4,408 bases of DNA. Origin: a virus (Duplodnaviria; Heunggongvirae; Uroviricota; Caudoviricetes). Below the pieces are notes generated by a model. It searched no databases and was not told where the DNA came from. It was given only the letters and a program-made list of their open reading frames with translations. Made by a program: the position numbers and the translations under genes. This document shows, piece after piece, positions 1 to 4,408 of this stretch. How positions within the stretch are numbered: the first letter of the stretch is position 1; each line of letters begins with the position of its first letter. The DNA is taken from IMG/VR virus record IMGVR_UViG_3300006879_000538, positions 1 through 4,408 of that record; one strand, written 5' to 3'.

Positions 1-1166
1 GTACAGGACGCAGATTCGTTGTATCTGATATCAATGTTTGATGACGACAAAGCCCCCGGGGATTTCCCAATCGTCAGTTCCTGAATATCGTAATAGCGTG
101 CATTCCCGCCACTCACCACGCCAAGATTCGCCGGTGAGTAAATGCGACTTAAAAGGACCGAATCACCAATCATCAGACTATTGATATAGTCGGAAATAGC
201 CTGCTGGATCTGCTGCCCTATCTGTGAGGTATAACCCGTAAAAACTTTTAATTTAATCCGGGCATAAACAGGTACATCACTGGAACGCGAGAATTTGATT
301 ACATGGGGATTGCCGTATTTATCCGGAACCGTAACGGATGTTGTACCGTGAGTGGCTGTCCCCTGGCCTTTATTCCCTCTGATAGCCTGAGCAATATCCG
401 TCACATCACCGCCATCCACAATTACAGCAACAGAGTGTGGCGGTAACCCATTACCGTCCTCCGAACCAGTATCGTTTTCATAGAGTTTGTGGCGGGTTAC
501 ACCGGTAACATTAGAAACAGCACCATCCAGTGCTTCAAATGGGGTTATTGATGGCAACGCAACACTTTGCGACTGGCGGATACGTAACTCAGCATCAGTT
601 TCTGCCGGAGAGCCAACAGTAGCCGCAGCAGGATTAGTTACCGAAACCCAGCCACGGGTTGGCGTATTAATTTCAGTGATAGTTCCAGCCAGCGCCGCCA
701 CTGCACCACTGACGGAACATGTTGCGGTCGCCATCACTGTACCATCCACGCCGACCACCACTGAAGCAGGCAAACGCCATATCACATTATTACTGTCTTT
801 CACGCTGCCATTAATGATGGTTGTTCCGGCAGTTCCTGTAAGAAGCAAATCAACCGTAGAGTTCGTCGCGCCTTTACGTGAAATACCATTTATTTTCACG
901 TTACTGGTCAGTGCAGCCCCATAGCCGGTTGCCGGTGAAAAACAGTTGTAGACAGTTATCGCCGTATTATTGGCATCATGAATCGCCAGCGCCATCAGAG
1001 CCACCATCTGGCCGTCTTTGCTGTCCGGTTCGAGGTAGGCATCACTGCCATAAATCTGCTGAAAATAGCTAATCAGGGTGCTGAGTATCGTCTGATAATC
1101 AGGCGCACTGATCCCCTCCGCGGTTACCTTTGCAGATAAACCGAGAGAATCAAGGTTCAGAGCCAT
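1..1166 (-). CDS. Baseplate J-like protein (Mu gp47 / P2 gpJ family), 3' end truncated by window edge
   Basis: ATG at 1166..1164 overlaps the stop of the upstream gene (TAATG); GGAGG lies 4-5 nt upstream. I hand-translated the frame from 1166 toward position 1 (about 388 codons, beginning MALNLDSLGLSAKVTAEGISAPDYQTILSTLISYFQQIYG) and found no stop. Family call is from position directly after V-like and GP46-like genes plus general sequence character, not from a search. Confidence 0.6.
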   Translation of the reverse strand, partial: MALNLDSLGLSAKVTAEGISAPDYQTILSTLISYFQQIYGSDAYLEPDSKDGQMVALMALAIHDANNTAITVYNCFSPATGYGAALTSNVKINGISRKGATNSTVDLLLTGTAGTTIINGSVKDSNNVIWRLPASVVVGVDGTVMATATCSVSGAVAALAGTITEINTPTRGWVSVTNPAAATVGSPAETDAELRIRQSQSVALPSITPFEALDGAVSNVTGVTRHKLYENDTGSEDGNGLPPHSVAVIVDGGDVTDIAQAIRGNKGQGTATHGTTSVTVPDKYGNPHVIKFSRSSDVPVYARIKLKVFTGYTSQIGQQIQQAISDYINSLMIGDSVLLSRIYSPANLGVVSGGNARYYDIQELTIGKSPGALSSSNIDIRYNESASC

Positions 1167-1519
1167 TACGCCTCCGATGTAACAGTCGTTATTCCATAAA
1201 GAGTGTCGATTTCAGCGGAAAACATGACACGTCGGGTCGTGGTATCCAGCGTCGTATTGAAAGAGAGGATTGATTTAACGCCCCGCGTTTCGAGGATGCG
1301 CTTACGGATCGCCAGGTTGTAGGTTTCCGGCTTCTGCTTACCGAGTACGGACTGGATCCACGGAGTCCCCTCGGTGGTGTCGAGAAACCATTGCCCATAC
1401 CACAATTCGAATCGCGTTTTTACCGCCTGCGCCACGGCCTCCGGTGAGTTAATCAGCCAGGTGTCATCACCGCTGCCAAAGGTGTAATCGCCATCGGCGT
1501 CTTCACGTCTGTATCGCAT
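1166..1519 (-). CDS. Phage GP46-family small baseplate protein (gp25/gpW-like wedge component), 117 aa
   Basis: ORF in the track (MRYRREDADGDYTFGSGDDTWLINSPEAV...). Its ATG overlaps the stop of the V-like gene (ATGA at 1517..1520) and its stop overlaps the J-like start. Size and position between V-like and J-like genes match the Mu gp45-gp46-gp47 arrangement. Confidence 0.65.
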   Translation of the reverse strand: MRYRREDADGDYTFGSGDDTWLINSPEAVAQAVKTRFELWYGQWFLDTTEGTPWIQSVLGKQKPETYNLAIRKRILETRGVKSILSFNTTLDTTTRRVMFSAEIDTLYGITTVTSEA

Positions 1520-2271
1520 CAGTTTACTCCGTCGGTATTGCTTCCACCGCGCTGAACACCACCATGAGTGTGCGTATCATCGATTGGCTTGCCGTTAGCC
1601 TTCACGCTACCCAAAAACTCAACAGCACCAGTAATTTTTGAAGCCACACCAGAAACAACAGACCCCACCATGCCCCCCATCCAGGTTAACAGGCCATGAA
1701 TGGTTACTTTCTCAGAAAAATCAGCCAGAGGGGCAACCACATCAAGGCCCCCCGGAGCAACAATTTTAATTTTCCCGGTATCAGGATTAAGCTCAAAATA
1801 GGTGCTGCCATCGTCACTACGCAACTGTGTGGCACTGGTATTAATACCGCTAATCTTCCTAGCCTGCGACTGGGGACCGACAATACAAAACGCATCCGAT
1901 AAATCATGCATTCTGTCATCAACAGGCTCCTGTATCCCGCCGTTCTGCCACCAGAAATCAATACAACGATCGGCAAAAACGACAAGACACTCATCCCCGG
2001 CTTTTACCGGAAAAGTCAACGTACAGCCTCCGCCGCGCGGAAATACCACCGGCACATCCACCAGTAGCGGGTAATTTTTGGTTACGCGGTTGCCGTCGTT
2101 GTCGGTTTCAACCGAACGAATAGCAGGCTGCACAACCGCCGTCACCGCGTCAGGATCGAATGACTGAACGATGCCAGGCAAAGCGACGCGGATCTGGTTC
2201 TTTGTGGTTTCCCGCTCGGATTTGAATGTTTCGGCAAGGTCGCCGCTGCGGGTCTGGTCAGATACTGCCAT
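1519..2271 (-). CDS. Baseplate assembly protein V-like / tail spike (Mu gp45-like), 250 aa
   Basis: ORF in the track. The segment PLLVDVPVVFPRGGGCTLTFPVKAGDECLVVFADRCIDFWWQNGG resembles the N-terminal OB-fold region of gpV-family spike proteins, and the C-terminal part is Gly-rich. GGAG lies about 7 nt upstream of the ATG at 2271. Synteny with the GP46-like and J-like genes supports the call. Confidence 0.7.
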   Translation of the reverse strand: MAVSDQTRSGDLAETFKSERETTKNQIRVALPGIVQSFDPDAVTAVVQPAIRSVETDNDGNRVTKNYPLLVDVPVVFPRGGGCTLTFPVKAGDECLVVFADRCIDFWWQNGGIQEPVDDRMHDLSDAFCIVGPQSQARKISGINTSATQLRSDDGSTYFELNPDTGKIKIVAPGGLDVVAPLADFSEKVTIHGLLTWMGGMVGSVVSGVASKITGAVEFLGSVKANGKPIDDTHTHGGVQRGGSNTDGVN

Positions 2272-2290
2272 TTGTTAGGCTCCAGAAAGC

Positions 2291-2314
2291 AAAAAACCCG
2301 CCGGATGGCGGGTT
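2291..2314 (-). terminator. Rho-independent terminator for minus-strand transcription, downstream of the HEPN gene
   Basis: Inverted repeat aacccgcc (2295-2302), loop ggat, ggcgggtt (2307-2314) on the plus strand. On the minus strand the GC-rich stem is followed directly by a T6 run (complement of a-run 2291-2296). It sits 18 nt after the HEPN stop (2332) and about 20 nt before the V-like start (2271). Confidence 0.6.
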
Positions 2315-2331
2315 CGTAAATAAACTTTTTG

Positions 2332-2712
2332 CTAGGCTACTTGGGATTTCATTTCTGCTATTTTGTCCAACATCTTGTTCACCACTGCAATAGATGAACT
2401 TGCTTCAGTTTGCAAAATAGTCTCTGTTAGATCGTAGTCCGCGCGCTTACGCTTCATTTTTTGCTGTTTGAGAACTGCCCCCAACTGGATAAGAGACATT
2501 AACTCATAAGGTTCATCCTTCCGCCTTGCATCCGAAATAAGATATTGAACAACTCCATCATGTGTTGTCGGCGGGCAACACGTCAAAAGGCCACATGTTT
2601 CATGGTAGAACGCATAGTATGCCCGTGAAATAGCACTTCTGAAACCAGACTCAATACCAGTGTCTAAACATGCACGGGATGCGTCAATGAACTCTTTTCC
2701 TTGGATACTCAT
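2332..2712 (-). CDS. HEPN-domain protein, putative RNase toxin/effector, 126 aa
   Basis: ORF in the track. Residues 29-58 (SRAYYAFYHETCGLLTCCPPTTHDGVVQYL) match the pattern I recall for classical HEPN proteins: an R-x6-H motif inside an RAYYA.FH helix followed by a conserved H.GV segment. The motif R30-H37 is encoded at 2602..2625 (RC = CGGGCATACTATGCGTTCTACCAT). Start ATG overlaps the stop of the upstream gene by 4 nt (ATGA). Confidence 0.7.
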   Translation of the reverse strand: MSIQGKEFIDASRACLDTGIESGFRSAISRAYYAFYHETCGLLTCCPPTTHDGVVQYLISDARRKDEPYELMSLIQLGAVLKQQKMKRKRADYDLTETILQTEASSSIAVVNKMLDKIAEMKSQVA

Positions 2713-3482
2713 ATCGTGAAGTGAATCTCCTGCCGATTACGCCCGCGGAACCAGGCCGTCACATTCTTTCCAGCGAAGATCTCATTCATTGCAATTTCAG
2801 TAGCAACGTCAATATCCATATCGGAAAGCATATCGGCATCCTCACATAAAACATCACAAACTATGCCAGCATCCCCATCCGGGCTTGTGACATAGTCATG
2901 AGAAATAGCTAAAACACCATAATTCTTAGCGACATTAGTAATTGTTCTGGAAAGAAGATTTATCTCATTCGTGCTTAAATCAGTCACACTTATGAATGTA
3001 TCTAATGCCCGTTTTTTTTCCATGATATCTGACTCCATGCTTTCTCGCTCGCTCTCACTTCCGATCATAGACAGAGCTTTTCGAGCAAAAAAGAGTGATA
3101 GTTCACCATCGCCGTCAGCATAGGCTGCATTCCTTGCTCGTATGCACAAAGCAAGGCTGGTAATTTCCCGAGCTAACCTCACAGCCTCTTCTCGGTACAA
3201 TTCATACTGTCCAGTATGACTGAGGTAAGAAAGATAATTTCTGGCTACTGTTTCGTCACGGTATGCAACTGCCTCCTGAAAAAAACCGACAGCTTCAACA
3301 TGTTGATGCGCAGCTCCATAAGCCAGAGCCAACACCATCAACTTAACTGGCTCATCAGGGATTTTGCCTGCTTCAGAGACAACTCGCTTTAGCGTAAAAG
3401 CATCCAGTTGCTGCCCTTCATCAATACGTGAAGTAAGCATCTCAAGCGTTTCATTCAGTTTGCTATACAGTGCAAGTGACAT
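2709..3482 (-). CDS. Hypothetical protein, 257 aa, operon partner of the HEPN gene (candidate antitoxin/sensor)
   Basis: ORF in the track. AAGGAGG lies 6 nt upstream of the ATG at 3482..3480. The N-terminal half (about residues 45-140) looks alpha-helical and possibly TPR-like (LALAYGAAHQHVEAVGFFQEAVAY...YLSYLSHTGQYELYREEAV). The C-terminal region is acidic (residues 202-229, DGDAGIVCDVLCEDADMLSDMDIDVATE). I see no Walker A motif and no clear GS...DxD nucleotidyltransferase signature. Confidence 0.65.
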   Translation of the reverse strand: MSLALYSKLNETLEMLTSRIDEGQQLDAFTLKRVVSEAGKIPDEPVKLMVLALAYGAAHQHVEAVGFFQEAVAYRDETVARNYLSYLSHTGQYELYREEAVRLAREITSLALCIRARNAAYADGDGELSLFFARKALSMIGSESERESMESDIMEKKRALDTFISVTDLSTNEINLLSRTITNVAKNYGVLAISHDYVTSPDGDAGIVCDVLCEDADMLSDMDIDVATEIAMNEIFAGKNVTAWFRGRNRQEIHFTI

Positions 3483-3533
3483 TAATCATCCTCCTTAACG
3501 GAGGAATTTATCATTGGAAGGCATCATCAACAA
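3483..3533 (-). promoter_or_regulatory. Putative sigma70-type promoter, palindromic element and SD for the two-gene operon
   Basis: Read on the minus strand: candidate -35 TTGTTG (3533..3528), 17-nt spacer, TG-extended -10 TAAATT (3510..3505), then the perfect palindrome TCCTCC-GTTAA-GGAGGA (3505..3489) whose downstream arm is the SD, then the ATG at 3482. Promoter hexamers are a modest match to consensus. Confidence 0.35.
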
Positions 3534-3680
3534 CCTGTTGTTTTATTCATTAATCCATATTCTAGACTAATGCTTTGCTCTTTTCTAAGGAGAGAAAGGA
3601 GAACTGGTTAAAATTTCTTACTCTCACCCAGCCACTTTTTTACAAGGGAAAGATTCGATGATTTTCGGCGCATCCATGAC

Positions 3681-4157
3681 TTAATAACCTTGAGATTTAG
3701 CAACGCGAATACCGGCCGCCATCCCATTGAAATCCCATGCGTTTTTATGGGCAATAGGATTACGTGTGTTGAAGGCATAGCGCTGGCCCATTTTCCATGC
3801 TGTATCGCTAACAGACTTATCTTGAGAGAGGTTTACCCACTCCTTTATGCCTTTGTAAACATAGGACTTACAATCATCCGTAGTTCCTTTCCGATTGGTG
3901 TAGGCATCCAGATCTTCGCATTCTTGAAAGGAGTTGCTGACTATATCCGCGAAATCATCAATGGTCATGGCGAATCTGCGACCATTCATAGCGAAAAAAG
4001 GAGTAGCAGAGGCGTAATGTTGCCACTGCGTAAACTTTTGCTGATCCATTAAATCAACAGCCATTTTTTCATACTTCCCAGGAGCGGATAATCCCGACAT
4101 CGGAACAAGTAAACTTATTGCAATAAAAATGGCTTTCTTATTCAATCTTATCCCCAC
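3681..4157 (-). CDS. Hypothetical secreted/periplasmic protein with N-terminal signal peptide (start codon uncertain: GTG 4157 or TTG 4145; track ATG 4226 less likely)
   Basis: The track ORF (3681..4226) contains an internal signal-peptide-like segment, LNKKAIFIAISLLVPMSGLSA-PGK, which only makes sense at an N-terminus. GTG at 4157..4155 lies 10 nt after AAGGAG (4173..4168); TTG at 4145..4143 is the alternative. The predicted mature protein has two Cys (QECEDL..., ...DDCKSY), compatible with a periplasmic disulfide. I recognise no family. Confidence 0.55.
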   Translation of the reverse strand: MGIRLNKKAIFIAISLLVPMSGLSAPGKYEKMAVDLMDQQKFTQWQHYASATPFFAMNGRRFAMTIDDFADIVSNSFQECEDLDAYTNRKGTTDDCKSYVYKGIKEWVNLSQDKSVSDTAWKMGQRYAFNTRNPIAHKNAWDFNGMAAGIRVAKSQGY

Positions 4158-4408
4158 CGATTCATTGCTCCTTGACTTTGAAGATCCGCCGCGCCACGCG
4201 CTTGGCACATCATATCCATGTACCACGCCTGGCCCCTTGTGTCACCAGTGTACATAATCCCGCGCACAATATAAACGCCATCCGTTGCGATGCTGGCAGG
4301 TTGTGCTGTGGTGCCGCTGAGCGTGATATTACCGTCCGTGTTCTGGTCGGTGATCTGACCACCAGCCATAGCGATATCGTTGTTCGACAACGCGGCGCGA
4401 TATACAGA
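4148..4408 (-). CDS. C-terminal fragment of an upstream phage tail/baseplate gene (possibly the baseplate hub, Mu gp44 / P2 gpD-like, by synteny), 5' end beyond window
   Basis: The minus-strand frame is open from the window edge (4408) to TAA at 4150..4148 (…SNNDIAMAGGQITDQNTDGNITLSGTTAQPASIATDGVYIVRGIMYTGDTRGQAWYMDMMCQARG…). The track's TTG start at 4390 is probably internal. Functional call rests only on position upstream of the V-like gene. Confidence 0.4.
   Translation of the reverse strand, partial: SVYRAALSNNDIAMAGGQITDQNTDGNITLSGTTAQPASIATDGVYIVRGIMYTGDTRGQAWYMDMMCQARGAADLQSQGAMNRWG

Follow-up and report, generated by a model that had tools for sequence, protein, structure and literature searches.

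A conserved, predicted intrinsic terminator at the downstream edge of the variable cargo slot that separates baseplate hub from spike in enterobacterial prophages

Morons are phage genes with a promoter and a terminator of their own and with deviant GC content, which can be expressed from repressed prophages. The founding example, gene 15 of HK97, is located inside the tail operon (PMC3594210). In P22-like phages the ant moron forms a single hypervariable slot before the tailspike gene in Q-dependent late operons. This slot lies between gene 16 and the tailspike gene, occurs in 10 types in 16 genomes and is missing in some relatives (PMC2629481). The defence hotspots of P2-like phages and P4 satellites lie outside structural operons (PMC9122126).

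The DNA analysed here is a stretch of 4,408 nucleotides (positions 1 to 4,408 of IMG/VR record IMGVR_UViG_3300006879_000538, Caudoviricetes), referred to as the window. All credible genes of the window lie on the minus strand (Table 1). The hub gene, of which the window holds the 3′ end, is ~355 aa long in relatives. The spike protein matches Pfam xxxxx_N (2.6e-44) and the GpV apex motif (1e-4), its score against TIGR01644 phage_P2_V being under the cut-off, and its homologues in relatives are annotated as 'baseplate spike' or 'membrane-puncturing spike'. The label 'V-like', given to this gene in an earlier note on the same DNA, is fair on the grounds of these domain matches. The gp25/W-like gene is a 'baseplate wedge subunit' in SEN34, and 'contractile injection system sheath initiator' is one of the feature names listed under the E. 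coli regions matching it.

Table 1 Features of the window
Feature	Positions	Strand	Remarks
Baseplate hub gene, 3′ end; upstream edge of the slot	4148..4408	(-)	Aligns with the 355-aa 'baseplate hub' of SEN34 and with E. coli homologues
154-aa first slot gene, signal-peptide-like N-terminal segment	3681..4145	(-)	ORF and sequence
AT-rich intergenic region	3483..3680	(-)	198 nt, 37% GC; upstream of the two-gene cargo
Segment of 55-60 nt common to 33 other E. coli genomes with different slot genes	3618..3680	(-)	
Sigma-70 promoter-like site TAGAAA-17-TAGAAT; candidate cargo promoter	3559..3587	(-)	Consensus match only
257-aa cargo protein, partner of the HEPN protein	2709..3482	(-)	PHROG 17809, 3.6e-99, unannotated
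126-aa HEPN-domain cargo protein	2332..2712	(-)	4-nt overlap with the 257-aa gene
Terminator hairpin GAACCCGCC-ATCC-GGCGGGTTT	2294..2315	(-)	9 pairs, 6 of them G-C; 4-nt loop
T/U-tract TTTTTT GC TTTCT, 3′ of the hairpin	2284..2296	(-)	Release point predicted at ~2291-2285
Shine-Dalgarno GGAG of the spike gene	2280..2283	(-)	8 nt to ATG; downstream of the predicted release point
Central baseplate spike gene (V-like, 250 aa); downstream edge of the slot	1519..2271	(-)	Pfam xxxxx_N, GpV apex motif
gp25/W-like baseplate gene, 117 aa	1166..1519	(-)	Overlaps the spike stop codon; SEN34 annotation
Baseplate J/gp47 gene, 5′ part	1..1165	(-)	Annotations in relatives

The flanks of the window match the E. 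coli phages vB_EcoM-689R2 and 611R5 at 97%, while Salmonella phage SEN34 (Brunovirus), Yersinia phage YP3 and Klebsiella phage Mulock are more distant members of the family. A match to the window was found in 373 of 5426 complete E. coli genomes (~7%). The whole window was found in none of these 5426 genomes, the middle being different, and the variable stretch always falls between hub and spike. A search with the spike protein as query yielded 134 further loci (viral contigs and one genome per species). Among the 119 loci having both flanking genes, 49 distinct slot contents were found, ranging from 417 to 2582 nt. The usual first slot gene encodes a small secreted protein of ~105-118 aa (NCBI STY1065/STY2022 family) and is followed by a variable second tier; in the window the 154-aa protein substitutes for this family. 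The hub-spike slot is a prophage cargo hotspot, not previously remarked, in E. coli and many other Enterobacterales. A literature search on the S. Typhi locus tags of the slot returned papers on diagnostic markers only, with no transcript data.

The downstream edge of the slot is occupied by a hairpin. On the minus strand, read 5′ to 3′, the order is a GC-rich stem-loop of 9 bp (2315-2294), UUUUUUGCUUUCU, GGAG (2283-2280) and the ATG of the spike gene (2271). A spacer of 16 nt separates the TAG stop codon of the 126-aa gene (2334-2332) from the hairpin, and a spacer of 8 nt separates GGAG from the ATG (2271-2269) of the 250-aa spike gene. In a terminator scan, the hairpin with its T-tract was the top-ranked terminator-like site of the window. 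The hairpin alone has a folding energy of -15.5 kcal/mol and its 84-nt context a fold z of -2.6 relative to shuffles. Hairpins of this quality, defined by 8 or more pairs with 6 or more G-C, a loop of 3-8 nt and a T-run of 6 or more, occurred in 0 of 1000 dinucleotide-preserving shuffles of the whole window, both strands being scanned. These results bear out the claim of the earlier note that a hairpin and T-tract precede the V-like ATG by about 20 nt, with GGAG in between; the span given there, 2271-2314, was right apart from the outermost G-U pair at 2315, which it missed. The GC-rich stem of ~5-14 bp, the short loop, the 3′ U-tract and the location after the last gene of a unit, by which intrinsic terminators are recognized, are all found here, and judged from its sequence the element is a canonical Rho-independent terminator. 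The hairpin is one-directional, because the plus strand has no T-run adjacent to it, and a terminator on the plus strand was ruled out for that reason. An Rfam scan gave no known RNA family at E <= 1. A dispersed repeat, a REP-like element or a recurrent module-boundary sequence was ruled out as well, since each locus has a single exact copy of the motif, as has the 40.7-kb genome of SEN34.

The terminator is widely conserved. A hairpin and T-tract before the spike ATG were found in ~114 of the 125 related loci analysed, 108 of these by strict detection and 6 as point-mutated or long-loop variants, and they stand behind at least 49 slot contents. In loci with the terminator the stem ends 15-24 nt ahead of the spike ATG. 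The element is kept down to 46% identity of the spike protein and across many enterobacterial genera, and Klebsiella phage Mulock also has it, with the stem CCCAC/GTGGG. The core stem CCCGC/GCGGG and the T-run hardly vary and are combined with at least 20 different loops; in an alignment of 32 sequences T29-T33 are invariant and the GGAG of the spike gene is conserved. Compensatory stems were found in L118 and Mulock (CCCACC/GGTGGG) and in L107 (CCCAGC/GCTGGG). Formal covariation is weak: 4 pairs changed on both sides, a result matched by 3 of 500 shuffles, and the overall score was not above that of shuffles. Covariation was dropped as proof of structure, the stems being conserved in sequence. 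Because of this weak covariation, the structure argument rests on the conservation of stem and T-tract, the free loops and the few compensatory changes. Transfer of the terminator together with this particular cargo was ruled out, since the cargo pair was found in 2 of 5426 E. coli genomes, both times in the hub-spike slot, and the hairpin is common to all cargo types. Comparison of the loci showed that the terminator persists through different cargoes. As far as such comparison reaches, the terminator is a backbone element of the phage that belongs to the slot, and not a part of this cargo.

The first gene in the slot of the window has a TTG start codon 2 nt past the hub stop codon. No promoter of its own is visible for this 154-aa gene in the window sequence, and it is probably co-transcribed with the hub gene. 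In 9 complete E. coli genomes this gene is combined with other cargoes in the second tier. The segment at 3618-3680 lies inside an annotated CDS in most of the E. coli genomes that share it and carries no annotated feature in three; it probably remains from the 3′ end of the first gene that is usual here, that of the STY1065/STY2022 family. No match was found for the 154-aa protein in Pfam, PADLOC, PHROG or NCBIfam, nor for the 257-aa protein in Pfam, PADLOC, NCBIfam or PDB sequences. Taking the three cargo proteins together, single-sequence searches were blank in PADLOC, Pfam and NCBIfam and gave unannotated families only in PHROGs. The HEPN identity of the 126-aa protein was revealed only by a profile of 8 slot homologues (25-39% identical), which matches the PDB HEPN entries 9xbd (6e-11) and 9xbc (5e-10) and also 2hsb (7e-6). 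One homologue matches Pfam HEPN at 1e-3. Invariant residues of this family include R25, S29, Y32, Y33, R88, D92 and Y93. The profile search of the PDB gave no match to HepS of Gifsy-1 (9OIJ/9OIK, named in PMC13043305). The commonest second-tier cargo of the slot is a pair of genes coding for a protein of ~245-270 aa and a HEPN protein of ~125-140 aa. HEPN pairs are among the gene types frequently expressed from prophages. Two other slots (L110 and L114) hold a small gene followed by a gene with a predicted product that starts like a Doc/Fic-type toxin, as seen by eye in the N-termini.

Slot and flanks also differ in base composition. The GC content is 0.43 for the slot overall and 0.36-0.38 for its intergenic part, versus 0.50-0.57 in the flanks (spike and W genes). 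The 257-aa gene is preceded by a strong Shine-Dalgarno sequence, AAGGAGG, inside the intergenic region, and together with the cargo pair this region is 99.3-99.6% identical in two other E. coli genomes. The promoter-like TAGAAA-17-TAGAAT (3587-3559) is a consensus match only, and the window contains no more such sites than expected by chance. A cargo promoter has modest comparative support, since TTGACT-17/18-CAnAAT or TAAAAT motifs occupy the corresponding place in divergent versions of the pair. In cargoes of the 689R2 type, which overlap the hub gene and have no intergenic space, no lysogen promoter is evident. The proposal of the earlier note that the cargo is expressed independently, for example in the lysogen, is plausible for expression from a promoter before the 257-aa gene, where the 198-nt region of 37% GC contains the promoter-like site, and does not extend to the 154-aa gene, which has no visible promoter.

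The late regulation of these phages is suggested by three fully annotated relatives, the prophage of E. coli AH19B041, vB_EcoM-611R5 and SEN34, all of which have a lambda-like late gene order: a Q-like antiterminator, promoter-like and strong terminator sites, holin, endolysin, spanin, terminase, head, tail and baseplate. The late block spans ~18-20 kb in these relatives, with co-directional lysis, head and tail genes. The prophage of AH19B041 carries the identical pair of 257-aa and 126-aa genes (99.3% identity); its Q-like protein belongs to PHROG 753 (2e-81) and two strong terminators are located ahead of its holin gene. The Q-like proteins of the other two relatives match PHROG 79 (4e-36) and PHROG 127 (1e-91), so that the three relatives use three different Q families, which is in keeping with lambdoid mosaicism. 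Strong sense-strand terminators between Q and holin were found in 3 of 3 relatives and promoter-like sites at the 3′ end of Q in 2 of 3. In the late region of 611R5 and SEN34, the slot terminator and the post-Q terminators are the only strong sense-strand terminators; in 611R5 the former lies ~18 kb downstream of the latter. No Ogr/Delta-type activator is annotated in the relatives. The Q gene itself would lie outside the 4.4-kb window, its presence being suggested by relatives that are 97-99% identical in backbone and cargo segments. In phage lambda, RNA polymerase modified by Q reads through terminators over the entire late operon.

From these data we infer that the terminator is the backbone downstream edge of a moron slot: it would end cargo transcripts in the lysogen, and Q-modified polymerase would read through it during lytic growth. 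We estimate the probability of this reading at about 0.8. In the lysogen, transcription from a cargo promoter would proceed through both cargo genes, 257-aa and HEPN, and the RNA would be released ~10 nt short of the spike ribosome-binding site. Terminated RNAs would not contain this site, because the predicted release at ~2291-2285 is upstream of GGAG, and the spike, baseplate and tail-fibre genes would thereby remain unexpressed. During lytic growth, polymerase from the late promoter, once modified by Q, would ignore the slot terminator as it does the terminators before the holin gene, and a single long late transcript would carry the hub, the cargo, the spike and the remaining baseplate genes. 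Late transcription would also cross the cargo, because there is no terminator between the hub and the cargo. The insulation of the cargo from the baseplate genes, proposed in the earlier note, thus appears to hold on the downstream (spike) side and not on the hub side. That late expression of the V-like gene may depend on antitermination, as was also proposed, is supported by the Q-like genes and post-Q terminators of the three annotated relatives. Read-through by Q appears to be the best-supported mechanism for spike expression, given the gene content of the relatives and what is known of lambda Q. Cargo would be swapped by recombination in the conserved flanks, with the terminator staying put.

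Natural variants of the slot bear on this reading. In three loci (L062, L081 and L083) the second-tier cargo gene is antisense and the hairpin at the spike gene is absent. The sole terminator-like hairpin of these slots is located where the first slot gene and the cargo gene converge. In the scan, both strands of L062 gave this hairpin; L083 gave it only in the sense orientation and L081 only in the antisense orientation. Since the antisense-cargo loci show the hairpin at the convergent junction, the terminator tracks the end of the cargo transcription unit. Prophages of Arsenophonus, Izhakiella, Sodalis and Erwinia tracheiphila, in which the hub stop codon overlaps the spike ATG, have neither slot nor hairpin. 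The terminator is present without any cargo gene in four loci of Erwinia, Kalamiella and Rosenbergiella (L121, L123, L126 and L131), which read hub stop codon, 5-25 nt, hairpin with T7-T9, GGAG and spike ATG. Either cargo was lost from these slots with the terminator left behind, or the terminator is useful in its own right. Because these four cargo-free loci keep the terminator, insulation of cargo would not be its sole reason, unless they are deletion scars. It may be speculated that the terminator is a purpose-kept, slot-defining element, maybe one that predates the cargo, providing an insulated docking site for defence genes within the baseplate operon and possibly serving also as a recombination boundary and as a U-rich enhancer of spike translation; we regard this wider view as rather unlikely.

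The same cargo-free slots in Erwinia, Kalamiella and Rosenbergiella prophages could be accounted for if the terminator were a partial attenuator that is active in lytic growth as well, lowering spike, baseplate and fibre relative to sheath, tube and hub, instead of or besides acting as an insulator. The position of the terminator divides high-copy from low-copy tail genes, and the ant moron of P22 is thought to affect the number of late-promoter polymerases that reach the tailspike gene (PMC2629481). However, the hub is likewise a low-copy protein, and the relatives with overlapping hub and spike genes do without the terminator. Moreover, Q-modified polymerase is generally highly resistant to intrinsic terminators. 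Attenuation is therefore considered unlikely.

In relatives with different cargo, homology starts at the 5′ foot of the hairpin. The coincidence of the homology breakpoints of many cargoes with this foot raises the question whether the main role of the hairpin is that of a boundary or landing pad in recombination, promoting cargo exchange, its terminator appearance being secondary. The loop variants include an exact reverse complement (ATCC versus GGAT), as expected from hairpin-mediated strand switching, and the hairpin is kept in empty slots. Yet a breakpoint at the first selected nucleotide is also expected from ordinary homologous exchange plus selection. The T-tract, which is always on the sense strand and invariant, would be needless for a recombination site, and the motif occurs once per genome and is absent from other module junctions. 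The antisense-cargo class, in addition, has no hairpin at the spike gene and has its terminator at the convergent junction instead. We consider a role mainly in recombination very unlikely.

It can hardly be maintained that transcription of the spike gene and the baseplate genes after it starts from a late promoter near the hairpin, as an operon of their own, even though the spike is V-like and gene V of phage P2 heads the Ogr-activated P_V operon with its activator-dependent promoter: the T-tract abuts GGAG and leaves no room for a promoter, no sequence upstream of the hairpin is conserved among relatives with different cargo, and the relatives encode Q proteins and no annotated Ogr/Delta-type activator. 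A P2-style late promoter before the V-like gene was ruled out, the sole TGT-N12-ACA match (2563-2580) lying ~300 nt upstream inside a cargo gene and being at chance frequency. That no promoter was seen in the gap before the V-like gene, as the earlier note remarked, agrees with the abutting T-tract and with the lack of conserved sequence upstream of the hairpin.

A backbone terminator that is read through by Q-modified polymerase would show how a prophage could carry host-benefiting genes, such as the HEPN-containing pair, inside an essential baseplate operon. Under the proposed mechanism the structural genes would stay silent in the lysogen while the late operon of the lytic phase stays unbroken. 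The hotspot has the layout hub, small secreted protein, variable genes, terminator, spike, and its conserved flanks can be used for mining new defence or toxin-antitoxin candidates.

Arrangements of this kind are well known and the regulatory principle is textbook knowledge; the locus is one well-conserved further example. Like a moron, the slot has variable genes between conserved operon genes, deviant GC content and a downstream terminator, the last being common to all cargoes. The lambdoid morons (HK97 gene 15; lambda lom and bor) resemble it as extra low-GC genes between conserved late genes, with an upstream promoter-like site, a downstream intrinsic terminator and a need for read-through in a Q-dependent late operon. 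The terminator of a lambdoid moron, however, travels with each moron, whereas here it is a fixed backbone element for dozens of unrelated cargoes and even for empty slots. Moreover, their tail is lambda-like while the tail here is contractile (hub/spike/W/J baseplate). The ant moron of P22 is alike in being one hypervariable slot in a Q-antiterminated morphogenetic operon, just before a tail gene for host contact, and insert-free relatives exist in both cases; 10 types in 16 genomes compare with 49 types in 119 loci. Morphotype and genes differ, the P22 slot holding immunity I genes and sieA and not HEPN pairs, and a conserved terminator abutting the downstream ribosome-binding site, present here, is not described there (PMC2629481). 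The defence hotspots of P2 and P4 share a fixed position in temperate phages at which accessory and defence genes are exchanged between conserved flanks, but that of P2, flanked by gpA and gpQ and adjacent to cos, is outside the late structural operons and so poses no read-through problem, while the hub-spike slot lies inside the late operon. With the Q/tR′ system of lambda, the relatives share a Q-like gene, promoter-like and strong terminator sites, holin, endolysin, terminase, head and tail in one direction, a likeness known from gene order and predicted sites, with three Q families in use among the relatives. Specific to the present locus is that one terminator stays fixed at the edge of the slot through many swaps of cargo, immediately before the ribosome-binding site of the essential gene that follows, in phages that combine a contractile tail with lambdoid regulation.

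The cargo of the window is one member of a strongly diversified two-gene family, which consists of a protein of ~245-270 aa and a HEPN protein of ~125-140 aa. Pairwise identity among the HEPN proteins of the family is only 25-39 %. The family was found repeatedly, in various genera, within the same slot between the baseplate hub and spike genes, and homologues of the window's pair are present in the related loci L010, L012, L054, L058, L066, L079, L088, L096, L104 and L117. PADLOC has no entry for this family, which may be a toxin-antitoxin or anti-phage system and is a candidate for either.

The first gene of the slot usually encodes a secreted protein of the STY1065/STY2022 family. In the window its place is taken by a gene for an unrelated secreted protein, next to which 55-60 nt are probably left over from the 3' end of the usual gene. 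This remnant is common to the window and 33 other E. coli genomes. First- and second-tier genes of the slot vary independently of each other, and of 5426 complete E. coli genomes none has the window's combination. The locus-tag numbers of STY2020 and STY2021, described in published literature as S. Typhi-specific PCR diagnostic markers, are next to that of STY2022, the tag naming the first-gene family. Their use as markers would fit a role as rare cargo with a putative location in the slot.

Features and their coordinates in the window and in related loci
Locus	Feature	Coordinates
Window	Two-gene HEPN cargo	2332-3482 (minus strand)
Window	Gene for 154-aa secreted protein	3681-4145
Window	Probable remnant of usual first slot gene	3618-3680
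Window	Loop of slot terminator	2303-2306
L003 (Salmonella phage SEN34)	SEN34_23, 45-aa ORF	5535-5672
L140 (E. coli AH19B041 prophage)	Q-holin terminator	17486-17511

Slots without any cargo gene also occur. L121, L123, L126 and L131 have a terminator only, at a site ~40 nt before the spike ATG, where a hairpin with T7-T9 begins 5-25 nt behind the hub stop and precedes GGAG and the spike ATG; L124 has a degenerate remnant. The cargo gene is antisense in the slots (~750-770 nt) of L062, L081 and L083. No hairpin was found at the spike gene in these three loci, and a terminator-like hairpin, AAAAAGCCTCA...TGAGGCTTTTT, separates the first slot gene from the convergently oriented cargo gene; in L062 it has T-runs on both strands.

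Between the spike and W-like genes, SEN34 harbours an additional ORF, SEN34_23. These two genes overlap in the window, unlike in SEN34, and the site may therefore be a second, smaller insertion point. The same enterobacterial prophage module was observed in a contig with the label Chryseobacterium sp. (L086; CACSKA010000001.1), and its spike shows 91 % identity to that of the window. Mislabelling or contamination of this assembly is probable.

The loop of the slot terminator is ATCC in the window versus GGAT, the exact reverse complement, in L011, L022, L049, L050, L074, L075 and L082, with identical stems. The difference resembles the outcome of template switching, with inversion of the hairpin loop, or of a flip of the entire palindrome. 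A Yersinia prophage (L107) has two tandem terminator hairpins upstream of the spike gene, 80 nt before the ATG. Directly 5' of the hairpin, L006, L076, L098, L118 and L122 carry the near-palindromic motif CCTGATATTTGATCAGT and L113 a degenerate copy; the hosts of prophages with this motif at the terminator are E. coli, Izhakiella and Serratia. The slots of L006, L076 and L122 also contain an antisense ORF of ~116-121 aa. One terminator between the late antiterminator gene Q and the holin gene of the AH19B041 prophage, which carries the same cargo pair, has the stem AACCCGCC...GCGGGTT, nearly the same as that of the slot terminator. Stems of this type appear to serve the phage as a generic design for its terminators.

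Follow-up and report, generated by a model that had tools for sequence, protein, structure and literature searches.

Lambdoid phages carry additional genes, known as morons, within their late operons, a concept of Hendrix, Juhala and colleagues. The phages P2 and P4 carry hotspots of antiviral systems (2022, PMC9122126; follow-up PMC13586616), and slots of this kind are a productive source of new anti-phage systems. As regards HEPN effectors, HEPN-T toxins (PF05168/UPF0332, AF0298-like) belong to HEPN-MNT systems (Anantharaman et al. 2013, PMC3710099). Tha, a tail-activated HEPN defence encoded by prophages in Staphylococcus aureus (Rostol et al. 2024, PMC11087260), is made up of one protein of 301 aa, which has a canonical RX4H motif; it is located in the lysogeny region and has an antisense inhibitor gene (PMC11087260). 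Here we show that an AT-rich stretch in a 4,408-nucleotide piece of phage DNA (the whole stretch analysed, hereafter the window) is a swappable accessory-gene slot, flanked by a pair of baseplate genes in an enterobacterial prophage, and that this slot belongs to a well-known type of moron hotspot in phages and does not represent a new kind of element.

As in the case of morons, the slot genes are situated between conserved structural genes and are present in some relatives only, and the slot has a deviant base composition, is followed by a terminator and is preceded by a candidate promoter. It differs from morons in that it is never empty in the relatives examined, and in that it is divided into two sub-slots by a conserved internal anchor. 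The slot also resembles the P2 and P4 hotspots: its position between conserved genes is fixed, and it shows a turnover of many alternative small cassettes, some of them toxin-like or HEPN-containing, with no transposable elements. Unlike P2 and P4, the phage lineage is SEN34-like with a Pam3/E217-type baseplate, the slot is located from hub to spike, inside the baseplate cluster, and its fillers are at most putative defence cassettes, most of them being unrecognised by PADLOC. No description of this slot was found in the papers searched.

In this SEN34-like temperate myophage, the cargo block is flanked by the gene of the baseplate hub on one side and by that of the V/gp45-like spike on the other. 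The features of the window are the following:

3-1166, minus strand: Baseplate_J/gp47-like gene, which runs off the window
1166-1519, minus strand: sheath-initiator/gp46 (W)-like gene
1519..2271, minus strand: baseplate spike gene (P2 V/Mu gp45-like, 250 aa; PF18352, E = 2.6e-44, with the GpV Apex motif)
2272..2315, minus strand: left anchor, an intrinsic terminator plus the ribosome-binding site of the spike gene (terminator scan, homology)
2315-3611, minus strand: module B, the 257-aa and 126-aa genes followed by the intrinsic terminator
2332..2712, minus strand: module B gene 2, encoding a 126-aa HEPN protein of the AF0298/UPF0332 (HEPN-T) type
2709..3482, minus strand: module B gene 1, encoding a 257-aa protein
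3483..3611, minus strand: leader or regulatory region of module B
3612..3678, minus strand: middle anchor, an island of 45-67 bp (homology with relatives)
3679..4181, minus strand: module A, the last 11 hub codons plus stop (4180-4148) and the gene of a Sec-secreted protein
4182..4408, minus strand: 3' part of the baseplate hub gene (Mu gp44/E217 gp41-like), the right anchor, which runs off the window
Within the hub gene, minus strand, up to 11 codons before its stop: hub anchor sequence ...ATGATGTG[CT]GAAGC.CGTGGCGC

The identity of the flanks is supported by profile matches. The hub gene matches the baseplate hub family phrog_196 (E = 1.7e-12), the region 3..1519 containing the W-like and J-like genes matches phrog_120, phrog_6 and PF04865, and PF10934 (Sheath_initiator) is recorded in L007 for the gene that is colinear with the W-like gene. 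On the right, the hub gene is 91-94% identical to the hubs of L001, L004 and L017-L020 up to 4181/4182. On the left, homology with relatives stops at 2313-2328. Here, the terminator scan identified a stem-loop at 2315-2294 (GAACCCGCC-ATCC-GGCGGGTTT, followed by a T run), which was rated strong; the sequence ACCCGCC-N4-GGCGGGTTTTTTG is present upstream of V in all relatives compared at this junction, independently of their cargo and with only the loop being variable, and the terminator/RBS anchor takes the form ACCCGCC-N4-GGCGGGTTTTTTG...GGAG. The middle island corresponds to the 3' end of a small gene present in most relatives, and is in this window a non-coding remnant just 3' of the stop codon of the secreted-protein gene. 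It is 82-91% identical to its counterparts in L001, L002, L003, L017, L018, L019 and L020, regardless of the cargo on either side. The three anchors provide a simple rule for collecting all cargo variants from genome collections.

Thirteen related loci were examined (5 deposited phage genomes and 8 E. coli prophages), and each of them has different slot genes. Among the phages and prophages of E. coli, flank identity is 92-98% and the interval is filled by unrelated genes, as is the case in L001, L017-L020 and L036; the slot has a GC content of 37-44% versus 47-57% for the flanks, and is AT-rich in all ten loci measured. At least 10 kinds of fillers occur at identical junctions. They include a YafO toxin cassette (Pfam, E = 4e-17), DUF4282, a 2TM/PycTM-like protein and single genes of 170 or 241 aa; some have weak PADLOC matches (PycTM-like, 2.6e-4; HEPN_IX, 3e-3 to 9e-3), and most are unrecognised. 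The slot holds several unannotated two-gene cassettes, and one of these, the HEPN pair, is missed by current defence catalogues. Some part of the tail genes of the window is matched in 373 of the 5426 complete E. coli genomes, or about 7%, and it is in this prophage lineage that the slot has been mapped at base resolution. The pair variant of the window is present in only 2 of the 5426, and variants 2 and 3 in 3 and 33, respectively.

These results bear out the proposal of the initial annotation that the upstream tail gene is separated from the V-like gene by horizontally acquired cargo, since the flanks are conserved and the interval is swapped. The proposal is refined in that the cargo is not one insert and consists of two modules, A and B, which assort independently on either side of the conserved 45-67 bp island. 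Module A was seen together with four different module B contents (other module B types accompany it in L025, L005 and strain 35). It stands in for a gene of 109-115 aa that is usual in the relatives, with junctions at 3678/3679 and 4181/4182 when compared with L004. An alignment with relatives lacking the insert had also been suggested, as a means of defining the exact junctions and any short direct repeats. No empty slot, with the hub followed directly by the spike, was seen among the relatives examined (the smallest slot is about 685 bp), and no meaningful repeats, direct or inverted, were detected where the junctions lie (2315/4181); relatives with other cargo provided the exact junctions. 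Because there is neither an empty-slot relative nor a junction direct repeat, we consider the locus to be a replacement hotspot and not the site of a one-off insertion. Synteny and conservation of the cargo genes, named in the initial annotation as a result that would refute its proposal, are not found across the family as a whole. The HEPN pair does recur in the slot in several genera, and is therefore an old resident rather than a recent arrival.

The two genes of module B are always adjacent and overlap by 4 bp or longer. The first encodes a protein whose N-terminal part (residues ~3-187) is a TPR-like helical repeat and whose C-terminal part (~192-253) is a small alpha/beta domain; a PDB profile search with this protein (A2) returned nothing useful except weak matches to TPR/PPR repeats. 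The second has the HEPN helical-bundle fold, and its profile (A1) matched the HEPN proteins 9xbd/9xbc (E = 2e-7) and 2hsb (E = 6.8e-4) in the PDB, with the SRaYYa and R..DYdL motifs aligned, and a Pfam-A scan gave no PF05168 match at E <= 0.1. In AF0298-like proteins the R of Rx4-6H is kept, a D replaces the H, and an alternative His is located between helices 2 and 3 (PMC3710099). Judged by sequence positions, the 126-aa protein conforms to this pattern, as R88, D92 and Y93 are invariant, and H51, which is at least 90% conserved, is located in the loop between helices 21-42 and 51-59. Catalysis by the HEPN protein is not assured, because the canonical Rx4-6H histidine is absent. The initial annotation had called the region a HEPN cassette. 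This is correct as far as HEPN is concerned and does not extend to a HEPN-MNT pair: identity as a type VII toxin-antitoxin system was rejected, there being no adjacent minimal nucleotidyltransferase. Unlike in HEPN-MNT systems, the partner is TPR-like with a small alpha/beta domain, and the PF05168 model does not score. Like Tha, the HEPN effector candidate is prophage-borne; unlike Tha, it forms part of a two-gene pair located in the baseplate cluster, and the pair proteins have no sequence relationship to Tha.

The pair proteins have no match in Pfam, PADLOC or NCBIfam, and match only unknown-function families in PHROGs; the RefSeq accessions searched are absent from the DefensePredictor supplements, and no relevant paper was found for these accessions, the PHROG ids or PDB 9xbd/9xbc. 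The pair exists in three divergent variants that share the slot. Between variants, the 257-aa partner is 20% and the HEPN protein 38% identical, showing that the partner diverges much faster. Prophages of Citrobacter, Klebsiella, Pectobacterium and Pantoea have the pair in this slot as well, and further copies are located within a Mu-like tail module of Aeromonas and next to a tail module of Dickeya; so far, it has been seen only in or beside contractile-tail modules.

The two genes are translationally coupled, with the TPR-like gene first and the HEPN gene second. Module B is most likely a toxin-antitoxin-like abortive-infection or defence cassette, a reading to which we give slightly less than an even chance. 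The HEPN protein would be the RNase effector, and the fast-evolving TPR-like partner would restrain it and/or sense the invader. It is a more doubtful suggestion that the pair may be an undescribed phage-borne abortive-infection family that lives specifically in contractile-tail clusters, in which the partner would sense a structural protein of the invader and free the HEPN RNase. In such a case, the divergent variants, at least three, would compete for the same sub-slot, and the palindrome, the hairpin sequestering the Shine-Dalgarno (SD) sequence and the terminator (see below) could limit expression and spare the carrier phage.

Of the alternative explanations, the one that survives best is that module B is a plain prophage-stabilising addiction module or a lytic host-takeover RNase, and not an anti-phage defence. 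A coupled two-gene operon with a small protein of the HEPN-T toxin type downstream, as in HEPN-MNT systems, is in line with it, as are the YafO toxin cassette that fills the same sub-slot in other prophages and the late-operon orientation of the module B cassette, and the conserved leader palindrome would fit autoregulation. However, at 257 aa and with TPR-like repeats the partner greatly exceeds the usual size of an antitoxin, and its divergence is much more rapid than that of the HEPN protein, as expected of an arms-race sensor. Neither argument is decisive, and we regard this alternative as rather unlikely.

The leader of module B contains the sequence AACAAC-AG-GTTGTT at 3542-3529, a palindrome that is identical, together with its flanks, in the E. 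coli, Citrobacter koseri and Dickeya versions, and such conservation suggests a role in regulation. A sigma-70-like candidate site (TAGAAA at 3587-3582, a 17-nt spacing and TAGAAT at 3564-3559) scores 9/12; this is a weak match, and promoter-like sites are no commoner in the leader than in shuffles. A hairpin (TCCTCCgttaAGGAGGA, 3505-3489) is predicted to pair with the Shine-Dalgarno sequence of the 257-aa gene, and similar SD-pairing hairpins are predicted in four divergent versions. Their folding z-scores versus shuffles are not significant, which is why we treat the SD hairpin as a lead only. An Rfam scan of the whole window gave no match at E <= 1.

The gene of module A ends at 3681 and may start at TTG 4145 (154 aa) or GTG 4157 (158 aa), the former being the start used by most homologues and by PGAP. 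Its product carries a signal peptide (MNKK-AIFIAISLLVPMSGLSA|PGK), and two of its Cys residues are invariant. The family comprises 19 clusters, whose named members are all from Enterobacterales; no match was found in Pfam, PHROG, PADLOC, NCBIfam or the PDB, and the PDB profile search (A3) was not useful. The C-terminal tail of the hub co-varies with module A. The product would be a periplasmic protein, and we speculate that it may act as a lysogenic-conversion or exclusion factor.

We consider it probable that 2315-4181 is accessory cargo in a hub-spike recombination hotspot of a temperate contractile-tailed Enterobacterales phage, with a SEN34-like backbone and a Pam3/E217-type baseplate. The three short anchors (hub, 45-67 bp island and terminator/RBS) frame the two sub-slots, and co-resident or co-infecting related phages most likely swap whole modules by homologous recombination at these anchors. 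We infer this because there are no flanking repeats and no transposase, and such exchange would account for the independent assortment of A and B and for junctions that fall at the same base in every comparison. The cargo retains a foreign, AT-rich composition and codon usage. The architecture appears moron-like, with an AT-rich leader of its own, a conserved palindrome, a candidate promoter and a terminator after the last gene; to judge from the sequence, the leader and terminator would permit expression in the prophage without read-through into the tail genes. Because the cargo is co-oriented inside the late operon, its expression may take place in the late lytic phase as well, or in that phase exclusively.

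It could be argued that the block is native DNA required by the phage, for example for tail assembly or regulation, and AT-rich by its own constraints. The cargo genes are indeed tightly packed and co-oriented with the tail operon, and the pair keeps its slot in Citrobacter, Klebsiella, Pectobacterium and Pantoea, and all copies seen so far lie in or beside contractile-tail modules. Nevertheless, deposited phages and hundreds of prophages have unrelated slot genes between flanks that are 92-98% identical, the three cargo proteins match no structural PHROG or Pfam family, and the codon usage of the cargo is sharply unlike that of ten tail genes, making this explanation very improbable. Equally improbable is insertion by a mobile element (a transposon, an IS or a site-specific integrating cassette). 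The compositional boundaries are sharp and have the same positions in many genomes, as such an element might leave them, but none of the ORFs of the block encodes a transposase, an integrase or a recombinase, the ends at 2315/4181 lack both terminal inverted repeats and flanking direct repeats, the junctions fall in conserved sequence common to all cargo types, and the internal conserved island permits half-swaps.

The hotspot is also marked by its base composition. It had been estimated by eye that the block at 2272-4157 is AT-richer, with a GC percentage in the low to mid 40s; the computed GC content is 42.9%, versus 50.7% for 1-2271 and 55.0% for 4158-4408 (2x2 chi-square of inside and outside, p = 8e-8). 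Within the block, GC is 43.3% for the HEPN gene, 43.9% for the 257-aa gene, 44.1% for the secreted-protein ORF and 37.4% for the intergenic region 3483-3680. The accompanying estimate that the flanking genes have about 50% GC or above is right for V (51.8%), W (53.4%) and the hub C-terminus (55.5%; the hub segment at 4182..4408, about 55%), and slightly too high for J (49.1%). Codon usage, the other measure named in the initial annotation, differs as well. The reference was contig L021, colinear with the window and 98.3% identical to it. Here, the synonymous GC3 is 0.367 for the cargo and 0.537 for ten tail genes (synonymous-codon chi-square, p = 3e-9), and a GC3 as low as that of the cargo did not occur in any of 5000 equally large contiguous chunks of tail genes. 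The GC break is not an amino-acid effect, because the difference is concentrated at synonymous third positions. Ordinary gene-to-gene variation or amino-acid composition as its cause has next to no probability and was rejected: J and the neighbouring wedge gene do have a GC3 of 0.46 and 0.45, below the upstream tail genes, but the block-shuffle and contiguous-chunk controls were never as extreme as the values observed.

A likelihood segmentation based on GC only placed the best two breakpoints at 2316 and 4185 (GC 42.6% inside, 51.3% outside), with a log-likelihood ratio of 15.4-16.5. When the sequence was shuffled 200 times in 60-bp blocks, the ratio averaged 4.9 and never exceeded 9.3. These breakpoints are within a few bases of the homology junctions at 2314/2315 and 4181/4182, showing that a GC break noticed by eye can locate a cargo slot to within a few bases. 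The break itself stands and its edges are corrected to 2315 and 4181, an interval with 42.6% GC versus 51% for the rest of the window; with these true edges, the block takes in the last 11 hub codons and leaves out the 43 bp directly upstream of V.

All genes of the window are carried by the minus strand, and longer colinear contigs place them in a contractile tail module, which has PhiTE-type tube, tape measure, Dit-like, Pam3_gp18-like and E217_gp41-like proteins on its upstream side and wedge and fibre genes on its downstream side. One contig (L021) shares 98.3% identity with the window along its full length. Listed in order of transcription, the genes are the following:

4408..4148, minus: baseplate hub gene, 3' end (phrog_196)
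4157 or 4145..3681, minus: secreted-protein gene
3482..2709, minus: 257-aa gene
2712..2332, minus: 126-aa gene, with a 4-bp overlap between its start and the 257-aa gene's stop
2271..1519, minus: spike gene (PF18352 and GpV apex motif)
1519..1166, minus: gp46/W-like sheath-initiator gene
1166..3, minus: Baseplate_J gene, continuing beyond the window edge

Computation bore out the AT-richer block that the initial annotation had noticed by eye between the baseplate genes. The GC content is 42.9% at 2272-4157 versus 50.7% on the left side and 55.0% on the right side, and a two-breakpoint maximum-likelihood segmentation with G+C as its sole input placed the breaks at 2316 and 4185 (log-likelihood ratio 15.4-16.5, versus at most 9.3 across 200 block shuffles). 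Synonymous positions carry the effect: the three cargo genes have a GC3s of 0.367 and ten tail genes one of 0.537, no sample among 5000 contiguous stretches of tail-gene codons of equal size reached the low value of the cargo, and a synonymous-codon chi-square test of cargo against tail genes gave p = 3e-9. The J-like gene, estimated by eye at 50% GC or above, lies slightly lower, at 49%.

The homology junctions fall within a few bases of the GC breakpoints. Escherichia phage vB_EcoM-689R2 (L001) matches the window at 1-2314 (97%) and 4181-4408 (94%), has 895 bp of unrelated sequence in place of the interval between these matches, and also shares a 46-bp island with the window (3633-3678). In E. 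coli AH19B041 (L004), homology covers 1-3678 at 98% and starts again from 4182, the secreted-protein gene being the sole difference. Three anchor positions (2313-2328, 3612/3637-3678 and 4181-4184) are the same in eight further loci, and because they recur across the comparisons, we divide the cargo into module A (3679-4181), containing the secreted-protein gene, and module B (2315-3611), containing the pair formed by the 257-aa and 126-aa genes. The earlier proposal that horizontally acquired cargo lies between the upstream tail gene and the V-like spike gene is therefore supported by the replacement of this interval in relatives, and is refined from an insert to two modules in a replacement hotspot with three anchors. 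Alignment yielded the junctions; neither direct nor inverted repeats were found there, no recombinase ORF is present in the block, and the slot was filled in every relative compared. The simplest mechanism would be the exchange of modules by homologous recombination at the anchors. The island at 3612-3678 (45-67 bp) is the 3' end of a small gene of 109-115 aa in most relatives. In the window it persists 3' of the secreted-protein gene as a remnant that no longer codes for protein, and, lying between the two sub-slots, it appears to act as a recombination anchor.

Module A takes in the final 11 codons of the hub gene. The corresponding C-terminal residues (about 11; window 4148-4180) vary with the module-A gene that follows, as seen in L001, L004, L005, L006, L017-L019, L025 and L036, and a cargo swap therefore rewrites the end of a structural protein. 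Module A is combined with four module-B contents, namely the pair present here (variant 1), variant 3 (HCM-22C-2), variant 2 (PEC209) and a YafO cassette (strain 35), and in Hafnia phage yong1 it stands alongside unrelated genes. Its secreted protein carries a Sec signal peptide of typical form as well as two invariant cysteines. It belongs to a family of 19 clusters, whose named members are exclusively Enterobacterales, and family and profile searches gave no recognisable relatives outside this family. The start is called either as GTG at 4157 (158 aa, overlapping the hub stop; Logan contigs) or as TTG at 4145 (154 aa; PGAP in the related locus L025, and the start of most homologues).

In all ten related loci measured, the slot between the hub and spike genes is AT-richer (37-44% GC) than its flanks (47-57%). 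Its fillers include genes of 111 + 170 aa, 113 + 266 aa, 77 + 138 aa and, in Klebsiella phage Mulock, 112 + 148 aa; a small gene with a DUF4282 gene; a 190-aa gene with the YafO toxin gene; a single 241-aa gene; and genes for an STY1065/STY2022-family protein, a 184-aa weakly PycTM-like protein and a 56-aa protein. The 184-aa filler (L019, 4008-4562) has weak PADLOC similarity to PycTM/2TM effectors (E 2.6e-4), and the 241-aa gene (L036, 3537-4262) occupies the entire slot in E. coli NCTC9022. Some portion of the tail-gene window is matched by 373 of 5426 complete E. coli genomes; the present pair is encoded by 2 of the 5426, and variants 2 and 3 by 3 and 33 of them, respectively. These comparisons indicate that the slot is a general hotspot. 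The phenomenon belongs to a known kind, the hotspot of moron or defence type; descriptions of this slot and of the TPR-like/HEPN pair appear to be lacking from the databases and literature searched.

An intrinsic terminator (2315-2294, minus; a 9-bp stem, 6 of whose pairs are G-C, followed by a T run) lies directly upstream of the ribosome-binding site of the spike gene (window 2272-2315). This position is internal to the late tail operon, whose transcription past the terminator may therefore depend on antitermination. The terminator element, ACCCGCC-N4-GGCGGGTTTTTTG, is kept in every relative compared at this junction (L001, L005, L017-L020, L026, L028 and L036), whatever the cargo, and the loop alone varies; in the Aeromonas Mu-like context, it is also found 3' of the HEPN gene. 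Upstream of the 257-aa gene is a 198-bp spacer (37% GC) with a weak sigma-70-like site at 3587-3559 as a candidate promoter. This leader together with the downstream terminator is, judging from sequence features, the classic moron layout. Comparison of the leader (3489-3542, minus) with those of L029, L030 and L032 showed that a palindrome (AACAAC-AG-GTTGTT, 3542-3529), flanks included, does not differ between E. coli, C. koseri and Dickeya. A hairpin at 3505-3489 is predicted to pair the Shine-Dalgarno sequence, and hairpins of this sort are predicted in four divergent leaders, with folding energies that are not significant. Palindrome and hairpin may constitute an operator plus a translational control element.

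The AF2 model of the 126-aa protein has a pLDDT of 92. Its family profile matches the HEPN proteins 9xbd/9xbc (E 2e-7) and 2hsb (E 7e-4) in the PDB; the Pfam HEPN model gave no score on the protein. R88, D92 and Y93 are invariant across the family and H51, in an insert between helices 2 and 3, is nearly so, which is the signature given for AF0298-like HEPN-T proteins, where D stands in the position of the motif His and the active site may be completed by another His (Anantharaman et al., PMC3710099). The 257-aa partner is a TPR-like protein and not a nucleotidyltransferase (MNT). Its family is small (134 matches in 1.84 billion representatives, mostly full-length, 245-290 aa).

The two genes are adjacent at every locus examined. 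Three variants share one sub-slot in E. coli: variants 1 and 2 have 38% identity between HEPN proteins and about 20% between partners, and variant 3 was related by hhalign (probability 98% for the HEPN protein, 85.5% for the partner). The pair is found in the same slot in Citrobacter, Klebsiella, Pectobacterium and Pantoea prophages, adjoins tail genes in a Dickeya prophage, and lies between tape-measure and DNA-circulation genes in an Aeromonas Mu-like prophage. In the A. bestiarum contig L026 (4235-5396), a 260-aa + 131-aa homologue is followed by a similar terminator; both the slot and the phage lineage differ from those of the window. In the Dickeya contig L029 (4234-5381), the pair is preceded by a spike-like and a 214-aa gene and neighbours Bro-N/P22 antirepressor-like and Arc-like genes, at the edge of the tail module and not in its interior.

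The order of the two genes and their translational coupling, a protein of the HEPN-T toxin type and a faster-evolving repeat-domain partner, taken jointly with a hotspot that also houses a YafO toxin cassette and with carriage exclusively on prophages at the loci examined, suggest a toxin-antitoxin-like abortive-infection or defence cassette, a reading that we put at slightly under an even chance. Precedents are the antiviral-system hotspots of P2 and P4 (PMC9122126, PMC13586616) and Tha, a prophage HEPN defence triggered by tail proteins (PMC11087260). A plain addiction module and a function in the lytic cycle are both live alternatives to the defence cassette.

L020, L024 and phage SEN34 (L003) cease to match the spike gene over about 1580-1806 (approximately residues 156-231), with matches on both sides. 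The loss points to a second mosaic segment within this gene, in a stretch where GC falls locally to 48%. The W/gp46-like protein WP_001270632.1, present in the related loci L004, L005 and L017, is inconsistently annotated, bearing three RefSeq names in different genomes: 'hypothetical protein', 'contractile injection system sheath initiator' and 'thioredoxin domain-containing protein'.

What the first reader, a model, noticed from the sequence alone, without database searches (positions are those of the whole stretch)
2291..3533. Self-contained HEPN two-gene cassette inserted between phage baseplate genes: candidate undescribed defense or toxin-antitoxin module
A putative promoter, a strong SD, a 257-aa protein of unknown family, a 4-nt-overlapping (ATGA) 126-aa HEPN protein and an intrinsic terminator form a compact unit just upstream of the V-like spike gene. 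It looks AT-richer than the flanking tail genes. HEPN domains are typically RNases that act as toxins or abortive-infection effectors, and their usual partner is a roughly 100-aa MNT nucleotidyltransferase. Here the partner is 257 aa with no clear NTase signature, so the pairing looks non-canonical. Promoter-plus-terminator cargo inside a phage late operon fits the moron concept.
Basis: partly seen in the sequence, partly recalled or inferred. Interest (0 to 1): 0.85.

Follow-up and report, generated by a model that had tools for sequence, protein, structure and literature searches.

The report
Prophage HEPN–TPR two-gene cargo cassette
A small two-gene unit carried as optional cargo in an E. 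coli prophage tail operon encodes a predicted HEPN-fold RNase and a repeat-protein partner, and looks like an untested toxin-antitoxin or anti-phage module of a new partner type.

Summary
On the minus strand a 257-aa gene (2709-3482) overlaps a 126-aa gene (2332-2712) by ATGA. The pair sits between the baseplate hub and the gp138/V-like spike gene of an E. coli myovirus prophage.

**126-aa protein.** It has a HEPN fold of the AF0298/UPF0332 'HEPN-T' type. The canonical motif site reads R88..D92-Y93 with no His, and H51 is an invariant alternative His.

**257-aa partner.** It is TPR-like with a C-terminal alpha-beta-beta-alpha-beta domain. It is not a nucleotidyltransferase and has almost no conserved polar residues.

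**Pairing.** The partner lies directly upstream of the HEPN gene in every locus with enough upstream DNA. The two proteins diverge together (r = 0.97) but independently of the phage backbone (r = 0.10).

**Cargo status.** Cassette-specific DNA is 2315-3623 (GC 0.425, flank 0.507). Near-identical prophages carry other cargo there, and Proteus prophages carry the pair in the lambda rexAB slot. The terminator belongs to the shared flank.

No known defence or TA model matches. Best reading: a lysogen-expressed TA-like or abortive-infection module. Function is untested.

The parts
2315..3623 (-). Cassette-specific DNA: upstream control region plus the two genes. This is variable cargo.
   Evidence: BLASTN homology with relatives that lack the cassette (L003, L014-L017) stops at 2314/2321 and resumes at 3612-3633. 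GC is 0.425 against 0.507 in the flank.
3505..3533 (-). Candidate sigma-70 promoter: -35 TTGTTG (3533-3528), 17-nt spacer, extended -10 TG (3513-3512) and TAAATT (3510-3505)
   Evidence: It is the best site in my scoring and keeps the same position in Citrobacter and IMG/VR cassettes. It is weak by consensus and was not listed by the scan tool.
3529..3542 (.). Perfect palindrome AACAAC-AG-GTTGTT overlapping the -35. Candidate operator; the binder is unknown.
   Evidence: It is unique in the window, with 0.02 matches expected by chance. It is conserved at -60 from the start codon in close-subfamily cassettes, including the Dickeya copy that sits at a different site.
3559..3587 (-). Alternative promoter-like site TAGAAA-17-TAGAAT
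   Evidence: Found by the consensus scan with 9 of 12 matches; the count of such sites is not above chance. Only partly conserved.
3489..3505 (-). SD AAGGAGG (3496-3490) inside a UCCUCC/GGAGGA hairpin. Possible anti-SD structure.
   Evidence: MFE -11.7 kcal/mol, z = -2.73. Conservation across relatives is weak.
2709..3482 (-). 257-aa partner protein: TPR-like helical repeats (about residues 3-137), a long helix (143-167), and a C-terminal alpha-beta-beta-alpha-beta domain (171-253). Predicted antitoxin/sensor.
2332..2712 (-). 126-aa HEPN-fold protein of the AF0298/UPF0332-like HEPN-T type. Predicted RNase toxin/effector. Invariant residues: E21, R25, S29, R30, Y32, Y33, H37, H51, R88, D92, Y93.
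   Evidence: Profile search against PDB: 9xbd/9xbc 'HEPN domain-containing protein' E = 1.6e-7, 2hsb E = 2.4e-3. AF2 pLDDT 91.9. Foldseek top hit 2hsb, TM 0.75, probability 1.00. Invariant residues come from 50 distinct sequences.
2285..2315 (-). Intrinsic terminator (stem-loop 2315-2294 plus T tract) between the HEPN stop codon and the spike start codon
   Evidence: It lies in backbone DNA shared with relatives carrying other cargo. A terminator-like hairpin plus T tract is found in the 120 nt downstream of the HEPN stop in 54 of 69 distinct loci (in most, the stem starts 3-34 nt after the stop), including non-tail contexts.
3624..3678 (.). Short conserved linker between the two variable slots. 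Probable recombination anchor.
   Evidence: Blocks at 3633-3678 and 3612-3678 are shared with L014, L017 and L005 although both neighbouring segments differ.
3681..4145 (-). Neighbouring cargo in the second variable slot: a 154-aa ORF (TTG start) with a signal-peptide-like N-terminus. Not part of the HEPN cassette.
   Evidence: Replaced by unrelated 111-115-aa ORFs in relatives.
1519..2271 (-). Downstream flank: membrane-puncturing spike (gp138-type N-domain plus GpV Apex motif)
   Evidence: Pfam PF18352 E = 2.6e-44 and PF18946 E = 1e-4.
4148..4408 (-). Upstream flank: C-terminus of the baseplate hub protein
   Evidence: phrog_196 'baseplate hub' E = 1.4e-12. Homologous full-length hub genes are present in L001 and other loci.

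Best explanation
The cassette is a mobile, self-expressed two-gene module carried by temperate phages. It most likely works as a toxin-antitoxin-like abortive-infection or superinfection-exclusion system.

**Shown**
- The downstream 126-aa protein has a HEPN fold of the AF0298/UPF0332 'HEPN-T' type.
- The upstream 257-aa protein is a TPR-like repeat protein with a small alpha/beta C-terminal domain and no enzyme-like conservation.
- The two genes are always adjacent in this order, overlap or abut, and diverge in step.
- The unit carries promoter-like sequence and is followed by a terminator.
- It is exchanged among phage backbones. In Proteus prophages it occupies the cI-to-N slot that rexAB holds in phage lambda.

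**Inferred**
- In the lysogen the pair is transcribed from its own promoter.
- The HEPN gene is translated by coupling to the partner gene, so the HEPN protein is made together with its partner.
- The HEPN protein is a metal-independent RNase. Its active site would use R88 at the canonical motif position and the alternative His H51, possibly with H37/E38 from helix 2 and Y93.
- The partner holds the HEPN protein inactive by direct binding, in the way a type II antitoxin does. It does not act by nucleotidylylation as MNT antitoxins do.
- An incoming phage releases the RNase, either by binding the TPR surface or by causing loss of the partner. Translation in the infected cell then stops.
For: **HEPN assignment**
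- Profile search finds PDB HEPN entries at E = 1.6e-7 and AF0298 at E = 2.4e-3.
- The AF2 model has pLDDT 91.9.
- Foldseek's top hit is 2hsb (TM 0.75). Other hits are HEPN proteins, including Csm6, sacsin HEPN, AbiV and an AMPylated HEPN toxin.
- 3 of 31 family members weakly hit Pfam HEPN.

**Active-site pattern**
- E21, R25, S29, R30, Y32, Y33, H37, H51, R88, D92 and Y93 are invariant in 50 distinct sequences.
- This matches the published description of AF0298-like HEPN-T proteins. In those, D replaces the motif His, and a conserved His from the helix-2/helix-3 insert is proposed as an alternative active site (PMC3710099).
- The same paper groups AbiV with these proteins. AbiV is an experimentally shown rRNA-degrading RNase toxin (bioRxiv 10.1101/2024.05.05.592566; PMC13064643).

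**Partner is not an enzyme**
-.

**Obligate pairing**
- The partner is immediately upstream in every locus with enough upstream DNA.
- Distance correlation is 0.97 for HEPN against partner, and 0.10-0.12 for either protein against the spike.

**Moron features**
-.

**Cargo polymorphism**
- At the same site, near-identical prophages carry a 26-28% identical homologous pair, a YafO-toxin pair, a DUF2335 gene or other ORFs.

**Lysogeny-linked context**
- In Proteus prophages the order is CI-like repressor (HTH_3 + Peptidase_S24), partner, HEPN, terminator, N-like antiterminator.
Against: - There is no functional data of any kind. Toxicity, neutralisation, RNase activity and phage protection are all untested.
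- The canonical Rx4-6H His is absent, so the HEPN protein could be catalytically dead.
- The partner is twice the toxin's size and has no DNA-binding domain. That is unusual for a type II antitoxin, and it leaves the conserved promoter palindrome without a binder.
- About 70% of loci sit at one baseplate junction of one tail lineage. That could point to a link with tail biology instead.
- No PADLOC model matches. This is expected if the system is new, but equally expected if it is not a defence system.
- The distance correlation is expected for any two tightly linked genes. It does not prove that the proteins interact.
Confidence: 0.5

Rival explanations
1. It is a plain addiction or stabilisation toxin-antitoxin pair. 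The HEPN toxin and its labile partner only promote retention of the cassette or prophage (post-segregational killing) and give no phage defence.
For: The anatomy is the same as in the main model: two small, coupled genes in putative antitoxin-then-toxin order. A neighbouring prophage variant carries a YafO-family toxin pair at the same site. No defence model matches.
Against: A chromosomally integrated prophage gains little from post-segregational killing. The pair's position in the lambda rexAB slot and in a cargo hotspot fits lysogen-expressed exclusion functions better. These arguments are only circumstantial.
Confidence: 0.15
2. The HEPN protein is not a toxin. The pair serves the phage itself. 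It could be an RNA-binding or regulatory complex, or a host-takeover or counter-defence factor that acts during lytic growth and is expressed by read-through of the late tail operon.
For: The canonical motif His is missing. Non-catalytic HEPN proteins such as MtlR are known (PMC3710099). The cassette lies inside a late operon in about 70% of loci. An anti-SD hairpin could make translation depend on which transcript carries the gene.
Against: Eleven polar or aromatic residues are invariant across 50 distinct sequences, including R88 at the motif site and H51. That argues for a catalytic or ligand site. The cassette has its own promoter-like region and a downstream terminator in most contexts. 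Closely related phages do without it. It also sits next to the lysogeny repressor.
Confidence: 0.2
3. It is a tail-delivered effector with its chaperone or immunity protein. By analogy with effector-adaptor pairs encoded next to VgrG/PAAR spikes, the HEPN protein would be loaded on the spike and injected.
For: The pair sits immediately upstream of the spike gene in most loci. TPR proteins can act as chaperones.
Against: The same pair occurs in a siphophage near the tape-measure gene, next to terminase genes, next to a nickase-like gene, and in lambdoid immunity regions. Unrelated cargo replaces it at the site. There is no fusion to, or homology with, spike-binding domains.
Confidence: 0.04
4. 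It is a structural or assembly component of the baseplate.
For: It lies between the hub and spike genes.
Against: It is present in 2 of 373 E. coli genomes that carry this prophage type. It diverges independently of the spike (r = 0.10). It occurs outside tail modules.
Confidence: 0.01

Closest known systems
AF0298-like HEPN-T proteins (UPF0332; PDB 2hsb; also PDB 9xbd/9xbc)
   Same: Same fold (TM 0.75) and size (about 125 aa). Same motif variant: the basic residue is kept at the Rx4-6H site, D/Y stands in place of His, and a conserved His sits in the helix-2/helix-3 insert.
   Different: Sequence similarity is detectable only with a family profile, and the protein is below Pfam HEPN thresholds. 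Classical members are paired with or fused to MNT nucleotidyltransferases in archaea and thermophiles. This family is phage-borne in Gammaproteobacteria and is paired with a TPR protein.
HepT/MntA (HEPN-MNT) type VII toxin-antitoxin systems
   Same: A small HEPN protein is encoded downstream of, and overlapping, its partner gene. An invariant Tyr (Y93) lies next to the motif site, reminiscent of the AMPylated Tyr in the RX4HXY motif.
   Different: The partner is not a nucleotidyltransferase. No NTase fold or hG[GS]/DxD signature is present, and few polar residues are conserved. The motif His is absent. Neutralisation would have to occur by binding, not by AMPylation.
RnlA-RnlB / LsoA-LsoB (E. 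coli HEPN-toxin TA systems that abort T4 infection)
   Same: What it would work like: a HEPN RNase held by a non-MNT protein antitoxin, encoded on a mobile element, and acting as an anti-phage abortive-infection system (PMC8266594 abstract).
   Different: No sequence relationship was detected (no Pfam or PADLOC hit). RnlA is a much larger multidomain protein with a canonical motif (from my own knowledge). Gene order and partner fold also differ.
AbiV (Lactococcus HEPN RNase, type III TA)
   Same: AbiV was grouped with AF0298-like HEPN-T proteins because it shares the alternative His position (PMC3710099). It is a demonstrated anti-phage RNase that degrades rRNA.
   Different: Structural match is weak (TM about 0.4). 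AbiV is 201 aa, and its antitoxin is an RNA. No tandem repeats or Rfam RNA were found here.
HEPN families associated with TPR or Sel1 partners (LA2681, AbiU2)
   Same: A genomic association of a HEPN protein with a repeat-protein gene is a known pattern (PMC3710099).
   Different: Those families keep the canonical Rx4-6H motif and have their own Pfam models, none of which matches here. They are functionally uncharacterised as pairs.
Phage lambda rexAB and prophage cargo hotspots (for example the P2/P4 hotspots)
   Same: It is lysogen-expressed accessory cargo with its own promoter and terminator, swapped between otherwise near-identical prophages. In Proteus prophages it occupies the cI-to-N slot (PMC9122126).
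   Different: The proteins are unrelated to RexA/RexB. The hub-spike junction hotspot of this tail lineage turned up in none of the papers read here.

Membership tests
HEPN superfamily | Four-helix up-and-down bundle of the HEPN type | tested here: met
   AF2 pLDDT 91.9, all-helical. Foldseek top hit 2hsb, TM 0.75, probability 1.00; further hits are HEPN proteins. The family profile hits PDB HEPN entries at E = 1.6e-7.
HEPN superfamily | Rx4-6H motif at the end of core helix 3 | tested here: not met
   The site reads R88-K-R-A-D92-Y93, with Arg kept and His absent. This is the documented AF0298-like variant, not the canonical motif. R30-x6-H37 fits the pattern but lies on helix 2.
AF0298-like HEPN-T (UPF0332) | Basic residue kept at the motif site, plus a strongly conserved alternative His in the helix-2/helix-3 insert | tested here: met
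   R88 and H51 are invariant in 50 distinct sequences. H51 aligns with the His of AF0298 (KTHRG) and of 9xbd (SSHSA). The definition comes from PMC3710099.
Pfam PF05168 HEPN | Score above the Pfam gathering threshold | tested here: not met
   The window protein gets no hit at E <= 1. Only 3 of 31 relatives hit, best E = 0.0051.
HepT/MntA type VII TA | Adjacent minimal nucleotidyltransferase antitoxin (NTase fold, hG[GS]...DxD) | tested here: not met
HepT/MntA type VII TA | RX4HXY motif whose Tyr is AMPylated | tested here: inconclusive
   The His is absent. Tyr Y93 is invariant and adjacent to the motif site. Modification cannot be tested here.
Type II toxin-antitoxin module | Two small co-directional genes, antitoxin first, with overlapping or coupled translation | tested here: met
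   ATGA overlap. Order and adjacency are kept in all loci with enough upstream DNA.
Type II toxin-antitoxin module | Antitoxin with a DNA-binding domain that autoregulates the operon | tested here: inconclusive
   No HTH, RHH or AbrB domain was found by Pfam or by fold. Even so, a conserved palindrome overlaps the -35.
Type II toxin-antitoxin module | Toxin arrests growth and the cognate antitoxin neutralises it by binding | not testable with these tools
   This needs expression and rescue experiments.
Known anti-phage defence systems (PADLOC-DB v2.0.0) | Match to a defence-system protein model | tested here: not met
   No families at E <= 1 for either protein. Among relatives, only a marginal HEPN_IX hit (E = 0.0094) for the 142-aa variant. 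DefensePredictor DS-28 (a HEPN protein plus a 252-aa protein) is unrelated.
Moron (autonomously expressed prophage cargo) | Own promoter and terminator, presence/absence polymorphism between related phages, and deviant base composition | tested here: met
   Promoter-like sites are enriched upstream in all subfamilies, although the window's own site is weak. Terminator. Polymorphism. GC 0.425 against 0.507. Transcription itself is untested.

The most novel reading that the evidence does not exclude
The cassette defines a new class of phage-borne abortive-infection system. In it, a UPF0332/AF0298-type HEPN protein is the RNase effector. No paper retrieved here reports an activity for that clade, and its active site would use an alternative His. 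A dedicated TPR-alpha/beta protein, having displaced the ancestral MNT antitoxin, would act as both inhibitor and direct sensor of an invading phage's protein. The many co-diverged subfamilies (257+126, 257+131, 243+142, 259+121 aa) would then be alleles with different phage specificities. They would be traded among prophages at a hub-spike hotspot and at the lambda rexAB slot.
Probability: 0.3. Interest if true: 0.65.

Novelty: new variant of a known kind. Interest (0 to 1): 0.5.

Why it matters
If the module is a working TA or abortive-infection system, four things follow.
1. It would give the first functional handle on the AF0298/UPF0332 branch of HEPN proteins and on its proposed alternative active site.
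2. It would show that the MNT antitoxin of HEPN modules can be replaced by a non-enzymatic repeat protein.
3. It would add a family of prophage-encoded immunity genes that is frequent in Enterobacterales. The 142-aa variant alone was seen on 1000 or more contigs.
4. It would flag the hub-spike junction of this tail lineage as a cargo hotspot worth mining, in the way the P2/P4 hotspots have been mined.

If it is not, the result is still a clean annotation for two widespread 'hypothetical' phage proteins (phrog_17809 and phrog_5176).

Tried and rejected
- **Family libraries.** Pfam, NCBIfam and PADLOC scans of both proteins gave no usable hit. PHROGs gave only 'unknown function' families.
- **Single-sequence PDB search.** The search with the 126-aa protein alone was not significant. 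Only the family profile worked.
- **Phage GenBank tblastn.** One distant HEPN hit and no partner hit.
- **Known system DS-28 of DefensePredictor.** It also pairs a HEPN protein with a protein of about 252 aa, but BLASTP finds no similarity. Our accessions are absent from the supplements that were held, some of which are truncated.
- **RNA antitoxin or type III TA.** No Rfam match and no tandem repeats.
- **Anti-SD hairpin as a conserved regulator.** It is present in the window but only weakly supported across relatives, so I do not claim it.
- **Literature on UPF0332, COG1895 and PDB 9xbd.** Nothing found.
- **AlphaFold-database fold search.** The library was unavailable.
- **Domain-wise conservation of the partner.** There is no clear hypervariable 'sensor' region.
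Full report
**Anatomy.**
All genes in the 4408-base window run on the minus strand. In transcription order they are:
- the C-terminus of a baseplate hub protein (4408-4148; phrog_196);
- a 154-aa ORF with a signal-peptide-like N-terminus (4145-3681);
- a 198-bp AT-rich spacer;
- a 257-aa gene (3482-2709);
- a 126-aa gene (2712-2332) that overlaps it by ATGA;
- a strong intrinsic terminator (stem-loop 2315-2294 plus T tract);
- the spike gene (2271-1519; gp138-type N-domain E = 2.6e-44 and a GpV Apex motif);
- a baseplate wedge subunit (PHROG) whose counterparts in related loci carry Pfam Sheath_initiator, and baseplate J.

The 257-aa gene has a strong SD (AAGGAGG) 7 nt from its ATG. The 126-aa gene has none at a useful distance, so its translation probably depends on coupling at the ATGA overlap. 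This last point is inferred from the sequence.

The cassette is AT-richer than its flank: GC 0.425 for 2315-3623 against 0.507 for 1-2271. Two corrections apply.
It is weak by consensus and was not listed by the scan tool. The tool found another site at 3587-3559 and no excess of promoter-like sites over shuffles.
- The terminator lies in DNA shared with relatives that lack this cassette.

**The site is a cargo hotspot.**
- The flanking tail genes occur in 373 of 5426 complete E. coli genomes. The cassette DNA occurs in only 2 of them.
- Homology with near-identical prophages (97% identity in the flanks) stops at 2314/2321 and resumes at 3612-3633.
- In the gap those relatives carry other cargo: a 243-aa + 142-aa pair (33 genomes), a 190-aa protein plus a YafO-family toxin, a DUF2335 protein or a 170-aa ORF.
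- A second, smaller variable slot lies directly after the hub gene. It holds either the 154-aa ORF or 111-115-aa ORFs, including the 'STY1065/STY2022 family'. A conserved linker of about 50 bp separates the two slots.

**The 126-aa protein is a HEPN-fold protein of a specific branch.**
- Pfam, NCBIfam and PADLOC see nothing.
- A profile of 31 family members hits two PDB 'HEPN domain-containing protein' entries (9xbd and 9xbc, E = 1.6e-7 and 8.1e-7). It also hits the UPF0332 protein AF0298 (2hsb, E = 2.4e-3).
- The AlphaFold model is confident (pLDDT 91.9) and all-helical.
- Its best structural match is 2hsb (TM 0.75, probability 1.00). Other HEPN proteins follow.
- Across 50 distinct sequences from all subfamilies, E21, R25, S29, R30, Y32, Y33, H37, H51, R88, D92 and Y93 are invariant.
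- The canonical Rx4-6H motif belongs at the end of the third core helix, which is helix 71-93 here. That site reads R88-K-R-A-D92-Y93, so the Arg is kept and the His is absent.
- This is the variant that Anantharaman et al. described for the AF0298-like HEPN-T family. In it, D replaces H, and a second, strongly conserved His from the insert between helices 2 and 3 is proposed as an alternative active site (PMC3710099).
- H51 is that His. It aligns with the His of AF0298 and of 9xbd.
Those residues may line the pocket, but they are not the canonical motif.
- The same paper groups AbiV with this branch. AbiV has since been shown to be an rRNA-degrading RNase toxin of an anti-phage system. RNase activity in such variants is therefore plausible, though it is not shown for this protein.

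**The 257-aa partner is not a nucleotidyltransferase.**
- Its model (pLDDT 92.1) has TPR-like helical pairs over residues 3-137 and a long helix at 143-167. A C-terminal alpha-beta-beta-alpha-beta domain covers residues 171-253.
- 19 of 32 relatives weakly hit TPR_2.
- Across all subfamilies only L87, A116, Y121, G124, M222, A227 and A243 reach 90% conservation. That is the profile of a scaffold or binding protein, not an enzyme.
- A profile search of 1.84 billion representatives finds only about 90 full-length relatives. All are 245-290 aa and none is fused to another domain. The remaining hits are generic TPR proteins.
- Two uncultured siphoviruses encode proteins with the same overall fold (TM 0.62-0.65).

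**The two genes form one evolutionary unit, separate from the phage.**
- In 79 IMG/VR loci plus genome loci, the partner lies immediately upstream of every HEPN homologue. The only exceptions are four cases where the contig ends within 415 nt.
- Pairwise divergences of the two proteins correlate at r = 0.97 (1540 comparisons). Either protein against the adjacent spike gives r = 0.10-0.12.
- Prophages whose spikes are 2-4% divergent carry pairs that are 62-82% divergent, and the reverse also occurs.
- The partner diverges faster than the HEPN protein.
- The E. coli 243+142-aa pair is a distant homologue of the window's pair (26% and 28% identity). The hotspot therefore holds several 'alleles' of one system type.
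- Linkage alone would produce such a correlation, so it is not proof of physical interaction.

**Contexts.**
- About 70% of loci have the order hub, small ORF, partner, HEPN, spike.
- The rest lie elsewhere:
  - after the spike in Dickeya, amid other cargo;
  - near the tape-measure gene of a Klebsiella siphophage;
  - next to terminase or portal genes, or next to a nickase-like gene.
- The most telling case is Proteus prophages. There the pair sits between a CI-like repressor (HTH_3 + Peptidase_S24) and an N-like antiterminator. From my own knowledge, rexAB occupies that position in phage lambda.
- A terminator-like hairpin plus T tract is found in the 120 nt downstream of the HEPN stop in 54 of 69 distinct loci, non-tail contexts included. 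In most, the stem starts 3-34 nt after the stop.
- Sigma-70-like sites 35-60 nt upstream of the partner gene are strongly enriched (42% against 1.9% in coding controls).
- In the close subfamily, a perfect palindrome AACAAC-AG-GTTGTT (3529-3542) overlaps the -35. It travels with the cassette even to a different insertion site. What binds it is unexplained.

**Mechanism.**
The best-supported reading is a lysogen-expressed, TA-like abortive-infection or exclusion module.
- *Shown:* the folds, the obligate pairing, the coupling geometry, the moron anatomy, the cargo polymorphism and the immunity-region context.
- *Inferred:* RNase activity through R88/H51, inhibition by direct binding of the partner, and release on infection, either through TPR-mediated sensing or through loss of the partner.

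I give this reading 0.5. The rivals are:
- a pure addiction TA (0.15);
- a non-toxic, phage-serving RNA-binding or counter-defence function (0.2);
- a spike-delivered effector with its chaperone (0.04);
- a structural role (0.01, effectively excluded by the distribution).

**Comparison with known systems.**
The module works most like RnlAB/LsoAB, in which a HEPN toxin plus a non-MNT protein antitoxin acts as an anti-phage Abi system. In fold and active-site variant it resembles AF0298-type HEPN-T proteins and, more loosely, AbiV. It is not a HepT/MntA member, because the defining NTase partner and the motif His were tested and are not met. It matches no PADLOC model, and the validated DefensePredictor HEPN pair DS-28 is unrelated.

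**Verdict.**
This is a real, well-delimited and previously unannotated cassette. It is a new variant of a known kind: a HEPN-toxin two-gene module with a new class of partner. Interest is moderate (0.5), because function is untested and HEPN-based candidates are common. The family is nevertheless widespread in Enterobacterales prophages and is directly testable.

Noticed in passing
window 3681-4145 (-), with conserved linker 3624-3678: A second variable cargo slot sits directly after the hub gene. Here it holds a 154-aa ORF with a TTG start 2 nt after the hub stop codon and a signal-peptide-like N-terminus (MNKKAIFIAISLLVPMSGLSA). All its homologues are 'hypothetical'. In relatives it is replaced by unrelated 111-115-aa ORFs, including the 'STY1065/STY2022 family'.
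   Followed up: partly
window 2285-2315 (-): A strong intrinsic terminator sits inside the late tail operon just before the spike gene. It is conserved in relatives whatever cargo they carry, with variation in the loop and the outer stem. Late transcription must therefore read through or antiterminate here.
   Followed up: partly
window 3529-3542: A perfect palindrome AACAAC-AG-GTTGTT overlaps the -35 of the cassette promoter. It is conserved at -60 from the start codon in Citrobacter, Dickeya and IMG/VR copies. It looks like an operator, but neither cassette protein has a recognisable DNA-binding domain.
   Followed up: partly
L039-L046 (Proteus prophages), e.g. L039 4546-7138: The homologous pair sits between a CI-like repressor (HTH_3 + Peptidase_S24) and an N-like antiterminator. 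That is the position rexAB holds in phage lambda.
   Followed up: yes
L016 3814-4804 (E. coli PSS-04 prophage, same hotspot): Alternative cargo at the same site: a YafO-family toxin (138 aa) preceded by an unannotated 190-aa protein instead of the usual YafN antitoxin. This may be another non-canonical toxin-partner pair.
   Followed up: no
window 1580-1806 (spike gene, about residues 155-230): The spike gene is mosaic. Homology between the window and prophage L002 breaks across this segment, although both flanks are more than 92% identical.
   Followed up: no
window 3489-3505 (-): The SD of the 257-aa gene is embedded in a 6-bp UCCUCC/GGAGGA hairpin (-11.7 kcal/mol, z = -2.7). The hairpin would form only on transcripts that start upstream of the proximal promoter. 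Conservation across relatives is weak.
   Followed up: partly
PDB 9xbd / 9xbc (closest solved relatives by sequence): The two deposited entries differ by Tyr to Phe at the residue equivalent to Y93 (DYDL against DFDL). This suggests the depositors consider that Tyr functionally important. No paper was found in the library.
   Followed up: partly

What the first reader, a model, noticed from the sequence alone, without database searches (positions are those of the whole stretch)
2602..2625. Intact R-x6-H catalytic motif (RAYYAFYH) in the 126-aa protein
The minus-strand codons at 2625..2602 encode R30-A-Y-Y-A-F-Y-H37. This matches the RAYYA.FH signature that, as I recall it, carries the Rx4-6H motif in classical HEPN proteins, and it is followed by a conserved-looking T-H-D-G-V-V segment. 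Both the Arg and the His are retained, which suggests an active RNase rather than a degenerate HEPN.
Basis: partly seen in the sequence, partly recalled or inferred. Interest (0 to 1): 0.6.

Follow-up and report, generated by a model that had tools for sequence, protein, structure and literature searches.

The report
Prophage HEPN gene with TPR partner
The 126-residue protein is a genuine HEPN-fold protein, but RAYYAFYH is not its catalytic motif; it belongs to an unnamed two-gene prophage cassette that probably acts as a toxin–antitoxin or anti-phage module.

Summary
Minus-strand codons 2625..2602 encode R30-AYYAFY-H37, and THDGVV follows at residues 50-55.

- **Motif assignment fails.** R30 and H37 lie in core helix 2. 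The Rx4-6H motif sits at the end of helix 3, which here reads R88-K-R-A-D92-Y93, with the Arg kept and no His.
All of these are near-invariant in 148 diverse relatives. So are R30 and H37, though each is replaced in one solved relative.
- **The bare pattern is weak evidence.** Rx4-6H appears in 28% of shuffles.

The gene overlaps (ATGA) an upstream 257-residue acidic protein with a TPR-like domain and a small α/β domain. It is not a nucleotidyltransferase. This partner is present in 76 of 76 assessable viral loci. The pair occupies variable prophage slots and matches no Pfam, NCBIfam or PADLOC model.

The parts
2332..2712 (-). Gene for the 126-aa AF0298-like (HEPN-T type) HEPN protein, the presumed effector or toxin
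2602..2625 (-). The finding: R30-AYYAFY-H37, a conserved signature inside core helix 2; not the Rx4-6H motif
   Evidence: Sequence. Helix 21-42. R30 in 141/148 and H37 in 146/148 relatives. R30 is T in AF0298 and H37 is Y in 9xbd.
2638..2652 (-). E21-S-G-F-R25, the Ex3[KR] motif of HEPN domains at the start of helix 2
   Evidence: E21 in 147/148 and R25 in 148/148 relatives. Motif definition and its proximity to the active site come from PMC3710099.
2560..2562 (-). [quoted passage not shown]
   Evidence: H51 in 145/148 relatives. Aligns with the His of SSHSAV (9xbd) and KTHRG (AF0298). Described for AF0298-like HEPN-T and AbiV in PMC3710099.
2434..2451 (-). R88-K-R-A-D92-Y93 at the C-terminal end of helix 3: the position homologous to Rx4-6H, with Arg kept and His replaced (R-x3-D-Y)
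   Evidence: R88 148/148, D92 147/148, Y93 148/148. Aligns with RNRSDYDL and REESDYGI. The residue after R88 is N, K or H in relatives, as expected after the motif Arg. PMC3710099 Table 1 states that D replaces the conserved H in HEPN-T.
2709..3482 (-). Gene for the 257-aa acidic partner (TPR-like helical repeats 1-140, long helices, C-terminal β-β-α-β domain 188-257); presumed antitoxin or sensor. Its stop overlaps the HEPN start (ATGA).
2294..2315 (-). Intrinsic-terminator-like hairpin with a T-run directly after the HEPN stop and before the spike gene; it also marks one edge of the variable region
   Evidence: Terminator scan: 9-bp stem, 6 GC pairs. Fold -19.3 kcal/mol, z -4.2, 0 of 200 shuffles as stable. 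Homology to phage vB_EcoM-689R2 ends at 2314.
3483..3680 (-). Intergenic leader of the cassette: AAGGAGG Shine-Dalgarno 8 nt before the ATG, held in a hairpin (3505..3489), and a weak sigma-70-like site (3587..3559)
   Evidence: Sequence. Promoter-like hit is not above the shuffle expectation. Hairpin -12.4 kcal/mol, z -2.5. Function is inferred only.

Best explanation
**What it is.** The 126-aa protein is a small stand-alone HEPN domain of the AF0298-like (HEPN-T, UPF0332) type. Its likely active site is not R30/H37. It is the non-canonical constellation proposed for this type:
- R88, the Arg of the degenerate Rx4-6H position at the end of helix 3, here R-x3-D92-Y93.
- The E21-x3-R25 motif at the start of helix 2.

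**R30 and H37.** They form a second conserved stripe on one face of helix 2. They probably serve structure, dimerisation or substrate binding, though a supporting catalytic role is not excluded.

**The cassette.** The gene is the distal half of a two-gene unit. The proximal gene encodes an acidic 257-aa protein with a TPR-like domain and a small α/β domain. The two genes overlap (ATGA). The unit has its own terminator and sits in a variable slot between the baseplate-hub and spike genes of a prophage. It also occurs in other prophage accessory slots.

**Most likely mechanism (inferred, not shown).** This is a toxin-antitoxin-like or abortive-infection module. The HEPN protein, as a dimer, would be a metal-independent RNase. 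The partner would hold it inactive. Loss of the partner, or a phage protein binding its TPR domain, would release the RNase.
For: - **Motif placement.** The literature places the motif at the end of helix 3, describes the Ex3[KR] motif, and notes D in place of H plus an alternative His from the insert in AF0298-like HEPN-T. The model's helix boundaries come and the residue-level alignments.
- **Conservation.** E21, R25, H51, R88, D92 and Y93 are each kept in at least 145 of 148 diverse relatives. The residue after R88 is N, K or H.
- **Obligate pairing.**
  - A homologous partner lies directly upstream in 76 of 79 IMG/VR loci; the remaining 3 are truncated.
  - The same holds in the 5 Enterobacterales genome loci and in the Klebsiella, Pantoea and Xenorhabdus loci.
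  - It also holds in the metagenomic, lambdoid-prophage and P2-like loci L008-L010; homology of the partners in L003, L008, L009 and L010 was tested with the partner HMM.
- **Accessory, mobile character.**
  - The closely related phage vB_EcoM-689R2 carries different genes in the same slot.
  - The cassette is in 2 of 5426 complete E. coli genomes.
  - Slots used include hub-spike (56 of 77 assessable loci), after the cI repressor, the P2 ogr-to-gpA region and near tail-fibre chaperones.
- **Moron-like signals.** Terminator hairpin and ATGA overlap.
- **Partner properties.** Acidic, pI 4.7.
Against: - No experiment exists: neither RNase activity, toxicity, neutralisation nor defence has been shown for any member.
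- The motif His is absent. The alternative active site (H51 + R88) is a 2013 structural proposal, never tested biochemically for this family as far as I could find.
Distances between R30, H37, H51, R88 and E21, and the dimer geometry, were therefore not measured. Placing E21, R25, H51, R88 and Y93 at one pole is inferred from helix boundaries and up-down topology only.
- The HEPN protein is not basic (pI 6.7).
- PADLOC has no model and no paper was found, so the defence role rests on context alone.
- The promoter-like site is no better than chance.
- R30 and H37 are as conserved within this family as the proposed catalytic residues.
Confidence: 0.6

Rival explanations
1. One reading: R30-x6-H37 is the catalytic Rx4-6H motif of a classical HEPN RNase.
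For: The pattern fits Rx6H. Both residues are near-invariant in the family: 141 and 146 of 148. On a helix, i and i+7 lie on the same face.
Against: - The pattern occurs in 28% of shuffles.
- It lies in helix 2, whereas the motif lies at the end of helix 3.
- Profile alignments put the motif Arg at R88.
- R30 is Thr in AF0298 and H37 is Tyr in 9xbd.
- The literature names the insert His (H51 here), not the helix-2 His, as the alternative catalytic His.
Confidence: 0.1
2. The HEPN domain is catalytically inert and acts as a binding or adaptor module. The pair then serves another prophage function, such as regulation, or a virion or baseplate assembly accessory suggested by its place between the hub and spike genes.
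For: The canonical His is missing. Many HEPN domains are non-catalytic. 56 of 77 assessable viral loci sit just upstream of a spike gene.
Against: - Eight polar residues are near-invariant across relatives at 50% identity or less, which is unusual for a mere scaffold.
- PMC3710099 predicts inactivity only for HEPN domains that lack conserved charged or polar residues.
- The pair is absent from closely related phages with the same baseplate genes.
- It also occurs next to cI, in the P2 ogr-to-gpA region and in a non-phage neighbourhood.
- A terminator separates it from the spike gene.
Confidence: 0.15
3. It is an ordinary type VII HEPN-MNT (HepT/MntA) toxin-antitoxin pair, in which the upstream protein AMPylates a Tyr next to the motif.
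For: The closest solved relatives belong to the MNT-associated HEPN-T group. Y93 is invariant. The PDB pair 9xbd/9xbc differs by Y to F at the equivalent position, which suggests that Tyr matters in a relative.
Against: - The partner has no nucleotidyltransferase signal in Pfam or NCBIfam.
- At 257 aa the partner is about twice the size of an MNT.
- No upstream partner in Pseudomonas or archaeal relatives hits any Pfam family either.
Confidence: 0.04
4. The cassette works for the phage during lytic growth, as a counter-defence or host-takeover RNase, rather than protecting the lysogen.
For: It is embedded in the late tail operon on the same strand. Its own promoter is not demonstrated.
Against: - A strong terminator sits directly after it inside the operon.
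- A two-gene toxin plus neutraliser layout is conserved.
- It also occurs directly after the cI repressor gene, a slot typical of genes expressed in the lysogen.
- It is nearly absent from sequenced phage isolates: 1 of 50,697 records.
Confidence: 0.1

Closest known systems
AF0298 of Archaeoglobus fulgidus (PDB 2hsb; UPF0332, HEPN-T clade, Pfam PF05168)
   Different: Only 16-18% identity. The window protein does not reach the PF05168 threshold. AF0298 has Thr at R30. The HEPN-T group is typically linked or fused to MNT nucleotidyltransferases; this family has a TPR-like partner instead.
PDB 9xbd / 9xbc 'HEPN domain-containing protein' (125 / 131 aa; no paper found)
   Same: Best sequence-profile match (E 1e-11). 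Shares SRAYYA, SSH and RNRSDYDL, equivalent to R30, H51 and R88-D92-Y93.
   Different: Tyr at the H37 position. 9xbc carries F at the Y93 position. Its organism, partner and function are unknown to me.
HepT/MntA type VII toxin-antitoxin systems (e.g. SO_3166/SO_3165, PDB 5yep; 7ae2)
   Different: HepT has the canonical Rx4HxY motif and an MNT antitoxin that AMPylates the Tyr (PMC7641770 abstract). Here there is no motif His and no NTase partner.
AbiV of Lactococcus (HEPN RNase, type III toxin-antitoxin; PDB 9bj7)
   Same: Listed by Anantharaman et al. as having an alternative conserved His at the same position as HEPN-T, and possibly related. It is an anti-phage Abi, and AF0298 is among its closest structural homologues.
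   Different: AbiV is 201 aa. Its experimentally important residues are R91 and H97 in 91-RNHKSKH-97, and its antitoxin is an RNA. No repeats or Rfam match were found here, and Foldseek similarity is weak.
HepS, the solo HEPN anticodon nuclease of the Gifsy-1 prophage
   Same: A prophage-encoded HEPN defence gene in an accessory slot, activated by a phage tail protein. This is a functional analogy.
HEPN families with TPR or Sel1 partners (LA2681, AbiU2; Anantharaman et al. 2013, Table 1)
   Same: A HEPN gene in an operon with a helical-repeat protein.
   Different: Those families keep the canonical Rx4-6H motif and are distinct sequence families. No homology was tested or shown here.

Membership tests
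HEPN superfamily | [quoted passage not shown] | tested here: met
HEPN superfamily | [quoted passage not shown] | tested here: not met
   The homologous segment is R88-K-R-A-D-Y93-D-L, with no His within 4-6 residues of R88. The only Rx4-6H match (R30..H37) is in helix 2. Loss of the His is documented for the HEPN-T/AF0298 type.
HEPN superfamily | Polar residue immediately after the motif Arg | tested here: met
   K89 here; N (21), K (15) or H (9) among the 46 sequences aligned (45 distinct viral-locus proteins plus the window protein). Criterion.
HEPN superfamily | N-terminal acidic residue within an Ex3[KR] motif | tested here: met
   E21-S-G-F-R25; E21 in 147/148 and R25 in 148/148 relatives. 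Criterion.
HEPN-T / UPF0332 (Pfam PF05168; AF0298-like) | Significant sequence-profile relationship to family members | tested here: met
   Family profile A3 versus PDB: 2hsb E 6.2e-8, 9xbd E 1.3e-11.
HEPN-T / UPF0332 (Pfam PF05168; AF0298-like) | Score above the Pfam PF05168 gathering threshold (22 bits) | tested here: not met
   No hit for the window protein. Relatives score 14-17 bits, full-length and colinear.
HEPN-T / UPF0332 (Pfam PF05168; AF0298-like) | Asp in place of the motif His, plus an alternative conserved His from the helix 2-3 insert | tested here: met
   D92 in 147/148 and H51 in 145/148 relatives. H51 aligns with the insert His of 2hsb and 9xbd. Feature described.
HEPN-T / UPF0332 (Pfam PF05168; AF0298-like) | Adjacent or fused MNT nucleotidyltransferase | tested here: not met
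   The upstream partner is a TPR-like plus α/β protein with no NTase signal. The same holds for partners of distant relatives.
[quoted passage not shown] | Rx4HxY motif with a Tyr AMPylated by the MNT antitoxin | tested here: not met
   No His in the motif and no MNT partner. Modification of Y93 cannot be tested here.
Catalytically active HEPN RNase | Metal-independent RNA cleavage dependent on the active-site Arg and His | not testable with these tools
   Only conservation of candidate residues could be shown.
Catalytically active HEPN RNase | Dimer that juxtaposes two active-site motifs | not tested
Known anti-phage defence systems (PADLOC-DB v2.0.0) | Match to any system-protein model | tested here: not met
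   No hits at E up to 1 for either protein. Nothing in the DefensePredictor supplements as held (several files stored truncated) or in a full-text search for sequence strings or accessions.

The most novel reading that the evidence does not exclude
The pair defines an undescribed two-component prophage immunity or addiction system. Its effector is a HEPN RNase that has lost the canonical motif His and uses an insert His (H51) with R88. Its regulator is a new TPR plus α/β protein in place of the usual MNT nucleotidyltransferase. The cassette sits preferentially between baseplate-hub and spike genes and hops to other prophage hotspots.
Probability: 0.4. Interest if true: 0.6.

Novelty: new variant of a known kind. 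Interest (0 to 1): 0.45.

Why it matters
- **Mutagenesis targets.** R88, H51, E21, R25, D92 and Y93 are the informative ones.
- **An untested 2013 proposal.** This family is a compact, abundant test case for the idea that AF0298-like HEPN domains use an alternative active site. The exact protein occurs on about 700 contigs and there are about 3600 family clusters.
- **A gap in defence catalogues.** The strict pairing with a non-MNT partner, and the repeated capture in prophage variable slots, mark a likely toxin-antitoxin or anti-phage module that Pfam, NCBIfam and PADLOC do not recognise.

Tried and rejected
- **MNT or nucleotidyltransferase partner: rejected**.
- **RNA (type III) antitoxin as in AbiV:** no tandem repeats and no Rfam match in the window.
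- **Membership of a known defence system:** no PADLOC hit.
- **Literature:**
  - No paper for 9xbd/9xbc.
  - No paper holding the protein accessions or sequence strings.
  - Nothing in the DefensePredictor supplements.
  - The Rousset 2022, NetFlax and P2/P4 hotspot papers do not describe this pair.
  - The Brenes & Laub 2025 prophage-defence paper is not in the library.
- **The search for related loci with the broad alignment A3** failed for lack of a conserved stretch; A1 was used instead.
- **Partner homology beyond Enterobacterales and Vibrio:**
  - Not significant for the cyanobacterial-like locus L013.
  - Not significant for the archaeal partners.
  - The Pseudomonas partners are not detected by the partner HMM. 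The weak profile-profile hit (E 0.0015, probability 17%) comes from an alignment that also holds the L010 and L013 partners.
  - For these lineages only 'same size, same position, no Pfam' can be said.
- **Conservation of R30, H37, R88 and D92 in the IMG/VR loci** is not used as evidence, because those loci were found with patterns containing these residues.
- **3D distances between candidate residues** could not be measured, because no coordinates are returned.

Full report
**1. The observation**

The minus-strand ORF 2332..2712 encodes a 126-aa protein. Reading the reverse strand, codons 2625-2623 (cgg) to 2604-2602 (cat) give R30-A-Y-Y-A-F-Y-H37, and T50-H51-D52-G53-V54-V55 follows. The coordinates and residues are therefore exactly as reported.

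The bare pattern R-x(4-6)-H is weak evidence: it appears in 28% of 20,000 composition-preserving shuffles of this protein. Conservation is what stands out. A profile search of 1.84 billion cluster representatives found 3629 relatives at E ≤ 1e-3. In an alignment of 148 of the best, R30 is kept in 141 and H37 in 146.

**2. Is it a HEPN protein? Yes**

- The protein alone hits nothing in Pfam, NCBIfam or PADLOC. It matches only PHROG 5176, of unknown function.
- A profile of 29 homologues hits PDB 9xbd and 9xbc ('HEPN domain-containing protein', E 9e-8) and 2hsb (AF0298, UPF0332, E 9e-4).
- A broader 62-sequence profile raises these to 1.3e-11 and 6.2e-8.
- A few relatives give sub-threshold but full-length colinear matches to PF05168.
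- The AlphaFold model is confident (pLDDT 91.8, pTM 0.85), with helices 5-17, 21-42, 51-59, 62-66, 71-93 and 101-125.
- Foldseek ranks 2hsb first (TM 0.73).

**3. Is RAYYAFYH the Rx4-6H motif? No**

Anantharaman et al. [quoted passage not shown] They note a polar residue after the Arg. They also describe a second conserved acidic residue, usually within an Ex3[KR] motif in the N-terminal part, lying near the motif in space.

[quoted passage not shown] The window protein maps onto this description as follows:

| Residues | Location | Role by homology | Kept in 148 relatives |
|---|---|---|---|
| R30..H37 | Inside helix 2 (21-42) | Helix-2 signature, not the motif | 141; 146 |
| R88-K-R-A-D92-Y93 | End of helix 3 (71-93) | Rx4-6H position, His replaced | 148; 147; 148 |
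| E21-S-G-F-R25 | Start of helix 2 | Ex3[KR] motif | 147; 148 |

- The R88-Y93 segment aligns with RNRSDYDL of 9xbd and REESDYGI of AF0298.
- H51 aligns with the His of SSHSAV (9xbd) and KTHRG (AF0298).
- The residue after R88 is N, K or H in relatives.
- In the two solved relatives, H51, R88, D92 and Y93 are all kept. R30 is Thr in AF0298 and H37 is Tyr in 9xbd.
- 9xbc differs from 9xbd by Phe at the Y93 position. This suggests the depositors regard that Tyr as functionally important. I found no paper.

Inference on geometry: with up-down topology, the start of helix 2 (E21, R25) and the end of helix 3 (R88-Y93) lie at the same pole. R30 is about 13 Å and H37 about 24 Å further along helix 2. 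By helical periodicity, R30, Y33 and H37 share one face, and E21, R25 and Y32 share another. I could not measure distances because model coordinates are not returned.

**4. Surroundings**

The HEPN start overlaps the stop of a 257-aa gene, 2709..3482, through an ATGA.

*The partner protein*
- It has no Pfam, PADLOC or NCBIfam match and belongs to PHROG 17809.
- Its model is confident (pLDDT 92.1). It has helical repeats over residues 1-140, two long helices, and a C-terminal β-β-α-β domain.
- It is acidic, pI 4.7 overall and 4.1 for the C-terminal domain. The HEPN protein has pI 6.7.

*Signals around the cassette*
- A strong terminator-like hairpin follows the HEPN stop, at 2315..2294 (-19.3 kcal/mol, z -4.2).
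- The partner gene has an AAGGAGG Shine-Dalgarno sequence, held in a small hairpin.
- A sigma-70-like site at 3587..3559 is no better than chance.
- There are no Rfam hits and no tandem repeats.

*Flanking genes*
- These are prophage baseplate genes: a gpV-like spike (1519..2271; PF18352 plus Apex), a gp25/W-like protein (1166..1519), and the C-terminus of the hub (4148..4390).

*Variability of the slot*
- Against the 97%-identical phage vB_EcoM-689R2, homology stops at 2314 and resumes at 4181. That phage carries other genes in this slot.
- The cassette DNA is in only 2 of 5426 complete E. coli genomes.
- The exact proteins nevertheless occur on about 700 contigs, with near-identical copies in Salmonella.
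- Only 1 of 50,697 deposited phage genomes encodes a relative.

**5. The pair is a unit**

- In 79 IMG/VR loci encoding relatives (35-100% identity), a protein matching the partner HMM ends within 120 nt of the HEPN start on the same strand in 76. The other 3 are cut by contig ends.
- The same layout holds in five Enterobacterales genomes and in Klebsiella, Pantoea and Xenorhabdus prophages.
- It also holds in a metagenomic contig, in a lambdoid prophage directly after the cI repressor gene, and in a P2-like prophage between ogr and gpA. The partners in L003, L008, L009 and L010 are homologous at E 2e-15, 1e-25, 4e-19 and 2e-8.
- 56 of 77 assessable viral loci have a spike gene within 400 nt downstream; 21 sit elsewhere.
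- In Pseudomonas, archaeal and one cyanobacterial-like relative, a Pfam-less gene of 185-324 aa occupies the same upstream position. Homology to the partner could not be shown.

**6. Mechanism**

*Shown:* the HEPN fold, the AF0298-like residue constellation, the obligatory TPR-like non-MNT partner, the gene overlap, the terminator, and the mobile accessory status in prophage variable slots.

*Inferred:*
- The HEPN protein is a metal-independent RNase using R88 with H51 and E21/R25, as proposed for this HEPN type.
- The acidic upstream partner neutralises it.
- The TPR domain may sense a phage protein or partner turnover, which would release the RNase. That would make the cassette a toxin-antitoxin or abortive-infection module of the lysogen.

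HepS and AbiV are experimentally supported analogies for prophage-borne or Abi HEPN RNases. Neither is a close relative.

They are weighed in the rival section.

**7. Novelty and verdict**

- The HEPN call is correct and unsurprising; UniRef already labels some members as HEPN.
- The catalytic-motif assignment is wrong in position and homology.
- The family has no Pfam, NCBIfam or PADLOC model, and no paper was found.
- Replacement of the MNT partner by a TPR plus α/β protein, and the strict pairing, make this a new variant of a known kind.
- Interest is moderate.

Noticed in passing
window 3681-4145 (minus): A third gene lies in the variable region. Starting at TTG 4145 with a GGGGA ribosome-binding site, it encodes 154 aa with a signal-peptide-like N-terminus (MNKKAIFIAISLLVPMSGLSA). 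It has no family hits. An 81%-identical 'hypothetical protein' is in Hafnia phage yong1. It differs from the gene in this position in E. coli PK8241 and in phage vB_EcoM-689R2.
   Followed up: partly
window 3489-3505 (minus-strand mRNA): The Shine-Dalgarno sequence of the 257-aa gene (AAGGAGG) is paired with an upstream UCCUCC in a hairpin (-12.4 kcal/mol, z -2.5). This may throttle translation of the partner and, through coupling, of the HEPN protein.
   Followed up: partly
window 1580-1806 (within the spike gene 1519-2271): Against the E. coli PK8241 prophage, the alignment breaks between 1579 and 1807, while both flanks match at 93-97%. The phage vB_EcoM-689R2 matches straight through. This is a mosaic patch in the C-terminal part of the gpV-like spike.
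   Followed up: no
PDB 9xbd vs 9xbc (closest sequence-profile matches): The two deposited 'HEPN domain-containing protein' chains differ by Tyr to Phe at the residue equivalent to Y93 (RNRSDYDL vs RNRSDFDL). Someone is apparently probing this Tyr in an AF0298-like HEPN. No paper was found.
   Followed up: partly
L026-L030 (Bathyarchaeia and Nitrosopumilus MAGs), upstream of the HEPN relatives: Archaeal relatives of the HEPN protein have a conserved Pfam-less upstream gene of 185-243 aa with a C-terminal LFTDPEYSDWIEPK...VTIDS block. Its order of secondary-structure elements looks like the β-β-α-β domain of the 257-aa partner, but profile comparison was not significant.
   Followed up: partly
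L001 6094-8126 (E. coli PK8241 prophage): The prophage carrying the cassette has a pinE-type invertase next to opposed tail-fibre and tail-fibre-assembly genes, that is, a host-range switching module. It is inserted near pphA/yebW.
   Followed up: no

Follow-up and report, generated by a model that had tools for sequence, protein, structure and literature searches.

Introduction

In HEPN domains, core helix 3 ends with an Rx4-6H motif, and helix 2 bears an Ex3[KR] motif (PMC3710099). [quoted passage not shown] The type VII HEPN-MNT modules combine an RX4HXY motif, with its catalytic histidine and an AMPylated tyrosine, with an MNT protein bearing GSX10DXD (PMC11586414). In addition, a zinc ion near the HEPN active site of Csx1 and a metal-dependent HEPN protein have been reported (PMC3710099; PMC11586414).

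The locus analyzed here lies in a window of 4,408 nucleotides (the whole stretch of DNA under study; IMG/VR record IMGVR_UViG_3300006879_000538, positions 1 to 4,408), all genes of which are on the minus strand and which forms part of the baseplate region in an E. coli prophage of the Mu/SEN34-like myovirus type. Besides a baseplate J gene, a wedge/sheath-initiator-like gene of 117 aa and a PF18352-type spike gene (1519-2271), it contains a gene for a 126-aa HEPN protein with a conspicuous cysteine cluster and the gene of a 257-aa partner.

Among the described systems, the PDB entries 9xbd/9xbc (125-131 aa) are the best profile match of this protein, with which they share SRAYYAMF, the insert histidine and R-x3-D-Y-D-L; they differ in having tyrosine in place of H37, a longer connector, S/L at positions 40/46 and no cysteine in the segment. 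The entries 9xbd and 9xbc differ from each other by a Y to F exchange at the equivalent of Y93 (R-x3-D-Y), an exchange that evidently served to probe the function of this tyrosine in a HEPN-T relative. Our literature searches found no publication for 9xbd/9xbc and nothing for UPF0332 in combination with HEPN. AF0298 (PDB 2hsb, UPF0332, of the Pfam PF05168 clade) is about 16% identical to the 126-aa protein and has K/Y at the positions of C40/C46 and T at R30, whereas the window protein has the shortest connector; the partner of the window HEPN gene is not a nucleotidyltransferase, unlike in the AF0298-type comparison. The HepT/MntA pairs of Shewanella, Aphanizomenon and Legionella are likewise different, since R-KRAD-Y-D-L without histidine and a TPR plus ferredoxin-like partner are found here. 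Neither RX4HXY nor an adjacent nucleotidyltransferase of the GSX10DXD/Pol-beta fold is present, and a type VII HEPN-MNT toxin was rejected on the absence of this motif and of an MNT partner. The anti-phage toxins AbiV and RnlA/LsoA are larger, multi-domain or single-gene, and have other partners (RnlB/LsoB); no sequence similarity was detected between them and the window proteins.

With respect to its genomic position, the pair resembles the P2/P4 hotspots and the lambdoid morons in being cargo between conserved late genes, in its patchy occurrence and in its replacement by other cargo, and like morons it has a candidate promoter and terminator of its own. The site differs from the named hotspots, as it separates baseplate genes from the PF18352-type spike gene in a Mu/SEN34-like myovirus and its cargo is uncharacterised.

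Results

The Cysteine Segment and Its Composition

The minus-strand translation of positions 2560-2601 reads ETCGLLTCCPPTTH and corresponds to residues 38-51 of the 126-aa ORF (Table 1), directly preceded by H37. The cysteines of the protein are found at positions 15, 40, 45 and 46, exactly as the initial annotation had given them, with two prolines after C46 and C15 lying upstream. According to the modeled secondary structure, the connector LTCCPPTT comprises eight residues and H51 begins the next helix.

The presence of three of the four cysteines within seven residues has a probability of 0.021 under the protein's own composition and of 0.002 against a background of 1.1% cysteine, both values being uncorrected for other features that could have been flagged. 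By composition the clustering is thus mildly unusual for a single protein. The stronger evidence that the feature is real is its conservation in the alignments rather than its composition.

Table 1. Coordinates of the cassette and of its main sequence features in the window.
Feature	Position	Strand	Remark
126-aa ORF, AF0298/UPF0332-type (HEPN-T) HEPN protein	2332..2712	-	Second gene of the cassette
257-aa partner gene	2709..3482	-	Stop codon overlaps the HEPN start codon (ATGA)
C15 codon, helix 1	2668..2670	-	Outside the cysteine cluster
E21-x3-R25 = Ex3[KR], start of core helix 2	2638..2652	-	Both residues in 49/49; about 152/154 in the wider family
R30-AYYAFY-H37, helix-2 signature SRxYYxxYH	2602..2625	-	R30 and H37 in 49/49; model helix 21-42
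Flagged segment, residues 38-51	2560..2601	-	C-terminal turns of core helix 2 (to 42), connector LTCCPPTT, H51
C40 codon, TGT	2593..2595	-	Invariant in the short-loop subfamily
C45 and C46 codons	2575..2580	-	C45 (2578-2580) variable; C46 (2575-2577) subfamily-invariant, abuts invariant P47
H51 codon	2560..2562	-	Conserved 'alternative' His from the helix 2-helix 3 insert; predicted catalytic His
R88-K-R-A-D92-Y93, site equivalent to Rx4-6H	2434..2451	-	End of core helix 3, model helix 71-93
Terminator-like G+C-rich hairpin with T-run	2294..2315	-	Between HEPN stop and spike start; consensus-level scan only
Promoter-like site TAGAAA-17-TAGAAT	3559..3587	-	About 77 nt upstream of the partner gene; 9/12 consensus match

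HEPN Identity and Motif Positions

Two sets of homologs were compared. The close set consists of 49 homolog representatives, 40 of which form the clade of the 126-aa protein (47-100% identity), the rest including a sister clade of 131-aa proteins. For the wider family an exhaustive profile search yielded 3546 representatives at E<=1e-3, the best 150 of which were aligned (154 sequences in total).

The model predicts helices at residues 5-17, 21-42, (51-59, 62-66), 71-93 and 101-125 of the protein. It has the up-down bundle of four helices that characterizes the HEPN superfamily, in which an insert separates core helix 2 from core helix 3. In the 49 homologs and in the wider family alike, little or no variation is seen at E21, R25, S29, R30, Y32, Y33, H37, H51, R88, D92 and Y93. 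Among these, R88, D92 and Y93 are present in 49/49 close homologs and in 153-154 of the 154 wider representatives, and align with R..SDY of 9xbd and 2hsb. The canonical Rx4-6H motif itself is absent, as R88 is invariant but no histidine is found in R88-KRAD-Y93. H51 is present in 45/49 close homologs and 150/154 sequences of the wider family and aligns with the histidine of SKTH in 2hsb. The combination of a lost motif histidine, a retained arginine (R88, 49/49) and an alternative histidine in the insert (H51) is the pattern of the AF0298 type.

Profile comparisons point in the same direction. The profile of the 49 homologs matches 9xbd/9xbc, annotated as 'HEPN domain-containing protein', with an E-value of 1.5e-7, and AF0298/2hsb with 0.003. 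The 126-aa protein itself gave no match among the Pfam, NCBIfam and PADLOC models; the gathering score of PF05168 is not reached, with no match of the protein to this model even at E<=10, and only 9/49 homologs match it weakly (best E-value 0.005). In PHROGs the protein is placed in phrog_5176, of unknown function. Judged by its fold and motif pattern, the 126-aa protein is a member of the AF0298-type HEPN-T group. The motif mapping, the model helices and the matches to 9xbd/9xbc and 2hsb hence bear out the initial annotation in calling the protein HEPN, but the pair R30-x6-H37, which it took for the HEPN motif, had been mis-assigned, being part of helix 2 (21-42) with the canonical site at R88-KRAD-Y93. 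Its placement of the cysteines beside the active site is right in part. As H51 closes the flagged segment, a probable catalytic residue does lie near them in the sequence, yet this residue is H51 and not H37.

Conservation of the Cysteines

C40 and C46 each occur in 40/49 homolog representatives, and these are all 40/40 members of the 126-aa clade, whose identity goes down to 47%. Codons 40 and 46 may be either TGT or TGC in genes that are 61-73% identical in DNA, and the conservation therefore acts at the protein level. The flanking positions 39, 41, 42, 44 and 45 vary freely, unlike 40 and 46. Invariant hydrophobic positions are nonetheless normal in this clade, given that the 28/126 invariant columns include four leucines (L43, L58, L81 and L95). 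The other two cysteines behave differently. C45 is found in 19/49 representatives, all of them within the clade (19/40, which thereby have the CC doublet), and is replaced by H/N/A/S/Y/Q/M/K in homologs; C15 is present in 42/49 close homologs, and the wider family has L52/C31/I15 at that position. Judged from these alignments, C45 and C15 are unconstrained. The alignment of homologs proposed as a check of the cluster thus separates its members, with C40 and C46 invariant in the subfamily and C45 and C15 variable. A cysteine at position 45 (LTC-x-P; 2578-2580) recurs at moderate frequency in short- and long-loop clades and is fixed in neither (e.g., L057, L060, L061, L069, L074, L078, L091 and L096).

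Outside the subfamily other residues take these places. The 131-aa sister clade has I/M at position 40 and L/I/M at 46, and leucine is the commonest residue of the wider family at positions 15, 40 and 46. About a quarter of the wider family has K/R at position 40, so that the burial of this site may be incomplete. Of the 154 sequences in the alignment, 9 have both C40 and C46, 4 have C40 without C46, and 7 have C46 without C40. The suggestion that the cluster is a lineage-specific feature is confirmed insofar as C40/C46 are confined to one subfamily, with Leu/Ile/Met in the relatives.

Loop Length and Residue Choice

The distance from H37 to H51 was used to class 233 distinct sequences. Most family members have a spacing of 17-22. 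The window protein belongs to the shortest common class, with a spacing of 14 (n=58), in which position 40 is cysteine in 53 sequences and the residue before the proline is cysteine in 54 and glycine in 2. At a spacing of 13 (n=3), position 40 is M, A or E and the pre-proline residue is A in 2 and F in 1, and at 17 and longer the two positions are I/L/M/K/R and L/V/I, respectively. The pre-proline residue is thus small (C, G, A) with a short loop and a bulky aliphatic with a long loop. As its size tracks the length of the loop, the pattern is that expected of a steric packing position and not of a metal ligand. For metal ligands one would instead expect replacement by His, Asp or Glu, or the disappearance of the site as a whole.

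As read from these spacings, the subfamily is distinguished by a shortened helix 2-helix 3 connector in which nothing has been inserted. The idea that the cluster had been inserted after the motif is therefore not upheld; there are no added residues, and the spacing of 14 is that of the shortest common class.

The Partner Protein

The partner consists of a TPR-like helical repeat (3-137), a long helix (143-167) and an alpha-beta-beta-alpha-beta, ferredoxin-like domain (171-248). An MNT antitoxin was considered and rejected for this protein, as no nucleotidyltransferase match was found and its fold is TPR plus ferredoxin-like. The partner of the sister clade also has 257 aa and is 24% identical to that of the window, and a Yersinia partner (L013) is homologous to it with a probability of 97%. 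The window partner has a clade-specific cysteine pair of its own, C209/C213 (about 2844-2858, minus strand), within ICDVxCxD on a predicted beta-strand; this pair is missing from the partners of the sister clade and of several lineages that retain C40/C46 in their HEPN protein. A plus-strand hairpin at 3489-3505 (TCCTCC-TTAAC-GGAGGA) overlaps the Shine-Dalgarno region AAGGAGGA of the minus-strand partner gene and could either sequester the ribosome binding site in the mRNA or be a coincidence.

More distant relatives have other neighbors. In Pseudomonas (L014:3208-4378 and L015:3190-4378), HEPN-T relatives of 128 aa have overlapping upstream ORFs of 268-274 aa that show no detectable similarity to the window partner and adjoin a lambda-K-like (JAB/NlpC) tail gene; for the upstream partner in L014, the comparison with the window partner gave a BLASTP E-value of 0.59 and an hhalign probability of 0.15%, i.e., no detectable homology. 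These loci may hold an analogous cassette whose partner has been replaced or has diverged strongly. Archaeal relatives of 145-155 aa (Bathyarchaeia L016, L017, L018 and L020; Nitrosopumilus L019) keep SRAYYSLYHE and R-N-x-ADYD and have a much longer helix 2-helix 3 insert. In the Bathyarchaeia loci the relative is preceded by two ORFs, conserved as a pair and each of roughly 185-220 aa, an arrangement that may represent a different, conserved three-gene module.

A Mobile Cassette in the Baseplate Region

A total of 158 IMG/VR stretches encode a relative, and 79 loci were kept and examined. An upstream ORF of 223-298 aa is present in 75/79 of them, and at least three of the other four lie at contig ends. 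All bacterial genome loci examined likewise have an upstream ORF of partner size, and the homolog lists of the HEPN protein and of the partner share contigs. The cassette is situated directly upstream of the spike gene in 50/79 loci. A Dickeya prophage has it at another location, and in Serratia it is flanked by the lysis and terminase genes, which amounts to at least three different prophage positions. At least 80% of positions 2200-3700 is present in 2/5426 complete E. coli genomes; the flanks are present in 240, of which 238 have the flanks only. That prophages which are otherwise collinear either carry the cassette or lack it, with different cargo in its place, is the behavior of a moron or hotspot. 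Taken together with the overlap of the two genes, these data show a mobile prophage cassette of two genes, of which the HEPN gene is the second and is translationally coupled to the first, and the pair of TPR/ferredoxin-like and HEPN-T genes is a prophage moron. The promoter evidence is weak, since the candidate site matches only 9/12 consensus positions and promoter-like sites in the region do not exceed the number in shuffled sequence.

The region 2272-3680 is a cargo hotspot, at which a YafO-family toxin gene or a DUF2335 gene is found in other E. coli prophages, and related phages have an unrelated 170-aa ORF at this site (vB_EcoM-689R2, L021:2832-3344). An ORF of 181 aa (3681-4226, minus strand) has a homolog in only 5/79 related viral loci and no family match in Pfam, NCBIfam, PADLOC or PHROGs; its identification with the cargo of the related phages was rejected for lack of similarity. 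The Trabulsiella homolog begins with MNRRNILLFLGLFIPLSGIAAPGKYEK, which is signal-peptide-like, and the true start of the 181-aa ORF is therefore probably located downstream of the listed GTG. This ORF would seem to be the second accessory gene in the hotspot.

In PADLOC-DB v2 neither cassette protein matches any model at E<=1, and the DefensePredictor supplements consulted list neither WP_047087920 nor WP_062898041. A known defence system was accordingly rejected, based on the absence of a PADLOC match, the negative DefensePredictor supplements and the placement in PHROGs families of unknown function.

Discussion

In this study, we propose that the cysteines of this HEPN protein belong to a short-loop variant of the HEPN-T fold, in which they serve packing, and that the protein is part of a two-gene RNase moron; for this account as a whole we estimate a probability of about 0.6. 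The connector of the subfamily follows the pattern H37-x2-C-x5-C-P-P-T-T-H51, with C40 in the last turn of helix 2 and C46 in front of Pro47. Purifying selection keeps both residues in the short-loop subfamily, where their small hydrophobic side chains would let the shortened turn pack against helix 2. This packing would in turn fix the CPPTTH turn such that H51 is presented, and H51, contributed by the insert, would complete the active site together with R88. Sequence comparison indicates that the role of C40/C46 is most likely structural, by steric packing. A point against simple packing is that no A, S or V variants occur among 53 distinct sequences, outlying lineages excepted; as the alignments stand, the invariance of C40/C46 over 47-100% identity exceeds what simple packing needs.

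Alternatively, H37, C40, C46 and H51 (H-x2-C-x5-C-x4-H) could chelate Zn2+ or another metal in the short-loop subfamily, either as a staple for the short loop or as a regulatory switch that sequesters the catalytic H51. In favor of this are the spacing, which is similar to that of a compact HCCH knuckle, and the invariance of the four residues within the subfamily. The model places H37 and C40 (i,i+3) on the same face of a helix, with C46 and H51 following in a short turn, and precedents exist in the zinc near the HEPN active site of Csx1 and in a metal-dependent HEPN (PMC3710099; PMC11586414). Yet H37 and H51 are also invariant in all relatives that lack the two cysteines, and their role is therefore independent of these. 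Moreover, the cysteines are exchanged for Leu/Ile/Met/Gly/Ala and not for His/Asp/Glu, and among the 154 sequences there are lineages with only C40 (4) or only C46 (7), so that we regard a metal site as quite unlikely. The same Leu/Ile replacement pattern speaks against a redox switch, in which a reversible disulfide between C40 and C46, or between the vicinal C45 and C46, would shift the H51 loop and couple the RNase to oxidative stress. Two invariant cysteines six residues apart beside the probable catalytic histidine and the CC doublet in 19/40 clade members would suit such a switch, but the 126-aa protein reads as cytoplasmic, without a signal peptide, and C45 is freely replaced, so that no vicinal C45-C46 disulfide is conserved; we consider this explanation highly improbable. 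For the metal- or redox-sensitive site raised in the initial annotation there is hence no positive evidence, as only two of the cysteines are conserved and relatives that keep the invariant polar residues have Leu/Ile/Met instead. That such a H37/C40/C46/H51 metal or redox site in the short loop directly engages the alternative catalytic H51 and gates the HEPN RNase, within an undescribed two-gene anti-phage or toxin-antitoxin module that has a TPR plus ferredoxin-like partner in place of a nucleotidyltransferase, appears highly unlikely.

The cysteines could also contact the TPR/ferredoxin-like partner, possibly in a shared four-cysteine site with C209 and C213, an idea that we regard as quite unlikely. 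It would account for the conservation of C209/C213 at 90% or more in the same clade, their absence from the partner of the sister clade and the fact that no locus pairs a cysteine-less HEPN with a CC partner. C209, V211 and C213, however, alternate on the beta-strand as buried residues do, and three lineages keep C40/C46 in the HEPN protein beside partners with N/T, V/T or L/T at 209/213 (L040/L041, L043/L049, L050 and Serratia L008). Since C40/C46 persist with these cysteine-less partners, an obligatory intermolecular four-cysteine site was rejected; C40/C46 by themselves may still have a non-covalent role at the interface. Finally, the cysteines may be a neutral, lineage-specific accident of ancestry, in line with their limitation to one subfamily and with the frequency of cysteine at the hydrophobic positions 15, 34 and 39 of the family. 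Here the 40/40 invariance down to 47% identity, with synonymous codon turnover and free variation at 39, 41, 42, 44 and 45, argues for selection, and we consider neutrality unlikely. Steric packing in the short loop thus remains our preferred reading.

As for the cassette, its architecture, with overlapping genes (ATGA) and pairing in 75/79 loci, would suit a toxin-antitoxin module. By analogy with other HEPN modules, the HEPN protein may work as a dimeric RNase, either a toxin or an effector, which the TPR protein would hold or trigger as neutralizer and/or sensor. The pair would then constitute a toxin-antitoxin-like or abortive-infection moron, comparable to HEPN-MNT, RnlAB/LsoAB and AbiV.

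In summary, the cysteine feature is a subfamily-specific variant and the cassette is an uncharacterised variant of the HEPN two-gene modules. As a signature of the short-loop subfamily of AF0298-type HEPN proteins the cysteine pair is of modest interest, and C40, C46, H51, R88 and Y93 offer a simple handle for mutagenesis. If the metal or redox reading were true, zinc availability or the oxidative state would gate a prophage HEPN RNase. Of greater use is the context. The conserved pairing of TPR/ferredoxin-like and HEPN-T proteins is widespread in enterobacterial myovirus prophages, where it sits in a cargo hotspot beside the spike gene and matches no catalogued defence or toxin-antitoxin system. 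If it is a defence or toxin-antitoxin module, it would show how an HEPN-T protein can be controlled without the canonical histidine and without a nucleotidyltransferase.

Follow-up and report, generated by a model that had tools for sequence, protein, structure and literature searches.

A mobile prophage cassette pairs an AF0298-type HEPN protein with a TPR-like partner in place of a nucleotidyltransferase

HEPN modules and their partner proteins

Among prokaryotic toxin-antitoxin modules, HEPN/MNT is considered the most abundant, and HEPN toxins with non-enzymatic protein antitoxins (RnlAB, LsoAB) are established. In Class II HEPN/MNT, a PF05168-type HEPN is paired with a PF01909 MNT (Yao et al.); toxin function, activity and biological role have not been demonstrated for the Class II HEPNs (PMC7641770). 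We analyzed a 4,408-nt stretch of virus-derived DNA (hereafter, the window) in which a gene for a 126-aa HEPN protein overlaps the end of a gene for a 257-aa protein. The HEPN appears to be of the same subtype as in Class II HEPN/MNT, i.e., AF0298/UPF0332-like, without RX4H and with a conserved Tyr beside the motif, and the operon layout corresponds as well, the partner gene lying upstream and overlapping slightly. The partner, however, has a TPR-like plus alpha-beta-beta-alpha-beta architecture, with neither a conserved GSX10DXD motif nor a nucleotidyltransferase (NTase) fold. As it is not an MNT, neutralization, if any, must be non-enzymatic. The clade studied here is carried by phages, whereas the outgroup examples occur in ordinary chromosomal surroundings.

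Several other HEPN systems resemble parts of this arrangement. AbiV, the Lactococcus abortive-infection HEPN of a type III toxin-antitoxin system, is ~200 aa long, has an RNA antitoxin and is triggered by the phage protein SaV, whereas in the cassette the partner is a protein, neither repeats nor an RNA element are present, and the proteins have no detectable sequence relationship to AbiV. An RNA antitoxin or repeat array of the AbiV or ToxIN type was ruled out, as scans with Rfam (E ≤ 1), TRF and ARAGORN returned nothing. RnlA/RnlB and LsoA/LsoB likewise combine HEPN RNase toxins with unrelated protein antitoxins, but their genes are arranged in a different order, the toxins RnlA and LsoA are large, consist of several domains and have canonical HEPN motifs, and RnlB is a small protein with no relationship to TPR proteins.

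HepS (Gifsy-1) and Tha (S. aureus prophages) are prophage HEPN defences triggered by phage structural proteins (PMC13043305). In both, as we propose here, a HEPN effector is a temperate-phage accessory gene that is constitutive in lysogens; they are single-protein systems with a canonical RX4-6H, whereas the cassette has an obligatory, separate TPR-type partner and a HEPN of the AF0298 subtype. Anantharaman et al. 2013 described AbiU2 in an operon with a Sel1-repeat protein, and LA2681 fused to, or in an operon with, a TPR. These proposed conflict systems likewise couple a HEPN genetically to a TPR-class repeat protein, and their descriptions set them apart by their other HEPN families, a conserved Rx4-6H and the lack of any described C-terminal alpha-beta-beta-alpha-beta domain.

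The validated E. coli system DS-28 of DefensePredictor (a 163-aa HEPN and a 252-aa hypothetical protein) is similar in total size but has the opposite gene order and a canonical RNSVAH motif in its HEPN; identity with it was rejected (E = 0.94 in BLASTP of the large proteins, 0.2% probability in hhalign of the HEPNs). A known defence system was also set aside, with no PADLOC-DB 2.0 match at E ≤ 1 for either protein. The accessions were absent from the DefensePredictor supplements, and a literature search found no description of this HEPN/TPR-partner pairing. The pairing is undescribed and represents an exchange of the partner protein in the Class II HEPN/MNT lineage. Since sensor or antitoxin partners of HEPN effectors are already well known, it does not amount to a categorically new kind of system.

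Genomic setting and expression signals of the cassette

All genes in the window are on the minus strand and form the tail/baseplate module of an enterobacterial myovirus-type prophage, i.e., a baseplate-J gene that extends past the window end, a 117-aa sheath-initiator/wedge gene (1166-1519), a 250-aa gpV-type spike gene (1519-2271), the HEPN gene (2332-2712), the 257-aa gene (2709-3482) and, listed after this pair, a 181-aa ORF (3681-4226). The window flanks are 96.5-97% identical to the E. coli phages vB_EcoM-689R2, -611R5, -606R2 and -683R1. The cassette is missing from all four despite their near-identical flanks, and its slot in the sister phage 689R2 is occupied by an unrelated 170-aa gene. 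Among 5,426 complete E. coli genomes, the cassette is present in only 2, in each case in a prophage adjoining pphA/pinE. Its GC content is 41-46%, against 49-55% in the adjacent tail genes.

The gene pair was found in at least six contexts: SEN34-like myoviruses (in the baseplate slot preceding the spike gene), three lambdoid types whose terminases differ (in the gap from lysis to terminase genes), a Mu-like Aeromonas prophage (between the tape-measure and DNA-circulation genes), a second Mu-like Aeromonas prophage (between Mor and endolysin), Xenorhabdus (beside tail-fibre assembly genes) and a lambda-like siphovirus (before tail genes M/L). A tblastn search of 50,697 deposited phage genomes found no member of the 257-aa family, which is therefore known only from prophages and viral metagenome contigs. 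Given the two E. coli genomes, the different gene in the sister-phage slot and the multiple contexts, the cassette reads computationally as a mobile prophage moron, self-contained in that it comprises a predicted promoter, the large gene, the ATGA overlap, the HEPN gene and a predicted terminator.

The putative sigma-70 promoter (3505-3533, minus strand) was recognized from its sequence, which reads TTGTTG-17 nt-TGaTAAATT (3533-3505), with the -35 TTGTTG at 3533-3528 followed by the 17-nt spacer, the extended -10 TG at 3513-3512 and TAAATT at 3510-3505. Of 23 distinct upstream regions, 15 had the motif TTGNNN-N14-TGNTANNNT at -50 to -55 from the ATG, compared with 2 matches in 442,760 background bases, and the hexamers were kept between lineages where the spacers had diverged. 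Another promoter-like site (3587-3559), from a generic scan, was not significant against shuffles and was rejected in favour of this conserved extended -10 promoter. Directly after the HEPN stop there is an intrinsic terminator (2284-2315, minus strand) with a 9-bp stem containing 6 GC pairs and then a T-run. An equivalent GC hairpin and T-run ends every distinct cassette in every context, with stem sequences that differ between lineages. With its own promoter and its own terminator, the cassette is read as an autonomous unit.

The 257-aa gene has a Shine-Dalgarno sequence, AAGGAGGA (3489-3496, minus strand), 6 nt before its ATG. The GGAGGA within it pairs with TCCTCC as the 3' arm of a perfect hairpin, TCCTCC-GTTAA-GGAGGA (3505-3489, minus strand), flagged as a stem-loop and also seen on folding. 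Because the 5' arm shares sequence with the -10/start region of the cassette promoter, the full hairpin, with the Shine-Dalgarno sequestered, would form only in read-through transcripts from the upstream late (tail) operon. The hairpin could thus be a way to translate the cassette in lysogens and not during late lytic transcription. Similar Shine-Dalgarno-pairing hairpins were seen in L001, L009, L022 and L023, and not in L003 or L006. A separate conserved stretch, 'aaaaCAaCAGG', at 3534-3545 of the window and at equivalent positions in L003, L009, L011 and L021-L024, lies directly upstream of the -35 hexamer of the cassette promoter and extends into it. It is kept in divergent baseplate-slot loci and could be a UP-like element, an operator or a recombination joint of the moron.

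The genes bordering the cassette are also variable. In the 181-aa ORF (3681-4226), only the first ~50 residues are common to a conserved 111-aa gene located before the cassette in related prophages. For the other ~130 (window ~3679-4181), the Trabulsiella guamensis loci L009 and L020 gave the only matches, at 83% identity, and no family was found. The counterpart is 111 aa long in PK8241 and L003 and 289 aa in L004, and the gene appears to have either a hypervariable C-terminal part or a second small insert. The spike gene (1519-2271) is mosaic relative to the otherwise near-identical PK8241 prophage (L001) and IMG/VR contig L010, the regions concerned being 1525-1806 and 2076-2279. At 90-100% identity, L001 aligns to window positions 1-1524 and 1807-2075, L010 aligns to 1-2075, and both align to 2280-3678, so that the alignment breaks across the middle of the spike gene (L001) and at its 5' end. 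This mosaicism indicates probable recombination inside the spike gene, directly beside the cassette. The cassette-bearing lambdoid prophage L006 also encodes, upstream of its lysis genes (L006 2207-2746), a protein with a SocA/Panacea domain (PF13274). Panacea is a hyperpromiscuous antitoxin domain, and this prophage thus has another probable toxin-antitoxin or defence moron.

The gene pair and its two proteins

A HEPN-profile match was directly downstream of the large gene, on the same strand, in 37 of 37 loci carrying a relative of that gene. The 37 loci come from the window, a prophage of E. coli PK8241, IMG/VR contigs and assemblies; near-duplicates are common among them, and 23 distinct upstream regions are represented. 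The stop and start codons overlap as a 4-bp ATGA (2709-2712, minus strand, in the window) in 35 loci and by 1 bp in the other two, which indicates likely translational coupling of both genes. The large gene has a strong Shine-Dalgarno, whereas the HEPN start, inside the ATGA overlap, has only a distant AGGAG, and HEPN translation is therefore probably dependent on translation of the 257-aa partner. An upstream antitoxin position, a two-gene operon and translational coupling are also the layout of classical type II systems.

The association holds over considerable divergence. Distant HEPN relatives (131-132 aa, 38-47% identity) and the intermediates P0243 and P0240 all follow a 248-262-aa gene that matches the 257-aa family HMM (E = 5e-57 to 9e-77). 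Outgroup PF05168 HEPNs found with the same profile are instead preceded, in non-phage settings, by overlapping 106-108-aa genes, which by their size are candidate MNTs; another is preceded by an unrelated 203-aa gene. The two proteins diverge together, with identities (large protein/HEPN, in %) of 92/93, 70/82, 58/64, 47/56, 41/61 and 30/47, the large protein always being the faster. The pair is thus strictly linked and co-diverging, and it moves jointly between unrelated phage backbones.

The 257-aa gene is real, with a match to phrog_17809 (E = 3.6e-99) and 34 clusters of homologs of about 257 aa in Enterobacterales; the ORF, its length and the S220-D-M-D-I-D-V226 string are as the first-pass annotation gave them. 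A profile search of 1.8 billion representatives added ~85 full-length clusters (245-290 aa), among which there were no domain fusions. Pfam (no match at E ≤ 1), NCBIfam (only a weak PilW match, E = 0.06) and PADLOC did not recognize the protein itself. Among 73 relatives, however, 27 matched TPR_2 and 21 matched TPR_1 (best E = 5.9e-6), and the family profile aligned to many long TPR proteins in 5-16 stretches. The AF2 model (pLDDT 92.2, pTM 0.85) is folded throughout at high confidence, with a disordered tail limited to residues 249-257.

In the model, residues 3-137 (3072-3476, minus strand) form eight short antiparallel helices in a TPR-like solenoid of approximately four repeats, in agreement with the TPR definition (tandem helix-turn-helix units of ~34 aa in a right-handed solenoid). 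The earlier suggestion of a helical, possibly TPR-like N-terminal half was thereby borne out, as was that of an acidic C-terminal region (net charge -8 over residues 171-257). A long connecting helix (residues 143-167; 2982-3056, minus strand) leads to a compact alpha-beta-beta-alpha-beta domain (residues 171-248; 2739-2972, minus strand) with the elements H171-187, E191-199, E205-212, H216-232 and E241-248. Its best fold match was the N-domain of RimP, which binds ribosomes. Ribosome binding through this likeness was set aside because the fold is too generic, CDF-transporter C-domains scoring nearly as high. No DNA-binding family or fold (HTH, RHH or AbrB) was detected in family and fold searches, which makes the 257-aa protein unlike the classical autoregulating type II antitoxins, as does the lack of a labile toxin-binding segment in the fully folded model.

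Conservation is unevenly distributed along the protein. Column entropy is lowest (2.07 bits) in the acidic amphipathic helix 216-232 (2787-2837, minus strand), followed by strand 241-248 ('TAWF', 2.34 bits) and TPR helices 3-5 (~2.5 bits). Helices 6-10, strand E1 and above all the long linker (3.23 bits) are the most variable parts (2.9-3.3 bits). The conserved helix has an N-cap box, D-[P/A]-[D/E], at residues 215-217 and the pattern D215 cap, D/E221, M222, N/D223, E/D225, L226, A227 and A231, and the S220-V226 motif (2805-2825) falls within it. No residue is invariant across the 73 relatives, only A64 reaching 90%, and the family has no conserved catalytic residues, which fits a binder rather than an enzyme. 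The motif thus seems to lie at the functional core of the family, where it contributes a conserved acidic surface. This fits the fallback offered in the first-pass annotation, and non-enzymatic neutralization through the acidic patch of helix 216-232 is plausible.

The HEPN gene (2332-2712, minus strand) encodes a 126-aa HEPN-domain protein of AF0298 type (HEPN-T/UPF0332-like), the presumed effector. The Class I motif RX4HXY is absent; the corresponding sequence is R88-K-R-A-D92-Y93, with D replacing H. In line with the Class II description, Y93 is invariant and relatives carry PF05168, the window protein itself being below the Pfam reporting threshold. Both R88 and D92, located where helix 71-93 ends, are invariant, and H51, in the 43-70 insert between helices 21-42 and 71-93, is near-invariant and aligns to the His of PDB entries 9xbd and 2hsb. 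R88, D92 in place of His, H51 in the helix 2-3 insert and the invariant Y93 make up an alternative active-site set, the residue pattern described for the AF0298/AbiV type (PMC3710099), and the protein falls within the AF0298-like HEPN-T subfamily as defined there. AbiV has the same active-site variant and is a proven rRNA-degrading toxin (PMC13064643). By its residues, the HEPN is a probable RNase toxin; it could also be non-catalytic, given that there is no canonical Rx4-6H and that Class II HEPNs have not been shown to be toxins.

The closest solved relatives of the HEPN, 9xbd and 9xbc, differ at the Tyr aligned to Y93 (RNRSDYDL vs RNRSDFDL). Y-to-F mutants of this kind are typically made to study AMPylation, and the pair suggests unpublished work on a Class II HEPN; a literature search for the two entries found no paper. 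Y93 stays invariant in this clade, which has no MNT partner.

Possible roles of the pair

One explanation keeps the enzymatic chemistry of the parent lineage: the C-terminal domain would be a highly divergent MNT, fused to a TPR sensor and AMPylating the HEPN, presumably on Y93. Its gene is at the operon position of an MNT, the HEPN retains the invariant Y93, a residue of the adenylylation-site type in HEPN/MNT modules, and the closest relative in the PDB has entries with Y and with a Y-to-F change at the equivalent position (9xbd/9xbc). The first-pass annotation had compared S220-V226 to the SDxDhhV acidic strand of NTases and had seen no GS motif upstream. The comparison fails, as the model places the motif on helix 216-232 and not on a beta-strand, and position 223 is Asn in 49 of 73 relatives and Asp in 21. 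Positions 221 (D/E in 58/73) and 225 (D/E in 56/73) have i/i+4 spacing and thus make one acidic helix face, not a DxD metal site. The statement on the GS motif needs correcting, as the literal GSX10DXD occurs in 10 of the 34 close homologs and the window protein has G203-D204-x10-D215-A-D217; across the family, however, the motif is not conserved. The Ser of that motif is restricted to one subclade, and the literal motif was found in 1 of 73 diverse relatives. Position 203 is gapped in 22 of the 73 and Gly in 14, and positions 215-217 are D/T/N/S - P/A - D/E (Pro in 26/73), i.e., a helix N-capping box. The string spans a hairpin loop, strand E2 and a helix cap, against the strand-GS-helix-strand(DxD) order of NTases, and a loose version appears in 22% of shuffles of the acidic 257-aa sequence. 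For these reasons, we treat the GSX10DXD-like string as coincidental. Fold matching of the model gave no NTase fold; the protein is also longer than a minimal nucleotidyltransferase antitoxin (PF01909 fold, under 150 aa), and no residue is invariant across the family. A divergent MNT is hardly credible on this evidence.

With architecture, folds, the HEPN subtype and its conserved active-site set, linkage, co-divergence, autonomy and mobility established computationally, we infer RNase activity, physical binding, direction of control and biological role as follows. As a prophage moron, the cassette would be transcribed constitutively from its own promoter in the lysogen, and the HEPN RNase and its TPR-type partner would be made in coupled stoichiometry. 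From the operon position usually held by an MNT antitoxin, the 257-aa protein may bind the HEPN stoichiometrically, probably via the acidic helix 216-232 and strand 241-248 of its C-domain, and keep it inactive; the acidic surface may contact an arginine-rich face of the HEPN. The faster-evolving TPR/linker part would recognize an infection cue, e.g., a phage protein, or be degraded. Either event would release the HEPN, after which RNA would be cleaved, translation arrested and the infection aborted, and cassette expression would shield the lysogenic host. The two-gene cassette is a probable new toxin-antitoxin or anti-phage module. We give roughly even odds (about 0.5) to the reading in which the 257-aa protein regulates a HEPN RNase by non-enzymatic means, as antitoxin and/or sensor, within a toxin-antitoxin-like module for abortive infection or superinfection exclusion. 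Counted in favour of an antitoxin were the order and overlap of the two genes, which resemble those of MNT-HEPN operons with their upstream antitoxin. Against this best explanation, the PADLOC 2.0 models recognize neither protein, and the frequent location of the cassette within tail-gene clusters would also be compatible with a function in the biology of the phage itself.

Sequence does not distinguish an inhibitor from an activator, and the TPR protein might instead be an obligate positive partner (adaptor, activator or targeting subunit), the HEPN being inert alone and active or substrate-directed only in the complex; for example, the TPR domain would bind a phage protein or bring the HEPN to ribosomes. 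An obligate complex is equally compatible with the strict linkage and translational coupling, TPR domains are sensors in other defence proteins (PMC9122126), and HepS and Tha are activated by direct binding of phage tail proteins and not by loss of an antitoxin (PMC13043305). The best fold match of the C-domain, to the ribosome-binding RimP N-domain, points the same way, but the RimP-like alpha-beta-beta-alpha-beta unit is generic and metal-transporter domains match it too, and the gene order and overlap mirror antitoxin-toxin operons. We regard an activating partner, the main rival, as unlikely. A function in the phage life cycle, in which the cassette would encode a tail/baseplate assembly chaperone or an RNA-binding regulator of late transcripts and the HEPN would be catalytically inactive, has a lower probability still. 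Closely related phages lack the cassette or have another gene in the slot; it also occurs in the lysis-terminase and Mor-endolysin gaps, distant from tail genes; it has its own promoter and terminator, foreign GC content, and R88, D92, Y93 and H51 conserved as an active site would be; and none of the 50,697 deposited phage genomes contains it.

Within the reading of a regulatory antitoxin or sensor, a more specific version is tentative and, in our view, somewhat doubtful. In this phage-borne Class II HEPN clade, the MNT antitoxin would have been wholly replaced by one sensor/antitoxin of TPR plus alpha-beta-beta-alpha-beta architecture; its conserved acidic helix would plug the basic RNA-binding cleft of the HEPN, its fast-evolving TPR groove would bind an incoming phage structural protein and so free the RNase, and the system would have spread as a portable moron, complete from promoter to terminator, among enterobacterial and Aeromonas prophages.

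The cassette reveals a phage-borne clade of the Class II branch in which the enzymatic antitoxin has apparently been exchanged for a repeat-protein partner, carried as an autonomous unit in prophage accessory slots. If it is a defence or addiction module, it would be a small two-gene addition to the prophage defence repertoire that current catalogues miss, and would offer, in E. coli, a convenient case in which to test if AF0298-type HEPNs are genuine RNases. It would also indicate that HEPN toxins are able to trade an enzymatic antitoxin for a stoichiometric one. Should the replacement, the acidic plug and the TPR-mediated release all prove true, the pair would represent a new mechanistic class of HEPN toxin-antitoxin/abortive-infection system.

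Follow-up and report, generated by a model that had tools for sequence, protein, structure and literature searches.

The question raised by this locus is what a perfect palindrome does when one of its arms is the ribosome-binding site of a gene and the other belongs to the promoter of the same gene. The window, by which we mean the whole stretch of 4,408 nucleotides that was analysed, carries this element at positions 3489–3505. On the minus strand it reads TCCTCC-GTTAA-GGAGGA from 3505 to 3489 (the plus-strand letters at these positions being TCCTCCTTAACGGAGGA), with two 6-bp arms devoid of mismatches and a loop of 5 nt, just as the initial annotation had described it. Its downstream arm, GGAGGA (3489–3494, minus strand), is indeed a Shine-Dalgarno (SD) sequence, since it is followed by TGATTA and then, 6 nt away, by the ATG (3482–3480) of an open reading frame of 257 amino acids. 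The closest family members keep the 7-nt spacing between the SD core and the ATG, and three G columns of the SD (G65, G67 and G68 of the alignment) are invariant in 16 homologous leaders. The upstream arm, TCCTCC (3500–3505, minus strand), is shared with the promoter: its first base, T3505, doubles as the -7 T of the -10 hexamer, and the remaining CCTCC (3504–3500) forms the promoter discriminator. Between both arms, the loop GTTAA occupies positions 3495–3499 of the same strand.

Short dyads are common in this DNA. The window contains 67 inverted repeats of at least 6 nt within 30 nt, and 10 perfect hairpins with 6-bp arms and loops of 3–8 nt, compared with 6.75 ± 2.8 in dinucleotide shuffles. 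As hairpins of this size are not enriched, we rejected any generic significance of the palindrome. We also discarded its reading as a plus-strand terminator, which had been flagged by a program, because there is no converging gene on the plus strand and what follows there is the same dyad and then the A/T-rich -10 region. The expectation for one given SD is of another order: with the local base composition, an exact complement located 3–8 nt upstream should occur in ~4e-4 of the genes. Folded alone as RNA, the 17-mer reached -9.6 kcal/mol (z = -4.1 against shuffles), and the 6-bp stem was found in all the longer contexts that we folded. The SD core of the window had a predicted unpaired probability of 0.000, whereas 208 control genes taken from the collected loci had a median of 0.28. 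Values ≤0.02 were found in 4.8% of these 208 controls and values ≤0.01 in none of the 35 controls with a strong SD, all of which showed a less extreme occlusion than the window.

Whether such a hairpin can act depends on where the RNA starts, which led us to the promoter. The upstream regions of 58 loci collapsed to 16 distinct leaders, from proteins 47–100% identical to that of the window (a scan of GTDB genomes gave one locus, and a metagenome scan contributed few new lineages). The columns invariant in all 16 leaders were exactly TTGT, TG and TA...T, plus the three SD G columns; the invariant promoter bases can be written as TTGT, 16 variable bases and TGnTAnnnT. In the window, they correspond to a -35 box TTGTTG (3528–3533, minus strand, with TTGT as the invariant part), a 17-nt spacer and an extended -10 TGaTAAATT (3505–3513, minus strand; TG at 3513–3512 and hexamer TAAATT at 3510–3505). 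The palindrome had been said to overlap a putative -10, and this conserved element, which ends precisely at T3505, bears that out. The distance between -35 and -10 is constant at 17 nt in the 16 leaders, with spacer letters that vary freely, and the -10 ends 21–26 nt before the ATG in all of them. The pattern TTGT-N16-TGNTANNNT has one match in the window, against 0.04 expected by chance. Judged by its conservation, this pattern corresponds to a sigma-70 promoter of the extended -10 type. It accompanies the cassette that it precedes into unrelated phage contexts (L022 and L054). A generic promoter scan did not call it because the -35 TTGTTG is weak (it scores 3/6), and the promoter claim therefore relies on comparative conservation.

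Several features surround this promoter. Immediately upstream of the -35, a CAGG plus an A-rich tract (TGAATAAAACAA, 3534–3549, minus strand), with alignment columns C21, A22 and G23 invariant or nearly so, is possibly an UP-element-like region. A perfect 14-bp palindrome (6-bp arms and a 2-nt centre; AACAACAGGTTGTT, 3529–3542, minus strand) lies across the -35. It is also perfect in L045, L014, L046 and L053, its left arm being lost in other relatives, and could represent an operator or merely the -35 with conserved flanking bases. Because conservation is confined to CAGGTTGT, which is (nearly) invariant, and does not extend to the left arm, we did not retain it as an operator. The promoter spacer contains a second pyrimidine tract, GCCTTCC (3516–3522, minus strand), which would be a potential alternative anti-SD in RNA reading through from upstream. 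Related tracts occur in homologues, namely CCTCC in L035 and, in L053, CCCCTTCC, which is the predicted SD partner there.

At sigma-70 promoters, transcription starts 6–9 nt past the -10. With a conserved -10 ending at 3505, the start is therefore predicted at 3499–3496, that is, within the loop of the palindrome (G3499 or A3496), and transcripts from this promoter would therefore lack the anti-SD arm. We folded minus-strand RNAs with 5' ends varied from 3680 to 3496. For 5' ends anywhere between 3680 and 3504, the mean predicted unpaired probability of the SD was 0.02–0.03; for 5' ends at 3502–3496, it rose to 0.43–0.58, exceeding the median of 0.28 of the 208 control genes. In these models, the hairpin is predicted to be a sharp switch set by the position at which the RNA starts. 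The initial annotation had proposed that the upstream arm is an anti-SD able to occlude the ribosome-binding site, provided that transcription starts upstream of 3505. The proviso agrees with the folding, where the SD is masked for 5' ends at or upstream of 3504 and open at 3502–3496. The occlusion itself stands as far as the fold is concerned, a strong hairpin and full sequestration of the SD being predicted, and falls for the mRNA from the gene's own promoter, from which the arm should be absent. As the upstream arm is located inside that promoter, the hairpin could affect only RNAs initiated further upstream; it probably forms only on those that read in from the phage tail genes. RNA with both arms could come from read-through of the tail operon or from a weak promoter-like site located upstream of the cassette.

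The genomic setting is consistent with such read-through. The palindrome precedes a two-gene cassette on the minus strand, composed of the gene for the 257-aa protein (2709–3482) and a gene for a 126-aa protein with a HEPN fold (2332–2712), whose start overlaps the stop of the former by 4 nt (ATGA). The cassette is closed by an intrinsic terminator detected by a terminator scan (2294–2315, minus strand; 9-bp stem with 6 G-C pairs, followed by a T-run). Its neighbours are prophage baseplate genes encoded on the same strand: the spike protein gene (PF18352, 1519–2271), a sheath-initiator-like gene (1166–1519), a hub fragment (4148–4390) and the start of a baseplate-J gene. The cassette is thus located within a row of baseplate genes, those upstream being co-directional with it, and the terminator scan found no minus-strand terminator-like sites between 3506 and 3700. 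Read-through from the tail genes into the cassette is plausible on these grounds.

The 257+126-aa pair was found in 2 of 5,426 complete E. coli genomes, and its family comprises 34 protein clusters across Enterobacterales; a tblastn search with the 257-aa protein against 50,697 phage records gave no match. The pair almost always occupies one slot, flanked by the spike gene on one side and by the gene that follows the hub on the other. It also occurs after the lysis genes of a different phage (L054) and at another place in a Dickeya prophage (L053), whose hub and spike-like genes are next to each other with no cassette between them. Its G+C content is 0.39–0.46, compared with 0.49–0.55 in the flanks. 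In L054, which belongs to another phage type and has 47% protein identity, a terminator with the same stem core (AACCCGC/GCGGGTT) is located 3' of the cassette (4152–4172). We therefore consider this set of promoter, two genes and terminator, which recurs in other phage contexts, a classical moron, inserted in the tail operon of a prophage. The definition reportedly established by Hendrix and Juhala on HK97 is that of a unit of promoter, gene and terminator between late genes of temperate phages. The cassette resembles it in its own sigma-70 promoter, its two open reading frames, its strong intrinsic terminator, its deviating base composition, its insertion between genes that are adjacent in relatives (here the hub-side baseplate genes and the spike gene) and its presence, together with promoter and terminator, in other phage contexts (L053 and L054). 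In contrast with what we propose below, translational insulation from late read-through forms no part of the classical definition.

The structures predicted for both proteins by AlphaFold were of high confidence (pLDDT of 92.2 and 92.7 for the 257- and 126-aa proteins, respectively). The 257-aa protein, which corresponds to PHROG 17809 (function unassigned in PHROGs), consists of a TPR-like helical repeat (residues 1–187) and an acidic alpha/beta C-terminal domain. Its best structural matches were TPR proteins; the C-terminal part best matched the RimP-N domain and the C-terminal domain of CDF transporters. It is acidic, with a pI of 4.7 (4.1 for the C-terminal domain). The best structural match of the 126-aa protein was the HEPN protein 2hsb (TM 0.75), and some sources name its homologues HEPN or UPF0332. 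The residues invariant in 47 homologues of this protein include R25, S29, R30, Y32, Y33 and H37, with an R-x6-H spacing in helix 2, as well as R88, D92 and Y93 at the end of helix 3. In L047 and L052, the gene that follows the 257-aa homologue was called at 55 aa and ~210 nt downstream, instead of as an overlapping gene of 126 aa, which may reflect a disrupted or miscalled HEPN gene.

Our best reading of these observations, to which we give a little less than an even chance, is a gate analogous to the one in T4 gene e, with late read-through transcripts kept translationally masked. The palindrome would be the junction of a promoter and a ribosome-binding site, and the cassette's own promoter would start the RNA in the loop. 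The resulting short RNAs (from ~3499–3496), which the lysogen would make, would be devoid of the anti-SD arm and leave the SD accessible. Long RNAs, whether they come from the tail-gene operon on the same strand or from another start upstream, would carry both arms, and the -9.6 kcal/mol hairpin would bury the SD. Translation of the 257-aa gene from these long RNAs would then be poor, as would that of the HEPN gene, which has a 4-nt overlap with the 257-aa stop codon. A likely advantage is that the lysogen would produce a potentially toxic HEPN module whose synthesis would not be amplified once the late operon is switched on. This mechanism builds on the anatomy of the sequence, the conserved promoter and the predicted folding switch, to which it adds a start site, read-through transcription, an effect on translation and a biological rationale that we infer.

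The logic of such a gate is already known from phage T4. In the genes e, soc, 49, I-TevI/II/III, segB and mobE (the latter from Aeh1), a promoter lies in or beside the 5' arm of an SD-sequestering hairpin, and translation occurs solely from the promoter-proximal transcripts (PMC3014915, PMC2988022; for the gene e-type hairpin, McPheeters et al. 1986, reviewed in both). The locus studied here shares with that group a buried SD, with a stable sequestering hairpin predicted in the long transcript. Its promoter may be placed in a comparable way, since the predicted start in the loop would leave its own transcripts without the 5' arm. It also shares the position of the gene inside a co-directional transcription unit, where longer RNAs would hold the whole hairpin, and a product that is potentially harmful at the wrong time. 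However, the T4 promoters are late (gp55) promoters, whereas the present one is a host sigma-70 extended -10 promoter in a moron of a temperate prophage. The timing would also be the opposite, with translation allowed in the lysogen and blocked while late lytic transcription proceeds. Furthermore, in contrast with the T4 group, conservation across the cassette family is partial. If real, the setting would be new: a moron of a temperate phage with a HEPN-fold gene.

A gate of this kind would have consequences beyond this locus. If it works, cargo genes in a heavily transcribed late operon could stay under their own control, and a HEPN-type module could remain expressed in the lysogen without being amplified during the lytic growth of its own prophage. 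The late amplification of prophage defence systems has recently been shown to be a real problem (PMC11087260): Tha, a HEPN defence system of a prophage, needs to be silenced during induction, which avoids autoimmunity (PMC11087260). For annotation and expression prediction, it would be a warning that a gene may or may not be translatable, according to the promoter that made its RNA.

The main alternative, which we find quite possible without thinking it probable, is that the complementarity is incidental. The strong SD GGAGGA would happen to face a C/T-rich discriminator, the dyad would be an accident of one lineage, and promoter and SD alone would govern expression. Should the gate fail, this is what would be left, an ordinary promoter-SD junction with a lineage-specific coincidence. 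Much in the comparison with relatives favours it. The exact 17-nt dyad was found in only five loci, all from a lineage of ~100% identity. When G-U was allowed, 81% of the 96 stem cells over the 16 leaders paired, compared with 82.6% in column shuffles, so that shuffled alignments pair as well as the real one; the pairing in the stem is explained by a pyrimidine-rich discriminator facing a purine-rich SD. We looked for compensatory double changes in the 16 leaders and found none, and RNAalifold yielded no consensus structure for them. In the closest divergent lineage (L035, L005 and L012, with 92% protein identity), the stem is broken (TCTGCT/GGAGGA) and the SD has an unpaired probability of ~0.3, and six lineages with a weak SD show no sequestration. 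The hairpin is therefore dispensable for the family. The lack of enrichment of such hairpins in the window also fits an incidental origin, and the hairpin would never matter if late read-through were weak or if the RNA were rapidly translated or degraded.

Several observations count, however, against mere coincidence. One is the low expectation for an exact anti-SD so close to a given SD, and another is the occlusion beyond that of all 35 strong-SD controls. In addition, three lineages with 75, 70 and 68% protein identity (L045, L014 and L046, respectively) keep the stem as TCCTCT/GGGGGA, both changes being wobble-compatible transitions, despite divergent flanks and different loops (CCAAC, GCCAC and GGTAC, respectively), and their SD has an unpaired probability of 0.003–0.008. 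In L053 (60% identity), the SD is predicted to be masked by the different tract mentioned above, sited in the promoter spacer, which looks like an independent anti-SD. In all four of these lineages the predicted SD partner is located upstream of the predicted start. The enrichment statistics, nevertheless, ignore shared ancestry and correspond to ~2 independent origins. The evidence for selection on the hairpin is moderate at best. The leaders of more distant relatives with 32% identity (L025–L032 and L043) have a weak SD and no hairpin.

The T4-like gate can also be stated for morons in general, a broader claim that we consider doubtful. Morons of late operons that carry potentially self-harming modules (here HEPN plus a TPR partner) would be insulated from late transcription of the phage itself by an anti-SD built into their sigma-70 promoter, such that only the RNA from their own promoter, the lysogenic one, would be translatable and the RNA from late read-through would stay silent. 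This would amount to a cis-encoded avoidance of autoimmunity, a mirror of the timing of T4 gene e, perhaps with more than one origin (a proximal arm in the clade of the window and a spacer arm in L053).

A second alternative, much less probable than the incidental one, is an attenuator acting on the cassette's own mRNA. If transcription started upstream, for instance from TAGAAA-17-TAGAAT with a start near 3552, every cassette mRNA would carry the hairpin, and translation would stay low unless it were opened by heat, a helicase, a small RNA or a ribosome translating upstream. A weak promoter-like site of this composition does exist (3559–3587, minus strand; from a consensus scan only), its transcript would hold both arms if it were active, and its -10-like motif is kept in the closer relatives. 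Nonetheless, it scores 9/12 with a poor -35 and is not conserved beyond close relatives, whereas the downstream promoter is conserved in 16 of 16 leaders. Another point in favour is a 10-codon upstream open reading frame that runs through the hairpin and ends as TAATG on the main ATG, present in the window and in the 92% lineage; upstream open reading frames are, however, not conserved in L014, L045 and L046. As in RNA thermometers and SD-masking leaders such as ROSE and fourU, the SD is held in a short hairpin by a pyrimidine tract located 5' of it. In contrast with them, the stem is perfect and G-C rich (the -9.6 kcal/mol given above), without the weak or mismatched pairs usual in thermometers, and its arm lies upstream of the predicted start. 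A search of the whole window with the covariance models of Rfam 15, thermometers and leaders included, gave no match at E≤1.

The sequence elements of this upstream region can be described as follows. The motif TAGTCTARAWT (3559–3569, minus strand; TAGTCTAGAAT in the window) sits just past the stop codon of the upstream gene and provides the -10 of the weak promoter in the scan. It is kept in the window, L035 and L014, reads GGCCTAGAAT in L046 and is not found in L045. The 10-codon open reading frame (3480–3514, minus strand) begins at an ATG inside the extended -10 (ATGATAAATTCC...), and its terminal TAATG overlaps the main start. A second small open reading frame, from ATGATG (3527–3522), stops at the TAA of the loop. 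We dropped these upstream frames as a mechanism, since neither is conserved in L014, L045 or L046.

Least probable of all, and indeed most unlikely, is the DNA reading, in which the 17-bp dyad (~-7 to +10) would be the binding site of a dimeric repressor that silences the promoter, be it a product of the cassette or a factor of phage or host origin. It had been put forward in the initial annotation as an operator typical of autoregulated toxin-antitoxin (TA) operons, and the comparative data lend it little weight. As in type II TA operons, the dyad lies exactly over the edge of the -10 and the predicted start, an effective position for a repressor. As in many TA pairs, moreover, the two small genes overlap by 4 nt, and the second one has the HEPN fold common to known toxins. 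However, a type II TA operon has a DNA-binding antitoxin or complex (RHH, HTH, AbrB or Phd/YefM) and a conserved dyad operator, and we found neither: the dyad is perfect in a single lineage and is not conserved as DNA, with 53 of the 96 stem cells (55%) being Watson-Crick pairs over the 16 leaders and T-G mismatches in most relatives, and no HTH, RHH, AbrB or other DNA-binding fold was found in the models of either cassette protein. Searches with the 257-, 126- and 154-aa proteins (the latter encoded upstream of the cassette) gave no match in Pfam or NCBIfam, hits being solely to PHROGs of unknown function, and none in PADLOC-DB v2 at E≤0.1. Repeated half-sites around the promoter were not noted either. 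In contrast with the MNT nucleotidyltransferase or the RHH/HTH antitoxins of TA systems, the partner here is a TPR-like protein with an acidic alpha/beta domain. It has no match to a nucleotidyltransferase family or fold, which sets this HEPN-fold gene apart from HEPN-MNT pairs. The label "TA operon" is plausible only as an analogy.

Some additional observations concern the surroundings of the cassette. Its terminator is located ~22 nt upstream of the ATG of the spike gene (2271). A strong terminator ahead of an essential gene that late transcription must reach would imply antitermination or leakiness. The terminator segment alone (2280–2317) also matches other E. coli genomes. In ~40 other E. 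coli prophages, the same slot harbours a different pair, of 243 and 142 aa, which is apparently a 32%-identity relative. In L056, L057 and L058 (E. coli OkiPb01713, CAU16175 and SCU-171, respectively), these two overlapping genes occupy positions ~1692–2857 and correspond to WP_000050470.1 and WP_000110002.1. In L025–L032, the relatives with 32% identity to the 257-aa protein have this same size of 243 aa, the match being one of size only. This pair is apparently far commoner in E. coli than the cassette of the window. On the other side of the cassette, a 154-aa open reading frame (3681–4145, minus strand) begins with TTG and has a signal-peptide-like N-terminus. Its product is 99% identical to WP_134892694.1, from another E. 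coli prophage, and it stands in for a gene of ~113 aa found in most relatives. Positions 3624–3680 align with the coding 3' end of this ~113-aa gene in strain AH19B041, which suggests a recombination junction near 3676–3690.
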